Positions 1-64,000 of a DNA stretch of 64,000 nucleotides are shown piece after piece; position 1 is the stretch's first letter, and each line of letters starts with the position of its first letter. Source of the DNA: Candidatus Nomurabacteria bacterium (lineage in GTDB: Bacteria > Patescibacteriota > Minisyncoccia > Phycocordibacterales > UBA918). The position numbers were made by a program, and so were the translations under genes. Below the pieces are notes generated by a model, which made no database searches, had not been told where the DNA came from, and was given only the letters and a program-made list of their open reading frames with translations. Location: contig JACKGI010000002.1 in assembly GCA_020632015.1 (NCBI GenBank), forward strand, positions 91,121 to 155,120, written 5' to 3'.

Positions 1-695
1 ATATCCGTGACTTGTTTGCAGCGACGAGTGAAGCCAGAGCTCGAGGATGGAAGGCTGGTAGATTCAGCTTTAATGTGAAAGGTGGCAGGTGTGAAGCCTG
101 CCAAGGTAACGGAGTAATAGCCGTTGAAATGCACTTCCTACCAACTGTGTATGTTACTTGTGATGTTTGCGATGGTACAAGATTTACCAAAGAGACACTT
201 GAAGTAACCTACAAAAAGAAAAATATATACGATGTACTTCACATGACAGTTGAAGAAGCTCATGATTTCTACAAAGATGTACCTGCTATTCAAGAAAGAC
301 TTCGTGCACTACTCGATGTTGGACTTGGATATTTAGAATTAGGGCAAAGCGCAACGACTCTTTCTGGAGGTGAGGCACAAAGAGTAAAAATTGCTTCGGA
401 GCTCTATCGACCACACACTCAAAAGACTATCTACCTGCTCGATGAACCTACTATTGGTTTACACTATGAAGATGTTAGGAAGCTGATTGAAATTCTCCAG
501 CAACTAGTCAACAAAGGAAATACCGTAATGGTAATTGAGCACAATCTTGACCTAGTCAAGAGCGCTGATTACATAATCGACATTGGCCCTGAAGGTGGAG
601 CAAAAGGCGGACAAATCGTCGCAAAAGGCACTCCAGAAGAGGTTGCCGACAATCCTAAGTCACATACAGGTCATTATTTAAAGAAAATCTTGTAA
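1..695 (+). CDS. uvrA: Excinuclease ABC subunit A, C-terminal part (5' end outside window)
   Basis: Frame open from base 3: [25 protein letters not shown] zinc-finger, ABC signature LSGGEAQR, Walker B LLDEPT; typical UvrA C-terminus. Confidence 0.95.
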
Positions 696-794
696 AAGAG
701 TGGACATCTCTACGAATTAATACAATAAAAGAGTATAATTAGTTTTTAGAGGGTCAGATTGTTTGACCCGTTCATCACAAATAGGAGAGGGAAA

Positions 795-1049
795 ATGGGA
801 CAATTAGCTAGGGCAGTTGTAGAGTGTCAGGATGAGATGATTCTTTTCTTGGCAGACTACTTCAATGTGGAGCCAACCTGCCATGCAGTATATGAAGCAT
901 CGTACGCAGATTGGTTTTTGTTTCCTAAATCAGAATGTCTACGCAAACGCGTAGCAGAAACTGTTCAGGAAGCAGTTGATAACTATACTAAAAAATCTCA
1001 CCACCCGCACTGGGTTGCCAGAGTTTACGAAAGAGCTCTAGCGTCGTGA
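795..1049 (+). CDS. Hypothetical protein (84 aa)
   Basis: ORF 759..1049; ATG at 795 preceded by AGGAGAGGG; followed by terminator hairpin; no family recognised. Confidence 0.45.
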   Translation: MGQLARAVVECQDEMILFLADYFNVEPTCHAVYEASYADWFLFPKSECLRKRVAETVQEAVDNYTKKSHHPHWVARVYERALAS

Positions 1050-1064
1050 TAATGCTCTTTGAAT

Positions 1065-1090
1065 CGCCAGTTTACTGGCGTTTTCTTTTT
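1065..1090 (+). terminator. Rho-independent terminator
   Basis: CGCCAG-TTTA-CTGGCG hairpin followed by TTTTCTTTTT. Confidence 0.6.
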
Positions 1091-1098
1091 CTGGTATA

Positions 1099-2343
1099 GT
1101 GACACAAATGACAAAAGACGAATTTTCAAAATCTAAACTTCCTGACACACCTGGTGTGTATTTTTTTCTTGGGCCTAGGAAGAATATTTTGTACATTGGA
1201 AAAGCTACATCACTCAAGAATAGAGTTAGGAGCTATTTTGTACACGATATTGATGAGAAAAGATCTCAGCTAATTGAAAAGATGGTATCAGAAGCGGTAA
1301 GTGTTGAATTTACTAAAACAGACAGTGTGCTGGAAGCTCTAATCTTAGAGACCAATTTAATCAGGACACATAAGCCTTATTACAACACCAGAAGTAAGGA
1401 CGATAAAAGTTACAACCATCTAGTGATAACAAATGAAGAGTTCCCACGGGTGCTGGTGGTTCGAGGGAAGGATTTGACTGAAAAGTTCGATAAAGATGAA
1501 ATTAAGTACGAGTTTGGTCCGTTCCCGAGTGGCATGTTGTTTAAGGAAGCATTAAAAATCATCAGAAAACTATTCCAGTTTTATGACACAAAATCGCCAC
1601 TTGATTTACAAAAAAGTAAACTTGCCAAAGGAAAAATTGATTTTAACCGCCAAATTGGGTTGTATCCTGACAAGCAAACAAAATCAGAATACGCCAGAAC
1701 TATCCGTCATATTAAATTGTTTTTTGAGGGCAAGAAAGGCCAGGTTGTAAAGGAGCTTGAAAAGGAAATGATGAAGCTTGCTAAACTTCAAAAGTTTGAG
1801 GAAGCGCAAGCTGTCAAAAGAAGAATATTCGCCCTGAATCACATTCAGGATATTTCTCTCATAAAGGATGAGTCTCGAATTTACCGTGATGAAAAGAGAA
1901 TAAGAATTGAAGCTTACGACGTTGCACATTTACAGGGAGATGACATGGTTGGAGTTATGACTGTTGTCGAAGGAGGGGAGGTAGAGAAAAGCCAGTATCG
2001 GAAGTTTAAAATTAATAATTTTACAAAAGCCAATGATACAGGAGCTCTAAAAGAAATGTTTGAGCGAAGAATTGCTCATACTGATTGGTCGTTACCTCAG
2101 CTGATTGTCGTTGACGGAAGTACGCCTCAAAAAAAAGTAGTGGAAAGCATACTGAGAAGGAACAATTTGGTGATACCAGTTGTAGCAGTTGTAAAAGATG
2201 ACAAGCATAATCCTACCCGTTTGATAGGACAAAAAAATATTATAAATCTCCATAAGCTGTCTATTCTACTAGCAAACGCAGAGTCTCATCGATTTGCTAT
2301 TACGTACCATCGAGAAAAAAGGAGGAAGAAGCTTAAGTCATAA
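1099..2343 (+). CDS. uvrC: Excinuclease ABC subunit C, compact form (414 aa; start GTG 1099 or ATG 1108)
   Basis: GIY-YIG motif GVYFF..ILYIGKATSLKNRVRSYF, UVR-like helix KLQKFEEAQAVKRRIFAL, C-terminal endonuclease block IEAYDVAHLQGDD..YRKFKI..LIVVDGS; ends before any HhH region. Confidence 0.85.
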   Translation: MTQMTKDEFSKSKLPDTPGVYFFLGPRKNILYIGKATSLKNRVRSYFVHDIDEKRSQLIEKMVSEAVSVEFTKTDSVLEALILETNLIRTHKPYYNTRSKDDKSYNHLVITNEEFPRVLVVRGKDLTEKFDKDEIKYEFGPFPSGMLFKEALKIIRKLFQFYDTKSPLDLQKSKLAKGKIDFNRQIGLYPDKQTKSEYARTIRHIKLFFEGKKGQVVKELEKEMMKLAKLQKFEEAQAVKRRIFALNHIQDISLIKDESRIYRDEKRIRIEAYDVAHLQGDDMVGVMTVVEGGEVEKSQYRKFKINNFTKANDTGALKEMFERRIAHTDWSLPQLIVVDGSTPQKKVVESILRRNNLVIPVVAVVKDDKHNPTRLIGQKNIINLHKLSILLANAESHRFAITYHREKRRKKLKS

Positions 2344-2360
2344 CCTTTAAGTAAATTTTA

Positions 2361-3269
2361 TTGTTACAGAAATATATGCAGACAAACATTGGATTCATTG
2401 GACAAGGCTGGATTGGTAAGCACTACGCAGATGATTTTGAAAATCGCGCCTACTCAGTAGTTAGGTATTCTCTAGAAGAACCATATATACAAAACAGAGA
2501 TAAAATTAAGGATTGTGAGATTGTCTTTGTTGCTGTTCCTACTCCTACAACTGCCACAGGCTTCAGCTATGAACCGGTAATAGATGCCCTTAAGGTTGTT
2601 GCTGATGGAAGCACTGTAGTAATTAAATCAACTATTCTGCCCGGCACCACTAGCGAACTTCAAGAGAAATTTAGCAATCTGTATCTAATGCATAGTCCCG
2701 AATTTTTGCGTGAAGCTACAGCAGCCTACGACGCTTCATTTCCAGACAGAAATATTATCGGTATACCAAAAGAGACAGATGATTTTAAACTACGTGCCGA
2801 TAAGGTAATGGCTGTATTACCGAAAGCAAACTACCAAAGCATCGTGCCTGCTCTAGAAGCTGAACTCGTAAAGTACATTGGAAACTGTTTTTTGTATTCA
2901 AAAGTCGTAATGATGAACACATTCCATGACATGGTCACAGCATCAGGTGCCAATTGGGAATTAGTTAGGGAAGCAATAACCAAGGATACACGCATCGGTG
3001 ACAGTCATACTGAACCAATTCATCATAGTGGTCACGTAAACTCAAAAGAGGGAATCAAAAGAGGAGCTGGAGGCCACTGTTTTATTAAGGATTTTGAAGC
3101 CTTTAGAAGATTCTATGCTGACAAGGTTGGTAGAGATAAAGCACATGAAATGTTAACAAGAATGATTGATTACAATAACCATCTATTAATTTCGACACAA
3201 AAAGACATAGACTTACTTGAGGGGGTATACGGAAAAGAAGTTATTAATGGAGACAAACCACTGGAATGA
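2361..3269 (+). CDS. UDP-glucose/GDP-mannose dehydrogenase family protein (short, 302 aa)
   Basis: Rossmann IGFIGQGWIG, VAVPTPT, KSTILPGTT, SPEFLREATA, catalytic-Cys-like GGHCFIKD; lacks the usual C-terminal domain. Confidence 0.6.
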   Translation: MLQKYMQTNIGFIGQGWIGKHYADDFENRAYSVVRYSLEEPYIQNRDKIKDCEIVFVAVPTPTTATGFSYEPVIDALKVVADGSTVVIKSTILPGTTSELQEKFSNLYLMHSPEFLREATAAYDASFPDRNIIGIPKETDDFKLRADKVMAVLPKANYQSIVPALEAELVKYIGNCFLYSKVVMMNTFHDMVTASGANWELVREAITKDTRIGDSHTEPIHHSGHVNSKEGIKRGAGGHCFIKDFEAFRRFYADKVGRDKAHEMLTRMIDYNNHLLISTQKDIDLLEGVYGKEVINGDKPLE

Positions 3270-3284
3270 TATACTTAGAGTGAT

Positions 3285-4247
3285 ATGAAAAATGTTGTGG
3301 TTCTTAGAGGTGGCCCAAGTCAAGAGTATGACGTTTCTATGCGAACAGGACAAGCTGTCTTAGAAGCTTTAAACAAACTTGGATACACCCATAAGGATGT
3401 CGTTGTTAGCAAAAAAGGTGAGTGGTTGCATAATGGCTTTGTACGTAATCCTGAGGCTGTTCTAGATGCTACAGATGTGGTTTTTTTGGCCTTACATGGC
3501 GAATATGGTGAGGATGGACAAGTGCAGAGAATTCTCCAAAGAAAGAATGTGCCGTTCACAGGGAGTCGTGCCATGCCTTCATCAATTGCTTTTAATAAAG
3601 AACTTACAAAGGAAACCTTGCGTTCGTTAAACATAAGAATGCCAAGACACAGAAGAGTCACTAGACACGAACTCAAGTCTTTAGATGAAGAGATTCCAAA
3701 TATTTTTAGAGAGGTGGGAAAGGAATTATTTGTGAAGCCTATTTCGGCGGGTTCATCAGTTGGAGCTTCATACGCTCCAACAAAAGAAACACTGAAGTCT
3801 GCACTGACTACACTGCTCGATATGTACGAGCAAGTTCTAGTCGAAGAATTTATACGTGGAAAAGAGGCTACTGTTGGTGTTCTAAATAATTTTAGAAATG
3901 TCACTACTTACGCACTACCTGTCGTCGAGATAGTTCCGCCCAAATCAGATGTTTTCTACTCAGCTACCAACAAGTACAACGGCTCGACCGAACAAATCTG
4001 CCCTGGACGATTTTCTTACCATGAAAAAGCAATGTTGTCAGAAGCTGCATCATTAGTACATGAAGCGATTGGTTGTGACCAGTATTCAAGAAGTGATTTT
4101 ATCGTCAAAGATGGAGAAGTTTACTTTTTGGAGATTAACACCTTACCTGGACTAACCCCTCATTCAAATTTTCCAAAAGCTGCTTCTGCAGTTGGACTTG
4201 AATTTCCTTATTTAATTAAGCATCTAGTCGAAACAGCGACTGTGTAA
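3285..4247 (+). CDS. ddl: D-alanine--D-alanine ligase
   Basis: VLRGGPSQEYDVS, LHGEYGEDGQVQ, ATP-grasp core, EINTLPGLT. Confidence 0.9.
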   Translation: MKNVVVLRGGPSQEYDVSMRTGQAVLEALNKLGYTHKDVVVSKKGEWLHNGFVRNPEAVLDATDVVFLALHGEYGEDGQVQRILQRKNVPFTGSRAMPSSIAFNKELTKETLRSLNIRMPRHRRVTRHELKSLDEEIPNIFREVGKELFVKPISAGSSVGASYAPTKETLKSALTTLLDMYEQVLVEEFIRGKEATVGVLNNFRNVTTYALPVVEIVPPKSDVFYSATNKYNGSTEQICPGRFSYHEKAMLSEAASLVHEAIGCDQYSRSDFIVKDGEVYFLEINTLPGLTPHSNFPKAASAVGLEFPYLIKHLVETATV

Positions 4248-4264
4248 AAACACCAATATTTACC

Positions 4265-4293
4265 TTGACTTTAGGAGTATTGACCTTTATTAT
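4265..4293 (+). promoter_or_regulatory. Putative sigma70-type promoter for tRNA-Ala(UGC)
   Basis: TTGACT (4265-4270), 17-nt spacer, TATTAT (4288-4293). Confidence 0.45.
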
Positions 4294-4330
4294 AGTGCGC
4301 ACTTACGCATTGCGTAATAGCCCAATATTC

Positions 4331-4403
4331 GGGCTCGTAGCTCATCTGGTAGAGCGCCTCATTTGCACTGAGGAGGTAGCGGGTTCAAGTCCTGTCGAGT
4401 CCA
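4331..4403 (+). tRNA. tRNA-Ala (anticodon UGC), CCA not encoded
   Basis: Manual cloverleaf: acceptor GGGCTCG/CGAGTCC with G3:U70, D arm GCTC/GAGC, anticodon stem CCTCA/TGAGG with loop TTTGCAC, T loop TTCAAGT, discriminator A. Confidence 0.9.
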
Positions 4404-4412
4404 CAATGAAAT

Positions 4413-4446
4413 AATCTTGCAATATTTCTTGCAAGATTTTTTTTAT
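4413..4446 (+). terminator. Rho-independent terminator after tRNA-Ala(UGC)
   Basis: 10-bp stem AATCTTGCAA/TTGCAAGATT, 6-nt loop, T-run. Confidence 0.65.
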
Positions 4447-4515
4447 TGTCGAGCGGACTTGAAGAGGTTGCCAGCTATTTTGAAAAATAGCGACAACCTG
4501 TACTGAACTCGTAGA

Positions 4516-4537
4516 GTTCAAGTCCTGTCGAGTCCAC
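4516..4537 (+). repeat. 22-nt direct repeat of the tRNA-Ala(UGC) 3' end (degenerate tRNA remnant)
   Basis: GTTCAAGTCCTGTCGAGTCCAC is identical at 4383-4404 and 4516-4537. The second copy is preceded by CTCGTAG, as in the tRNA 5' end, but has no D or anticodon arms. Confidence 0.7.
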
Positions 4538-4562
4538 TTATATTTCTTAAACCATAACTCCA

Positions 4563-4571
4563 TGCTAGAAT
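4563..4571 (+). promoter_or_regulatory. Putative extended -10 promoter for tRNA-Ala(GGC)
   Basis: TGcTAGAAT ends about 10 nt upstream of the mature tRNA 5' end. Confidence 0.35.
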
Positions 4572-4581
4572 TTCGGACGTT

Positions 4582-4654
4582 GGGCTCTTAGCTCATCCGG
4601 TAGAGCGCTTCCATGGCATGGAAGAGGCGAGCGGTTCAAGTCCGCTAGAGTCCA
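4582..4654 (+). tRNA. tRNA-Ala (anticodon GGC), CCA not encoded
   Basis: Acceptor GGGCTCT/AGAGTCC with G3:U70, anticodon stem CTTCC/GGAAG with loop ATGGCAT, T arm AGCGG-TTCAAGT-CCGCT. Confidence 0.9.
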
Positions 4655-4662
4655 CTATAAAA

Positions 4663-4695
4663 CAAAAACAGCACTAAGTGCTGTTTTTGTTTTGG
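4663..4695. terminator. Bidirectional terminator (tRNA / HAD gene)
   Basis: ACAAAAACAGCAC-TAA-GTGCTGTTTTTGT flanked by A-run and T-run, between convergent genes. Confidence 0.65.
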
Positions 4696-4704
4696 ATGAT
4701 TAAT

Positions 4705-5415
4705 TTATCCAAGCATTTCTCGAAGCTTCTTGTATGTATCGTTATGGTCATCAACCGGTACTGTTTCGATAACACCAATTACTGCTTCGTCGTTACCTCC
4801 CGGGTAAAGTCCGTCGCCAAAGTAAATACACTCGTCTTTGTTCCAGCCCATATGGTCTATAAGCTTTTGCACATTTGTTCCTTTATGTCTGTCTTTATGA
4901 ATATAGTCTAGGCTGGTAGAGCCACCAATTTTAACCACTAGTTCCTCTGATTCGAACGGAACTTGTTGCATTAGAAATTCGCGCTTTTTTCTGTCGGGGT
5001 CGTATGATTTTTTGTGTTCAACTGGGGCTGTGTTTCCGATAGGGCTAAAAGTAATCTGCGCACCCCTGTCTTCTATTGGATTCCAGTCATGATTTAATTC
5101 GTGGTCGAGAATTTTTGTTATAGCTTCTATGTGTGCAAGTATTTCTTGGCGATGAGCTTCATCTAGTGGAATATTCCAGATCTCTTCACGTTGTAAATCT
5201 TTAGCGTGATTTCCGTTTTGACCTAATGTGTAGGCAGGCAGGTTATTGCTTTGCCACAGTATTTTGTCTACCTCCTGTCCAGAAACAATAATGATATCGT
5301 GTGGAAGTGAATCAAGCAGTTGGTACATTTCAGGCAAAATAGGCTGTCTTGCTGGAGCAACTGTTTGATCCATATCAAAAAAGAGGTGTTTGTATTTATT
5401 CATGTTGGATAGCAT
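4705..5415 (-). CDS. HAD-superfamily hydrolase (subfamily IIB-like)
   Basis: Motif I FFDMDQTV, motif IV GDGLYPGGNDEA; start may be the internal MNKYKH. Confidence 0.7.
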   Translation of the reverse strand: MLSNMNKYKHLFFDMDQTVAPARQPILPEMYQLLDSLPHDIIIVSGQEVDKILWQSNNLPAYTLGQNGNHAKDLQREEIWNIPLDEAHRQEILAHIEAITKILDHELNHDWNPIEDRGAQITFSPIGNTAPVEHKKSYDPDRKKREFLMQQVPFESEELVVKIGGSTSLDYIHKDRHKGTNVQKLIDHMGWNKDECIYFGDGLYPGGNDEAVIGVIETVPVDDHNDTYKKLREMLG

Positions 5416-5487
5416 AAACTCAAATTCATTGTCTGTAAATTCACAACATGAGGTTATTTATCTTCAAAATACTGCTATTATTGAATT

Positions 5488-6003
5488 ATGACTATATTTA
5501 TAACTCTAGTAACAATTCTGCAATCATTTTCTATTGCACTTGGGGTTGGCTCCTCGACATTAGCTATAATTAATTTTTTTGTTGCAATTGCAGACGGGAC
5601 GATAGACGATACAGAAAGAAGAATGATGGGGGTAGTTTATGTTGTCTTGCGGGTAGCCATGATCGCTATTCTTGTTACATCACTATTACTTATCGCATAT
5701 CACGGAAGTTCAGCTGGCATACTAAACATGTCTGGCTTCGCTTACGCACAGATGCTTGCTTTGTTTGTTTTGTTTATTAACGCCATGCTGATGACTGCAC
5801 ACTTAATGCCGAGCACGTTTGGACCCGCCCTACAGGCTGGAAGCTGGTACACACTTGGTACATTATCCGCCTTAAGTGTAGTTGGCATCGTTAATTTCAC
5901 TTTCACTCACTTCATAATGGCTTATGTTACGTGGCTCATACTTGCTGTTGGGATTGTAAATGGAATTATGGCCATCCAAAAATCAAAAAGGAAGCAAACA
6001 TAA
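5488..6003 (+). CDS. Polytopic membrane protein, unknown function
   Basis: 171 aa, about 5 hydrophobic segments, basic C-terminus; terminator follows. Confidence 0.5.
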   Translation: MTIFITLVTILQSFSIALGVGSSTLAIINFFVAIADGTIDDTERRMMGVVYVVLRVAMIAILVTSLLLIAYHGSSAGILNMSGFAYAQMLALFVLFINAMLMTAHLMPSTFGPALQAGSWYTLGTLSALSVVGIVNFTFTHFIMAYVTWLILAVGIVNGIMAIQKSKRKQT

Positions 6004-6010
6004 TCCTAAC

Positions 6011-6038
6011 AAAAAACCGGTCATCAGACCGGTTTTTT
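6011..6038. terminator. Bidirectional terminator
   Basis: AAAAAA-CCGGTC-ATCA-GACCGG-TTTTTT between convergent genes. Confidence 0.7.
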
Positions 6039-6050
6039 ATTGCTTATTTA

Positions 6051-9000
6051 TTAGTTAGTGTTTGGCAAATCGCCCGGTTTCCGGCTGTAGGTAATCGGAA
6101 TAAGTACAAGAGTAATGACTACTGAGAAGACCAATCCAAACATTACAGCGTAGGCTAGTGGTGACCAAAGGTCTCCAGCGTAGGTAAGTGGAATCATACC
6201 AATTACAGTTGTGATTGTAGTAAGAAGAATTGGTCGGAGACGGTTTGAAGCTGCGTCTAGAACCACTGTCCTTATATCTTTAGTTGGGTTAGCTCGGCGC
6301 ATGCTGTTCATCATGTCTATTAGAAGAATCGAGTTGTTCACCACAATTCCAGATAGAGCTATGAATCCCATCATGGAAGGGAAGGATAGGGTGTTTTGAG
6401 TAATTGCTAAGCCAAGCATAATACCAATTAAGGAGTAGGGAAGAATCGATAGAACATATCTCATGTGAAGGTAAGAATTAAACTGTAAGGTAAGAATACC
6501 CACCATTAGACCAATACCAACAATGAGGGCGAGAAACATTTCCATGAAAGCCTTGTTTGATTCGTCTGTTTCTCCACCGCCAGTACTGATAATTACTCCG
6601 TCTGGAATATCTAGTTCAGCTTCAATTCGTTCTATAGCTTCAACTTGTATTTCTCTCGCGTTGCCACCTTCTGAAACATCTGCAGTTACAGATACCACTC
6701 GCTTACCATCTTCGTGAGATATAACTGAGCTAGATTCGCGAAGAGATATCTCTACTAAACTAGAAAGAGGCACATTTCCAGTAGCGGTTGGAATCATGAT
6801 TTCACTAAGGGCGTTAACAGAAGTTATCTTGGTTGTTTCAGCAGTCGCTTTATCATCACCGTCGACGTTGAGTTTTACGACAACGTTAATATCTTCATCG
6901 AGAGTAGTGAGTGATGTCGCCTCAGTTCCGTAGAGCGCTGTACGAGCCAATTGTGACACTTGAAAAGCACTTACTCCAAGTGCGGTTGCTTTGTCTCTGT
7001 CTAGCTCCATCACAAACTCAGTACTATTGTTGTTTGTACTAGTTTCTACATTGACTGTGTTGTCGATGGTTCTGAAAATCATTGCTGACTTGTTTGCTAA
7101 ATTTGTGATTTCAGTCAAGTCATCGCCCAAGAACTTTACGATGATGGCTGCTCCAGTTGGAGGACCATCACTTGGTTGATTGATAGTGACTTTAATATCG
7201 CTCAATTCAGCAAACTGAATTCGCATATCTTCTACTATTTCAGTGCTAGTTCTTTCTCTATCCTTATCTAGGTTGATAAAAATATTAGCGAGTTTTTCAC
7301 CAACCCCTCCATTTCCGAACTGACTCCCGCTTCCAATAGTAGTTGTGAATGAATCTATTTCTGATTCATCATAAAGCAGTTCTTCAACTCTGCGCACAGC
7401 CACGTCGGTAACTTCCTTCACAGTACCTTCAGGTTTTTCAACTTCTACGATCAAGTAATCAATGTCACTTTGATCGAAGAAAATAACTTTCACTAGATTT
7501 ACAGAAGGCAATACTGCGCTCGCAACAAAGACAGATAGTGCAATCGAAGCAATTGTCATCGGCAACCAAGCAAGAAGTTTTCGACGCATATCACTCCAGT
7601 TTCGATTCTTCTGAATACTGTAGGATTTTAGTGTAGCCAAGTAAGTAAGTGGACCAGCTAGAATTCCAGCAAAAACGTTGATTGGTAGGAAAATAGAGAA
7701 TACTAGAGCTGAGAAAATAAGCGCTAAGAATCTATTCTCCTTTTCTGTGTTTCCAACATATTTTTCGAGCTTTCCTCTGTACCATGACTCAAGCTTGTGA
7801 GCATAGGCAATCTGCTTGGCTTCAAACTCAGTAGCGTTCTTTCGGTGCAAGAAGGTTGAAGCAATCAATGGCAGAATAGCCAGAGATACGAATAGAGAAG
7901 CAAAGAGTAGGAAGATTAACGTGAAGGGAATACTGGCAATAAACTGTCCAGTTACACCAGAGACGATGAACAACCCCGCAAACATCGATACAGTTGTTAG
8001 AGTTCCTGAAATCAGTGGGGAAGAGAATTCTTGAATCGTTGAAATCGCAGCTTCTCTTTTGTTGATAGTAGGATGATCTTTCATCTTACGATTTATCCCT
8101 TCAATCATCACAATCGCTGAGTCTACCAAGATACCAATACCAAGAATGAGTGAGAATAAACTCAAAAAGTTGATTGTGTTACCAGAGAAGTACAAACCGA
8201 TAAACCCGAACAAAAATGAAAGCGGGATGGCTGTTCCTGCAAGCAAACCCTCTCGCCAGCCGATAGCGAAGATAAGCAGTACGACTACAAGAGTCACGGT
8301 CTGTAACCCAGAACTAGAAAGCCTTATCAAGTCAGTCTTAATATCTTTCCCAGCGTCTAGTACAGTTACAGTTGTTAAGCCCGCCAGCAATTCGTTTGGC
8401 TGTTTAAGTTCGTCAATTCGTTGATTAACGGCCGCAGTGATTTTGGTAATATCACCACCAGAACGTTTGTAAACACTAAATGAAACTGAGTTCTGTGACG
8501 GGTTTCCTTCTACGCTTAGACGTGATAAGGAGCTGGCTGGAGCAAGTCCATCTTCTACCACTGCAACGTCTTTAATAAAGACAGGCTGGCCTCCACGGCT
8601 CGCAATACCAATATTTACAATCTCTGATGTATCAACAATATCGCCCTCAAAAGCTACATTATACGAAACACCGTCATTTACTATTTGGCCGATAGGGAAG
8701 GTAAGGTTGGCATTTCTGATAGCGTTTGTAACCTCACTAATAGAAATATTAAATCTTTGGAGTGACTCCTGATTTAGTATAATAGTCACCTCTCTGTCCC
8801 TGACGCCACTCTTTTCTACTCTAGACACTCCAGAAATTGCCTCAATTTCACGCTCTACATCATCAGCTAACTGTGTAAAGGCGAAGTCCGATAAGTCACC
8901 AGACATTGCGATAGTCATCACTGGTTGATCAACAAAGTTCACTTCTGAAACAAACGGATCGTTTGCATCGTCTGGCAAATCCGGCTTTATCGTGTCAACA

Positions 9001-9326
9001 GCATCTTTCAAATCAAGAATTGATTTGTCTAAATCTGCTTCGGCTTCAAACTCAACCACAATACTAGAAACTCCTTCTCTTGAAGTAGAGGTTATTTTTT
9101 TAACGTTTTCGAGTCCCGTAAGACCACGTTCAATTTCATTTGTTACTAAAGACTCAATATCTGAGGCTGGGGCACCGGGTAGAACTGTACTAACAACACC
9201 GACCGGAATAATTACTTCGGGCGCAGACTCTTTAGGGATAGAGACTAAGCTGAATGTACCAACACCAATGAGAGCAATAAGAAATAAGTAGGCAAACCTA
9301 CTGTTTTTAATAAAGAAATCCCACAT
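6051..9326 (-). CDS. RND-family efflux transporter permease (AcrB/HAE-like), 1091 aa
   Basis: N-terminus FFIKNSRFAYLFLIALIGVG, two 6-TM bundles with large loops, ILGIGILVDSAIVMIEG and ALSGIVVNNSILLID motifs. Confidence 0.9.
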   Translation of the reverse strand: MWDFFIKNSRFAYLFLIALIGVGTFSLVSIPKESAPEVIIPVGVVSTVLPGAPASDIESLVTNEIERGLTGLENVKKITSTSREGVSSIVVEFEAEADLDKSILDLKDAVDTIKPDLPDDANDPFVSEVNFVDQPVMTIAMSGDLSDFAFTQLADDVEREIEAISGVSRVEKSGVRDREVTIILNQESLQRFNISISEVTNAIRNANLTFPIGQIVNDGVSYNVAFEGDIVDTSEIVNIGIASRGGQPVFIKDVAVVEDGLAPASSLSRLSVEGNPSQNSVSFSVYKRSGGDITKITAAVNQRIDELKQPNELLAGLTTVTVLDAGKDIKTDLIRLSSSGLQTVTLVVVLLIFAIGWREGLLAGTAIPLSFLFGFIGLYFSGNTINFLSLFSLILGIGILVDSAIVMIEGINRKMKDHPTINKREAAISTIQEFSSPLISGTLTTVSMFAGLFIVSGVTGQFIASIPFTLIFLLFASLFVSLAILPLIASTFLHRKNATEFEAKQIAYAHKLESWYRGKLEKYVGNTEKENRFLALIFSALVFSIFLPINVFAGILAGPLTYLATLKSYSIQKNRNWSDMRRKLLAWLPMTIASIALSVFVASAVLPSVNLVKVIFFDQSDIDYLIVEVEKPEGTVKEVTDVAVRRVEELLYDESEIDSFTTTIGSGSQFGNGGVGEKLANIFINLDKDRERTSTEIVEDMRIQFAELSDIKVTINQPSDGPPTGAAIIVKFLGDDLTEITNLANKSAMIFRTIDNTVNVETSTNNNSTEFVMELDRDKATALGVSAFQVSQLARTALYGTEATSLTTLDEDINVVVKLNVDGDDKATAETTKITSVNALSEIMIPTATGNVPLSSLVEISLRESSSVISHEDGKRVVSVTADVSEGGNAREIQVEAIERIEAELDIPDGVIISTGGGETDESNKAFMEMFLALIVGIGLMVGILTLQFNSYLHMRYVLSILPYSLIGIMLGLAITQNTLSFPSMMGFIALSGIVVNNSILLIDMMNSMRRANPTKDIRTVVLDAASNRLRPILLTTITTVIGMIPLTYAGDLWSPLAYAVMFGLVFSVVITLVLIPITYSRKPGDLPNTN

Positions 9327-9327
9327 A

Positions 9328-10878
9328 CTAATTTTGAATCTCTACCTCTTCACCAGCTACCAAACCTCTAGTGTCGACCACAAATAAGTCATCTTTTGTA
9401 ATACCTTCTAATATCTCTACTGAGTTACCAAGAACATTTCCGAGAACAACTGGCTTACTGACCAAAGTTTTATCTTCGATGATAAACATTGAACCATTTT
9501 CACGTTCAAACTTAACAGCGGTTAGGGGAACTTTTACCGTACCATCAGCGGCTTCATCTAAACTTACTTCCTTTGTTATACGAACAGTGTCGCCGTTCAC
9601 AATGTCAGTACCTTCTGTAGCAATTCTTACTTCAGTTTTTCTCGTTGCACTATCCACTGCAGGAGCAATCTCTGTCACTGTGCCTTCGTATTTTCCGTCA
9701 ATCAAAACAACATCACCTTCTTTTATTAAATTCTTCTCACTGTCACTTATGTACGTAACTACTTCGAGGGCATTGTTATTAGCAACAATTGCTACCTGAG
9801 TGAATGAATTAATAAAGTCTCCTGTTCTAATAGAGAGAGAATTGACTGTACCGCTGATTGGTGTACGAAGTATTGTCTTAGCTAGGTTTGCTTGAGCTGA
9901 CCGCAGAGAACCAAGTGCTTGCTTTACTTGGGCATCAGCTGATGAAGTGGTTCCTCCTTGGGCTGATAATTCTGAACGCTTTACAGCGTCTCTAGCAGAA
10001 GATAGACCTGCCTCAGCAGTGTCGATACTAGATTGAACTCCAATCAAAGTAGATCTAAGTCCAGTAAAACTGGTACTGAAACTCTGTAGCTCAGCTTCTG
10101 TGTATCGACTCCCATTGTCTTGTTGGCTGAATATAAGCAGGAATGTATCAACCATGTTAATGATTTTTTGTACATTTTGACTAGCGTACTCAAGTTCAAC
10201 ATCTAAGTCAGCTTGAGCGGAGATTGTATTAGTTTTTGTTTGCCAAGTTGAAAGAATTGTCTGTAGCGCAACTCTTTCAGAGTTTAGCTGGGAGGTAAAC
10301 CCTTTACCGTCAATTCTCAAACCTGGAACATTTTTGTTAGTAGGATCAGAGAAAAAAGCATCGATTGAATTGATTACTATGCCATTTGTTGTGTTGTAAG
10401 CTGATTTAAAAGCAGAAACTGCATTGTTTTGAGCTGTTCTAAGACCATTTTGTGCTTCATTTACTCCGACATTGCTTTGCGCAGCGGCTGCAACCGCAGC
10501 GTCGTACACTCCCTCAGCCTGTAAAACTGACGCTCTTTCCGATGCGTTTTCTAGTGTAGCCAAAACAGCCCCAGCAGATACTTGTTGACCTAGTGAAGCA
10601 TTAACACTTACTACTCTTCCAGCACGTTCAGAGGTAATTTGAGCTTCGGTAAACGCCCTTACATTTCCAACTAGAGAAAGAGATTGTCCTCCCGCGTATT
10701 CAGTTGCGTTAGTAAGTTTTACTACAGGGTTTTGTACTTCCAATTCTGCGACGGTCTCATTTCCATTTGAGCTGTAATAAATAACAGCGATGATAATAAC
10801 CATCACAATAATAGCTCCTCGTACTGATTTTCTTCCTAGCCACGGCTTCAATCGTTCAATAATTTGCATATAACTCAA
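9328..10878 (-). CDS. Efflux RND periplasmic adaptor (membrane fusion protein), long form 516 aa
   Basis: N-terminal TM, lipoyl half-motifs (ERAGRVVSV..VSAGAVLATL and RTPISGTV), beta-barrel C-terminus; one nt from the RND gene. Confidence 0.8.
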   Translation of the reverse strand: MSYMQIIERLKPWLGRKSVRGAIIVMVIIIAVIYYSSNGNETVAELEVQNPVVKLTNATEYAGGQSLSLVGNVRAFTEAQITSERAGRVVSVNASLGQQVSAGAVLATLENASERASVLQAEGVYDAAVAAAAQSNVGVNEAQNGLRTAQNNAVSAFKSAYNTTNGIVINSIDAFFSDPTNKNVPGLRIDGKGFTSQLNSERVALQTILSTWQTKTNTISAQADLDVELEYASQNVQKIINMVDTFLLIFSQQDNGSRYTEAELQSFSTSFTGLRSTLIGVQSSIDTAEAGLSSARDAVKRSELSAQGGTTSSADAQVKQALGSLRSAQANLAKTILRTPISGTVNSLSIRTGDFINSFTQVAIVANNNALEVVTYISDSEKNLIKEGDVVLIDGKYEGTVTEIAPAVDSATRKTEVRIATEGTDIVNGDTVRITKEVSLDEAADGTVKVPLTAVKFERENGSMFIIEDKTLVSKPVVLGNVLGNSVEILEGITKDDLFVVDTRGLVAGEEVEIQN

Positions 10879-10980
10879 TTCAATAAATAATTGTTGGAAA
10901 ATACCATATAAATTAGTATTTGTCTATAGTTTGTACTACTTATAACCTTACTACGCACAGTATGGTACAATCTTGCGCAT

Positions 10981-11295
10981 ATGTTTGGAAAAATGAAAAA
11001 TTTCGCGATGAAGAAAGTACTTCAATCGCAAATGAAGAATGTACCAGAGGATCAACAGCAGATGATTATGGAGATGCTTGAAAAGGATCCAGCGCTATTC
11101 GAAAAGATAGCAAAGGAAATGCAAGCTGAACTTAAAAGCAACGGCAACAATCAAATGGCAGCTGCAACCAAGGTTTTGCCGAAATACCAAAAAGAAATCA
11201 TGGCTGTTATGAGTCCCGAAATGAAGGAAAAGCTGATGAAGATGCAAATGGGGGCTCAAGGACAGTTTAATCCGAATGGTTCTATTCGAAGATAA
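10981..11295 (+). CDS. Small Met/Lys/Gln-rich protein, unknown function
   Basis: 104 aa, many Met (MKEKLMKMQMGAQ); divergent from the efflux operon; strong GC-rich terminator follows. Confidence 0.45.
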   Translation: MFGKMKNFAMKKVLQSQMKNVPEDQQQMIMEMLEKDPALFEKIAKEMQAELKSNGNNQMAAATKVLPKYQKEIMAVMSPEMKEKLMKMQMGAQGQFNPNGSIRR

Positions 11296-11310
11296 TCTTC
11301 TTACTATATC

Positions 11311-11342
11311 AACAGGCGCGCCCTTCGGGCGCGCCTGTTTCA
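11311..11342 (+). terminator. Rho-independent terminator
   Basis: AACAGGCGCGCCC-TTCG-GGGCGCGCCTGTT perfect 13-bp stem, then TTT. Confidence 0.65.
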
Positions 11343-11358
11343 TATACAATACATTTAT

Positions 11359-11940
11359 ATGAATACTAAAAAAATTGTAATACTTTGTGGTCACCCAGAC
11401 GCAGATTCTTTTACTGGTAGTCTACTTGAGCGCTACCATGTAGCAGCCGAAGACGCAGGGCACGAGGTGCGTCGTTTTAACTTGGGAGAAATGAACTTTG
11501 ACCCAATTCTGCACAAAGGATACAAAGAAATTCAACAACTCGAACCTGACCTAATCACTTTCCAAGACGCGGTACGCGAATGTGACCATGTTGTTATCGG
11601 ATATCCAAACTGGTGGTGTACGATGCCAGCACTTTTGAAAGGTCTATTTGACCGAATTTGGCTTCCAGGCTTTGCCTTCAATTTCAACAAAGAAACAAAA
11701 AAAATTGAAAAGCACCTAAAAGGGAAGACTGCTAGGGTATTTATTTTATCTGGGTCTCATAGTCCATTTAAGACATGGTGGCAGTTTGGAGACTACACAA
11801 ATGAAATTCAATACGGAATTTTAGAGTTTGCTGGCCTTAAGACCCAAGTATCTAGTTATGGGCCTTGTGAAAGGGTAGATGACAGTATAAGAGCAAAATG
11901 GATGAAAGAAGTTGAATCACTCGGAAAACTTGCTAAATAG
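11359..11940 (+). CDS. NAD(P)H-dependent oxidoreductase, flavodoxin-like fold (quinone reductase/KefF-like)
   Basis: IVILCGHPDADSFTG.., YPNWWCTMPALLKGLFDRIWLPGFAF typical of the Flavodoxin_2 family. Confidence 0.75.
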   Translation: MNTKKIVILCGHPDADSFTGSLLERYHVAAEDAGHEVRRFNLGEMNFDPILHKGYKEIQQLEPDLITFQDAVRECDHVVIGYPNWWCTMPALLKGLFDRIWLPGFAFNFNKETKKIEKHLKGKTARVFILSGSHSPFKTWWQFGDYTNEIQYGILEFAGLKTQVSSYGPCERVDDSIRAKWMKEVESLGKLAK

Positions 11941-11941
11941 C

Positions 11942-11969
11942 TTGACTTTTAAGCTAATTCATGTATAAT
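11942..11969 (+). promoter_or_regulatory. Putative promoter
   Basis: TTGACT, 16-nt spacer, TATAAT. Confidence 0.45.
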
Positions 11970-12028
11970 ATTAGATAGAGATACGGGCATTCCGCCCAAG
12001 TCAAACAAACCCTGAAGGAGGGCTTGTC

Positions 12029-12328
12029 ATGAAAATTCAAACATTTAGCATGGTAGTTCTTGTGACTCTTGTTTTATCTGGCTGCATGGTTGCACCAGTA
12101 GACAAAGTTACCGACAACAGATACGAGCCGGAACAAGCTGACCCTGAAGCTTTCTGGCGTGACGAAGAACGTTACGGTAGAAACAATATAAACTTTAACC
12201 CTTGTCCTAACGATAATGTTAGCAACAAGGAAGCTGGTTACACAAGTTCACACCAGGGAGAACAGCAAACAAATCGGGGACGTACTGTCCACGACAAAGT
12301 CAAGACATATAATAATGGCGATTGCTAA
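12029..12328 (+). CDS. Small putative lipoprotein
   Basis: RBS GGAGGG; signal peptide ending in lipobox LSGC. Confidence 0.55.
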   Translation: MKIQTFSMVVLVTLVLSGCMVAPVDKVTDNRYEPEQADPEAFWRDEERYGRNNINFNPCPNDNVSNKEAGYTSSHQGEQQTNRGRTVHDKVKTYNNGDC

Positions 12329-12593
12329 CTGCAGGAGGATACTATTAATCCTGACTTTGTTACTCTGCGGTGGGTGCGCAAGCTCCCACCTAAAAGTAAC
12401 GAGCGATTTCCCTGGTGTTGCTCAACAAACCTGTCTTGCGTTTGATATTGTTGCACCAAAGATTCAGTGCCATACCGGTGAGTCCTATGTAATCGTGACA
12501 ATGGCTGAACGTAAGACTACGAGGAATGGGCTAATTAGGGAAACCTGTGGATATAAAGGTGAATGTATCCCGTCAGGGAATCTGACCTACTAA
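12315..12593 (+). CDS. Small putative lipoprotein/secreted protein
   Basis: Internal ATG of ORF 12216..12593 gives MAIANCRRILLILTLLLCGGCASS signal; overlaps the upstream stop by 14 nt. Confidence 0.45.
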   Translation: MAIANCRRILLILTLLLCGGCASSHLKVTSDFPGVAQQTCLAFDIVAPKIQCHTGESYVIVTMAERKTTRNGLIRETCGYKGECIPSGNLTY

Positions 12594-12625
12594 CGGCGTT
12601 ATGCGAAAGTATGCGCCGTTTTTCT
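12592..12625 (+). terminator. Rho-independent terminator
   Basis: AACGGCG...CGCCGTT stem followed by TTTT; overlaps the ORF-track start at 12601. Confidence 0.5.
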
Positions 12626-12696
12626 ATACAAAAATTTCGACATGTTATTATATTTTCATGCAAAAATCTTTTTTACGTGAGACGGCCGGAGCGGTC

Positions 12697-13497
12697 ATGC
12701 GCTCACTTGTAGTTGTACTCACAATTGTTTTAGTCTTTGTTTCAATTTCTGCTTTATACGAAGTGGAAAGCGGTATCAGTGATGGGACTTGTAATATTGC
12801 CGTACTTCCAATAGAAGGCGTCATTGTGCCATATCATGGTGTGGGTGATTTCGAGCTAATTACAACTCCAGAGACCGTTGAGTCATTCATGAGTTTGGTT
12901 GAGGACGATGAAGAGATTGACGGTGTGCTCCTAGAAATAAATTCACCAGGCGGAACTCCAGTTGCTTCCGAAAGGATTGCTGAAAGATTTCGAGAAAGTA
13001 GTCTACCAATCATTGGGTTAATCGGAGATCAAGGTGCTTCTGGTGGATACATGATTGCTTCAGCTGCGGATTATCTAATCGCATCTCCAATGTCAGACGT
13101 CGGTGGTATTGGTGTGAACATGTCCTATGTAGAAGAATCAGCAAAAAACGAGGAAGAGGGATTAACCTATGTCCAACTTACAACTGGGAAATTCAAGGAT
13201 ACTGGAAGTCCAAACCGACCAATTACCGAAGAAGAACGGGAACTGCTTCAAAAAGATTTAGATATTGTGCATAACTATTTTATAGACCTAGTTGCGAAAT
13301 ACCGAAATATGGACAGGGAGGCTGTGTCAGTCTTGTCTGACGGCTCAACTATGACCGGAACCCGAGCGCTCGATAATAATCTAGTCGACAAATTAGGAGG
13401 GAGGAACGAAGCCAAATTAGCATTTGCTGAGATACTTGAAAAAAATGATAGTGACATAATTTTCTGCGAGTATGAGTCTGGCTTTTTGCCTTTTTAG
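12697..13497 (+). CDS. sppA: Signal peptide peptidase SppA (S49, 36K type)
   Basis: INSPGGTP, GASGGYMIASAAD, TGKFKD; start chosen at the ATG with GGAG RBS (alternative 12658); 12601 lies inside the terminator. Confidence 0.85.
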   Translation: MRSLVVVLTIVLVFVSISALYEVESGISDGTCNIAVLPIEGVIVPYHGVGDFELITTPETVESFMSLVEDDEEIDGVLLEINSPGGTPVASERIAERFRESSLPIIGLIGDQGASGGYMIASAADYLIASPMSDVGGIGVNMSYVEESAKNEEEGLTYVQLTTGKFKDTGSPNRPITEEERELLQKDLDIVHNYFIDLVAKYRNMDREAVSVLSDGSTMTGTRALDNNLVDKLGGRNEAKLAFAEILEKNDSDIIFCEYESGFLPF

Positions 13498-13544
13498 ACG
13501 TACCCACTTGAAACTTTACTTGCATCTGTTAGGCTAGCGCACAT

Positions 13545-14645
13545 ATGTCACTATCTGTCGGAATCGTTGGATTACCAAACGTTGGAAAATCAACGCTTTT
13601 TAATGCGCTAACAAAAAACTCTGTACCAATGGAGAATTACCCATTTTGCACTATCGACCCATCGGTTGGTGTGGTTGCTGTGCCCGATAGCAGATTGGCT
13701 ACTTTGTCTGAGATATCAGGCTCTGAAGAAATCCTGCCAGCAATCATTGAGTTTGTTGATATTGCTGGATTAGTAAAAGGCGCGTCAGCAGGTGAAGGTC
13801 TTGGCAATAAGTTTCTTGCCAACATCCGCGAAACCGACATGATTGCTGAAGTGGTTCGTATTTTTGAGGATAGCGATATTCACCATGTATCAGGTTCTGT
13901 TGATCCGATGGGAGACATCGAGACAATCAATCTGGAACTAATAATGGCCGATGCAGAAACGGTTAGTAAAAGACTCAGCAACCTTGAGCGAGATGTGAAA
14001 AGAGGCGATAAAGAAGCAGTTGCAGAGAAAGCACTACTTGAAAAGATAGCCGGTCACTTACAAGCTGGGCACCTCGCCAACAGCCTAGGTATAACAGATG
14101 AGGAGAAAAAAATTCTAAAAGGACTACACTTATTGACCATGAAGCAATTCCTTTATGTCTGCAACAAGAAGCAAGATGCTTTTAACCTTGACGAACACAA
14201 TGATGATCGATGGCAAGAACTCTTAAACTTTTTTGAGGATACTGGTTCTGAGTACGTTATGGTCGACGCTGGTATGGAGCACGAACTAAAGGACTTAGGA
14301 GATGACGAAAAGAATGAATTTCGACGCGAATATGGTGCGCAAGATAGTGGGGTAGAAACATTAATTAGGGCCTGTTATCACCGACTAGGACTTATGAGCT
14401 ATTTCACCACTGGTGAAAAGGAGACTCGCGCGTGGACAGTTCCAATCGGAAGTACTGGTCCAGAAGCAGGAGCGGCTATACACACTGACTTCCAAACTAA
14501 GTACATCCGAGCACAGGTTGTGAAGTTTGAAGACTTAGTTTCAGCTGGATCAAAGTCAGCTGCACGAGACCAAGGGAAATTACGAACTGAAGGTAAAGAG
14601 TACATAGTTCAAGACGGCGACGTGATTGAATTCATGCATTCATAA
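13545..14645 (+). CDS. ychF: Ribosome-binding ATPase YchF
   Basis: GIVGLPNVGKSTLFNALT, DIAGLVKGAS, C-terminal TGS-like YIVQDGDVIEF. Confidence 0.95.
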   Translation: MSLSVGIVGLPNVGKSTLFNALTKNSVPMENYPFCTIDPSVGVVAVPDSRLATLSEISGSEEILPAIIEFVDIAGLVKGASAGEGLGNKFLANIRETDMIAEVVRIFEDSDIHHVSGSVDPMGDIETINLELIMADAETVSKRLSNLERDVKRGDKEAVAEKALLEKIAGHLQAGHLANSLGITDEEKKILKGLHLLTMKQFLYVCNKKQDAFNLDEHNDDRWQELLNFFEDTGSEYVMVDAGMEHELKDLGDDEKNEFRREYGAQDSGVETLIRACYHRLGLMSYFTTGEKETRAWTVPIGSTGPEAGAAIHTDFQTKYIRAQVVKFEDLVSAGSKSAARDQGKLRTEGKEYIVQDGDVIEFMHS

Positions 14646-14680
14646 GATAAATAATAAGTATCTTACCCCAACACTACAGG

Positions 14681-14709
14681 TTGACAAAATCTGTATACTA
14701 TGATATACT
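14681..14709 (+). promoter_or_regulatory. Putative promoter
   Basis: TTGACA, 17-nt spacer, TATACT. The TTG 'start' of ORF 14681 is the -35 box. Confidence 0.5.
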
Positions 14710-14740
14710 TTTTAAAGTCAAAAATATAGGAGTAGTTAAG

Positions 14741-14980
14741 ATGTTTTCAGAAAAGGAAACTCTAGATGGTTTCATCGCTGTAGCAAAAGCACTTATGAAA
14801 GGTCTCACTGCATCAGGAATACTTTTTTGTATATCTCTGATTATACTTATTGTGCTTGATCCTGGCCAAATTTTTAGAACTGTAGTTTTTAAATTATTTG
14901 TTGCCACCTTCTGGTTTGTCTTCGCCTCTTCTCTCGTAGGAACAATACTAAGAGAAATACGAGCAGTAAAAACAGAGTAG
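14741..14980 (+). CDS. Small membrane protein (79 aa)
   Basis: AGGAG RBS before ATG 14741; two hydrophobic segments; terminator follows. Confidence 0.45.
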   Translation: MFSEKETLDGFIAVAKALMKGLTASGILFCISLIILIVLDPGQIFRTVVFKLFVATFWFVFASSLVGTILREIRAVKTE

Positions 14981-15001
14981 TGAGCACCACCACAACCTTC
15001 T

Positions 15002-15033
15002 AAATACCAACGCAAGTTGGTATTTTCTTTTTT
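15002..15033 (+). terminator. Rho-independent terminator
   Basis: AAATACCAAC-GCAA-GTTGGTATTT followed by TCTTTTTT. Confidence 0.65.
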
Positions 15034-15083
15034 ATGATAGTTTGGTATAAGAAACAAGGTGTTCATAAATAGGAGTAATTATT

Positions 15084-15281
15084 GTGAAGAGATTACTGGG
15101 AAGTTCAATTTTTTACATTTTGTTCTATCCAAACCAACGAATTGTCACCTCTCAGATTATTTTAGAGGAATCAAAGGGTCCTGAAACTTCACGCAACAAA
15201 AGGAGGTTTGCAGAAAAAATGAGGGACAAAGAGAACATTCGGGCTCTGCGGTATAAAAACCGCAGGACTCAGCACCGGTAG
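15084..15281 (+). CDS. Possible small protein (65 aa, GTG start), hydrophobic N-terminus and very basic C-terminus
   Basis: AGGAG 9 nt upstream of the GTG; a second AAGGAGG precedes an in-frame ATG at 15219; could instead be a non-coding transcript. Confidence 0.25.
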   Translation: MKRLLGSSIFYILFYPNQRIVTSQIILEESKGPETSRNKRRFAEKMRDKENIRALRYKNRRTQHR

Positions 15282-15297
15282 GTGACTACCTAAACAA

Positions 15298-15324
15298 AAT
15301 CGCCCCAAAGGGGCGATTCTTTTT
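15298..15324. terminator. Bidirectional terminator
   Basis: AATCGCCCC-AAA-GGGGCGATT with T-runs on both strands. Confidence 0.65.
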
Positions 15325-15592
15325 AACTTAATTCAGTAGGGGGATTTGCGCGCTGCACTGGACTTACTATATTTGGATCCCATTTGGCATCTATCTCTCC
15401 ATGCTTACCTTCAAATTCTTCAACCTGATGTGCTAAGTACTGCTGAAGTCTTTTGGTGTGTTGTGGTGTAAGTGAGTAAATTGTTCCCTGATTACCTGAG
15501 GTTAGTCCCATCACAAAATACTCAGGAGTAAAGGCTACACTAATGCTTTCACAAAATAACTTTGGCGCTTTTTTAAAATCTTCTTGTTTCAT
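15323..15592 (-). CDS. Small conserved hypothetical protein (DUF3467-like by recollection)
   Basis: 89 aa; pattern ..FTPEYFVMGL....LTPQHTKRLQQYLAHQVEEFEGKHGEI resembles DUF3467. Confidence 0.5.
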   Translation of the reverse strand: MKQEDFKKAPKLFCESISVAFTPEYFVMGLTSGNQGTIYSLTPQHTKRLQQYLAHQVEEFEGKHGEIDAKWDPNIVSPVQRANPPTELS

Positions 15593-15636
15593 GTTAGAGA
15601 TTATACAGCAATAGTTATGGACTGGGGAAATTTTAT

Positions 15637-15664
15637 TTGACTTCAGTTCGTAGAGTGATATATT
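15637..15664 (+). promoter_or_regulatory. Putative promoter
   Basis: TTGACT, 16-nt spacer, TGaTATATT extended -10. Confidence 0.4.
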
Positions 15665-15711
15665 CAGCGTCGTTTTGATCTTTTAACATGTGAAAGGGGA
15701 AGGTGGTAAGG

Positions 15712-16152
15712 ATGTTGATTTACACTGAAAAAGAAGCTGTCGCTATGATTAGGGAAGCAAATTTCGAAGAATACATAAGGCAAGCGCAAAACAGTAGCAA
15801 CTGGTACTCAAGCTTAGTGAAAGAATCTGAGCATGAGTACAGACACTTTTTGCTTCTGCACTGGTGCAGTAGAAAAAACGGTCGAAATCATTTTATTTCT
15901 CCCACGACAAACGCTTGCAAGATATGGGAAAAACATATTTTGGACTCTGTTAAGTATCGAAAATTCTGTCAGGGTCTGATTGGAGATTATATTGATTATT
16001 ATCCAACCTACAAAGTTGGTTCGACTGAGTACATGGCGGGTCTCCGTGAGGCAGAGTATTTACAAAAATACTATCTTTCTACGTTTGGTTTCAGTCATGT
16101 ATACATAAGGAATACCGATGTAACGAGTCCGCCGTTTCCACGAATGGCCTGA
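15712..16152 (+). CDS. Hypothetical protein
   Basis: ATG 15712 after the GGGGAAGGTGG RBS; IWEKHILDSVKYRKFC resembles the 'WH.HiLdT..Y..FC' motif of glycine-rich-domain (DUF1399-like) proteins (weak). Confidence 0.45.
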   Translation: MLIYTEKEAVAMIREANFEEYIRQAQNSSNWYSSLVKESEHEYRHFLLLHWCSRKNGRNHFISPTTNACKIWEKHILDSVKYRKFCQGLIGDYIDYYPTYKVGSTEYMAGLREAEYLQKYYLSTFGFSHVYIRNTDVTSPPFPRMA

Positions 16153-16160
16153 TTACCTTA

Positions 16161-16190
16161 AGGGCGACTTCGGTCGCTCTTTATTTATTA
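16161..16190 (+). terminator. Rho-independent terminator
   Basis: GGGCGAC-TTCG-GTCGCTC followed by a T-rich tract. Confidence 0.5.
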
Positions 16191-16232
16191 CTAGAACTTT
16201 ACTTCTCATGAGGTTGTTACATACTAGTATAT

Positions 16233-17132
16233 ATGGAAAACAACACAGCTAAGCACTTCGTGCTCCAACTCGGCTCACTAGCGAGCTTATATTTATCATT
16301 AAGTTTTTTTATTGTCTTAGTCTTTGGACTAATTAACATGGCTATGCCGGACGCGGCTGATAACATATGGGACATGTCGCGCGCTGAAGAAGGAATAAAA
16401 ATTGGTATCGCAATGGTGGTCGTATTTTTTCCAACTTACTTATGGCTTACCCGAACAGTAAATAATAATAGACGTAAATCGTCAGACCATGCGTACCTAG
16501 GTCTAACTAAGTGGCTTATCTACCTTTCACTTTTGGTTGGTGGGGCAGTACTTTTAGGAGATTTGGTAGCTGTAATTATGTTTTTCTTGGAGGGAGATAT
16601 TACAACTAGATTTATTCTAAAAGCGCTTTCAGTTTTAGTGATTATTGGCGCAGCCTTCCAGTATTATCTAATGGACGTTAGGGGTCATTGGATGCAGAAC
16701 GAAAAGAAATCAGTTTTGTTTGGCTATATTGCTGGTGCGATTGTTCTAGTTGTTGTTGGACTTGGAGTTATGCAAATCCAATCTCCTTCAGATGCAAGAG
16801 AGATTAAAATCGATAACCAAATGATAGGAGACTTGCAAGACATGCAGTGGAGAATTGAAGATTACTATAGAACAAACAACTCTCTACCTGAATCAATCAA
16901 TGAAATCTACGGCCAGTTTACTGCACCAACTGCTCCAGAAGGTAGGGAGGCTTACACTTTTGAAGTAACTGGTGAAAAGACTTACAAAATTTGCGCCACT
17001 TTTGCAAAAGATGTTGACCTAGGTCGAAACAACTCATACGCTTATCCCGTATTTGAAAAGAACAACAACTGGGATTACAAAGCTGGACACTGGTGTTTCG
17101 AAAGAGAAATAAATGATAAGTATTTACAGTAG
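16233..17132 (+). CDS. Membrane protein, DUF5671-like
   Basis: 4-5 TM; GDITTRFILKALSVLVIIGAAFQYYL matches my recollection of the DUF5671 signature; C-terminal soluble domain with LP motif. Confidence 0.55.
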   Translation: MENNTAKHFVLQLGSLASLYLSLSFFIVLVFGLINMAMPDAADNIWDMSRAEEGIKIGIAMVVVFFPTYLWLTRTVNNNRRKSSDHAYLGLTKWLIYLSLLVGGAVLLGDLVAVIMFFLEGDITTRFILKALSVLVIIGAAFQYYLMDVRGHWMQNEKKSVLFGYIAGAIVLVVVGLGVMQIQSPSDAREIKIDNQMIGDLQDMQWRIEDYYRTNNSLPESINEIYGQFTAPTAPEGREAYTFEVTGEKTYKICATFAKDVDLGRNNSYAYPVFEKNNNWDYKAGHWCFEREINDKYLQ

Positions 17133-17156
17133 CAACCTCACAAACATGCAGTATAG

Positions 17157-17184
17157 AAAAAAACCGGCGCTTTGCGCCGGTTTT
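17157..17184. terminator. Bidirectional terminator
   Basis: AAAAAAA-CCGGCGC-TTT-GCGCCGG-TTTT between convergent genes. Confidence 0.7.
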
Positions 17185-17199
17185 GCTTTCAATACATTG

Positions 17200-17643
17200 C
17201 TAGTGACCTAGCTCCAATTTAATCCTGTCAATGACATTGTCGGCACGACTGCCACATGAGAACTCAGCCTTGAGCTTCTCTATTTTCTTGTCGTACAGAC
17301 TTCGATAATAGTTAATGAAGGCTGCTGCCACTAAAGCCACCACAACATACAAAAAGCAGATGATTGGCAACTCTAAAATGGAACTATAATCCTGACAGGC
17401 AATTAAGTATGTCCCGACCCCAGAGGTAAGAATTGAAAGACAAGAAACAGAGATTAATTGATGAAAAAAGTTTCTTCTTGCAAAGAACACCCAATCATTC
17501 CATTCAGCCTGAATCCTGTTGTACTCCTTCTGACACATGTCATTTGCAGGGAAGACAGAAGGCTCTACACCACCACACTTGTGACAGGTCGCTCTGTCCC
17601 TATCAACAAAGTACTCAAGCTCACTTTCGTGTACTGTATTCAT
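17200..17643 (-). CDS. Hypothetical membrane protein (147 aa)
   Basis: Cys-containing N-terminus (CHKCGG), two TM segments, charged C-terminus. Confidence 0.45.
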   Translation of the reverse strand: MNTVHESELEYFVDRDRATCHKCGGVEPSVFPANDMCQKEYNRIQAEWNDWVFFARRNFFHQLISVSCLSILTSGVGTYLIACQDYSSILELPIICFLYVVVALVAAAFINYYRSLYDKKIEKLKAEFSCGSRADNVIDRIKLELGH

Positions 17644-17794
17644 TTTGTATCTCCAGTGTTGTAAAGCTTATTAATGATCAAAATCTTGCTTCCAAAACAA
17701 TACAATAAGAAAGAGAAAGTGCAACTTAATACTTTGACTATTTTCGTAAGGATGGCAGAATAAGACACTATTCGCGGTAATTAATTTGTAGTAT

Positions 17795-20272
17795 ATGAAC
17801 AAACGTTTTGACCACATTGAGATTGAGAAAAAATGGCAGAAAGTGTGGCAGGACAATGCCATCTACAATGTTGGCGACCGCAACCCAAGCAGAGAGAAAG
17901 AATACGTATTGGTGGAGTGGCCCTATCCGTCGGGCAATCTTCATATTGGTCATTGGTATGCATTTGCTGTGCCTGACATCTACGTACGATATCGGCGCAT
18001 GACCGGTAAGCAGGTGCTTTTTCCAATGGGCTTCGATGCATTTGGACTTCCGGCAGAAAATGCAGCTATCAAACGAAAAATTAACCCCAAAGAATGGACT
18101 GAAAGTAACATTGAGTACATGAAGGGTCAGATGGCGAGCATGGGAACCGCTTTCTCTTGGGACAAAACTACCTCTTCTACGGATGAAGATTACTACAAAT
18201 GGACTCAATGGATGTTCGGTGAGTTTTTCAAAAACGGAATTGCCTATCGTGGTGAAGGTGTAGTGAACTGGTGTCCAGGGTGCAACACAGTGATTGCTAA
18301 CGAGCAAGTTCAAAGCGATGACACCTGCGAGCGTTGTGACAGCAAAATTGAAAAGCGAAAAATGCCTCAATGGATGTTAAAGATTACAGATTTTGCTGAT
18401 GCTCTGATAGACGATTTGGAAAGTGTTGATTGGCCAGAACATATCAAAGAAGCTCAACGCAATTGGATAGGACGTTCCAGTGGTGCAAAAATAAACTTTA
18501 GCCTTTCTGTTGGAGAGGACGTGACTGTGTTTACAACCCGACCGGACACACTCTTTGGAGCAACCTACATGGTACTCGCACCAGAACACGAACTTGTACA
18601 AAAGCACAAAGACTCAATCACCAACTGGGAAGAAGTAGAAGCATACATTGACACAAGTAAGCAAAAAGCAGAACGTGACAGGCTGGACGCCACTAAAGAA
18701 AAGACTGGGGTGAAACTAGAAGGAATTACAGCCACTAATCCAGCTAACGGAGAGGAAATCCCTGTCTACATAGCAGATTATGTACTAGCTGGATATGGAA
18801 CAGGGGCAATCATGGCAGTGCCGGCACATGACGAGCGCGACTTCGCTTTCGCGAAAAAATTTGATATTAAAATTACTCCTGTAATTTACCCAGATCACAT
18901 AGGGGGCTGTGTCAAAAATTGGGCAACCGATAACAAGGTGAACATTAGTGACGACGACAAACTTCTCGCTCTTATTCAAGAGAAAATTATGTCCAAACAA
19001 ACATTCTACAAATACAGAGGACGGCTAATAAATTCAGCGGAGTTTGATGGACTTAGTATTTCAGAAGCTAAAGAAGCTATTGCTGAAAAAGTGGGAGGGG
19101 AAATGACTAACACCTATCGTTTACGTGATTGGTCTATTGGTCGACAACGATATTGGGGAGTGCCAATTCCAATTGTTTATTCTCCTGACGGAGAGGCTCA
19201 TCCAGTACCAAAAGAACATCTACCTTGGACTCTTCCAGAGGATGTAGACTTTACTCCGACCGGAGTGGCTCCCTTGGCGAAGTCAGAAGAACTAAAAAGA
19301 CGAACCATTGAGATTTTTGGAGAAGGTTGGACACCTGAAGTAGAAACTATGGACACATTCGTGGATTCTTCGTGGTACTTTCTTCGTTACTTAGATAACA
19401 AAAATGACGATGAGCTTGTAAGCAAAAAAGCCCAAGATGATTGGATGCAGGTAGATATGTATTTTGGTGGTGCAGAACATACAACCATGCACCTTCTTTA
19501 TTCACGCTTTTGGCAAAAAGCACTAAAAAAACTCGGCTTAGTGAATGATTCTGAGCCATACAAAAGGAGGATTAATCGAAGTCTTATCCTTGGCCCAGAT
19601 GGGAATAAGATGAGTAAGAGCAAAGGAAACGTCGTTGATCCAGACGAACAAGTAAAGCTTGTTGGTTCAGATACAGTAAAAATGTATCTGGCCTTCATGG
19701 GGCCGTATGGAGAAGCTGCGAACTATCCTTGGGACATGGGTGGGATTGCGGGACAAAGACGCTTCCTAGAGCGTGTATACGGCCTTGTGGACGATGTCTC
19801 AGGTGAAGAGCCAAAGGAAATTACTGTGCTTTTACATAAAACCATCAAAAAAGTCGGTGATGACATTAAAAACTTCAAGTTTAATACGGCCATTAGTACG
19901 ATGATGATTTTTGTTAATCAAGCAGAGAAAAGTGGGATTAGCCTCAATAGCTACAAAGTTTTTTTGAAAGTGCTTGCACCTTTTGCACCACACTTAACAG
20001 AACAAATTTGGGCTGACTTGGGCAACGGGGGAAGTATCCATACGGAAGAATTCCCAGCCTTTGATGAGAAAATGACAGAAGATGAACAAGTGACAATCGG
20101 AGTTCAAATTAATGGAAAGATGCGAGGGGAAATATCAATTAGCCCCAAAGCAGACGAATCAGAAGCGTTAAAACTAGTGGATGAAAACGATTCTTTACAA
20201 AGTAAAATCGATGGTGCTGAAATTAAAAAAGTGATTTATGTTCAAGGTCGAATTTTGAATCTTATTATTTAA
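17795..20272 (+). CDS. leuS: Leucine--tRNA ligase
   Basis: HIGH (NLHIGHWY), CP1 editing domain, KMSKS, 825 aa. Confidence 0.97.
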   Translation: MNKRFDHIEIEKKWQKVWQDNAIYNVGDRNPSREKEYVLVEWPYPSGNLHIGHWYAFAVPDIYVRYRRMTGKQVLFPMGFDAFGLPAENAAIKRKINPKEWTESNIEYMKGQMASMGTAFSWDKTTSSTDEDYYKWTQWMFGEFFKNGIAYRGEGVVNWCPGCNTVIANEQVQSDDTCERCDSKIEKRKMPQWMLKITDFADALIDDLESVDWPEHIKEAQRNWIGRSSGAKINFSLSVGEDVTVFTTRPDTLFGATYMVLAPEHELVQKHKDSITNWEEVEAYIDTSKQKAERDRLDATKEKTGVKLEGITATNPANGEEIPVYIADYVLAGYGTGAIMAVPAHDERDFAFAKKFDIKITPVIYPDHIGGCVKNWATDNKVNISDDDKLLALIQEKIMSKQTFYKYRGRLINSAEFDGLSISEAKEAIAEKVGGEMTNTYRLRDWSIGRQRYWGVPIPIVYSPDGEAHPVPKEHLPWTLPEDVDFTPTGVAPLAKSEELKRRTIEIFGEGWTPEVETMDTFVDSSWYFLRYLDNKNDDELVSKKAQDDWMQVDMYFGGAEHTTMHLLYSRFWQKALKKLGLVNDSEPYKRRINRSLILGPDGNKMSKSKGNVVDPDEQVKLVGSDTVKMYLAFMGPYGEAANYPWDMGGIAGQRRFLERVYGLVDDVSGEEPKEITVLLHKTIKKVGDDIKNFKFNTAISTMMIFVNQAEKSGISLNSYKVFLKVLAPFAPHLTEQIWADLGNGGSIHTEEFPAFDEKMTEDEQVTIGVQINGKMRGEISISPKADESEALKLVDENDSLQSKIDGAEIKKVIYVQGRILNLII

Positions 20273-20293
20273 GGCGCAAAATGATTACAAGTG

Positions 20294-20322
20294 TTGACCA
20301 ATATCCGCGAACATGTTATAAA
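20294..20322 (+). promoter_or_regulatory. Putative promoter
   Basis: TTGACC, 17-nt spacer, TGtTATAAA extended -10. Confidence 0.45.
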
Positions 20323-20375
20323 TTTGGCCACGCATTGGAGATTGAGCAATAGACAACCAACCTTCGAAAATTTAT

Positions 20376-21401
20376 ATGATTTCATTTAAACCAAAACAAA
20401 TTACTAAAACTCTTCTGGAAGTACTTCCAGAGCGAGCACGAGATGTGCTGGAGAAACGATATGGTCTCGGACCAGATGGTGAGTCATTCACACTTGAGGC
20501 TATCGGACAATCTTACGGTATTACTCGTGAGCGTGTTCGACAGATTGAAAACTACGGTATTCAGTCAATCCAAAAATCAGAAGTATACAAGAAGAACTAT
20601 GAGCTTTTCATCGAAATGCAAAAGCTTATCGACCAACTTGGCGGAGGAATAATTGCTGAGCACGTTTTACTTGACGAGCTAAGTAAAGACCCTGCCACTA
20701 GAAATCATCTATATTTCCTACTTGTTGTTGGTGATCCTTTCTACAAAAGCAAGGAAAACCCACAATACTCTCATCGTTGGTTCACTGAACGGCGAGTCGC
20801 GGAGAATGTTGAAAAGGCCCTTCGTAACGTCCACAAGGGACTGAATCGAGACGAACTTGTAAGTGAGTCAGAAATAATTTCACGATTCAAAACAGAGCTA
20901 GCTGAAATGGCTGAAGTTCACAACGAGGAAGTTCTAAAGAAGTGGTTAGAGATTTCAAAGCAAATTGGTAAGAATCCGCTAGGTGATTGGGGACCAGCCG
21001 ACAGTCCGAATATCAGAGTTAAAGGTATTCGAGATTATGCTTACCTAGCGGTAAAGCGCCATGGTTCACCTATGCACTTCCGAGAAGTAGCCAAGACTAT
21101 TAACGAATTGTTTGACCATAAGGCACACGTAGCCACAACACACAATGAACTCATCAAGGATGCACGATTTGTACTAGTGGGCCGTGGTCTGTATGCGCTA
21201 ACAGAATGGGGTTACACTGCCGGAGTAGTTAAGGATGTCCTTAGGGAAATCCTAGCAAACGAAGGCCCGCTTTCACGCGAAGAACTTATCGACAAGGTTC
21301 GAAAGGAACGATACGTGAAGGACAATACGATTCTGGTCAATCTCCAAGACACAAATCTATTTAAGAAACTTTCAAACGGAACATACGCATTAGCTGAGTA
21401 A
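20376..21401 (+). CDS. DNA-binding protein: N-terminal sigma-70 region-4-like HTH plus C-terminal HARE-HTH-like domain
   Basis: RARDVLEKRYGL..FTLEAIGQSYGITRERVRQIENYGI (sigma region 4); YLAVKRHGSPMHFREVA...DARFVLVGRGLYALTEWGY (HARE-HTH pattern, as in the RNAP delta N-terminus). Confidence 0.65.
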   Translation: MISFKPKQITKTLLEVLPERARDVLEKRYGLGPDGESFTLEAIGQSYGITRERVRQIENYGIQSIQKSEVYKKNYELFIEMQKLIDQLGGGIIAEHVLLDELSKDPATRNHLYFLLVVGDPFYKSKENPQYSHRWFTERRVAENVEKALRNVHKGLNRDELVSESEIISRFKTELAEMAEVHNEEVLKKWLEISKQIGKNPLGDWGPADSPNIRVKGIRDYAYLAVKRHGSPMHFREVAKTINELFDHKAHVATTHNELIKDARFVLVGRGLYALTEWGYTAGVVKDVLREILANEGPLSREELIDKVRKERYVKDNTILVNLQDTNLFKKLSNGTYALAE

Positions 21402-21410
21402 CGTTCTCAA

Positions 21411-21449
21411 AAAATAGCCGTCTGGACATTTGTCCAGACGGCTATTTTT
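21411..21449 (+). terminator. Rho-independent terminator
   Basis: About 14-bp stem ATAGCCGTCTGGAC/GTCCAGACGGCTAT followed by TTTTT. Confidence 0.7.
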
Positions 21450-21469
21450 ATAGTGTACAATATATCTAC

Positions 21470-22792
21470 ATGGGACCTCAGATTAGATCCATCATTGCGG
21501 GCTTTGCTCCACTTTTTTTAATGCTAGTTGGTTTTGCAATGATGTTTTTCATGTTCAGAACTCTCGATGTCAACATTAAACCGATTCTAACTGTTGTCAT
21601 TGCACTGTCTCCAATTTGGCTTCCTCTGGCTGTTTTTCACGTAACTTTCGAGCAGTGGATGTGGTCAGTGCAAGCAAAGTTCTCATACGAGAACGGACGT
21701 ACCACCTTGCGCATTAAGCTACCGCAAGAAGTTCTTAAATCTCCAGAAGCAATGGAAAGTGTCTTAACCATAATGCACAACATCAATAGTCGAGACAACT
21801 TGATGCAAACATACCTTGACGGTAAGCATCCACTTGTTTCTAGTCTCGAGTTAGCGTCAATCGGTGGAGACGTCAGATTCTATGCCAATGTCCCAACTAA
21901 AAAAATCAAAAATACTTTAGAGGCACAGTTGTATGCACAATATCCTGGGATTGAAGTAGTGGAAGAAAAAATTGATTACACAGCAGAAATAAAGTGGGAC
22001 CCTGAAAAGTGGGACATGATTTCTTTCCATATGGGCAAAAAGGATGAAAGTGTTCTACCTATAAAAACTTATATTGATTTTGGTTTGGACAAACAACCAA
22101 AAGAAGAGCTGAAGTTTGAGCCAATGTCACCAATGATAGAACACTTAGGCAAAACCAAACCACACGAGAGACTTTGGATACAATTTTTACTTACTCCTCA
22201 TGGTAAGTTTGGCTTCAAAGAAGGTTATTTGACCCCTCAACCAACATGGGAAAAACGAGCTGCAGAAAAAGTAAACGAACTTATGGGTAGAGACTCGAGT
22301 CATCGCGGTCCAGAAGAGACTGATAGCCGTCCTGTACTCACAGCAAGTGAAAGAGATACTATTGCTGCAATTGAGAGAAATGTAAGTAAATACGCCTATT
22401 CAGTTGCTATCAGAGCTATCTACATAACAGAAAACGGGAAGTTTGACCCTGACATGATTAGTCCACTGCTTCGCTCTTTTGCGCAGTACGACATGATTGG
22501 CAGAAACGGTATCGGTGCAAGGTGGAGAACTGACTTTGATTATATGTTTTTCCAAGATATAACTGGTCAACGAAAACTTATGGCTAAGAAACGTGAACTT
22601 GAGTACTACAAATCTAGATACTATCTGTATGACGATAAGAAAGGTGGGGCAGACAAAGAAAAAATAATGTCAGTTGAAGAGATCGCTACTTTGTGGCATA
22701 TTCCTGGTTCTTCTGTTGTGACACCAAACCTATCCCGTGTTGAATCAGTTCGAAAGGAAGCTCCAGCAAACCTTCCAGTTGGTGAATTCTAG
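21470..22792 (+). CDS. Hypothetical membrane-anchored protein (440 aa)
   Basis: Two N-terminal TM segments then a soluble domain; no motif I can name with confidence. Confidence 0.55.
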   Translation: MGPQIRSIIAGFAPLFLMLVGFAMMFFMFRTLDVNIKPILTVVIALSPIWLPLAVFHVTFEQWMWSVQAKFSYENGRTTLRIKLPQEVLKSPEAMESVLTIMHNINSRDNLMQTYLDGKHPLVSSLELASIGGDVRFYANVPTKKIKNTLEAQLYAQYPGIEVVEEKIDYTAEIKWDPEKWDMISFHMGKKDESVLPIKTYIDFGLDKQPKEELKFEPMSPMIEHLGKTKPHERLWIQFLLTPHGKFGFKEGYLTPQPTWEKRAAEKVNELMGRDSSHRGPEETDSRPVLTASERDTIAAIERNVSKYAYSVAIRAIYITENGKFDPDMISPLLRSFAQYDMIGRNGIGARWRTDFDYMFFQDITGQRKLMAKKRELEYYKSRYYLYDDKKGGADKEKIMSVEEIATLWHIPGSSVVTPNLSRVESVRKEAPANLPVGEF

Positions 22793-22795
22793 AAT

Positions 22796-23836
22796 ATGTC
22801 AGAACCAATAAATCAGTTTTCTCCGAGCGAAGAATTTATACCTAACACATCACCTCCTAAAAAGAGATACCTTTTGAAACTATTTTTAGGTTTTTTTGTG
22901 TTTTTTGTTATAGCTGTTATATGTCTATATGCTTATGTCAAAAATCTTAACCAGCCAAGTTTAGACTTTCCAAGTAATCAGCCGATAACTATCGAACAAG
23001 GCACGGACATACGACAGATAACACAAATCCTAGAATCGTTTGGGATAGTTAAGTCAAAACATCTTTTGTATTACACCCTTGTCTTTTTCTATGACCCAAC
23101 CCAGATTAAAGCTAGTACATATGTATTTGAGGAACCAATCACTACAAAAGAAGTAGCCAAGAGGCTAGCTGAAGGTGATTTTGATACTGATCTTATACGG
23201 TTTACTCACTTTGAAGGTGAAAGATTTACGCTCCTAGCCAAAAGAGCAGAAGCTGTCTTACCTGAATTTTCTAGTGAGGAGTTCATCAAAGAAGCTACGG
23301 AAAGGGGGTTAGAAGGGAGACTGTATCCTGAGACATATTTTGTACCCGAGACGTTTGATGAAATAGATTTACTTAATCTTCTAACTCAAACCTTTGACGA
23401 AGAAATATCAAACCTGCAAGACGAGATAAATAGCCACGCGCTTACGTTGGAAGAAATTTTAGTTTTAGCATCAATCATTGAAAGGGAGGCAAATTCACCA
23501 GACTCTATGAAACTAGTTTCTAGCGTGTTGCAGAATAGATTAGAAATCGGCATGGCACTCCAAGCAGACGCCTCTATTGAGTACGTGCTAGACAAACCTC
23601 TTAAAGAACTAACACCCGAGGATTTAAAAATCGATTCACCGTACAACACATATCTGTACACAGGACTTCCTCCAACTCCGATAGGTAATCCCGGACTAGA
23701 TGCGATAATGGCAGTATTGCAACCAGCTGAATCTGAGTACTTTTATTACATAACTGATGAGGAAGGGGAGTTCCATTACGCAAAAACATACCAACAACAC
23801 TTATCAAATATCGAGAAATACTTACGTTACCAATAG
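22796..23836 (+). CDS. mltG: Endolytic murein transglycosylase MltG (YceG-like)
   Basis: N-terminal TM; IIEREA, LQADASIEY, PYNTYLYTGLPPTPIGNPG. Confidence 0.9.
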   Translation: MSEPINQFSPSEEFIPNTSPPKKRYLLKLFLGFFVFFVIAVICLYAYVKNLNQPSLDFPSNQPITIEQGTDIRQITQILESFGIVKSKHLLYYTLVFFYDPTQIKASTYVFEEPITTKEVAKRLAEGDFDTDLIRFTHFEGERFTLLAKRAEAVLPEFSSEEFIKEATERGLEGRLYPETYFVPETFDEIDLLNLLTQTFDEEISNLQDEINSHALTLEEILVLASIIEREANSPDSMKLVSSVLQNRLEIGMALQADASIEYVLDKPLKELTPEDLKIDSPYNTYLYTGLPPTPIGNPGLDAIMAVLQPAESEYFYYITDEEGEFHYAKTYQQHLSNIEKYLRYQ

Positions 23837-23857
23837 CTTTGTGATAGCTTAATTATC

Positions 23858-24919
23858 ATGAACGAACGACAAACAGTTTTTGTAGGACTATCTGGAGGAG
23901 TGGACTCATCGGTTGCTGCTGCTCGTCTAATTGAACAAGGCTACGACGTAGTTGGTGTTTTTATAAAAGTTTGGCACCCAGACTTCATGGTGTGCAACTG
24001 GGAACAAGAAAGGCTGGACGCTATGCGGGTAGCTGCACACTTAGAAATACCATTCCTAACCTGCGATGCCGAAGCAGAATACCGCGATGAAGTGGCAAAA
24101 TATTTCATAGAAGAATACAAAGCAGGTCGAACACCGAATCCAGATGTTATGTGCAACAAACAAGTTAAGTTTGGTGCATTTCTACGTTTCGCCAAGGAGC
24201 ACAAGGCTGACTTTATTGCCACGGGTCACTATGCACAAAGAATAGAAGACAACAATAGAGTAGAAATGCACCGTGGTGTAGACGAAGGGAAGGATCAAAC
24301 CTACTTCCTATGGACCCTTAGCAACGAACAGCTAGAATATTCTTTATTCCCAGTTGGAGATACACCGAAAGACAAAATACGTGATGAAGCAACGAGACTA
24401 GGTGTTCCTACAGCAACCAAAAAAGATAGTCAGGGAATTTGTTTTCTTGGTCATGTAGATATTCCTGAATTCCTGTCTCACTATATCGACCTAAAAGTTG
24501 GAGATGTTCTTAATCAAGATGGTCAAGTAATCGGCAAGCATAAAGGAGCCTTGGTCTACACAATAGGACAACGTCATGGATTTACCTTACACACAAAAGA
24601 CACTAACCGCGGAGCAATGTACGTAGTCGATCGTGACATCGACAAAAACACGATTACAGTTAGCTCAACTAAACCAGAAACTAACTCTTCTGATGTTATT
24701 CAAATTTCGAACCTAGTCTTACGTGACGTTTTGAAAAAAGGAGATGTAATAGAAGCGCAGTTTAGATATAGACAAGCACCTTTTAAAATAGAAGTTTTAG
24801 AGGTGGAAAATTCTTCCTTAGAAATAAAAACAACTGAGCCAGTGGAGATTCCTGCTCTTGGTCAATCCTGTGTATTGTACAGAGGCACTCATTGTATTGG
24901 AGGTGGTATCATTAGCTAA
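23858..24919 (+). CDS. mnmA: tRNA 2-thiouridine(34) synthase MnmA
   Basis: PP-loop GLSGGVDSS, NPDVMCN, ATGHYA, KDQTYFL. Confidence 0.95.
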   Translation: MNERQTVFVGLSGGVDSSVAAARLIEQGYDVVGVFIKVWHPDFMVCNWEQERLDAMRVAAHLEIPFLTCDAEAEYRDEVAKYFIEEYKAGRTPNPDVMCNKQVKFGAFLRFAKEHKADFIATGHYAQRIEDNNRVEMHRGVDEGKDQTYFLWTLSNEQLEYSLFPVGDTPKDKIRDEATRLGVPTATKKDSQGICFLGHVDIPEFLSHYIDLKVGDVLNQDGQVIGKHKGALVYTIGQRHGFTLHTKDTNRGAMYVVDRDIDKNTITVSSTKPETNSSDVIQISNLVLRDVLKKGDVIEAQFRYRQAPFKIEVLEVENSSLEIKTTEPVEIPALGQSCVLYRGTHCIGGGIIS

Positions 24920-25752
24920 TGGCAATAACTATTACCAAAGCCGATGGTTCGGTTGAGTTCTTTAAGATTGAAAAACTTAGGCGATCGCTTCGTAGGGCGG
25001 GGGCGAGTGCCGATGAAATCAACGACATCGTCGGTGAAGTCAGCAAAACTCTTTATGACGGGGTACAGACACAAGAAATATACCGACACGCTTTTGCGCT
25101 ACTTCGAGACAGCCGACCTCCGGCCGCAGCGAGATATTCTCTAAGGCGAGCCCTTTTTAACCTAGGACCAACTGGCTTTCCTTTTGAAAAATTCTTAGCC
25201 CGTTTGTTTCAAATTGACGGCTATTCAACCAAGACAGGTATAACAATCAATGGAAAATGCGCACCTCATGAAATTGATCTAGCAGCATACAAAGAAAGTC
25301 ATAGTTTTGTTGGTGAGGCCAAGTTTCATTCTAGACCCGGTGTAAAATCAGATTTGCAAGTAGCAATGTACTCCTACGCTCGTCTTCTCGATCTAAAGGA
25401 AGCTAAGGTCTGTGCAGATGACGTTTGTGGCATAAGGGAGTTTTGGCTAATCACAAATACAAAATTCACCAGTACGGCGCAACACTACGGTAATTGTGTT
25501 GGTCTCAAAATGCTTAGTTGGGACTTTCCGAAAAATAACAATCTACACGACAGGATTCAGAGAGCTGGAGTGTATCCAGTGACGGTTTTACAAAATTTAA
25601 ATTCTGCACAAGCAGAAACCTTAATCGCAAGAGATATTATTCTCTGTCGAGACATCATTGAACATGAGTCAATTTTGCGACATTTACATCTACCAAAAAG
25701 GAAACATGAGGCCCTGCTTCAGGAAGTCCGCTCTCTATGTGGTTCTGAATAG
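24919..25752 (+). CDS. ATP-cone domain protein with restriction-endonuclease-like (Mrr-type) C-terminal domain
   Basis: N-terminus ITKADGSVEFFKIEKLRRSLRRAG.. (ATP-cone); C-terminus HEIDLAAY...VGEAKF (D..ExK nuclease-fold motif); TAATG overlap with mnmA. Confidence 0.65.
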   Translation: MAITITKADGSVEFFKIEKLRRSLRRAGASADEINDIVGEVSKTLYDGVQTQEIYRHAFALLRDSRPPAAARYSLRRALFNLGPTGFPFEKFLARLFQIDGYSTKTGITINGKCAPHEIDLAAYKESHSFVGEAKFHSRPGVKSDLQVAMYSYARLLDLKEAKVCADDVCGIREFWLITNTKFTSTAQHYGNCVGLKMLSWDFPKNNNLHDRIQRAGVYPVTVLQNLNSAQAETLIARDIILCRDIIEHESILRHLHLPKRKHEALLQEVRSLCGSE

Positions 25753-25848
25753 CATTCAAAATGGCAATTCTGTCAATGTTACAGGGTTTTTTGCCTTGTG
25801 CTATACTCCCAGTATTACTTAATTACAGCAAATCATTAAACTTTTTGT

Positions 25849-26394
25849 ATGGCAGAAGAAAAACAAGACGGACAGAAGACATTAGTTGCCTTCGTAGTCG
25901 GACTCCTTATCGGCGGAATGTTAGTTTGGGCTTTTTCTGGTCCTAGTGCTACTGCACCAGAATCAGTCACAGAAACAGACGAAACTGAAGAATCAGTTGA
26001 AGCAGAAGACAAAACTACATCAACAGATAGCGATGAAGAAACCGAAGAGCAAGTTGAAGTTGAAATGCCGAAGTTAGAAGTTGGAGATGGTTCAGTAACC
26101 GTAGAGGATCAAGAAGCATCTGCTTTTGTGAAACTTGAAAGTGCTACATATCCTGTAAGCGAAGGTTGGATTGGTGTTCGTGAATATAACGATGAAAAGC
26201 TTGGTTATATTCTTGGTGTTGTTCGATTTAGTGAATCACACGGAATTGTCCCATCAGAAATCGTACTACAACGATCAACAACTCCTGGAAAGAGATACGC
26301 TGTGGTTATCTTTACTGAAGACGGAGATTATGACTTCAACCTAGCTGGTGACGTTCAAATCGACAAGATTTTCGACACCTTCGTTGCTCAATAA
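25849..26394 (+). CDS. Membrane-anchored acidic protein, unknown function
   Basis: One N-terminal TM, D/E/T-rich linker, about 100-aa beta-rich C-terminal domain. Confidence 0.5.
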   Translation: MAEEKQDGQKTLVAFVVGLLIGGMLVWAFSGPSATAPESVTETDETEESVEAEDKTTSTDSDEETEEQVEVEMPKLEVGDGSVTVEDQEASAFVKLESATYPVSEGWIGVREYNDEKLGYILGVVRFSESHGIVPSEIVLQRSTTPGKRYAVVIFTEDGDYDFNLAGDVQIDKIFDTFVAQ

Positions 26395-26410
26395 CATTTA
26401 CATTTGTTGC

Positions 26411-26437
26411 AAAAACCGGCTTGAGCCGGTTTTTTTG
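26411..26437 (+). terminator. Rho-independent terminator
   Basis: AAAAA-CCGGC-TTGA-GCCGG-TTTTTTT. Confidence 0.7.
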
Positions 26438-26466
26438 TATTAAGTTGTCGATGGTATACTAACAAA

Positions 26467-27252
26467 ATGGCAGAATATACATACAAATACAATCCGAACC
26501 GAAGTGCAGAGTGGAATTACAAAGGTCCAAAATGGAAATTATCACGGTCTAAAATTGATTTTTTCTTTGAATGTCCAAGATGTTTTTATCTTGATAACGT
26601 TCTTGGTACCAAGAGACCTGGCTTTCCTAGTTTTAATCTTAATATAGCTGTAGACGAATTATTCAAGAACGAATTTGATAAATATAGAAAGGAGCAGAAA
26701 CCTCATCCAATTATGCTTGAATATAAGGTTGAGGCCGTTCCTTTTGAACACAAAGAGATGGATACATGGCGCGACCCATTTGTTGGTATCGTACACAAGC
26801 ACGAACCCACAGGATTAGTGGTCAGTGGTGGAGTTGATGATATTTGGGTAACTCCTGACAACAAATTAATAATTGTTGACTACAAGTCCACATCAAAGGA
26901 AGGAAAGATTGATAAGCTTGGCGACAGTCCTTGGGAGAAGCAATACACTAGACAATTAGGCGTCTATAGGTGGCTATTGGAACAAAATGGTTTTGAGGTT
27001 GAAGCTACAGGGTATCTAGTCTATGCAAATGCTGACAAAGCACTACCCAGCTTTGATAACAAACTAATTTTTGAAACCACACTGGTTCCCGTTGAAGCGG
27101 ATGTAAGTTGGATAGATGACACATTAACTCAGATTAAAGATTGTTTGGATCAGAAAGACTTACCACCATGCGGAGAAAAATGTGAATTTTGTCCTTATCG
27201 AGAAGCTGCAGGTAAAAAACTTCAAGCAATTCACTTTGCTAATAAAAAATAA
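26467..27252 (+). CDS. PD-(D/E)XK nuclease family protein (Cas4/RecB-like, Cys cluster)
   Basis: N-terminal FFFECPRCFYL, core VDDIW..IVDYKSTSK, C-terminal CGEKCEFCPY (four-Cys pattern typical of Fe-S Cas4-like nucleases). Confidence 0.7.
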   Translation: MAEYTYKYNPNRSAEWNYKGPKWKLSRSKIDFFFECPRCFYLDNVLGTKRPGFPSFNLNIAVDELFKNEFDKYRKEQKPHPIMLEYKVEAVPFEHKEMDTWRDPFVGIVHKHEPTGLVVSGGVDDIWVTPDNKLIIVDYKSTSKEGKIDKLGDSPWEKQYTRQLGVYRWLLEQNGFEVEATGYLVYANADKALPSFDNKLIFETTLVPVEADVSWIDDTLTQIKDCLDQKDLPPCGEKCEFCPYREAAGKKLQAIHFANKK

Positions 27253-27278
27253 CTGATCATCCTTTATTTCTGATAGGT

Positions 27279-27536
27279 ATGAGTGAATTTACAACAAAAG
27301 TGAAAGATGTTGTTAGAAAAATACCTAAAGGAAAGACAATGTCTTATAAAGAAGTGGCAATCGCTTCAGGCTATCCAAAATCATCTAGAGCAGTAGCCAA
27401 TATTATGGCGAAAAATTTCGACTCTGATATACCATGTCATCGAGTTATAAGAAGTGACGGTGGACTCGGAGGTTACAACCGTGGTGGAGAATCCGCAAAA
27501 AAGATAATATTGCAATCAGAAGGTGCTATATTATAG
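27279..27536 (+). CDS. MGMT-family DNA-binding domain protein (minimal O6-alkylguanine transferase-like)
   Basis: 85 aa; SYKEVA..., active-site-like IPCHRVIRSDGGLGGY. Confidence 0.8.
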   Translation: MSEFTTKVKDVVRKIPKGKTMSYKEVAIASGYPKSSRAVANIMAKNFDSDIPCHRVIRSDGGLGGYNRGGESAKKIILQSEGAIL

Positions 27537-27554
27537 ATATATTCATCAATTGTT

Positions 27555-28142
27555 ATGTACACTTACAAAATTGAACAAGCAATCAAAGCAGCGTCGTTGT
27601 TACACCAAGAACAACTAAGAAAAGGTGATGTTCCGCTTCCGTACGCAACCCACCTTATGTCTGTCATGATGATAGTGCGTGATTATACCAACGATGAAGA
27701 CACTCTGGTCGCTGCTTTATTACACGATACGCTAGAAGACACTGACTATACCTACGAAGAATTAGTTGATGATTTTGGGGAGAAAGTGGCCGAGATAGTT
27801 AGGACAGTTAGCGAACCACAAAGTACCGCGTTAGACAGAATGCCATGGATTGAAGTCAAAAAAACTTACGCCAAGCAATTAAGAAGAGGTCCAAAAGAAG
27901 CAGTGTTGGTTGCGGCTGCTGACAAAATCCATAATTTTCGTAGTGTAATTGATGAGTATTATGATAATCACAATGGCTTCCTGCGCGACTTCGGCACCAA
28001 TCTAGACAATAAGTTAGAAGCGTATCAAAATATAGCGAATGCTATAAACAGCAGACTCTCAGATGGTATAGTACACGAGTTTAATCATACTTTTAAAGCC
28101 TATAAGGAATTTATTTTCAATGTCAAAGACAGCCTCAGCTAA
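27555..28142 (+). CDS. HD-domain (p)ppGpp-hydrolase-like protein (RelA/SpoT hydrolase fold, stand-alone)
   Basis: A..LH..Q.RK....PY..H...V, AALLHDTLEDT, EIVRTVSE. Confidence 0.75.
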   Translation: MYTYKIEQAIKAASLLHQEQLRKGDVPLPYATHLMSVMMIVRDYTNDEDTLVAALLHDTLEDTDYTYEELVDDFGEKVAEIVRTVSEPQSTALDRMPWIEVKKTYAKQLRRGPKEAVLVAAADKIHNFRSVIDEYYDNHNGFLRDFGTNLDNKLEAYQNIANAINSRLSDGIVHEFNHTFKAYKEFIFNVKDSLS

Positions 28143-29442
28143 AGCAAAAAACAAAACATCAGTTACCGGATACACCTTTATCAAAAGTGCTGGTGGGGTG
28201 GATGAGTACCAGCTCAAAAGCAATGGACTTCGTGTTTTGTATCACAATCGCCCAGAAACAGGCGTGGTTACAACTAATATCACATATCTAGTTGGCGCCA
28301 GAGATGAAGAAAGGGGAGTGACCGGTGTCGCACACATGCTTGAGCACATGTTGTTTAAGCCAACCGAAACTGATGTTAAGAAGGGAATCAAGTCAGGGAA
28401 AAGTATGCAGTTTGAAAGGGAGACAGGATCAATACTTAATGCCAACACCTGGAAAGACCGAACCACATACTACTTCAGCTACCCTAAGGAGCTTTTGAAC
28501 GAAGCTCTTCAAATTGAAGCAGAGAGAATGAATGGTGTGATTCTAAATGATAAAGAATTAAAGCCTGAGCAAGGCAATGTCCTTAGTGAGTTTGATATGT
28601 ACAATGGTGACCCGCATTTCGCCCTTTCTGTGCAGATGTGTAGCACCGCTTTTCATTCTCATCCTTATGGACATGAAACTATTGGCTATCGTGAAGATAT
28701 AGAAGACTATACACCTGATAAGCTAGAAAAGTTTTACCGAAATTACTACCGACCTGACAATGCCGTTATGATGGTTATTGGTGATATTGATAAGAAGACT
28801 GCTCTTGAAGCAGTGCGTAAGTCATTCGGTGACATCAAAAACCCTGACACTTCTATACCAAGATTTACAATCAGGGAACCCAAACAAGAAGGTGTCCGTA
28901 GAATTTCAATCGAAAGAGAGTCAAACACAAATATTGTATCTATCGGTTTTAAACATGAGGGCTTCCCAACAAAAGACTGGTTCGTAACTAACATAATGTT
29001 GGGTATTCTATCTACTGGTCCGGAAAGTATTCTTCATCGTTTATTAATCGACACAGGCAAGGCATCGAGTGTTGATGGAGCAATTGAACCCACTTCCGAA
29101 ACAAACCTCGGACTACTTAGTGTCACCTTGGCAGAAGGTCAAACTCACAATGAAATTGAAAGTCTAGTACTCAATAGCTTCAAGGCCTTAGACGCAAAAA
29201 CAATAAGTCCACTACTAAAAAAAGCTAAGGCAGGAATTCTAACAGACGAAATGTTTGCTAGACAGCATTCATTACGAATTGCACAAGAACTTACTGAATA
29301 CGTATCATCTGGACAATGGGAGGTCTATGCGAGAACACCTGAAATATTAAAGTCTATAACTACAAAAGATATTTTGGACTCTATCAAGAAAAACTTTGAA
29401 GAAAACAACCTTACTATTGGCTACTTTGTTGGGAAAAACTAG
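28120..29442 (+). CDS. M16 (pitrilysin) family zinc peptidase, active subunit
   Basis: HMLEHMLFK (HxxEH), downstream E; 440 aa. Confidence 0.85.
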   Translation: MSKTASAKAKNKTSVTGYTFIKSAGGVDEYQLKSNGLRVLYHNRPETGVVTTNITYLVGARDEERGVTGVAHMLEHMLFKPTETDVKKGIKSGKSMQFERETGSILNANTWKDRTTYYFSYPKELLNEALQIEAERMNGVILNDKELKPEQGNVLSEFDMYNGDPHFALSVQMCSTAFHSHPYGHETIGYREDIEDYTPDKLEKFYRNYYRPDNAVMMVIGDIDKKTALEAVRKSFGDIKNPDTSIPRFTIREPKQEGVRRISIERESNTNIVSIGFKHEGFPTKDWFVTNIMLGILSTGPESILHRLLIDTGKASSVDGAIEPTSETNLGLLSVTLAEGQTHNEIESLVLNSFKALDAKTISPLLKKAKAGILTDEMFARQHSLRIAQELTEYVSSGQWEVYARTPEILKSITTKDILDSIKKNFEENNLTIGYFVGKN

Positions 29443-29443
29443 T

Positions 29444-30727
29444 ATGAAATACCACATAAATAAATCTGAGAACTACTCACTAGCAACTATTATTCCTAGG
29501 CAAACACCGACTGTTAGCGCGCTAATTACAGTCGATGTTCATGACGAAAGGACTGTAGCAGATCAGTCGGCGCAATTAATGTACGGGGACGCAATACTCT
29601 CTGGAACAGAAAAACACACAAGAGAGGAATTTCTAAACGCTGTAAATACTTTAGGCGCAACTTTAAGCGTAAATGTTGGAAGCGGAGTAGTGACTTTTTC
29701 CCTAAAGTCTAGAAAAGAACATTTTGGAAAGCTTTTGAGTCTTTTTGAAACGATGATGATTTCACCGTTATTTTCGAAGGCTGAACTGCAAAGAATTCGC
29801 ACTACTGTACACAACGAACTTATCGAGTCGAAAGAAGACTCGAAGAGTATTGCTCAGGAAAATCTACTTAATACTATTTATGGATTCAGTGACCGAAAGT
29901 ACACATACCCAATAGAGGAAACTATCGAGTGCGTCAAAACAACTCAAGCTAGACACATCAAGGCTCTACACAGTAAGGTTCTTAGTCGCAACTGGACATG
30001 TAGCATCGCCGGCAACTCAACTGAATGTGAAAAACTTCACAAAACTGTGAAGAGAATAACTAATAATTTTTCTTGCAAGGATACCACTTCTATCCATCAA
30101 CAAAAGACTCCGAAACAAGTGGCGGTTTTGAGTAACATACCTAGTCGTTCTAACATCGATTTCAGCATTGGTGCTCCACTACCAATCACATTACATCATC
30201 CTGATTACGTCCCACTTAGTCTTGGATTAGCAGTGTTAGGAAGGTGGGGAGGCTTTTCGGGACGACTTATGAGTACTGTTCGAGAATTGGAAGGTCTTAC
30301 TTATGGAATCTACGCAAAGTTGGAAGGATTTTCTGGAACAGAGCAGGGTTACTGGAGAATTATCACTTTCTTTTCGCCTGACAAAGCACTACAAGGCCTC
30401 GAATCTACTTTTCGAGAAATCAAAAAACTCTATAATAAAGGTATTACGAAAGCGGAGCTGGAAAAGTTTAAGACGGTGATGAACACCAGCCAAGTCCTTC
30501 TTAACGACTCAATCGGTGGACTGTTGAGTGATCTTCACTCTTATCATTACAACGGTTTTTCGTTGGATGAGATGAAGGAACATAAGAATCGAGTCAATTC
30601 TCTAACTCTTGATGAGGTAAATAAAGCAGTAAAAACATACCTAAACCCTAACAACTTAACCATCTCGGGCGCGGGACCAACTAAAACTGTTCAAAAGAAC
30701 ATCAAAGATTTTATTAAGTCTGTGTAA
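29444..30727 (+). CDS. M16 family peptidase-like protein, non-catalytic partner
   Basis: M16 fold-like length and adjacency, no HxxEH; ATG at 29444 directly after the upstream stop (track start 29396 overlaps). Confidence 0.7.
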   Translation: MKYHINKSENYSLATIIPRQTPTVSALITVDVHDERTVADQSAQLMYGDAILSGTEKHTREEFLNAVNTLGATLSVNVGSGVVTFSLKSRKEHFGKLLSLFETMMISPLFSKAELQRIRTTVHNELIESKEDSKSIAQENLLNTIYGFSDRKYTYPIEETIECVKTTQARHIKALHSKVLSRNWTCSIAGNSTECEKLHKTVKRITNNFSCKDTTSIHQQKTPKQVAVLSNIPSRSNIDFSIGAPLPITLHHPDYVPLSLGLAVLGRWGGFSGRLMSTVRELEGLTYGIYAKLEGFSGTEQGYWRIITFFSPDKALQGLESTFREIKKLYNKGITKAELEKFKTVMNTSQVLLNDSIGGLLSDLHSYHYNGFSLDEMKEHKNRVNSLTLDEVNKAVKTYLNPNNLTISGAGPTKTVQKNIKDFIKSV

Positions 30728-30740
30728 TAATGTTTCTAAT

Positions 30741-31016
30741 ATGAATTTACTTTTTTGGGGTCTTACAGTTGGAACAATCGGCAAAGCGATGCTCGCAGTT
30801 GGAGTGCTTATTGCACATACAGAGCTTGCTCACGAACGCAAAATAGACAAGTTAGTCCTCAAAAGCTTTAGGCTTGAACATTCACTTACTATAGCTGGAT
30901 TAGTTCTTATCGTGGCTGGCTACGGTATGGAAATTTACTTCTATGACTTTGTTTCAATGCTAACCTGCTTTGGCTCAGAGTGTGCCCTAAACGCTGCTGC
31001 TATCCTGTCTCAGTAA
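30741..31016 (+). CDS. Small membrane protein (91 aa)
   Basis: Three hydrophobic segments; tightly follows the M16 pair. Confidence 0.4.
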   Translation: MNLLFWGLTVGTIGKAMLAVGVLIAHTELAHERKIDKLVLKSFRLEHSLTIAGLVLIVAGYGMEIYFYDFVSMLTCFGSECALNAAAILSQ

Positions 31017-31074
31017 CTTCTACATTGATTTACAATATTGTGTTATATTCACAATACTGTAAATTATTGAATCT

Positions 31075-33015
31075 ATGAACAAAGGCAACGACATTCGTAA
31101 AAAATACCTAGATTTCATGGCCAAAAACGGCCATGCTGTTATTCCGTCATCTGCTCTTGTACCAGAAAATGACCCGACGACTCTTTTTACCGGTAGCGGT
31201 ATGCAGCCACTTGTACCGTACCTGATGGGAGAAACCCACCCAAAGGGCACCAAGCTAACTGACTCACAGAAGTGCTTTCGAGCTGAGGACATAGAAGAAG
31301 TGGGAGATAATCGACACACTACTTTTTTCGAAATGCTTGGAAACTGGTCACTAGGTGACTATTTTAAACAAGAACAACTTCCTTGGTTCTATTCATTTTT
31401 GACTGACGAAGTAGGACTAAATCCAGAAAATATATACGTTACAACATTTATTGGTGACGAAAAAGCAAATGTCCCCAAAGATACAGAAGCTGTAGACATA
31501 TGGAAGAAACTCTTCACTGAGAAAGGTATCTCTGCTGGCGTGGCTGAAATGGGCTCAGAAGAAGAGGGTGGTGAAAGGGGAATGAATGAAGGCGAAAGAA
31601 TCTTTTACTACGACGCAAGTAAGAACTGGTGGACGCGCGCTGGAAAGATTCAAAACATGCCAGTGGGTGAAATAGGAGGTCCTGATAGTGAGGTGTTCTA
31701 TGATTTTGGTACTCCACATGACACAAAGTTTGGTAAACATTGCCACCCAAACTGTGACTGCGGGCGTTTTCTTGAAATCGGGAATTCTGTATTCATGGAA
31801 TACATCAAGACAGAAAACGGCTTTGAAAAACTACCAAAGCAAAACGTTGATTTTGGTGGAGGTCTTGAGCGTATCGCAGCAGCGGCAATAGAAGAGAATG
31901 ACATGTTTAAAGTTGATTTACTTTGGAATGTGGTTGAAAAAATCCAAACCTTGTCTGGAAAGAAATATGAAGATAATCTAGTCGCTTTTAGAGTTGTGAC
32001 TGATCATGTTCGAGGAGCAACTTTCATGATTGGAGACGGCATACTACCAAGCAATACTGAACAAGGTTATTTCGTACGGAGGCTACTTCGTAGAGCGGTA
32101 CGCTACGCTGACATGATTGGAGTTCCTGAGGGAATGTTTTCTGACCTCGCAGAAGCTGTAATTCAAACCTACAAAGGACATTACACAAATCTTAAGGATA
32201 AGGAGGAGGAAATAAAACAAACAATTACTCAAGAGGAGGCTCAATTCCGCAAGACACTTGAAAATGGACTTAAACAATTTAATAAAATCTCACTTCAAGT
32301 TCATGTAAACACTAAGGTGGTGGATGGTAAAAAAGTTCTAGACAAGGAATCAACCGTAACAAAAAAAGCTATCAGTGCTCAGAATGCCTTTGATTTATTT
32401 ACTACTTACGGTTTTCCGATTGAGTTAACTGAAGAAATCGCTGAAGAGAAAGGACTAATTGTCGACAAGGCTGGCTTTGAAAAGCTTATGGAGGAACATC
32501 GAGAAAAGTCTCGAGCAGGAGCGGAACAAAAGTTCAAAGGAGGACTTGCTGATCACTCTGAGACAGTGGTTCAGTATCACACTAGTACACACCTCCTTCT
32601 AGCTGCGCTTAGACATTTCTTGGGAGACCACGTACACCAAGCTGGCTCAAATATCACCGGGGAACGCCTTCGATTTGACTTCACTCATCCTGAAAAAATC
32701 GACCGTGACACCCTAGACAATATTGAAGACTGGGTAAATCAAGCTATCAAAACAGGAGGTAAGGTAACGATTGACATGATGCCGAAAGAAACTGCTGAAA
32801 ATGATCCAACTGTGGAAGGTAGTTTTTGGGACAGGTATCCTGATGAGGTGAAAGTTTATACAGTAAACGGTAATGATGGAACTATTTTTTCCCGCGAGCT
32901 TTGTGGGGGTCCACACGTTGAAAATCTAGAAGATATAACCGGAACCTTCAAAATCAAAAAGGAAGAATCGTCATCAGCAGGTGTACGTAGAATCAAAGCG
33001 GTCTTGATAAAGTAG
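31075..33015 (+). CDS. alaS: Alanine--tRNA ligase, short form (646 aa)
   Basis: Class II catalytic core (FTGSGMQP, FFEMLGNWS, FGGGLERI), editing-domain HTSTH and CGGPHV; ends right after the editing domain. Confidence 0.95.
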   Translation: MNKGNDIRKKYLDFMAKNGHAVIPSSALVPENDPTTLFTGSGMQPLVPYLMGETHPKGTKLTDSQKCFRAEDIEEVGDNRHTTFFEMLGNWSLGDYFKQEQLPWFYSFLTDEVGLNPENIYVTTFIGDEKANVPKDTEAVDIWKKLFTEKGISAGVAEMGSEEEGGERGMNEGERIFYYDASKNWWTRAGKIQNMPVGEIGGPDSEVFYDFGTPHDTKFGKHCHPNCDCGRFLEIGNSVFMEYIKTENGFEKLPKQNVDFGGGLERIAAAAIEENDMFKVDLLWNVVEKIQTLSGKKYEDNLVAFRVVTDHVRGATFMIGDGILPSNTEQGYFVRRLLRRAVRYADMIGVPEGMFSDLAEAVIQTYKGHYTNLKDKEEEIKQTITQEEAQFRKTLENGLKQFNKISLQVHVNTKVVDGKKVLDKESTVTKKAISAQNAFDLFTTYGFPIELTEEIAEEKGLIVDKAGFEKLMEEHREKSRAGAEQKFKGGLADHSETVVQYHTSTHLLLAALRHFLGDHVHQAGSNITGERLRFDFTHPEKIDRDTLDNIEDWVNQAIKTGGKVTIDMMPKETAENDPTVEGSFWDRYPDEVKVYTVNGNDGTIFSRELCGGPHVENLEDITGTFKIKKEESSSAGVRRIKAVLIK

Positions 33016-33081
33016 TCTTATCCACGAATATATGAGGAGTTTTTGTACTGCCGGTAAAGCTTTACCTGTTATACTATCTTT

Positions 33082-34314
33082 ATGTCACTTTTCGGGGGAA
33101 GTAAGTCAAATGAAAGTTTTGGCGCTGTAGTTGATATAGGCTCAGGGAGCGTATTAGTATCCGTAGTTCATTCTGATCCGTCCAAAAAGTTTCCTCAGAT
33201 TGTTTGGTCTCATCGAGAACAAGCGCCACTTCGAAATATTGAGTCAATTGAACAGAGTGCCAAGGCCGTAATGACAGCGTTAGTGAACGCTTCGATGCTA
33301 CTAGATGGGGAGGGTAGGAAGGCGCTACAAGCCTACCGAGCTGGTGCAGAACTTAACAAACTTCAGTTTAGTATAAGTGCACCATGGGCCTACACAATAA
33401 CGAAAACTATCAATTACTCTCAAGAAGAGGATTTTCTTGTTACCGAGGAACTTATCGACGAATTATATAAAGCGATAGAGGATAAAATTTCTAATGAGTT
33501 AAAGCAAGATAAAACCTTGCAGGATTTGGGCTTGGAAGTAATAGCAAAAATGACTATGGACTTGTCATCAAATGGCTATCACGTATCTCACCCTGAAGGG
33601 AACAAGACGCAAACACTGACAATTTCTCAATCTAATTCTGTCGCACACAAGTATCTAGTTGACGCAATTGAAGAATTAAAGGATAAACTCTTTCCAAAAA
33701 CTAATCCAAAGAGTATTTCCTTTATTTTGATGCTATATACAATAACTAAGGAGTTTTTGAGACAAAGTAACGACGTTTGTTTGGTAGATATTACTTACGA
33801 AGCTACTGAGATAGGAGTTGTTCGTGAAGGAGTGCTTACATACTGTACTCATACTCCGTTTGGGTCGTTTTCTATTGCCAGAGAAATATCTGACATAACC
33901 GGAGTTCCACTACACGAATCCTTTGGATATTTGCACCTTGAAAAACCTTATGATTTCATTGCCAATCTCAATAAGCAACAAAAAGCAGATGTCGAACTTG
34001 TTTTTGAAGCCTATACTGAAAGAGTTAGTAATTTATTCAAAGAAACAGGCGATAGTTTATCTATTCCGAAAAAGATATCGTTACACACTGACTTAAATAC
34101 AGAGACGCTTTTTACCGACCTCATTCACAAAGCTGCTACCAGAAACCTCAAAACTCAACCAACTGTCACACCAATATCAAAAGAAATTATCGACCAATAC
34201 CAAAAAGCACAGACAACTGACACAGAAAACGAGATTGCTACAGACACAGCTCTGTTTGTGTCAGCTCAGTTTTTCCACAACAATGCCAAACATCCGACCA
34301 TTGAGTACTTTTAA
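33082..34314 (+). CDS. Divergent actin-fold (ASKHA; FtsA/PilM-like) protein
   Basis: Phosphate-1-like AVVDIGSGSVLVSV; second motif VCLVDITYEATEIGVV aligns with FtsA VCVVDIGGGTMDIAV but lacks the Gly residues. Confidence 0.45.
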   Translation: MSLFGGSKSNESFGAVVDIGSGSVLVSVVHSDPSKKFPQIVWSHREQAPLRNIESIEQSAKAVMTALVNASMLLDGEGRKALQAYRAGAELNKLQFSISAPWAYTITKTINYSQEEDFLVTEELIDELYKAIEDKISNELKQDKTLQDLGLEVIAKMTMDLSSNGYHVSHPEGNKTQTLTISQSNSVAHKYLVDAIEELKDKLFPKTNPKSISFILMLYTITKEFLRQSNDVCLVDITYEATEIGVVREGVLTYCTHTPFGSFSIAREISDITGVPLHESFGYLHLEKPYDFIANLNKQQKADVELVFEAYTERVSNLFKETGDSLSIPKKISLHTDLNTETLFTDLIHKAATRNLKTQPTVTPISKEIIDQYQKAQTTDTENEIATDTALFVSAQFFHNNAKHPTIEYF

Positions 34315-34338
34315 ACCTATATACTGTAAAATATACAT

Positions 34339-35673
34339 ATGACAAAAAAATGGAACTTGCAGGATATTCGTCCGGCAGAACCTCGCAAGTCGAGAGCCCC
34401 GAGACCAATGAACACTTCAAATCCTTCTATTAATGAGGAGACTGTTTCTCAAGAAGAAACTATTGAAAGGGAGCATATTCCTAGCATTGTAATTGAGGAT
34501 GGTACAAAAAAGGAAAGTAAACGATTAGTGGTCTCAATCGTACTATTTTTCGTAATTGTTGGTGGAGCTGTTGGACTGAGCGCCATAATGGGAAAAACTG
34601 AACTCACAATATACCCAGAACACCGTACCCCAAACATAAGTGCTGAATTTACTGCTTATCCAGACAAAAGAGACGGGGCACTTAGTTATGAAGTAATGAC
34701 ACTAGAAACAACTGGTGAAGCACAGGTTAAGGCCTCTGGACAAGTTCAGGTAGAAAAACAAACAACCGGTAAAATCGAAATCATCAAAACCACACCGGGC
34801 ACTGAACGACTTATTAAAAACACACGATTCCGAAGTCCTGACGGTCTTATCTTCAGAATCCAAGAATCCGTTGTCGTACCAGGAGCTGTCAAAGACTCTA
34901 GCGGAGCCTCAGTTCCGGGAACAATCCAAGCTGAAGTTTTTGCAGACGAACCGGGTGATGAATACAATCTACCAGCAGGTACCAATCTAGACATTCCTGG
35001 CTTTGAAGAAAACGGCTTCACAGAACTATTCAAATCAATCACCGCAAGAAACCCTCAAGCATTTACTGGAGGATACAGCGGACCTCAGTTCCAAATTGAT
35101 GAAAATGAACTTAGTACTGCAAGACAAGCTCTTCAAATCAAGCTTCGTGACGACCTCTTAATGAGAGTAGAAAACGAAAAGCCAGCTGATTTTATAGCTT
35201 TTGAAGATGCTGTAGCTATTACCTACAATCAACTTCCAGCTGTCGAATACGGAAATGATTTAGTTACTATTAGAGAACAAGCTATTTTACAAATACCATT
35301 GTTTCAGTCACAGGAATTTGGTTCTTTCCTAGCTAAGGAAAGCATTCCGACCTACGAAAAGGGACCTATCAGAGTAGATGACCCTACCGTATTAAATTTC
35401 CAGTACACTTCACCGACAACAAGCTCTAGCATAATTGCAAACGATCCTTCACTGACCTTTAAACTCACAGGAAAGCCACTTTTAATCTGGGAATACGACG
35501 CAAAAAAACTAGCTGGTGACTTAGCAGGACTACCAAAAACAGCAATTAATAACGCCGTTACTGCATATCCTGGCATTAGCTCAGCCTTAGTACACATAAC
35601 ACCGTTCTGGAAGAGAACCTTCCCTGAAGATCCTGAAGAAATCATAATCATAGAAGAACTGAAGGAATTATAA
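34339..35673 (+). CDS. Membrane-anchored protein with large extracytoplasmic domain, unknown function
   Basis: Basic/Pro-rich N-terminus, one TM (LVVSIVLFFVIVGG), about 360 aa outside; the segment ..FRSPDGLIFRI..VPGTIQAEVFADEPGDEYNLPAGT resembles baseplate-J-like proteins (recollection only). Confidence 0.45.
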   Translation: MTKKWNLQDIRPAEPRKSRAPRPMNTSNPSINEETVSQEETIEREHIPSIVIEDGTKKESKRLVVSIVLFFVIVGGAVGLSAIMGKTELTIYPEHRTPNISAEFTAYPDKRDGALSYEVMTLETTGEAQVKASGQVQVEKQTTGKIEIIKTTPGTERLIKNTRFRSPDGLIFRIQESVVVPGAVKDSSGASVPGTIQAEVFADEPGDEYNLPAGTNLDIPGFEENGFTELFKSITARNPQAFTGGYSGPQFQIDENELSTARQALQIKLRDDLLMRVENEKPADFIAFEDAVAITYNQLPAVEYGNDLVTIREQAILQIPLFQSQEFGSFLAKESIPTYEKGPIRVDDPTVLNFQYTSPTTSSSIIANDPSLTFKLTGKPLLIWEYDAKKLAGDLAGLPKTAINNAVTAYPGISSALVHITPFWKRTFPEDPEEIIIIEELKEL

Positions 35674-35704
35674 AAGATATCAACAAGATAAACTCATTTT
35701 GTAG

Positions 35705-35733
35705 TTGACGGGTTTATTATTATTTGTTAGTAT
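35705..35733 (+). promoter_or_regulatory. Putative promoter of the infA-rpmJ-rps/rpoA block
   Basis: TTGACG, 17-nt spacer, TAGTAT; -10 ends 12 nt before the infA ATG. Confidence 0.5.
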
Positions 35734-35745
35734 CACCCACGTTTA

Positions 35746-35973
35746 ATGGATCAAGAGACATCAGCGGTTAAGGACGATTTAGTGTATGGGATTGTAGAGG
35801 AAGCTCTACCCAATGCTCTTTTTCGTGTCACCGTAGAAGGGGAGGCGGAGCCCGTTCTCGCATACCTAGCAGGTAAAATGCGACGATTCCGGATTCGAGT
35901 ACTAGTCGGCGACAAAGTTGGCATGGTGACCGATCCATACGGAGGAAAAGCGCGGATAACAAAGCGTCTATAA
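35746..35973 (+). CDS. infA: Translation initiation factor IF-1
   Basis: S1-like: GIVEEALPNALFRV....AYLAGKMRRFRIRVLVGDKV. Confidence 0.95.
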   Translation: MDQETSAVKDDLVYGIVEEALPNALFRVTVEGEAEPVLAYLAGKMRRFRIRVLVGDKVGMVTDPYGGKARITKRL

Positions 35974-35982
35974 ACAATTATT

Positions 35983-36099
35983 ATGAAAGTACGATCATCA
36001 GTTAAAAAAATGAGTCCCGACGACAAAATCGTCAAGCGACGTGGAGTAGTTTTTGTTATTAACAAAAAGAAGCCACGACATAAGCAAAGACAAGGTTAA
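35983..36099 (+). CDS. rpmJ: 50S ribosomal protein L36 (Cys-less form); not in the ORF track
   Basis: Manual translation [38 protein letters not shown], 38 aa, colinear with E. coli L36; canonical position between infA and rpsM. Confidence 0.85.
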
Positions 36100-36101
36100 T
36101 T

Positions 36102-36479
36102 ATGAGAATCTCAGGTATTACAATCCCAGACGAGAAACAACTAGCGTATGCACTCACTGCTGTATACGGTATTGGTCTATCTCGATCAAAGGATATTCTC
36201 GATGAGCTATCTATCGAGCACACAAGAAAGGCTACTGAACTAACAACTGAAGAAGAGAACGCAATTCGTGAAAAAGTCGAAGCATTTTCTATCGAAGGTG
36301 AATTAAAGCGACAAGTTGCCGGAAACATCAAGCGACTTAAGGACATTGATTCATACCGTGGATCACGTCACGCTAAGCGATTACCAGCGCGAGGACAACG
36401 AACTAAAACCAATTCTCGTACTCTTAAGGGTGCTAAGAAGACTATGGGTAGTGGTCGTCGTAAGCTAGAAAAGACTTAA
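36102..36479 (+). CDS. rpsM: 30S ribosomal protein S13
   Basis: MRISGITIP..K....ALT.VYGIG; SYRG.RH...LP.RGQRT. Confidence 0.97.
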   Translation: MRISGITIPDEKQLAYALTAVYGIGLSRSKDILDELSIEHTRKATELTTEEENAIREKVEAFSIEGELKRQVAGNIKRLKDIDSYRGSRHAKRLPARGQRTKTNSRTLKGAKKTMGSGRRKLEKT

Positions 36480-36510
36480 AATTATTAATATTTCATTATC
36501 GTAACGACAT

Positions 36511-36942
36511 ATGGGTAAGAAACGTATCATGAAGAAGAGCGGTGGCTCAGATGTAGCAGGTACATCAAGAGCGCTAAACCGTATCCCAAAGAGAAAGTTG
36601 GCTACTGGCCGACTAAACATCTTGGCGACCTTCAATAACACATTAGTGACTCTTTGTGATGAAAAGGGTAATTCAGTAATGGCTGCTTCAAGTGGAGCGC
36701 TTGGATTCAAGGGTTCACGAAAGAGTACTCCTTTTGCAGCTGCAAAGGTAGGAGAAATCATCGGAGAAAAAGCACAACAAATGGGCATGAAAGAAGCAGA
36801 AGTCATTGTCCGTGGAGTAGGAGCTGGACGAGAGTCAGCACTACGTGCATTTGCAGGAAAAGGTATCGGTATTAGTCGAATCACCGACCGAACTCCTGTT
36901 CCATTTAATGGCCCTCGTGCACCTAAGGCACGTCGAGTATAG
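36511..36942 (+). CDS. rpsK: 30S ribosomal protein S11
   Basis: ATFNNTLVTLCDEKGN..., GFKGSRKSTPFAA, RITDRTPVPFNG. Confidence 0.97.
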   Translation: MGKKRIMKKSGGSDVAGTSRALNRIPKRKLATGRLNILATFNNTLVTLCDEKGNSVMAASSGALGFKGSRKSTPFAAAKVGEIIGEKAQQMGMKEAEVIVRGVGAGRESALRAFAGKGIGISRITDRTPVPFNGPRAPKARRV

Positions 36943-36951
36943 TTTTAGCTT

Positions 36952-37563
36952 ATGAAAATTGGACCAAAATTCAAAATTGCAAAGCGCCTTGGAGCACCTA
37001 TCTTCGAAAAGACACAGTCTCAGAAGTTTGAACTCTCACTGTCACGACGTTCAAATCAACGTCAAAACAGACGACCAGGTCAAGCTAGCGATTACAAAAA
37101 GCAGCTAATTGAAAAGCAAAAACTGCGATTTACATATGGTATTTCTGAAAAACAACTACGTCGTTACCACGATGATGCTGTTGAAAAGAGTAACCAACCA
37201 GTAGCAGTAATGATGGAGCGAATTGAATCTCGTCTTGATAGTGTTATCTATCGAATGGGACTCGCTAAAACTCGACGTCTAGCTAGACAAATTGCTTCAC
37301 ATGGGCACATTTGTGTAAATGGTAAGAAGATGACGATTCCTTCACACAAGGTAAAAGTTGGTGATGTTATATCTATCCGTGAGGGTAGTCGACAAACTGG
37401 TCTGTTTATCGACCTGAAGGAAAAGCATGAAGCAGCTGCTCTACCAGCGTGGGTAACATTTGACGTAAAGAAGATGGAAGGAGTTATGAAGTCAGTGCCG
37501 GTTTTCAATCCAGCTGAATCACTGTTTGATCCTGAGCAGGTGATGGAATACTACAGTCGATAG
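36952..37563 (+). CDS. rpsD: 30S ribosomal protein S4
   Basis: YGISEKQLRRY, RLDSVIYRMGLA.TRR.ARQ...HGHI.VNG (S4 domain). Confidence 0.97.
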   Translation: MKIGPKFKIAKRLGAPIFEKTQSQKFELSLSRRSNQRQNRRPGQASDYKKQLIEKQKLRFTYGISEKQLRRYHDDAVEKSNQPVAVMMERIESRLDSVIYRMGLAKTRRLARQIASHGHICVNGKKMTIPSHKVKVGDVISIREGSRQTGLFIDLKEKHEAAALPAWVTFDVKKMEGVMKSVPVFNPAESLFDPEQVMEYYSR

Positions 37564-37603
37564 GATTAAGAATTACAAATAATAATAAGTTAAAAACACA
37601 AAT

Positions 37604-38563
37604 ATGTTGGAAACAAATGTAACTCTACCGTCAAAGCCTCGAGTAGTATCAGAAGAAGAGAATCGAGGTATCTTTGAAATCGACGGTCTATATCCTGGAT
37701 ACGGCCACACTCTTGGTAACTCACTACGAAGAATCATTCTTTCTTCACTTCCAGGAGCAGCTATAACTCAAGTTAAAATTGATGGTGTAGAACACGAATT
37801 CTCAACTCTTGACGGAGTAAAGGAAGACGTTATCACCATCCTTCTAAACCTTAGACGAGTACGTCTTAATTCCCACACTGATGAACCAGTTACAATCTCA
37901 CTAAAGAAAAAAGGAACTGGTCCTGTAACAGCGAAAGATATCGACGCTCCTTCTCAAGTTGATATCCTAAGTAAAGATCAACATATCGCAGAAATCACAA
38001 ACAAAAGTACTGAGCTCAATATTGAAATGACAATCGAGCGAGGTCTTGGTTATGTACCACGAGAAGTACATCAGAAAGACAAGATGGAAATCGGGGCAAT
38101 TGCTCTAGATGCTGTTTTCACTCCAATTAGACGAGCTAATTACGAAGTGGAAAACATGCGTGTCGGTGACCGAACTGACTACAACAGACTTCGAGTTATT
38201 ATCGAGACAGACGGAACATACACAGCCCGTGAGGCGCTGGAGAAGTCTATCGAAATAATGATTCATCAACTGAAGTCAGTTATTGGTTTCCAAGACCAGC
38301 ACACTAAGACTGCTGAACCAGAAGCAGAAGCACCAAAAGAAGAAGCTTCTGAACCTGACCAAGAAGTTCTGAAGACTCGAATTGAAACACTTGACCTTAC
38401 TAGCCGAACTCTGCAAGCTCTTGAAGAAGCCAGCATCCGAACAATCGGCGGGCTTGTACGAAAGAAAAAAGATGATATCTTAGCGCTCGATGGTATCGGA
38501 CCAAAGGGATTTGAAGAAATTCAAGACCTACTTGGAAAGATGAAACTGCGCCTAGAAGAATAA
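37604..38563 (+). CDS. rpoA: DNA-directed RNA polymerase subunit alpha
   Basis: [22 protein letters not shown], C-terminal domain with [16 protein letters not shown]. Confidence 0.97.
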   Translation: [319 protein letters not shown]

Positions 38564-38567
38564 GCTT

Positions 38568-38924
38568 ATGAGACACGCAAACAATAAACGAACACTAGGA
38601 CGATCACGAAGCCAGCGAACTGCATTGGTACGTGGTTTGGCAGTGTCCCTTATCCGAGACGGTCAAATTAAGACCACTCTAGCTAAGGCAAAGGAACTAC
38701 AACCAAACATAGAACGTCTAGTAACTCACGCGAAGAAGGATACTGTACAGTCAAGACGACTTGTCGCAAGTACTCTTGGTGAACCAACAGATGTTATTTT
38801 GAACAAATTATTTAAAGATATCGCTCCAAAGTTCGTAGAACGAAACGGAGGATATACTCGCGTTGTGAAACTCGGTCGAACTTCACCAGGACGTGACGAA
38901 GCAATCATTGCTTTTGTTGAATAA
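38568..38924 (+). CDS. rplQ: 50S ribosomal protein L17
   Basis: MRH....LGR....R.AL.R.L...LI..G.I.TT..KAKEL. Confidence 0.95.
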   Translation: MRHANNKRTLGRSRSQRTALVRGLAVSLIRDGQIKTTLAKAKELQPNIERLVTHAKKDTVQSRRLVASTLGEPTDVILNKLFKDIAPKFVERNGGYTRVVKLGRTSPGRDEAIIAFVE

Positions 38925-38929
38925 ATATT

Positions 38930-39289
38930 ATGACTACTGAAACTACAAAAACTTACACAATAGACGCAACTGGAAAGCGTTTAGGAAAAGTTGCAACTGA
39001 AGCAGCTACAGTAATGCTTGGAAAAAATGACCCAAGTTTTGCAAAGCACATCATGGCTGATGTACAGGTTACTATCGAGAACGTAAGTAAGCTCGATATT
39101 CCTGAAGGAAAGGAAGGTGAAATCTATCAACGATACACCGGATACCCAGGAGGTCGTCGTGAGGAAACATTGATTCACTTGGCTGAACGTCTTGGTTACA
39201 GCGAGGTAGTTCGTCGATCTATTGGCGGAATGCTTCCAAACAACAAGCACAAGAAGCGTCTACTTAACAACCTAATCATTTCTGAATAA
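38930..39289 (+). CDS. rplM: 50S ribosomal protein L13 (short, 119 aa)
   Basis: IDATGKRLGKVATEAATVMLGK; YTGYPGG; GMLP.N. Confidence 0.9.
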   Translation: MTTETTKTYTIDATGKRLGKVATEAATVMLGKNDPSFAKHIMADVQVTIENVSKLDIPEGKEGEIYQRYTGYPGGRREETLIHLAERLGYSEVVRRSIGGMLPNNKHKKRLLNNLIISE

Positions 39290-39293
39290 TCGT

Positions 39294-39701
39294 ATGTCAT
39301 CAAAAACTACAACTTACGTGGAAGGATTGGGTCGTCGAAAGACTTCATCAGCAAGAGTACGACTTACACCATCAACAAAGACTGAAATCACAGTTAATGG
39401 TAAGCCACTGAATGAATACTTTGGTAATCTTTCACACCAAAAAGACGTTCTTTCTGTACTGGATACAAAAGACGCTGGTATCGAACACTACAGCATCACA
39501 GCAAAAGTGTACGGTGGCGGTATCTCTTCTCAAGCAGAAGCAATCCGACTTGGAATTGCTCGAGCTCTAGTAAAAGAAAAGGCAGATCGACGAAGTCCAC
39601 TTAAGCTCCTCGGATTCCTTAAGCGAGACCCACGTTCTGTAGAACGAAAGAAATTTGGTCTTCGAAAAGCTCGAAAACGACCAGCTTGGTCAAAGCGTTA
39701 A
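39294..39701 (+). CDS. rpsI: 30S ribosomal protein S9
   Basis: GLGRRKTSSARVRL, GGGISSQAEAIRLGIARAL, RDPR.VERKK.G..KARK. Confidence 0.97.
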   Translation: MSSKTTTYVEGLGRRKTSSARVRLTPSTKTEITVNGKPLNEYFGNLSHQKDVLSVLDTKDAGIEHYSITAKVYGGGISSQAEAIRLGIARALVKEKADRRSPLKLLGFLKRDPRSVERKKFGLRKARKRPAWSKR

Positions 39702-39706
39702 GCTTC

Positions 39707-39731
39707 AAAAAATCCCTTCGGGGATTTTTTT
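39707..39731 (+). terminator. Rho-independent terminator of the ribosomal block
   Basis: AAAAAATCCC-TTCG-GGGATTTTTT. Confidence 0.7.
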
Positions 39732-39758
39732 GACACCAAACCTTTTTCCATTTATAAT
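39730..39758 (+). promoter_or_regulatory. Consensus sigma70-type promoter of grpE-dnaK
   Basis: TTGACA, 17-nt spacer, TATAAT; -10 ends 9 nt before the grpE ATG (near-leaderless). Confidence 0.55.
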
Positions 39759-39767
39759 GCTGACCGT

Positions 39768-40367
39768 ATGGTGAATTTGGACAATGAAAACGATGAAATT
39801 GAGGTAGACATCACCAACGATGACAAACCTGAAATAGAAGAACTTGAATTAGAGGAAATAGAGGAAAGAAGCGCTGACAAGCTTAAACAGTTACGAAAGA
39901 AGCTTGAGCGTTGCGAGGAAGAAAAAAGAGAAATTCTAGAGGAATCCCAACGAGCAAAAGCAGATTTCCTTAACGCCAGAAAGCGTCTAGACGAAGAAAG
40001 AAGCAGAGATAGAGTCAGACATCGTCGACAACACGTAGAAGAGCTCCTACCGCTTTGTGACAGCTTTCAGATGGCAATGGGAAACACAGAAGCGTGGGAG
40101 AAGGCTGATGAATCATGGAGAAAGGGGATTGAAGGTATACATACGCAATTATTGCGATTACTAGATTCCTACGGAGTAACCACTGTAGACCCGCAAGGAG
40201 AAACCTTTGACCCTTACAAACACGAAGCGATTGGAACAGAAGAGGTGGAAGACACAAAAATGCAAGATAAAGTTGTTTCTGTCGTACAAAAAGGGTACGA
40301 GATGACAATTGACGGAAATGTTGAAACCATCAGACCGGCTCGTGTTACTACTGGAATTGCAAAATAA
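39768..40367 (+). CDS. grpE: Nucleotide exchange factor GrpE
   Basis: Acidic N-terminus, coiled coil, KADFLNARKR, FDPYKHEA, GY....  RPARV. Confidence 0.93.
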   Translation: MVNLDNENDEIEVDITNDDKPEIEELELEEIEERSADKLKQLRKKLERCEEEKREILEESQRAKADFLNARKRLDEERSRDRVRHRRQHVEELLPLCDSFQMAMGNTEAWEKADESWRKGIEGIHTQLLRLLDSYGVTTVDPQGETFDPYKHEAIGTEEVEDTKMQDKVVSVVQKGYEMTIDGNVETIRPARVTTGIAK

Positions 40368-40380
40368 TACTTAAAGAAAT

Positions 40381-42282
40381 ATGGCAAAAATATTAGGAAT
40401 TGACTTAGGAACAACCAACTCAGCTATCGCTGTGATTGAAGCTGGTGAACCAGTAATTGTAGAAAACAGTGAAGGTGCTCGTACCACTCCTTCTGTTGTA
40501 GCTATTTCAAAAACTAACGAGAGATTAGTTGGACAAATAGCAAAGCGACAAGCAGTTACGAACCCAACAAACACTATTTACGGCATTAAGCGGTTCATGG
40601 GCCACAATTACACAGATGATGTAGTTCAAAAAGATAAAGACGTAGTTCCTTACGAAATCAAAAAAGGTGAGGACGGGGGAGTGATAGTTACTATGGACGG
40701 TAAGGATTATCGTCCGGAAGAAGCTTCAGCAATGATCCTAACCAAACTAAAAAATGACGCTGAGGCAAAACTTGGTGAGAAAATTACTGAAGCAGTGATT
40801 ACCGTACCAGCTTATTTCAACGACGCTCAAAGAAAGGCTACTCAAGACGCCGGTAAAATCGCTGGACTTGATGTTAAGCGAATCATTAACGAACCGACGG
40901 CTGCAGCACTAGCTTACGGATTCAATAAGAAAAAAGATGAAAAGATTGTTGTTTATGACTTCGGAGGAGGTACATTCGACGTTACTGTTTTGGAAGTAGG
41001 TGATGACGTCGTAGAAGTACAATCTACAGATGGAGATGCTCACATGGGAGGGAGGGATATCGACCAAGGAATCGTGAAGTTTTTGATTGATGAATTCAAG
41101 AAATCAAACGGTGTTGACCTAGCGAAAGACAAACTAGCTTTACAAAGACTAGATGAGGCAGCTGAGAAGGCAAAACTTGAGCTTTCTTCAACTCCAGAAA
41201 CTGATGTAAACATTCCGTTTATTTCTCAAGGTTCTGACGGGCCTCTTCATATGGACATCAAACTTACTCGTTCGAAGCTTGAAGAACTAGCGCATGAATA
41301 CATCGATAAATCTATCGAAATCACCAAGCGAGCACTAGAAGCTTCTGGACTTAAGAAAGAAGAGATTGATGAAATCATCTTAGTTGGTGGGCAAACTCGT
41401 ATGCCAGCAATCCAAAAAGCAGTGAAGGATTTGTTCGGAAAAGAACCAAACAGAACAATCAACCCTGATGAAGTTGTTGCCCTTGGCGCAGCTATTCAGG
41501 CTGGTATCTTCCAAGGAGACGTTCAAGACATTACCTTGGTGGACGTTATTCCACTATCACTAGGAATTGAAACAATGGGTAGTGTAAATACAAAGCTAAT
41601 TGAAAAGAACACACACATCCCAACCAAGAAGCAACAGGTTTTCTCAACCGCAGCTGACAACCAAACATCAACTGAAATCCATATTGTTCAAGGGGAACGT
41701 CCAATGGCAGCAGACAACAAATCTCTTGGTAAGTTTGTTCTAGACGGAATTCCGCCAGCTCCTCGTGGCGTACCTCAAATCGAAGTAACATTCGACGTAG
41801 ACAGTAACGGTGTACTTAACGTAACCGCAAAGGACAAATCAACTGGTAAGGAACAATCTATTCGAATCGAGGCTAACTCAGGACTTTCTGAAGATGATAT
41901 CGAAAGAATGAAGAAGGATGCTGAGGAACACGCTGGTGAGGACGCTAAGAAGAAAGAACTTATCGATGCTCGCAACAATGCTGAGCAGATGATCTATACA
42001 GCTGAAAAAGCTTTGAAAGATCACGACAAAGACGTTCCGGAAGATGTTAAAACTGAAATCAACGACAAAATTAAAGCGGTGAACGAAGCGAAAGGTAAGG
42101 ATGATAAAGAAGTGCTAGCAAAAACTGTTGAAGAGCTCACAACTTCCTTACAAAAAATTGGAGAAATCATGCAAAAAGCAGCCGAAGATGCCCAAAAGAA
42201 TTCTGAAGCCGGAGGAAGTACAGAAGAAAAAAAGGACGATGAACCAAACGTTCGAGACGCAGAAGAGGACGAGAAAAAGTAA
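40381..42282 (+). CDS. dnaK: Molecular chaperone DnaK (Hsp70)
   Basis: [28 protein letters not shown], acidic C-terminus. Confidence 0.98.
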
Positions 42283-42298
42283 TTGAGACAGTGAGTAG

Positions 42299-42332
42299 GT
42301 GGGACGAAGCCGAAGGCTTCGTCCCACTTCTC
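42299..42332 (+). terminator. Hairpin after dnaK (attenuator/terminator, weak U-tract)
   Basis: 13-bp stem GTGGGACGAAGCC/GGCTTCGTCCCAC, followed by TTCTCATC. Confidence 0.4.
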
Positions 42333-42368
42333 ATCATCTGAATAATTATCCAGAATTAATACCAAACC

Positions 42369-43439
42369 ATGAAAGACTACTACCAAATACTAGGACTACA
42401 AAAAGGCGCTTCAAGAGAAGAAGTCAAGAAGGCTTTTCGTAAGATGGCTTCTCAATACCACCCAGATAAAAAAACCGGAGATGAAGAAAAATACAAAGAA
42501 GTGACAGAGGCCTATGCAGTTCTTGGTGATGAAAAGAAGAAGGCTGAGTACGATACTTACGGACACTCATTTCAAGGAGCTGGTGGTGGAGGAGGTCAAG
42601 GTTTTGGTGGTTTTGATTTTTCTGGTTTCCAACAAGGAGCTGGTGGCGGATTTGAGTTTGACTTAAATGACATATTCCAGAACTTTGGTTTTGGCGGTGG
42701 CGGACAACAATCTAGACGTGGCCGAGATGTTTCCATTGATATCAACCTGAACTTTCAAGAGTCAATATTTGGTGTTACTAGAAAACTACTGATTACCAAA
42801 AACAATCTCTGTAAAGAATGTGATGGCACAGGTGCCAAAAAGGGTACAGAAATGTCATCTTGTAGCACCTGTAATGGACAAGGAAAGGTTAGAGAAAACC
42901 GAAACAGCATCATGGGTAGCTTTACTACCGTTAGGGAATGTTCCACCTGTAGAGGAACTGGAAAAATCCCAAAAGACCGTTGTGGTCATTGTGCAGGCGC
43001 TGGTATCGCTCGCACGGAAGAAGAGATATCAATCAAGGTACCGGCTGGAATTCAAAACGGTGAGGTTATTCGCATGACCGGCAGAGGAGAAGCTATGGCA
43101 AACGGCCAGCCAGGAGATTTGTATATCAAGGTACACGTAGAGCAACACGCAACCATCAAGCGTGACGGCTCCACATTGACGTCGAAACTTCCAATCAAGC
43201 TTACAGACGCTCTCCTTGGAGCTACCTACAGTGTCGAAACCCTCGACGGACCAATAAATATCAAGATTCCCGCTGGTATTACTCACGGGGAACTGCTGCG
43301 CATTAAGAACAAAGGAGTACCAATAGGAGGTGGAAGTAGTCGGGGAGATTTTATGGTAAAAGTTTCCATCGAAACACCAAAGAAATTGTCTCGTAAGGCA
43401 CAGAAACTGGTCGAGGAATTAAGAAGTGAAGGTATCTAA
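42369..43439 (+). CDS. dnaJ: Molecular chaperone DnaJ
   Basis: J domain with HPD, G/F region, four CxxCxGxG repeats. Confidence 0.97.
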   Translation: MKDYYQILGLQKGASREEVKKAFRKMASQYHPDKKTGDEEKYKEVTEAYAVLGDEKKKAEYDTYGHSFQGAGGGGGQGFGGFDFSGFQQGAGGGFEFDLNDIFQNFGFGGGGQQSRRGRDVSIDINLNFQESIFGVTRKLLITKNNLCKECDGTGAKKGTEMSSCSTCNGQGKVRENRNSIMGSFTTVRECSTCRGTGKIPKDRCGHCAGAGIARTEEEISIKVPAGIQNGEVIRMTGRGEAMANGQPGDLYIKVHVEQHATIKRDGSTLTSKLPIKLTDALLGATYSVETLDGPINIKIPAGITHGELLRIKNKGVPIGGGSSRGDFMVKVSIETPKKLSRKAQKLVEELRSEGI

Positions 43440-43449
43440 TATTAAATAC

Positions 43450-43485
43450 AGCCCGATAGTTAACTATTAACTATCGGGCTTATTT
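43450..43485. terminator. Bidirectional terminator
   Basis: AGCCCGATAGTTA/TAACTATCGGGCT 13-bp stem between convergent genes. Confidence 0.6.
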
Positions 43486-43673
43486 CATGGCTTTTCCTGT
43501 ATAGTAACGTACCCAAACACAAAGAACGCCATTGAGATGAATGCAATAAACATACCTGAGAGGACGCTTTCTAGATCCGCATTATTTGCAAGACAAATCC
43601 TATAAGAAATTAGAGAAAAAACGACCAACGCCAGGAATATACCTATTAACTTGATGAACTTTGCTTTATTCAT
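43485..43673 (-). CDS. Micro membrane protein D (62 aa; alternative start 43679)
   Basis: MNKAKFIKLIGIFLALVVF.. two TM; ATG overlaps the upstream stop (ATGAATAA). Confidence 0.4.
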   Translation of the reverse strand: MNKAKFIKLIGIFLALVVFSLISYRICLANNADLESVLSGMFIAFISMAFFVFGYVTIQEKP

Positions 43674-43821
43674 GCACATCAGAGCCACCATTATAGATAG
43701 TATATGAATAACCATGCTTCTGGATTTCATTTCTGACAATCAAGACAAAGGCGGTTATCAAAGCAATAAATAGAATAATCCTAAACCCTGATGAAACATT
43801 TTTAGCAAAAAACTTTTTCAT
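43666..43821 (-). CDS. Micro membrane protein C (51 aa)
   Basis: GAGGGAG RBS then ATG; MKKFFAKNVSSGFRIILFIALITAFVLIV single TM; the longer track ORF would begin inside the upstream terminator. Confidence 0.4.
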   Translation of the reverse strand: MKKFFAKNVSSGFRIILFIALITAFVLIVRNEIQKHGYSYTIYNGGSDVHE

Positions 43822-43890
43822 AAGAACTCCCTCGGATGAACGAACTAAAACTAGCCACATTTTGCCTAAACACTCAATAATGTCAATACT

Positions 43891-43923
43891 TAAATAACAA
43901 AACCCAGCAAACAAACTGCTGGG
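43891..43923 (-). terminator. Rho-independent terminator (minus strand)
   Basis: Minus-strand CCCAGCA-GTTTGTT-TGCTGGG followed by TTTTGTTATTT. Confidence 0.5.
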
Positions 43924-43956
43924 TCAGAAGGCAAGATATCATGGCTTAACCAGGCC

Positions 43957-44100
43957 TTATTCTTGTGACAATGGTGATGTGGTTGAATCAGCCTTTGGAG
44001 CGACTGATTCAGATGAAATATCTGTAAACAGCGCCAAGAGGACAGTTACGCAGAGCGCAAAAACAATCCAATAACCTCTACTACTTTGTGCATTAGACAT
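43957..44100 (-). CDS. Micro membrane protein B (47 aa)
   Basis: GAGGAA RBS then ATG; MSNAQSSRGYWIVFALCVTVLLALF single TM, Ser/Thr/Pro tail. Confidence 0.4.
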   Translation of the reverse strand: MSNAQSSRGYWIVFALCVTVLLALFTDISSESVAPKADSTTSPLSQE

Positions 44101-44185
44101 ATCATTCCTCATTCTATAGAAGTGGATGTAGATAATGTCCCCGCGATTATTTTGATAAAAAAAACTATAGATGTCAAGCTTGGTA

Positions 44186-44434
44186 TTAATCCTCGACAAT
44201 TTTTTTCTCAAGTTTTCTTGCCACTTCCTCAACCTCTTCTGGCGACTGAACACACAGCGAAGTTATAACCAAACATACAGCTACAAACGACCATAGAATT
44301 GCCCACAAATGAACCTCGGTTGTGTGTGTCTGAAGGCTATTTAGATACCTGACTTCAGCAACAAGCGTAAATCCTGCCAAAGTAATCCAAAAGAAGAACG
44401 AATGAAAAAGCTTATTTGGTAATGTTTTAAACAT
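44186..44434 (-). CDS. Small membrane protein A (82 aa)
   Basis: AGGAGA RBS; two TM segments, acidic C-terminus. Confidence 0.45.
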   Translation of the reverse strand: MFKTLPNKLFHSFFFWITLAGFTLVAEVRYLNSLQTHTTEVHLWAILWSFVAVCLVITSLCVQSPEEVEEVARKLEKKIVED

Positions 44435-44521
44435 GAACTTCTCCTCTTACAATACCTAAATGCTTTATATACTCCAATATATCGTTCGTCAAATTTTTTC
44501 GTAGTTGTGTATACTTTCCAT

Positions 44522-44947
44522 ATGCCAACTCAGTCTACTCGTTTTGATTTTGAAGATAAGAAAATTCCAGAATCAAGTTTTGCACTTTTTGAAAAAATTA
44601 TTGAAGACAGAGGAAGTCAGTATTCTGTTAGCTACGGAAAGGTGACTGGCAGGGAAGATGTTAAGAAATTTCTTAAGAAATTAAAGACTGATAAAAAGTA
44701 TGCCAAAGCTACTCATAACACATGGGCAACTCGCATCTCACACGATGGGGCAATTTTTGAAACAAAATCAGATGATGGAGAGACTGGAGCAGGTATGGTT
44801 ATACTTAGAGTTATGCAAAAAGAAGAAGTGTCTGACTGTGTTATTTGTGTTACTCGCTGGTTTGGTGGAGTAAAGCTTATGGGTGACAGATTCAAACACG
44901 TACAAGACGCTACAAAATATGCTATTGAAAAGATGGTGGACAAGTAA
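44522..44947 (+). CDS. IMPACT/YigZ (UPF0029) family protein, N-terminal domain only
   Basis: KATHNTWATRI, DDGETGAG, CVTRWFGGVKLMG; ATG 44522 lies 6 nt after a TATACT -10 (track GTG 44507 overlaps the promoter). Confidence 0.75.
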   Translation: MPTQSTRFDFEDKKIPESSFALFEKIIEDRGSQYSVSYGKVTGREDVKKFLKKLKTDKKYAKATHNTWATRISHDGAIFETKSDDGETGAGMVILRVMQKEEVSDCVICVTRWFGGVKLMGDRFKHVQDATKYAIEKMVDK

Positions 44948-44981
44948 CGTTTCAGGTTGTCTTGGTATATATAATTAGAAA

Positions 44982-45467
44982 ATGGACTGGTCCTATATAC
45001 TAAATTTCATTACTGAAATAGCATTTTTGCTATCCGTATTTGGAATCTGTCTAGCTTTTTCAATCTTCAAGGGAAGACAAGCCATTATGAACTTAATGTT
45101 TGGCTTTTACTTGGCACTCTTGATTTTTATTGAATTTCCAAATCACGATGTAATTTTTGGAAACTTAGCAACAGATCAGTCTTTGGCTCTAGCTAAGCTT
45201 AGCTTTTTTGCCATAATTACAGCTCTCACCACATTACTTTGCTATCGAGTCATGCCATCTGAGTTTAGAGAAAACAAGTTTGAAAGCCTTGGAAAAAAAG
45301 CTCTGCTCTCTGCTGGAGCTACAATTCTAATTATGATTTTTAGTTTTCATGTATTACCAGTGACTGAATTCCTGACTCCTGGTACACCTGTTCAATCCTT
45401 GTTCGCCCCTGAAGTATATTTCTTCTGGTGGCTACTTGCACCTATGGTTATCTTGTATGTTGTATGA
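44982..45467 (+). CDS. Polytopic membrane protein, unknown function
   Basis: 161 aa, about 5 TM. Confidence 0.45.
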   Translation: MDWSYILNFITEIAFLLSVFGICLAFSIFKGRQAIMNLMFGFYLALLIFIEFPNHDVIFGNLATDQSLALAKLSFFAIITALTTLLCYRVMPSEFRENKFESLGKKALLSAGATILIMIFSFHVLPVTEFLTPGTPVQSLFAPEVYFFWWLLAPMVILYVV

Positions 45468-45540
45468 TTTTAAGTAAACAAAGGTTTTAATGTTGCCTAG
45501 ACACGAAATACACTGTAGTATCCGATATTAACTTACAACA

Positions 45541-46380
45541 ATGAGCTTACTGAAGAAACTTAAAAAATCTAAATTAGTTACTGAGTGGAACTACAATAGA
45601 TACATACGCCCTTTGTTTACACCCTTACCGGAAGCGGTGGCTATTATTGAAGAAAGAAGAAATAACAAGGAACTAGTAGCGAGAGTGAAGGATTTTCTTA
45701 ATGGTGATATTCCTGAACACTTTGTTAAAGATACGCCAATTTTCTACTTAGCGAGACATATAGCAACACCCAATTACGAAGCTTTTAAATGCTTCGGGAT
45801 GATTAAACCTTACAAATTTCCACTAGTAATTAGTGAAGACAGTGGCGGAATCTTTGTGTCTAGCAACGAGCTAAAAACAGCACTTGGAAAACTTAGTGTT
45901 GTAAAGGGCAGGTCGAACAATGGGCAAGAAATTATAGAGAATTTTACACTTATTGACTTCAACAAGAAACAAGGATTACCTTTTAATAAAATTGATACTT
46001 TACACGGAGAATCTATACTTTCTTTTCATAAAGGCCTTCTTGAAGAAACCCAACTAAATAATGTTGAAGTAGTGGACGAGTCTGATTGGATTTCCAGACA
46101 TCACAGAGACGATATACATAAGCAGTACGTTCACATGTTTGCACTATTGTGCGTGAATGGAATAATGCTCGAATCCTATACATCTGACGAAGTTGATTTT
46201 GTAAAAAATGTTGCCCTACCAGCTTTTGCTGAAATAGAGAAAACCATTGGTGTCAAACCCCTTATAGTTGAACACATATCGCCAGAAGAGGAAAAAATTA
46301 GAAACTGGAACTCATATCCAAAAAAGATTTACCCAGTTATTAAGGAACACCTTTGTCAGCCGTCAGAACAACTTAAATAA
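45541..46380 (+). CDS. Hypothetical soluble protein (279 aa)
   Basis: Long ORF, coding-like composition, no recognisable motif. Confidence 0.5.
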   Translation: MSLLKKLKKSKLVTEWNYNRYIRPLFTPLPEAVAIIEERRNNKELVARVKDFLNGDIPEHFVKDTPIFYLARHIATPNYEAFKCFGMIKPYKFPLVISEDSGGIFVSSNELKTALGKLSVVKGRSNNGQEIIENFTLIDFNKKQGLPFNKIDTLHGESILSFHKGLLEETQLNNVEVVDESDWISRHHRDDIHKQYVHMFALLCVNGIMLESYTSDEVDFVKNVALPAFAEIEKTIGVKPLIVEHISPEEEKIRNWNSYPKKIYPVIKEHLCQPSEQLK

Positions 46381-46384
46381 TTTT

Positions 46385-47305
46385 ATGCACTGGTTTTTTA
46401 TAGCGTTAATTGGCCCCTTCCTATATTCAGTTACGAACCATATAGATAAAATTCTGCTCGAAAAATACTTTAAAAGTAGTGGGGTAGGGACTCTTATCCT
46501 CATATCATCACTACTTTCAATTGTGGCCTTGCCCTTCATCTTCCTCATGGACCCAACAGTCCTTGATGTAGACCGGTTCAGCATTGGAATACTATCAATT
46601 ATTGGCGTACTTAACGTCCTAGTTTTATGGTGTTACCTCACAGCTCTTAAAGATGACGAAGCTTCCATAATAATTGTATTTTACCAGCTGATGCCAGTCA
46701 TGGCTTTAGTACTAGGCTATTTTATACTAGGAGAGGTTCTTTCAAGGTTTCAACTAATATCAATGGCTATTATTATTTTAGGAACCTCCTTAATTGCCTT
46801 TGAAGTAGATGATGATAATAAGTTTAAACTGCGAACAAAAACTATCTACTACATGACCGCAGCCTCTTTCTTCTGGGCACTAGAGGCTGTTTTGTTTAAG
46901 TTTGTCGCACTTGAAATAAATCTATGGAGGGCTGTCTTCTGGGAGAATCTTGCCTTAGTAGTAATCGGAATTTTAATTTTTTGGTTGGTGCCTACATATA
47001 GAAAAAGTTTCTTGCGTGCACTCAGGATTAACTCAAAACCTGTCCTTGGATGGAATTTTGTTAACGAAGTAATATACATGATTGGTAACATCGTTGTGTC
47101 TTTTGCCACACTTCTTGCTCCAGTATCACTAATTCTTCTTGGCGATTCATTCCAACCAATTTTCGTTTTTATAATCGGCGTAGCAATGACAATATTTTTC
47201 CCAAAACTTGTTGCAGAGAATATAGAAGCTAAACACTTATGGCAAAAATTAATTGCTATCCTAATTACCGGAATCGGAACGTACCTACTTATCGCTTCTT
47301 CTTAG
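46385..47305 (+). CDS. EamA/DMT-family transporter
   Basis: 10 TM in two 5-TM halves; start at ATG 46385 (MHWFFIALIGPFLYS); the track extension overlaps the upstream gene. Confidence 0.7.
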   Translation: MHWFFIALIGPFLYSVTNHIDKILLEKYFKSSGVGTLILISSLLSIVALPFIFLMDPTVLDVDRFSIGILSIIGVLNVLVLWCYLTALKDDEASIIIVFYQLMPVMALVLGYFILGEVLSRFQLISMAIIILGTSLIAFEVDDDNKFKLRTKTIYYMTAASFFWALEAVLFKFVALEINLWRAVFWENLALVVIGILIFWLVPTYRKSFLRALRINSKPVLGWNFVNEVIYMIGNIVVSFATLLAPVSLILLGDSFQPIFVFIIGVAMTIFFPKLVAENIEAKHLWQKLIAILITGIGTYLLIASS

Positions 47306-47356
47306 TGTGTACAGTCTCGTACATTCGTGGCGTTAACTTGATATACTAAGTTAACT

Positions 47357-47734
47357 ATGGCGTTCGCGATGAACAACAAACTAGCTGGTAAGATCTTACT
47401 TTTCCTGAATATTATTTTACTAATACTCGCTGTAGGGAGCTCCTATTACAGATTTGTGGTCTTAGAAGATTATGTCGTTGCTTATGAGGGTGATTGCGAT
47501 CCTGATTTTGAGAGTTGTTACTACGACTGTGAAGACGACGAGTGTAACGAGTACTATTATTTCAGTATCATTGAGCGACAAGTGAAAGAAATCAAAGCAC
47601 TTTGTGGAAAAGACGTAACTGAATGTGACGAGGCATATGAGTGTCAACCAGATGTAGAATTTTGCACCATATCTTTTTGTGACCCAATGGAGGACGGAGA
47701 AGAGGCATGTGCAAGTAATATCGATGGACTATGA
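47357..47734 (+). CDS. Membrane-anchored Cys-rich acidic protein (125 aa, 10 Cys)
   Basis: N-terminal TM, then CDPDFESCYYDCEDDECNEYYY ... CGKDVTECDEAYECQPDVEFCTISFCDP; stop overlaps the kinase start (ATGA). Confidence 0.5.
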   Translation: MAFAMNNKLAGKILLFLNIILLILAVGSSYYRFVVLEDYVVAYEGDCDPDFESCYYDCEDDECNEYYYFSIIERQVKEIKALCGKDVTECDEAYECQPDVEFCTISFCDPMEDGEEACASNIDGL

Positions 47735-49410
47735 TTTGCTACTACTACTACGACGCACCAACATATCTATTTTTTGCCCCAGACATACCTGAACTTCTTT
47801 ACTATTCTCATATACCAGCGACAATTCTTGCTTTGTTAGTCGGTATATTTGTTTTCGTAAATAACCCTAGAAACTTACTGAATAAGATTCTTCTTTCTAT
47901 AGCACTTAGTTTTTCTGCGATAACAGTCATTAATCTTGTCACTTGGACAAGCATTGAAAGCTCTGCCATTATTTTTAGCTGGTCTTTGTTTGGTCCGCTC
48001 CAAGGTATAATTTCAGTTTTAAGTATCTACTTTATATACGTATTCCTAAACAAGGAAGACGTATCTTTGAAAATTAAAACCGTATTTAGTCTGCTTTTAT
48101 TACCAACCTTTTTGTTTGCTGCCACGAACTTAAACTTAAGTGGATTTGACCTAGCGTGGTGTGATTCGTTTCAATACGAAGGAGATTTCTATAGTAATTA
48201 CTACAATGGTCTAGGATTCTTAGCAATTCTTTGGACATCTATTCTTTTGGCAAGAAAGTACAAAGGTGCAACTAGAGAACTGAAAAAGCAGATACTACTA
48301 ATGGGAGTAGGTATTGAGTCCTTCTTGTTACTTTTCTTTACTAATTTTGCCTTGGGTGACTATTTAGCGACTATCAAGTTTGTTGAAGACTCAAGACTTG
48401 AGCTTTATGGTTTCTTCGGCATGGGAATTTTCATGGTGATGATTGGAGTATTAATCGTTCGATTCAGAACTTTTAACGTTGGAATGATTGCTTCTCAAGC
48501 AATCTTGATTGCATTGTTAATTTTAACAATTTCACAATATACATTTGCCGAATCGATAACAAGTATTGTCCTAACTTCAATAACCCTTCTCTTTACTGCA
48601 ATAATTGGATTTATTTTATTGCGAAGTGTTAGAAAGGAGATAAAACAAAGAACAGAACTAGAACACCTCACTCAAAAGCTGGCTCATGCAAACGAAAAAC
48701 TCAAGGAGCTTGATAAACTAAAATCTGAATTCGTTTCAATCGCCTCACACCAACTACGAAGTCCACTAACTGCCATCAGAGGATATGCCTCACTATTAAC
48801 AGACGGCACGTACGGCAAGCTTCCTGCCAAAGCAACGGAAGCGCTGGAGAGAATTTCAGAGTCATCCAAAAATATGGCTTATTCAATTGAGGATTACCTA
48901 AACGTATCTCGTATTGAATCAGGTAACATGAAATACAATTACTCTGATTTCAACCTGAAGGATGAGGCTGAAAAAGTAACTGATGACCTCCGCTCTCAAG
49001 CAATCAAACAAGGTCTTGGTCTAATATTTAGAACTAATCTCAAGAGTAGAGGTGTGGTACATGCAGATATCGGAAAAACCGTTCAAATTATTCAGAACCT
49101 GATAAATAACTCAATAAAGTACACGCCGAAAGGAAGTATTAAGGTGCTCGTTAGAGATGACGTAGTCAAGAAACGAATCTTCATTGATATTGAAGACACT
49201 GGAATTGGAATGAATGAAAAAACACTAGCTAGCATATTTGGTAAATTCGAGCGCGCCAGCAACGCCAACTCTGTTAATACAGGAGGTACTGGACTAGGAC
49301 TATTCGTAGCAAAAATGATGGCTGAAGCTATGGGTGGCGGTATAACAGCTCATTCTGAGGGCGACGGCAAAGGGTCAAGGTTCACTATAGAACTTCCACT
49401 GGCGATGTAA
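47731..49410 (+). CDS. Sensor histidine kinase with polytopic N-terminal membrane domain
   Basis: About 7-8 TM; H-box FVSIASHQLRSPLT, N-box NLINNSIKYT, DTGIGM, GGTGLGL. Confidence 0.85.
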   Translation: MICYYYYDAPTYLFFAPDIPELLYYSHIPATILALLVGIFVFVNNPRNLLNKILLSIALSFSAITVINLVTWTSIESSAIIFSWSLFGPLQGIISVLSIYFIYVFLNKEDVSLKIKTVFSLLLLPTFLFAATNLNLSGFDLAWCDSFQYEGDFYSNYYNGLGFLAILWTSILLARKYKGATRELKKQILLMGVGIESFLLLFFTNFALGDYLATIKFVEDSRLELYGFFGMGIFMVMIGVLIVRFRTFNVGMIASQAILIALLILTISQYTFAESITSIVLTSITLLFTAIIGFILLRSVRKEIKQRTELEHLTQKLAHANEKLKELDKLKSEFVSIASHQLRSPLTAIRGYASLLTDGTYGKLPAKATEALERISESSKNMAYSIEDYLNVSRIESGNMKYNYSDFNLKDEAEKVTDDLRSQAIKQGLGLIFRTNLKSRGVVHADIGKTVQIIQNLINNSIKYTPKGSIKVLVRDDVVKKRIFIDIEDTGIGMNEKTLASIFGKFERASNANSVNTGGTGLGLFVAKMMAEAMGGGITAHSEGDGKGSRFTIELPLAM

Positions 49411-49414
49411 CTTA

Positions 49415-49443
49415 TTGGTGGAGAGGCAGTTATTTGTTAGTAT
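49415..49443 (+). promoter_or_regulatory. Putative trpS promoter
   Basis: TTGGTG, 17-nt spacer, TAGTAT; shares the 14-mer TTATTTGTTAGTAT with the infA promoter. Confidence 0.4.
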
Positions 49444-49452
49444 GTGTCTACT

Positions 49453-50403
49453 ATGACAAACACCAAGAAGCGCCTTTTAACTGGCCTACAATCATCAGGA
49501 ACACTTCATATCGGAAATTATTTTGGTGCACTCAAACCCTTTTTAGATATTTATCAAGATTATGACAGCTACTTAATGGTGGCTGATTATCACGCGCTAA
49601 CCAGCTTACGTGACCCAGCTCAATTGCGACAGAATATTTTCAATGTGGTTAAAGACTATCTAGCAGTCGGCGTAGATCCAGAAAAAGCAGTCATCTTTAG
49701 GCAGTCAGACAATCAGGACCACACTGAACTAGGTTGGGTATTGGATTGTATGGTGACAGTACCTTTCCTGATGCAAGCTCATTCATACAAGGCTAAAGTT
49801 GATAAGGGAATTGAACCAAACGCAGGTCTTTTCACATACCCAATGCTCCAAGCAGCCGATATCACTCTCTATGATATTGATGTGGTACCAGTAGGGGAAG
49901 ACCAGCGACAACACCTCGAATACACACGAGAAGCGGTAGGAAAGTTCAACCGCGCTTTTGGCGAAGTCTTGAAGGAGCCAAAAGAAATGATTCTAGACGG
50001 TGTTGGAATTGTACCCGGTGTCGATGGTCAAAAAATGAGTAAGAGTTACGGAAACACTATTCCACTGTTTGGTACCAAGGAAGAAATTGAAAAGGCAGTT
50101 ATGAGCATAGTGACTGACTCAGAAGGTGATAGACCTGAGAACGTATACGCTATTCACAAGTTACTTAAGTCAGAAGACGAATTAGCTCCACTATACGAAG
50201 AAAAGAAAGGTAGATACGGTGACCTGAAAAAAGCTCTGATTGAAGACCTAGAAAACTTCATCGCACCTATGCGTGAAAAACGTAACCAAATTACAGATGA
50301 TGATGTAAAAAGTGTTTTGGCTGAGGGTGTCGCTAAAGCAAAGCGTACATCTGGTCAAACTCTCAAGAAGGTTCGCGAAGCAATCGGAATAGACCTCGGT
50401 TGA
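49453..50403 (+). CDS. trpS: Tryptophan--tRNA ligase
   Basis: LTGLQSSGTLHIGNY, VPVGEDQRQH, KMSKS; ATG 49453 preferred over GTG 49444, which abuts the -10. Confidence 0.95.
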   Translation: MTNTKKRLLTGLQSSGTLHIGNYFGALKPFLDIYQDYDSYLMVADYHALTSLRDPAQLRQNIFNVVKDYLAVGVDPEKAVIFRQSDNQDHTELGWVLDCMVTVPFLMQAHSYKAKVDKGIEPNAGLFTYPMLQAADITLYDIDVVPVGEDQRQHLEYTREAVGKFNRAFGEVLKEPKEMILDGVGIVPGVDGQKMSKSYGNTIPLFGTKEEIEKAVMSIVTDSEGDRPENVYAIHKLLKSEDELAPLYEEKKGRYGDLKKALIEDLENFIAPMREKRNQITDDDVKSVLAEGVAKAKRTSGQTLKKVREAIGIDLG

Positions 50404-50460
50404 CAAACTACAGAAAGGACGTAGAATTTTCTTCATCTCAACCAAAAGGGAGATTTGAGA

Positions 50461-50799
50461 ATGTTCACTGCTGGAACTTATATACCACTTAAAGACTTGG
50501 AGACGATGATAACCCCTTCAAGTCTCAATGTTGCTGGACTCAAGAGTATTGCACTAAGTGAGGCGCACCGAGAGAAAAATGTCATCAACGTCCTTTGTCT
50601 ACTTGAGAACGGTGGTCCGAGCAAAGCTGAGATTCAAGAAATCGTCAGAAATCTGAAAACACTTCTGGACAGTTCCGGAAGAACACAAGGATTATTTGAG
50701 GTAACTGAAAGCTCGAATGAGTGTCTCGGTGCCGCTAGATTTCTTTACTCAGACTATACTATGCAAAAAACCTTCATCGCGAGAATCATAAGACTTTAG
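50461..50799 (+). CDS. Hypothetical protein (112 aa)
   Basis: AGGGAG RBS before ATG 50461; terminator follows. Confidence 0.45.
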   Translation: MFTAGTYIPLKDLETMITPSSLNVAGLKSIALSEAHREKNVINVLCLLENGGPSKAEIQEIVRNLKTLLDSSGRTQGLFEVTESSNECLGAARFLYSDYTMQKTFIARIIRL

Positions 50800-50810
50800 A
50801 TGAAGACTCA

Positions 50811-50835
50811 ATCGACCCTACGGGGTCGATTTTTA
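50811..50835 (+). terminator. Rho-independent terminator
   Basis: ATCGACCC-TACG-GGGTCGAT followed by TTTT. Confidence 0.65.
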
Positions 50836-50841
50836 TTGACT

Positions 50842-51030
50842 AAATCTCTTTCAGTGTTAATCTTTATTCAAGCCGAAGAAACAGATGACACTGTGGAGGT
50901 AACACAATCGAATAGTAACGAGGGCTCTTCGAGCTAAAGTAGGGTGGCACCGCGACTTATCAAATGATAGGAATCGCCCCTATAAATCTATTATTAATTT
51001 AATGAATTTATAGGGGCGATTTTCGTTCCT
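50842..51030 (+). promoter_or_regulatory. T-box leader (tRNA-sensing riboswitch) with antiterminator/terminator switch, upstream of aspS
   Basis: T-box sequence AGTAGGGTGGCACCGCGA (50938-50955); antiterminator TAGGG[TGGCACC]GCGA pairs with TCGC+CCCTA (50974-50982); competing 16-bp terminator 50972-50987/51006-51021 plus T-run. Confidence 0.8.
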
Positions 51031-51043
51031 ATATAAAATTTTT

Positions 51044-52402
51044 ATGGAACGAACATTAATTAAAGACCTACACGAGCACGTAGGGAAGGAAGTAACAATC
51101 AACGCGATTGTTAATGTTGTACGCCAACAGGGCAAGATGGCATTTTTTGATTTCCGAGACAGGACTGGAGTTATTCAGGGAGTTGTCTTCGGCAAGCCTG
51201 AAGTACTAGAGACAGCCAAACAAGTAGGGGAAGAATTCTCTTTATCAATAACTGGAATCGTTAACCAAAGACCAGAGAAGATGGTTAACGCAAATGTTCA
51301 AAATGGAGATATAGAGCTTGAGATTACAGGCCTAGAAATCCTAAACCCATCTGAACCAATGCCGTTTGATATGGAAGCAGACCTAAATATTGATACGCTT
51401 CTAGACACTCGACCACTTACATTAAGAAAGCCAAAAATAAAAGCGATATTTGCAATACAAGCAACTATCGTAAAAGCCTACGGTGAATACATGCGACAAG
51501 AAGGATTCACTGAATTCCAAGCGCCAAAAATTGTTGGTGGGGACGCTGAGGGTGGAGCTGAAGTATTCAAGGTAGATTACTTCAAGAACGTAAAAGCTTC
51601 TCTAGCAACCAGCCCACAGCTATATAAACAAATTATGGTTGGGGTTTTTGAAAGAGTATTCACCTTTGCTACAGCCTTTAGAGCCGAAAAGAGTGCCACC
51701 AGCCGCCACCTTAGTGAGTACACTTCACTCGATATGGAAATGGGATTCATTAAAGACCATTTGGACATCATGAAAGTAGAAACAGGTCTTATGCGTTACA
51801 TTGTGAAATGTCTAGCTGAAGATAATGCAAAAGAATTAGAAATTCTGGGTGTGGAGCTACCAAAGATTCCAGAAGGCGATATCTTCCCACACATGAAACT
51901 TAGAGAGGCACAGGAACTTATCAAAAAAGAAACTGGTCAAGATAAAACTAATGAACCAGACCTTGAGCCAGAGGACGAGCGTTGGTTGTGTGAATACGCA
52001 AAAGAAAACCTAGGAAGTGATTTTATCTTTATTACTCACTACCCGGTTAGCAAACGACCTTTTTACACAATGGAAGATAGTGAAGACAAAGGATTCACAA
52101 AAAGCTTTGACTTACTTTTCAGAGGAGTAGAAATCACGACTGGGGGACAGCGCGTGCACGACATTAACGTGATAAAAACAAAAATTAATGAAAAAGGTCT
52201 TGATCCAGATAAATTTGTTTTCTACATGCAAGCCTTTCAATACGGAATTCCGCCACACGGTGGCTGGGGAATGGGACTAGAAAGACTAACTGCAAAATTC
52301 TGTGGAGTCTCAAACGTAAAGGAAGCTACATTATTCCCACGAGACATAAACCGTATCGACACCTTTACTTCTAAAGAGCAAAGTGACTCTGCTGAAATAT
52401 AA
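51044..52402 (+). CDS. aspS: Aspartate--tRNA ligase, archaeal/eukaryal-type (type 2, 452 aa; possibly non-discriminating)
   Basis: N-terminal OB fold; FRAEKSATSRHLSEYTSLDMEM; TTGGQRVHD...FYMQAFQYGIPPHGGWGMGLERL; no bacterial GAD insertion. Confidence 0.9.
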   Translation: MERTLIKDLHEHVGKEVTINAIVNVVRQQGKMAFFDFRDRTGVIQGVVFGKPEVLETAKQVGEEFSLSITGIVNQRPEKMVNANVQNGDIELEITGLEILNPSEPMPFDMEADLNIDTLLDTRPLTLRKPKIKAIFAIQATIVKAYGEYMRQEGFTEFQAPKIVGGDAEGGAEVFKVDYFKNVKASLATSPQLYKQIMVGVFERVFTFATAFRAEKSATSRHLSEYTSLDMEMGFIKDHLDIMKVETGLMRYIVKCLAEDNAKELEILGVELPKIPEGDIFPHMKLREAQELIKKETGQDKTNEPDLEPEDERWLCEYAKENLGSDFIFITHYPVSKRPFYTMEDSEDKGFTKSFDLLFRGVEITTGGQRVHDINVIKTKINEKGLDPDKFVFYMQAFQYGIPPHGGWGMGLERLTAKFCGVSNVKEATLFPRDINRIDTFTSKEQSDSAEI

Positions 52403-52407
52403 TCTTT

Positions 52408-53835
52408 ATGACAAAAATATCACTCACAAATAAAGTCTTAACTGAACTACCAAGTAAGTACTGCCGGATTATCTTGACTGAAGACAAAGCAAACTGGCAT
52501 AGACTAGTTGAAACCAAAGATGGACAGCTTGAATATCGCATGGGCGCGGGCAAGAGAAAATCAGCTACAGCTCGTTCGTATCGAACACTTGTACGCTCAA
52601 TTGTAATGGCTGCTAAATCACACCAACTAGAAAACATCGCTCTCCATCTTGGACCAATGGGCTGTCCATCACTTGAAGAAAAGGGTAGTGAATGGTTTTT
52701 CCGGACACTCGCCGAAAATCTTGGGTTAGCTTCATATGAGTTCAATAAATATAAGACAAAGAAAAAGGGTGGTTACGAACTGAAGGAAATACTAGTTTGT
52801 GGAGTAAACACGCCAGCTGAAAAACGTAGTTTTTCAGCTGGCTTAACCATTGCAGAATCAGCCAATTACACCAGAGATATCGCCAACACTTCAGGTGACG
52901 ACATGACTCCAAGTCTTTTGGCAAAGTCGGCACAATCGGCTCTAAAGGGTACAAAAGCTCAGGTTAAGATATTGGACCAAAAAGCCATTAAAAAGCTTAA
53001 GATGGGTCTTTTAGAGGCTGTAGGGAAGGGTGCAACCGATGGCCCAAAGCTCATAGTAATTGAATACTGGGGAGCAGGAAAGCCTACAAAAAACGACAAG
53101 AAGAAAGCACCAGTTGCACTGATTGGTAAAGGAATCACCTACGACACAGGGGGGCTTAATGTTAAGCCATCTGGAGCCATGCACGAAATGCACATGGACA
53201 TGTCTGGTGGAGCCGCCATGATTGGAGCGATGCGAGCGATTGCAAAAATGGGATTAAAGAAGAATGTAGTAGCAGTCATACCAGCCGCTGAGAACTCTGT
53301 ATCCGCAGACAGCATGCGAGCTGGAGATATCGCTACATCGATGTCAGGAAAGACAGTCGAGATTCTACACACGGACGCCGAGGGACGACTAGTGCTGGCC
53401 GATGGGATGACTTACGCTGAAAAATTCTATAGTCCAAAAGTAATGTTGGACACGGCAACATTAACTGGAGCGTCACTAGTAGCACTCGGACAACATTCTT
53501 CAGCTGTCATGACCAAAGACAAAGCTCTGCAAGATAAATTAGTTGAACTAGGAGAGGATACTGGTGATTTGATGTGGCCTCTTCCACTCTGGGATGAATA
53601 CAAAGCATCACTAAAGAGTTATCGAGCCGATGTTTCAAACATTGCTACTAACTTTGCTAGATGGGGAGGATGTATTGAAGGTGGGACATTTCTTTCATTC
53701 TTTGCACCAAAGAAAATTCCTTGGGCACACATAGATATTGCACCACGCATGGACAGTATCCCAAGTGACAAACTAGCCAAAGGAGCGACAGGAGAACCGG
53801 TGAGGCTTTTAGTTAAATTCGTAGAGGAGTATTAA
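52408..53835 (+). CDS. pepA: Leucyl aminopeptidase (M17)
   Basis: GKGITYDTGGLNVKP, HMDMSGGA, HTDAEGRLVLAD. Confidence 0.9.
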   Translation: MTKISLTNKVLTELPSKYCRIILTEDKANWHRLVETKDGQLEYRMGAGKRKSATARSYRTLVRSIVMAAKSHQLENIALHLGPMGCPSLEEKGSEWFFRTLAENLGLASYEFNKYKTKKKGGYELKEILVCGVNTPAEKRSFSAGLTIAESANYTRDIANTSGDDMTPSLLAKSAQSALKGTKAQVKILDQKAIKKLKMGLLEAVGKGATDGPKLIVIEYWGAGKPTKNDKKKAPVALIGKGITYDTGGLNVKPSGAMHEMHMDMSGGAAMIGAMRAIAKMGLKKNVVAVIPAAENSVSADSMRAGDIATSMSGKTVEILHTDAEGRLVLADGMTYAEKFYSPKVMLDTATLTGASLVALGQHSSAVMTKDKALQDKLVELGEDTGDLMWPLPLWDEYKASLKSYRADVSNIATNFARWGGCIEGGTFLSFFAPKKIPWAHIDIAPRMDSIPSDKLAKGATGEPVRLLVKFVEEY

Positions 53836-53841
53836 TTAAGG

Positions 53842-53873
53842 AAGGCCGGAACATAAATGTTCCGGCCTTTTCT
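53842..53873. terminator. Terminator (bidirectional)
   Basis: AAGGCCGGAAC...GTTCCGGCCTT long stem followed by TTT. Confidence 0.65.
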
Positions 53874-53887
53874 CAGCTACCCATCAA

Positions 53888-54070
53888 CTAAACACATGAT
53901 AAATAGCAAATACATAAAAGATTCAAAAAAATATCTATATTGACGACAAGCCACCTAAATGACACTATGCCGACAATACACGAGACAAAATCCTCTATAA
54001 TTATTTTATCAATGACGTATGACAGGTAACATGCCCAAGCGGCAAATACAACCAACTGAAGATATAACAT
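53888..54070 (-). CDS. Micro membrane protein (60 aa)
   Basis: GGAGGG RBS 6 nt before the ATG; two hydrophobic segments. Confidence 0.35.
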   Translation of the reverse strand: MLYLQLVVFAAWACYLSYVIDKIIIEDFVSCIVGIVSFRWLVVNIDIFLNLLCICYLSCV

Positions 54071-54160
54071 GATTTACCCTCCACTAACTATTCTTTATAG
54101 AATATACACGATTTTCCGTCATTATGCTCATGCAACAACACACATGATAAAATACCAACC

Positions 54161-54802
54161 ATGAATATGAACTCCACCGAAACATTGAAAAAAATCCTTG
54201 AGTCAGAAGAATTTGTTCTGGCTGAGGTTAATAAAATGCGGGTTTTATATAATCTCAAGAAAGAAATTCGTTACGATCACAAGCGAGTACACGAATCACA
54301 CACTGAGTCTGTGGCAGAACATATTTATGCCATGCATTGCTTAATTGATTATTTCTTACCGCTAGAAAACCCAGAAGGAAATTGGAACGCCCACCGAATA
54401 CACCTGATGGCGCAATATCATGACATCGATGAAATTGAGACAGGCGACGTACTGGGTTACACAAAAACCGAAGCGCAACATGCAGAAGAACGAGCAGCAG
54501 CCGAAACTGTGATAGACCGTCTTCCCGACACTTTAAAAGGTATTATCAAGGATTCTCTTGATGAATATGAGAAACAGGAATCATTCGAGTCAAAGTTTGT
54601 AAAAGCAATTGATAAAGTGGAGCCATTATTCCACTTATGTAGCCTGGAAGGACAGTCTACGATGCTAAACAACAAGACAACTAGAGAACAGTCAGACAGC
54701 ATAAAATATCCATATGTTAATGGCTTTCAGTCAATTAAGCGTTTTACTGACGTACTAACTGATAAATTTGTTAAAGACAACTTTTTCTACACTGAGTCGT
54801 GA
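54161..54802 (+). CDS. HD-domain phosphohydrolase (YfbR-like 5'-deoxynucleotidase family)
   Basis: ESVAEHIYAMHCL, QYHDIDEIETGD, KAIDKVEPL. Confidence 0.7.
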   Translation: MNMNSTETLKKILESEEFVLAEVNKMRVLYNLKKEIRYDHKRVHESHTESVAEHIYAMHCLIDYFLPLENPEGNWNAHRIHLMAQYHDIDEIETGDVLGYTKTEAQHAEERAAAETVIDRLPDTLKGIIKDSLDEYEKQESFESKFVKAIDKVEPLFHLCSLEGQSTMLNNKTTREQSDSIKYPYVNGFQSIKRFTDVLTDKFVKDNFFYTES

Positions 54803-54815
54803 TAAAATTATCTTT

Positions 54816-55547
54816 GTGAATCCAACTGCCTTCGCTATCAAAACCGAAACCTTTGAAGGTCCAATGGAACTTCTGATAGAGCTCGTTGAAAAACGTAAGC
54901 TTCTAATCAATGATATTTCTTTGGCTGAAGTAACCGATGAATACATGCAAATGGTTAGTGCCATGCAAGAAATGTCACTCCCAAATACCGCACAATTCGT
55001 ATCTCTGGCAGCTACTTTACTTTTGATAAAATCTAAGTCTCTTTTACCGGTACTAGATCTGACAACAGAAGAAGAAGCAAGTATTGAAGATTTAGAGGAC
55101 AGATTAAAGAAATATCAACTTTATCGTGATATTGCACTTGGTCTACAGATTAAATTTGGCCAGCAAGTTATGTATGAGCCAGAGTATGCGCCACCGCGTG
55201 AGCCTATTTTTGTTACTGATAAATTATGTGCCGTCAGTGAACTACGAACAGCCATGGAGAGAGTTCTAACCAGTTTGCCGAAGTTTGAAACGAAGCCGAC
55301 TGCGAAGGTACGTCCGACAATTTCACTAGAAGATATGATGGTCAAACTAAGGAATCGAATAGAAACTCAGATGAAAACTAGGTTTTCAGAGCTTCAGGCG
55401 CACGAAAAGGACAGGAAGAATATAATAGTCGGTTTTCTTGCTATTTTGGAACTTTTCAAACAAGGCGACTTGATAATCACTCAAACTGGTTTTTACGAAG
55501 ACATACACCTAGAATTAGAGCGGACAAACACTCCAAAATACTATTAA
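54816..55547 (+). CDS. scpA: Segregation and condensation protein A (start GTG 54816; alternative TTG 54768)
   Basis: FEGPMELLIELVEKRKLLINDISLAEVTDEY; kleisin-like. Confidence 0.85.
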   Translation: MNPTAFAIKTETFEGPMELLIELVEKRKLLINDISLAEVTDEYMQMVSAMQEMSLPNTAQFVSLAATLLLIKSKSLLPVLDLTTEEEASIEDLEDRLKKYQLYRDIALGLQIKFGQQVMYEPEYAPPREPIFVTDKLCAVSELRTAMERVLTSLPKFETKPTAKVRPTISLEDMMVKLRNRIETQMKTRFSELQAHEKDRKNIIVGFLAILELFKQGDLIITQTGFYEDIHLELERTNTPKYY

Positions 55548-55599
55548 CAGGTGCAGAACTAACCTGAAAAAATAAAGGTATTTATGATAGAATGACAGT

Positions 55600-56127
55600 A
55601 TGACCTTAGATGTGTATGTCGAGGCGCTGCTTTTCTATAAAGCAGCGCCTCAGAACAAAGAAAAGTTGTGTAAGCTGTTTTCTGTATCAACAGAAGAGCT
55701 TTCTACTGCCTTGTCCACTCTAAGAAACCGCCTCCAGACCGGCGCTACAAGATTAATCGAAACTGAAAACGAAATCCAGATTGTTACAGCTCCAGAATTG
55801 TCAGACTTCATCGAAGCTCAAAGAAAACAAGAACTATCAGGCGACATAGGTAAGGCAGGGGCTGAAACCTTAGCTATTATCTTGTATAGGGAACCGATTT
55901 CTAGAGTTGAAATAGACAGAATACGAGGAGTAAACTCATCATTTATTTTAAGAAACCTACTTATTCGAGGATTGATAATTCGAGAATCTATCACTGGTCA
56001 GGGTTACCAATTCAAAATAAGTCCACAACTACTGCAACACCTTGGTGTTCAAAACAAACGCGAACTTCCACAGTTTGCCGAGTTTATGGACGCAATAGAT
56101 TCATTTGATTTAGTTAAACATGAATGA
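55600..56127 (+). CDS. scpB: Segregation and condensation protein B
   Basis: EALLFYKAAP, AETLAIILYREPISRVEIDRIRGVNS. Confidence 0.88.
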   Translation: MTLDVYVEALLFYKAAPQNKEKLCKLFSVSTEELSTALSTLRNRLQTGATRLIETENEIQIVTAPELSDFIEAQRKQELSGDIGKAGAETLAIILYREPISRVEIDRIRGVNSSFILRNLLIRGLIIRESITGQGYQFKISPQLLQHLGVQNKRELPQFAEFMDAIDSFDLVKHE

Positions 56128-57112
56128 TTTCGGACCAAACATGATTGATATAGAAGAAACCGAGACTAAAAATCGGTTTCCGATTTTATTGCAACTTGGT
56201 ATTTTAAGCATTCTGATGATTGGTCTATACGGGACATGGATTTTTCAAATACCCGAACCTGAAGCACCAACAACTTCTCCTTCAGAAGAACTGATATTAG
56301 ACAATGAACAATATCCAATAACTCCACAAAAAATTGAGCAGGTGAGTCTGGTAGCAAAGTCAGCTTATGTTTGGGACATTAAGGGGCAAAGGGTCTTGTA
56401 TGCCAAAAATCCTGACGAGGTTCTTCCTCTAGCTTCGATTACCAAATTGATGACGACACTTCTAGCCTACGAGTTAGTAGCGGAAGATAAACAATTGTCC
56501 GTTCCTATATCTGCCATCAAGCAAGAAGGTAGCAGTGGTTTATCAGAAGGTGAACGACTTACCGCTGAAGAATTAACCAGTCTAGCTCTCATCTCTTCTT
56601 CAAATGATGCCGCTTACACCTTAGCCGCAAGCGTAGGTTCGCTTCTCGGTTCACAGGATTCTGCTTCTCAGTTTGTTCAAGGAATGAACATACGCGCCAA
56701 AGAGCTTGGTCTACATTCACTAAATTTCAAAAACCCTACCGGTCTAGACCTTTCATTATCTGAGCCAGGAGCAACTGGTAGCGCAAGGGATGTATCATTT
56801 TTGATGGAATACATTGTGACCAACTATCCCGAGATTATCGCCCCAACACAGCAAGCAAACGCTCGTATTTACAACACAGCTGGAGCCTATCACGAAGCCA
56901 GCAATACTAATGACGCGATTTCAAAAATACCAAATATGATTGGCTCAAAGACTGGTTACACAGACTTAGCAGGAGGAAATCTAACCATTGCTTTTGACGC
57001 TGGACTCAACAGACCAATTGTAATCACCGTACTAGGCTCAACTCACGATGACAGATTCACTGATGTTCTTACCCTGATTGATGCTGTACAGAAAAGCCTA
57101 ACTTCACAATAG
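56120..57112 (+). CDS. D-alanyl-D-alanine carboxypeptidase (S11, PBP5-like)
   Basis: N-terminal TM; SITK, SSSND (SxN), KTGYT. Confidence 0.85.
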   Translation: MNDFGPNMIDIEETETKNRFPILLQLGILSILMIGLYGTWIFQIPEPEAPTTSPSEELILDNEQYPITPQKIEQVSLVAKSAYVWDIKGQRVLYAKNPDEVLPLASITKLMTTLLAYELVAEDKQLSVPISAIKQEGSSGLSEGERLTAEELTSLALISSSNDAAYTLAASVGSLLGSQDSASQFVQGMNIRAKELGLHSLNFKNPTGLDLSLSEPGATGSARDVSFLMEYIVTNYPEIIAPTQQANARIYNTAGAYHEASNTNDAISKIPNMIGSKTGYTDLAGGNLTIAFDAGLNRPIVITVLGSTHDDRFTDVLTLIDAVQKSLTSQ

Positions 57113-57118
57113 AAAGAT

Positions 57119-58177
57119 ATGGATTCCATGATAATTAATGTTTTACTACCAGCCCTTCTAACCTTTACTGTTGGTATTCTGATAACACCAATCGTTACTC
57201 ACTTTCTTTATAAGCATAAGGCTTGGAAGAAACAAGGAGGCAAGATTGCGATGGGCGGTCATGAAGCAGTTGAGTTCAATAGGCTCAAAGGTGCGACCGA
57301 AACGTCCACACCACGCATGGGTGGGATTGTCATTTGGGGAAGTGTCATCATAACTTTAGTACTAACGTACTTACTTGCATCAGTATTTCCTTCTTCGTTT
57401 TTTGCAGACCTAGACTACCTAACCCGTTCACAGACGCTTATTCCGGCTACCTCACTTATAATTGGCGCTATTATTGGGTTCCTGAACGACTTCTATGACG
57501 TAGCCCATGAAGGGAAGGGGTTAAAGCTTTCAATTCGACTTGGACTTATTACATTACTATCTGGTCTACTTGGTTGGTGGTTTTATACAAAACTTGGTGT
57601 CACTGGAGTCAATATTCCGTTCGACGGAACTTTAGAGTTGGGTCTACTAATCATTCCTTTCTTCATTCTTCTGACACTCATGTTATACGCGAGTGGTGTA
57701 ATAGATGGAATTGACGGCTTGTCTGGTGGAGTCTTTGCGTCTATTTTCGCTGCCTATACAGGAATCGCCATCGTTCAGTCACAGTTCGATTTGGCAGTTT
57801 TTTGCGCCACTGTAGTTGGCGGAACTATGGCATTTTTGTGGTTTAACATTCCACCAGCTCGTTTCTGGATGACAGAAACTGGCTCCATGTCCCTAACTCT
57901 TTCTCTAGCAACAGTAGTCTTTATGACAGACTCACTCGGCGACGGTAACGGTATTTCGCTGTTATTAATAGTGGGCTTGCCACTTATTGCAACAGTCGCC
58001 TCTAACGTCGTTCAGGTCAGTTACCGTAAGATGACCGGCAGGAAGCTTTTGCGCATCGCTCCATTACATCATCATTTTGAAGCAATCGGCTGGCCATCAT
58101 ACAAGGTAACAATGCGTTACTGGATTATCAGTATCTTCTGTGCAGTTATCGGTGTAATCATCGCTTCAATCGCATGA
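57119..58177 (+). CDS. mraY: Phospho-N-acetylmuramoyl-pentapeptide transferase
   Basis: TPRMGGI, NDFYD, DGIDGL, APLHHHFE. Confidence 0.95.
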   Translation: MDSMIINVLLPALLTFTVGILITPIVTHFLYKHKAWKKQGGKIAMGGHEAVEFNRLKGATETSTPRMGGIVIWGSVIITLVLTYLLASVFPSSFFADLDYLTRSQTLIPATSLIIGAIIGFLNDFYDVAHEGKGLKLSIRLGLITLLSGLLGWWFYTKLGVTGVNIPFDGTLELGLLIIPFFILLTLMLYASGVIDGIDGLSGGVFASIFAAYTGIAIVQSQFDLAVFCATVVGGTMAFLWFNIPPARFWMTETGSMSLTLSLATVVFMTDSLGDGNGISLLLIVGLPLIATVASNVVQVSYRKMTGRKLLRIAPLHHHFEAIGWPSYKVTMRYWIISIFCAVIGVIIASIA

Positions 58178-59292
58178 GTGGTAACAAACCAAAATCAGTA
58201 GATACAGTTCTCTTGGGAATAATCGTTCTTTTAGTAGCCGGTGGCTTTCTTATCTTTTCTTCTGCCTCATTAGGGTTGATGGCCAGAGACGGAGCTTCTT
58301 TTGGCTCTGTGGCCCTAAACCAATTTTTGTTTGGAGTAGTTGGTGGAGGAACTGCCTTATTGCTAATGAGCAGTGTCTACTATCGACACTGGAGAAAATA
58401 CGCCTTTTATCTTTTTCTTATTACCTTAGCTGCCACTTTGGCTGTGTTTATACCTGGACTTGGTATGACCCATGCCGGAGCCACCAGATGGCTAGACCTA
58501 GGCTTTACCACAATCCAACCATCAGAATTTCTAAAGATAGGCTTTATTATTTATTTGGCTACGTGGCTTTCTGGCGTTCATACAAAAATCGGACAATGGA
58601 AATACGGATTATTTCCTTTTGCCGGCATCAGTGGGGCAGTGGGGGCGGTAATGCTACTTCAACCAGACACTGACACATTCTTGATTATGGCTTTTGCTGG
58701 TATGGCAATGTTCCTAGTTGCCGGAGCTAAATGGCGAGATATTGCAATTATATTTCTTGGTGGCTTTATCATGCTGGCAGTAGTAGCAATGGTTAGGCCT
58801 TACATTATGGACAGACTTACCACCTTCCTACATCCAGAGGCTGATCCGCTTGGAAGTGGTTATCAGATACAACAATCATTAATCGCTGTTGGATCAGGAG
58901 GTTTTAACGGTAGAGGGTACGGACAAAGTATCCAAAAATTCGAATATCTTCCTGAACCAATTGGGGACTCAATCTTTGCCGTCTATGCAGAAGAATTCGG
59001 TTTTCTTGGTGCGATGATGTTGATTTTAGCTTTAGTTTTTCTAACTTTAAGAGGTTATAAAACAGCCACTCAAGCGAATGATATTTTTGGGACACTCTTG
59101 GTCATTGGTTTCATGACGGTCATAATTGCTCAGGCCTTTTTAAATATTGGCGCGATGCTAGCGGTAGCACCATTGTCTGGTCTGCCTTTGCCTTTTATTA
59201 GTCATGGAGGTACAGCCCTAATGTCTACGTTGGCCTCGCTAGGGATAGTTCTAAATGTGTCTAGATATCGAACTTTTAAAAAGAGCACGTGA
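58174..59292 (+). CDS. ftsW: SEDS-family peptidoglycan polymerase FtsW/RodA
   Basis: QPSEFLKI, DTDTF, GSGGFNGRGYGQS, TDSIFAV-like PEPIGDSIFAV, LPFISHGGT. Confidence 0.9.
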   Translation: MSGNKPKSVDTVLLGIIVLLVAGGFLIFSSASLGLMARDGASFGSVALNQFLFGVVGGGTALLLMSSVYYRHWRKYAFYLFLITLAATLAVFIPGLGMTHAGATRWLDLGFTTIQPSEFLKIGFIIYLATWLSGVHTKIGQWKYGLFPFAGISGAVGAVMLLQPDTDTFLIMAFAGMAMFLVAGAKWRDIAIIFLGGFIMLAVVAMVRPYIMDRLTTFLHPEADPLGSGYQIQQSLIAVGSGGFNGRGYGQSIQKFEYLPEPIGDSIFAVYAEEFGFLGAMMLILALVFLTLRGYKTATQANDIFGTLLVIGFMTVIIAQAFLNIGAMLAVAPLSGLPLPFISHGGTALMSTLASLGIVLNVSRYRTFKKST

Positions 59293-59305
59293 TAAACTAA
59301 GTAAT

Positions 59306-60418
59306 ATGAAAATCGGTTTTGTCGGAGGAGGAACAGGCGGACACTTCTATCCACTCATCGCAGTGGCTGAGGAACTTAGTCGTGATGCCCGCAATCCTCA
59401 GATGTACTACTTCGGTCCGTCACCATACGACAAGACTGCTTTGCAGAATTTAAATATAAAATTTATTTATTGCCCAGCAGGTAAGTTAAGAACATATTTT
59501 TCAATTCAGAATTTTATTGATATTTTTAGAAATTTCTTTGGAGTTTTTGTAGCAATCTGGAAGCTATTTGTAATTTATCCTGACGTTATTTTTAGTAAGG
59601 GTGGATACACTAGCGTACCTATTTTGTTGGCAGCAAAATTTTTACGTATACCAGTTGTGATTCATGAGTCTGATTCTATACCAGGTAGAGCAAACAAAAT
59701 GGCTACTAAACAAGCTAAGTATATTGCAATTTCTTATGATGACGCCGCGCAGTTTTTTCCTCCGGAAAAAACTGCGCTAACCGGCATCCCACTTCGAACT
59801 GCCATCAAAGACGTACCAGCTGACCCTTACCAAGTCCTTGGCATCCCAAACGACAAACCTCTTCTGTATATTACAGGTGGCTCAAGTGGCGCAGAAAGAA
59901 TAAACAATATTATTTTGCGCTCCCTGAATCAACTACTACCTCACTATCGTATTTTCCATCAAACAGGACCAGCTAATCTTGAAGAGATGAAGTTAGCGGC
60001 ACAAAGCTTACTGGCAGGAACTGATTTGCTAGATAGTTATTACCTAGAAGGTAGCATAGATGCCAAAATGGTCTCCGCGCTAATGAGTGCGTCGTCACTT
60101 GTAATTACGAGAGCTGGTAGTACCACACTCTTTGAAATTGCTTACCACGGCAAACCATCTGTTGTTATCCCAATTCCTGAAGACATAAGTCGCGACCAAA
60201 GAAGTAATGCCTACGCTTACGCGAGAACAGGTGCCGCCTCAGTGATAGAAGAACAAAACCTAACCCCAAACTTGCTTGCACAGGAAATTAGCACTATTAT
60301 GAGTGACCAAAACCGATATTCTGAAATGTCTGTTGCCGCCAAAGCTGTTTTTGTTGACGGAGCGTCAAAGAAAATTGCCGACATACTACTATCGATTGGA
60401 ATTGAACATGGATCATAA
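59306..60418 (+). CDS. murG: UDP-N-acetylglucosamine--LPS... lipid I GlcNAc transferase MurG
   Basis: GGGTGGHFYP, HESDSIPG, ITGGSSGA, ITRAGSTT; ATG 59306 (track start 59255 overlaps ftsW). Confidence 0.93.
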   Translation: MKIGFVGGGTGGHFYPLIAVAEELSRDARNPQMYYFGPSPYDKTALQNLNIKFIYCPAGKLRTYFSIQNFIDIFRNFFGVFVAIWKLFVIYPDVIFSKGGYTSVPILLAAKFLRIPVVIHESDSIPGRANKMATKQAKYIAISYDDAAQFFPPEKTALTGIPLRTAIKDVPADPYQVLGIPNDKPLLYITGGSSGAERINNIILRSLNQLLPHYRIFHQTGPANLEEMKLAAQSLLAGTDLLDSYYLEGSIDAKMVSALMSASSLVITRAGSTTLFEIAYHGKPSVVIPIPEDISRDQRSNAYAYARTGAASVIEEQNLTPNLLAQEISTIMSDQNRYSEMSVAAKAVFVDGASKKIADILLSIGIEHGS

Positions 60419-61886
60419 AAACACTACAAATAAAGTTGTGACTCGCTTTGCACCGTCACCAACGGGTTTTTTGCACACTGGAAGTGTCCGCACTGCTCTT
60501 TATGCCTACCTCTTTGCATGCAAAAATAACGGAACGTTTATACTCAGAATAGAAGATACGGATAAGGCTAGGGAAGTAGACGGTGCGGTTCAGCATATAC
60601 AAGACTCTATGCGTTGGCTTGGTATAGAATGGAATTACGGTCCTGATAAACCCGGTCCTTTTGGATCTTGTATACAGTCAGAAAGGTTGGGCAGTTACAA
60701 AAAGTACGCTCAACAACTTATAGACAAAGGGCTAGCTTATCCTGATCCATACACACAAGAGGAGATAGAATCTTTCCGTGAATTAGCTAAGAATGAAGAA
60801 CGACCTTTTTTATATCGACACCACAGACCTGAAAAATTTGATGAATGGGATGGTACTAAACCGTTAAGATTGAAGACACCTGAAATCAAGCGATATGAGT
60901 GGAATGATGTTGTAAGAGGCAAACTGTCAGCCGGAGAAGAGATGCTCGATGATTTTATAATCATCAAAGCGGATGGTTATCCGACCTACAACTTTGCGCA
61001 TATTATCGACGACCTAGAGATGGGCGTGACCCACGTCATGCGCGGAGAAGAGTTTATTTCCAGTACACCAAAATACCTTAGTCTGTATGACGCACTAGAA
61101 ATCCCATACCCAACTTTTGTCACACTTCCTCCTATAATGGGTCCAGATGGAAAGAAGAAACTTAGCAAAAGAGACGGAGCCAAGGACTTGCTCGACTTTA
61201 AAAAAGAAGGTTACTTACCTGAAGCAATGCGAAACTTTCTTGCACTTATCGGCTGGAATCCAGGCGGTAATGATGAAATATTTCCTAGCAGTGAATCAGA
61301 GAACACCCTTGTAGAAAAGTTTTCGTTAGAAAAAATCCAACGCTCAGGCGGTGCTTTTAATGAAGAAAAACTCAAGTGGATGAACAAGGAGTATCTCCTA
61401 AGACAAAATCAAGACTTCTTACTAACCTACCTCAAAGAGGCTATTCCTGACACTATTACATCATTGCCACAGTTCTCAGACGAAAGACTCAAAAAGCTTT
61501 CTCCAGTGGTTTTTGAACGTATACACAACAAAGCCGAGATTGTTGAAGCGAGCGAAGCAGGGGAGTACGATTTTGCCTTTTCTGCACCTGAATACGAAAA
61601 AGAGCTATTGCTATGGAAAAACGATTCGTCTGTCGAGGAATCCTTACCAAGACTAAAGAAAACAGCTGAACTCTTGAATGACGCTGATTTCAGAAACACA
61701 GAAACAATAAAGCAATCTATCTGGCAATACGCAGAAGAAGTAGGTAGAGGGGAAGTACTTTGGCCTTTGAGAACCTCACTTTCTGGTCGTAAACAATCAC
61801 CAGACCCGTTCACCCTTGCCTACATTCTTGGAAAAGAGGAAACAATCTCCCGTATACAGACGGCTTGTGATAAAATATCTGGGTAA
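60408..61886 (+). CDS. gltX: Glutamate--tRNA ligase
   Basis: RFAPSPTGFLHTGS, IEDTD, KLSKR; ATG 60408 overlaps the murG end by 11 nt. Confidence 0.93.
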   Translation: MDHKNTTNKVVTRFAPSPTGFLHTGSVRTALYAYLFACKNNGTFILRIEDTDKAREVDGAVQHIQDSMRWLGIEWNYGPDKPGPFGSCIQSERLGSYKKYAQQLIDKGLAYPDPYTQEEIESFRELAKNEERPFLYRHHRPEKFDEWDGTKPLRLKTPEIKRYEWNDVVRGKLSAGEEMLDDFIIIKADGYPTYNFAHIIDDLEMGVTHVMRGEEFISSTPKYLSLYDALEIPYPTFVTLPPIMGPDGKKKLSKRDGAKDLLDFKKEGYLPEAMRNFLALIGWNPGGNDEIFPSSESENTLVEKFSLEKIQRSGGAFNEEKLKWMNKEYLLRQNQDFLLTYLKEAIPDTITSLPQFSDERLKKLSPVVFERIHNKAEIVEASEAGEYDFAFSAPEYEKELLLWKNDSSVEESLPRLKKTAELLNDADFRNTETIKQSIWQYAEEVGRGEVLWPLRTSLSGRKQSPDPFTLAYILGKEETISRIQTACDKISG

Positions 61887-63190
61887 TGAATACCAGACCG
61901 CTCGTAGCCTTAATAATAGGAGTATTACTTCCTCCATTACTTTTTTCATCCCCAATTAGCGCGGAGGCTGTTTCCGAAATTGATAAGCTACGAAACGAGA
62001 TTGAGGCCAGAAATGATAGACTTGCTCAAATCGAAGCTGAAATAGCAAAATATAACTCTGAACTTACCGAAGTAGGCGCCGAGAAGAAGACTCTGCAGTC
62101 TGCTATTAATCAACTTGAACTTGAACGAAAGAAAGTAAACGCTGAAATATCCAAAACTGAAAATCAAATAACGTCGACCGATCTTGAGATTAATAAGTTG
62201 ATACTTGAAATTTCAAGGACCCAAAAAGATATAGATAACACACAAGCCGGTATTGGCTCTATGATTCGTTCTGAGTACAAAGCTGGCGATGAGAGCCTAA
62301 TTGAGTTACTTTTAAGTCACGAAAAATTATCAGAATTTTGGAGCACTTTTGAAGCACACGAAAACATCCGAGACACTCTAGCAACAAAAGTCTCAGAGCT
62401 TAGCTCGTTTAGAGTTTTACTGGAAGAAAAACGGGACGAAAATGAATCCAAACGCAACAGATTGAGTTCTCTTAAGAATCAGTACAGTGATCAAAATCAA
62501 GTTCTTACAAACAATAAAAAGGAGCAGGCTGAACTGCTTGAAATCACTAAAAGTGAGGAAAGAAACTATCAACAATTATTAGCCTCACAAGAACAGGCTC
62601 GAGAACAAGTTCTAAAGGAGCTAAGAGATTTTGAATCTAAACTACAATTCATCCTAGACCCAAACACTATTCCTTCTCCAGGTACTCAAGTTTTTAGCTG
62701 GCCACTAGCAAACGTAATTATTACGCAGTATTTTGGTGGTACAGAGTTCGCAGCACGTAACGCCAGTGTATATGGGGGCCGAGCCTACCACCCAGGCGTA
62801 GACTTTGGAGCTCCGCGCGGAACAGCTATTATGGCTCCACTTACAGGAACAGTACGAGCCACAGGAAACACAGACGCCGTACCAGGTTGTTACTCATGGG
62901 GTAAATGGACTCTTATAGACCACGCCAATGGACTAACAACCCTCTATGCACACCAAGATGTAATCGCTGTTTCACCTGGACAAAAGGTGAGTACTGGAGA
63001 AGTCATTGGCTACGTCGGTAATACTGGGTACTCAACTGGTCCACACCTTCACTTTACGGTATATGCAAAAGACGGAGTTAATGTCCGAAAATTCAATGAG
63101 ATCAAGACAGTCACAAGCTGTGGCCCAGCTTCTACACCAGTTGCAGCAATCGAGGCATACATAGACCCAATGCTGTACCTACCAAAATAG
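61886..63190 (+). CDS. M23 family peptidoglycan metalloendopeptidase with N-terminal coiled coil (EnvC-like architecture)
   Basis: Signal peptide, about 230-aa coiled coil, HPGVDFGAPRGT, GNTGYSTGPHLHF. Confidence 0.88.
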   Translation: MNTRPLVALIIGVLLPPLLFSSPISAEAVSEIDKLRNEIEARNDRLAQIEAEIAKYNSELTEVGAEKKTLQSAINQLELERKKVNAEISKTENQITSTDLEINKLILEISRTQKDIDNTQAGIGSMIRSEYKAGDESLIELLLSHEKLSEFWSTFEAHENIRDTLATKVSELSSFRVLLEEKRDENESKRNRLSSLKNQYSDQNQVLTNNKKEQAELLEITKSEERNYQQLLASQEQAREQVLKELRDFESKLQFILDPNTIPSPGTQVFSWPLANVIITQYFGGTEFAARNASVYGGRAYHPGVDFGAPRGTAIMAPLTGTVRATGNTDAVPGCYSWGKWTLIDHANGLTTLYAHQDVIAVSPGQKVSTGEVIGYVGNTGYSTGPHLHFTVYAKDGVNVRKFNEIKTVTSCGPASTPVAAIEAYIDPMLYLPK

Positions 63191-63205
63191 CAAAAACCTC
63201 TAGCT

Positions 63206-63235
63206 GTGGAAAACTATGCACTTTTCTGTGGATAA
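63206..63235 (+). promoter_or_regulatory. Two DnaA-box-like 9-mers in direct orientation
   Basis: TGTGGAAAA (63206-63214) and TGTGGATAA (63227-63235) both fit TGTGNAWAA (reverse complement of TTWTNCACA); starts are 21 nt apart. Confidence 0.3.
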
Positions 63236-63399
63236 GTCTGGGGATTTGATGTTATTATAAAAGTGCGATGTAAAGCATCGTAGGAACTTACCCGAATGGA
63301 AACCCGCTCGTAGGCGGGTTTCTGGGCTAAACCTACAGCTATAACAACAACCTCCGACTATTTACAATTAATCATTCCTAAACTGTCAGATAATTACTT

Positions 63400-64000
63400 G
63401 TGGCTAATTTAATAATTACTAACGACCCAGCTAGGGAAGCGGGTGAAAAAATCAGCTCTTTAATCAGAGAGCACGTGGGAGACGTGGTCTGCATACTAGC
63501 TAGTGGCTCAGCCTCGGACATAATCGAGTACATAGATTTATCCAAGTACTGCTTTCATCAAGATTGTGCTGAAGCTAAAGAAAATAGTTCTGATGAAGAG
63601 TACACAAAATGTCAGAGAAACGAATGTCGCACAATATTTATCATGGGGGATGAGTGGGTGAGTGGGGAGGCAAAAATTAACAACTACTTACAACTCCAAT
63701 CTAGGTATCCAAAACATCAAGTTCTGAGTAATACAATTTCTACCATTCCTGAACTAGGTGAATCTGCAAAAACTTTTTCTGAAAGAATTGAGAAAACTTT
63801 TTTAGAAATTTTAATTGAACTAAACAAGCCAAAAATTATTTTTATTCTTGAGATAGGAACTGATGGACATGTGGCAGGAATCCTTCCTATGGATGAAGCA
63901 TCATTTCGGAAGACCTATCAAGACGATAGAACCTACGTCTCGGTACATGTCGATAGCCTTAAAATCGATTCTAGAGCCTCGTTTACACCATCATGGATAC
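63400..64000 (+). CDS. 6-phosphogluconolactonase/glucosamine-6-P deaminase-like protein, 5' part (runs off window; not in the ORF track)
   Basis: GTG 63400 follows an in-frame TAA; open to base 64000. ILASGSAS, IFIMGDEWV, ILEIGTDGHVAGILP resemble the LSGGSTP / DER.V / G.G.DGH.AS.FP motifs. Confidence 0.5.
   Translation, partial: MANLIITNDPAREAGEKISSLIREHVGDVVCILASGSASDIIEYIDLSKYCFHQDCAEAKENSSDEEYTKCQRNECRTIFIMGDEWVSGEAKINNYLQLQSRYPKHQVLSNTISTIPELGESAKTFSERIEKTFLEILIELNKPKIIFILEIGTDGHVAGILPMDEASFRKTYQDDRTYVSVHVDSLKIDSRASFTPSWI

Follow-up and report, generated by a model that had tools for sequence, protein, structure and literature searches.

A stripped-down tRNA-Asp T-box leader upstream from the aspS gene of a Patescibacteria (CPR) genome

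The region analysed forms part of a 64,000-nt stretch of DNA (hereafter referred to as the window; contig JACKGI010000002.1 of assembly GCA_020632015.1), in which the order trpS, about 110-aa ORF, aspS is conserved in relatives. The aspS gene encodes an archaeal-type aspartyl-tRNA synthetase (AspRS) of the non-discriminating, tRNA(Asn)-charging type, matching NCBIfam NF003483 (aspartate--tRNA(Asn) ligase) with a score of 487 bits (cutoff 353), and has the Pfam tRNA-synt_2 domain and an OB anticodon-binding domain. It is preceded by a T-box leader (a tRNA-sensing RNA switch), the coordinates of which are given in Table 1. The T-box sequence, its 7-nt bulge, the antiterminator, the mutually exclusive terminator and the AspRS ORF identified by a first-pass annotation were all confirmed at the positions given there. 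The exact T-box core, GGTGGNACCRCG, occurs only once in the 64 kb, with about 0.46 matches expected even if one mismatch is allowed, and the leader folds better than all 200 shuffled sequences (z = -4.7). The first-pass annotation gave a distance of only about 105 nt between the upstream terminator and the T-box sequence, but this interval includes a promoter of ~35 nt, and the transcribed part upstream of the T-box sequence is therefore only about 68 nt. No other T-box was found in the window, despite the presence of alaS, trpS and gltX.

Table 1. Coordinates of the leader, the aspS gene and associated features in the window.
Feature	Coordinates	Strand	Description
Intrinsic terminator of the preceding 114-aa ORF	50810..50835	+	9-bp stem with 5 G-C pairs, followed by a T-run; marks the 5' limit of the unit
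Sigma-70-type promoter	50836..50863	+	-35 TTGACT at 50836-41, 16-nt spacer, extended -10 TGtTAATCT at 50855-63; predicted transcription start at about 50870
Ultrashort Stem I	50872..50900	+	3-bp base helix G72/C73/C74 with G98/G99/U900; K-turn with bulge GAA at 75-77 and tandem G78A79 opposite G96A97; 4-bp upper helix 50881-84 with 50891-94; 6-nt apical loop AUGACA at 50885-90
Specifier	50887..50890	+	GAC (Asp) at 50887-89, followed by the purine A50890
Linker	50901..50919	+	19 nt, A/U-rich, single-stranded; in place of Stem II and IIA/B
Stem III region of the discriminator domain	50920..50939	+	GAG (RAG motif) at 50920-22; 5-bp Stem III at 50923-27 with 50931-35 (loop UUC); then AAAG
T-box sequence	50938-50955		AGTAGGGTGGCACCGCGA
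Antiterminator	50940..50982	+	A1, TAGGG 50940-44 with CCCTA 50978-82; bulge UGGCACC at 50945-51; A2, GCGA 50952-55 with TCGC 50974-77; inner extension at 50956-61 with 50966-71
Intrinsic terminator	50972..51029	+	16-bp stem 50972-87 with 51006-21 (16 of 16 Watson-Crick pairs), inner helix, UUUUCGUU tract; shares 50974-82 with the antiterminator
aspS	51044..52402	+	ATG at 51044; 452 aa
alaS, trpS, aspS, gltX	31075-33015, 49444-50403, 51044-52402, 60303-61886		Four aaRS genes within the 64 kb
Two tRNA-Ala genes	4331-4404 and 4582-4655		Anticodons UGC and GGC; 180 nt apart

The leader is not detected by the Rfam T-box model RF00230 at its gathering threshold (gathering score 93). A permissive search of 401 nt gave a score of only 27.6 bits (E = 2e-4), with an alignment that retained the Stem I base and K-turn, Stem III and the antiterminator, but in which 72 positions of distal Stem I and 40 positions of Stem II were deleted. 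The absence of a significant hit with this model had been proposed by the first-pass annotation as grounds for refutation, but here reflects the missing modules rather than the absence of a T-box. Nevertheless, the leader has defining features of the broad family: the conserved T-box sequence (AGGGUGGNACCGCG in the family, AGUAGGGUGGCACCGCGA here), an antiterminator with a 7-nt bulge that is mutually exclusive with a terminator, a Stem I with a basal K-turn and a specifier codon that is followed by a purine and matches the downstream gene, and a Stem III with flanking purines.

We investigated whether this element was conserved in related genomes. The nearest AspRS proteins (73-84% identity) are labelled Candidatus Kaiserbacteria or Pacebacteria. 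A scan of GTDB species representatives returned 80 orthologous Patescibacteria loci (related loci are hereafter designated by L and a number), 30 of which carry GGTGGCACCGCG about 90-130 nt upstream of aspS. In all 31 leaders, 8-9 of the 9 antiterminator pairs can form (9 of 9 in the window), and the antiterminator overlaps a G+C-rich hairpin followed directly by a U-run in essentially every leader. A conserved module, ..CC-NNN-GA-N-helix-[C/A]UGACA[A/C]-helix-N-GA-GG.., lies further upstream. A pattern scan of metagenomes for the short form identified 56 loci containing 54 distinct leaders, nearly all of which lie directly upstream of an AspRS gene, either of the archaeal type or, in eight loci (L088, L096, L104, L112, L113, L131, L134 and L136; ORFs of 466-479 aa), of a bacterial type lacking the GAD insertion. 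By eye, the N-terminal anticodon-binding domain of the L088 enzyme closely resembles that of the archaeal-type enzyme of the window, which hints at domain mosaicism. Short forms occur across AspRS identities of 30-85%. In L052 (5677-5858) and L058 (7094-7243), Asp-specifier T-boxes sit upstream of other genes that precede aspS (a Peptidase_S51 gene in L052 and two ORFs without Pfam hits in L058), and the leader can therefore control a small operon.

The predicted structure was supported by covariation. In a MAFFT alignment of the Stem I module from 27 leaders, 96.3% of cells were paired and compensatory changes were found in 6 of 7 pairs, a result reached by none of 500 shuffles, and the signal collapsed when the register was slid. 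The GA/GA of the K-turn and the U-GA-A of the loop were invariant. MAFFT alignment of the whole leaders misaligned the variable Stem III, and we therefore built a covariance model seeded with the window and three relatives of the same architecture, followed by Infernal alignments. This model recovered all the leaders and identified a single element in the window (127 bits). For 27 confident hits, 97.5% of cells were paired, and 17 of 21 pairs, spread across all five helices, displayed compensatory changes (0 of 500 shuffles; about 40% of cells paired when the register was slid), including 6 of the 9 pairs of A1 and A2. Likewise, with 59 distinct short-form leaders, compensatory changes were observed for all five Stem III pairs, with 98% of cells paired. 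The covariance-model alignments are fitted to the structure, but the independent MAFFT alignment of Stem I gave the same answer.

The promoter abuts Stem I: in 65 of 75 related leaders with a promoter scoring at least 8 of 12, the -10 hexamer ends 7-10 nt before the first base of Stem I, and in the window the predicted start lies about 2 nt before it. The RNA therefore starts at Stem I and nothing can be hidden upstream. The linker has no predicted structure and displays no sequence conservation among relatives, and the RF00230 Stem II positions deleted here are aligned in the long-form relative L008. These data bear out the core interpretation of the first-pass annotation, a compact T-box with a reduced Stem I and no room for Stem II or IIA/B, upstream of an archaeal-type aspS gene in a CPR genome. 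However, that annotation placed GAC-A within a K-turn-like sequence, whereas the specifier sits in the apical loop of Stem I.

The specifier is unambiguously GAC (GAU in two relatives). The loop reads U-GAY-A in 29 of 29 ultrashort leaders, in which it is 6 nt long in 15 and 7 nt long in 10, and in all 56 metagenome hits, although this motif was required by the search pattern in the latter case. GAC tracks aspS. The tRNA-Asp (GUC) of L007 and the tRNA-Asn (GUU) of L058, the only such genes found in about 1.6 Mb of related loci, both have G73, which is compatible with the UGGC bulge, and UGACA is fully complementary to U33-A37 of this tRNA-Asp. No tRNA-Asp gene was found in the window, the only tRNA genes of which are those for tRNA-Ala. 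In L007, a relative without a T-box, the tRNA-Asp gene (3412-3486) itself lies about 1.1 kb upstream of aspS. Four aspS leaders (L021:9899, L062:4640, L064:1471-1599 and L071:9686) have a UGGU bulge, which is not explained by G73 and would imply an A73 tRNA-Asp or a tolerated mismatch. Two further T-box-like elements were noted in the related loci. In L048 (12426-12595, - strand), a discriminator with a UGGA bulge and a terminator lies upstream of a 578-aa ThrRS, with only about 65 nt between the bulge and the start codon of a divergent gene, leaving almost no room for a promoter plus Stem I, and with an ACC-A near the putative transcript start. In L029 (6103-6215, - strand), an element with a UGGU bulge (GGGUGGUACCACGA, with a terminator), the specifier of which was not identified, lies upstream of a GCS2-family (glutamate-cysteine ligase-like) ORF, in the same contig as an aspS T-box.

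The related leaders form a reduction series. L062, L064 and L071 have a Class IV-like Stem I plus Stem II. L008, L009, L014, L038 and others have the ultrashort Stem I with a Stem II (GAA/AGUAGAA S-turn strands) and a IIA/B element aligned by RF00230, whereas L027 and L028 retain IIA/B behind a mini hairpin. About 30 distinct leaders, including that of the window, have no Stem II, and about 23 more (L012:4675-4776, L082-L084, L088, L093, L097, L106, L111, L119, L127, L129, L130 and others) appear to lack Stem III too, with only 26-30 nt between Stem I and the T-box (..AAUGAGAC(C)AAA-GUAGGG), although Stem III is described in published studies as indispensable for the discriminator domain. These counts are approximate, because the pattern-based classification of Stem II and Stem III misfiles some long forms (L021, L025, L030 and L047). 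In a neighbour-joining tree of AspRS sequences, these forms were interleaved (L008 next to L015, L028 next to L029, and L009 next to L012), suggesting repeated loss, although this tree has no support values. Close relatives without any leader have aspS fused 1-19 nt behind the upstream gene, and L010 retains the same terminator and TTGACT promoter, with the leader cleanly absent.

The best explanation is that this region is a tRNA-Asp-responsive transcription attenuator for aspS with a reduced architecture (probability of about 0.8), although its function is inferred from sequence and comparison and has not been demonstrated experimentally. The terminator (-29.2 kcal/mol), which ends about 20 nt before the start codon of an essential gene, is far more stable than the antiterminator alone (-13.2 kcal/mol), the usual T-box asymmetry that makes read-through depend on tRNA. 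On the basis of the established T-box mechanism, uncharged tRNA-Asp (anticodon GUC, discriminator G73) would pair its anticodon with GAC and its 3'-GCCA with UGGC, stabilising the antiterminator so that RNA polymerase reads through into aspS, whereas Asp-tRNA-Asp would be sterically rejected, with formation of the terminator and arrest of aspS transcription. With no distal Stem I platform to stack on the tRNA elbow and no Stem II S-turn or IIA/B pseudoknot to clamp the codon-anticodon duplex, recognition would rest on two short pairings only. We infer that the apical loop may compensate: in its 7-nt versions, C-U-G-A-C-A-A/C, it has the layout of an anticodon loop (U33-like U, UNR turn, A37-like purine) and could therefore form an anticodon-anticodon-type kissing contact with two G-C pairs, an inference that draws on the complexes that tRNAs with complementary anticodons appear to form. 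More tentatively, and in our view slightly less likely than not, the leader may constitute a fifth natural T-box architecture, a transcriptional tRNA sensor of about 110 nt, widespread in Patescibacteria, requiring neither the elbow platform nor Stem II and no protein help. If so, it would define the true minimal T-box and overturn two published generalisations: that binding must be augmented by the platform, by Stem II or by both, and that transcriptional T-boxes require a long Stem I.

Autonomous function is, however, unproven, and the principal alternative, which we consider unlikely but not negligible, is that the same T-box depends on a trans-acting factor, such as a K-turn-binding L7Ae/YbxF-type protein, AspRS itself or another RNA-binding protein, for the stabilisation normally provided by Stem II or the elbow platform. 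Short Stem I hairpins have been reported to barely bind tRNA without Stem II (PMC7583486), and the K-turn is invariant even though there is no Stem II for it to position. Nevertheless, the K-turn is also retained without a Stem II in glyQS T-boxes, and, although we did not test for protein partners, no candidate gene is linked to the leader, the neighbouring genes of which vary among loci. A second possibility, a refinement of the main interpretation rather than an exclusive alternative and supported only weakly, is that the leader senses both substrates of the non-discriminating enzyme, GAC pairing with tRNA-Asp (GUC) and, through a G-U pair at the first specifier position, with tRNA-Asn (GUU). 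This would be consistent with the type of enzyme, with the G73 of tRNA-Asn from a relative and with the absence of the Stem II S-turn, which is said to monitor codon-anticodon geometry (PMC7778990, PMC7583486), but it remains purely inferential, and the same GAC leader also precedes bacterial-type AspRS genes. There is no asnS paralog in the window, and neither gatA nor gatB was found among the ten ORFs of 410-650 aa screened. It is improbable that the leader is a decaying relic acting only as a leaky constitutive attenuator. Stem II, Stem III and the whole leader have been lost repeatedly in this lineage, and the frequent loss of the leader in close relatives is compatible with weakening selection, but more than 80 distinct leaders retain an invariant U-GAY-A loop, K-turn GA/GA, UGGC bulge and RAG motif, with covarying stems and freely drifting linkers, and a -29 kcal/mol terminator in front of an essential single-copy aaRS gene needs an antitermination mechanism. 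Translational control through a sequestrator is also improbable: all previously described short-Stem-I T-boxes are translational (PMC7583486), but the alternative helix here is a G+C-rich hairpin followed directly by a U-run and does not cover a ribosome-binding site. Finally, the alternative Asn specifier AAC-G (50917-20) suggested by the first-pass annotation, although AAC is an Asn codon and the enzyme also charges tRNA-Asn, is rejected, because it lies in the unpaired purine-rich flank (..AAYGAG) immediately 5' of Stem III, which is replaced by ACAAG, UUAAG, AGAAG or UGGAG in relatives.

Four classes of T-boxes were defined by Suddala et al. 2023 (PMC10482949), who stated that binding is augmented by the elbow-binding platform, by the Stem II S-turn, "or both". 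It has also been reported that transcriptional T-boxes generally require the long Stem I (PMC7583486) and that only glycine T-boxes lack Stem II (PMC11297988). In these terms, the leader studied here is a Class III Stem I joined to a Class II linker and read out by transcription termination. It therefore has neither augmenting module, a combination for which we found no description in the papers we could search, in which nothing was found on T-boxes in CPR, Patescibacteria or Parcubacteria. Our findings show that T-boxes exist in CPR bacteria, where they are invisible to Rfam-based annotation. TBDB applied its short-Stem-I model to Actinobacteria and to sequences already detected by the Rfam model with a truncated Stem I (PMC7778990), and relatives of this leader score only 30-50 bits on RF00230, so the family would not have been collected. 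This family bears on the nature of the minimal tRNA-sensing unit, on the contributions of Stem II and the K-turn and on the affinity and speed required of a transcriptional switch, and would offer a roughly 110-nt scaffold for engineered tRNA-charging sensors.

The leader shares with Class I T-boxes, as modelled by RF00230, the T-box sequence, the 7-nt bulge, the A1/A2 antiterminator opposed to a terminator, Stem III with flanking purines, the K-turn and a specifier followed by a purine, but about 112 of the 219 model positions (distal Stem I and Stem II/IIA) are absent, and Stem I, at 29 nt, ends in the specifier loop, with no distal interdigitated T-loop platform. In Class II (glyQS) T-boxes, as here, a flexible single-stranded linker replaces Stem II, read-out is by transcription termination and the layout is compact (PMC10482949), but glyQS retains the long Stem I with the tRNA-elbow platform and an internal specifier loop, and is restricted to glycine, with an all-G/C GGC:GCC duplex thought to make Stem II dispensable. 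Class III T-boxes (Nocardia farcinica and Mycobacterium tuberculosis ileS; the "ultrashort" Stem I of Sherwood et al. 2015, PMC4313828, cited here through reviews) similarly have a short Stem I without the double T-loop platform, a specifier in a penta- or hexanucleotide apical loop, a basal K-turn and the same discriminator domain (PMC10482949, PMC7583486). However, they "require stem II for function", and are translational, Ile-specific and Actinobacterial, whereas the leader of the window has no Stem II or IIA/B, ends in an intrinsic terminator, is Asp-specific and is from Patescibacteria. Its long-form relatives (L008, L014, L038 and others) do match Class III in layout, but they too are transcriptional. 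Finally, Class IV T-boxes (Actinomyces odontolyticus ileS; intermediate Stem I) are relevant only as a probable earlier step in the reduction series, being resembled not by the leader of the window but by its relatives L062, L064 and L071, in which GAC-A lies in a side bulge below a short distal hairpin, with Stem II and IIA/B.
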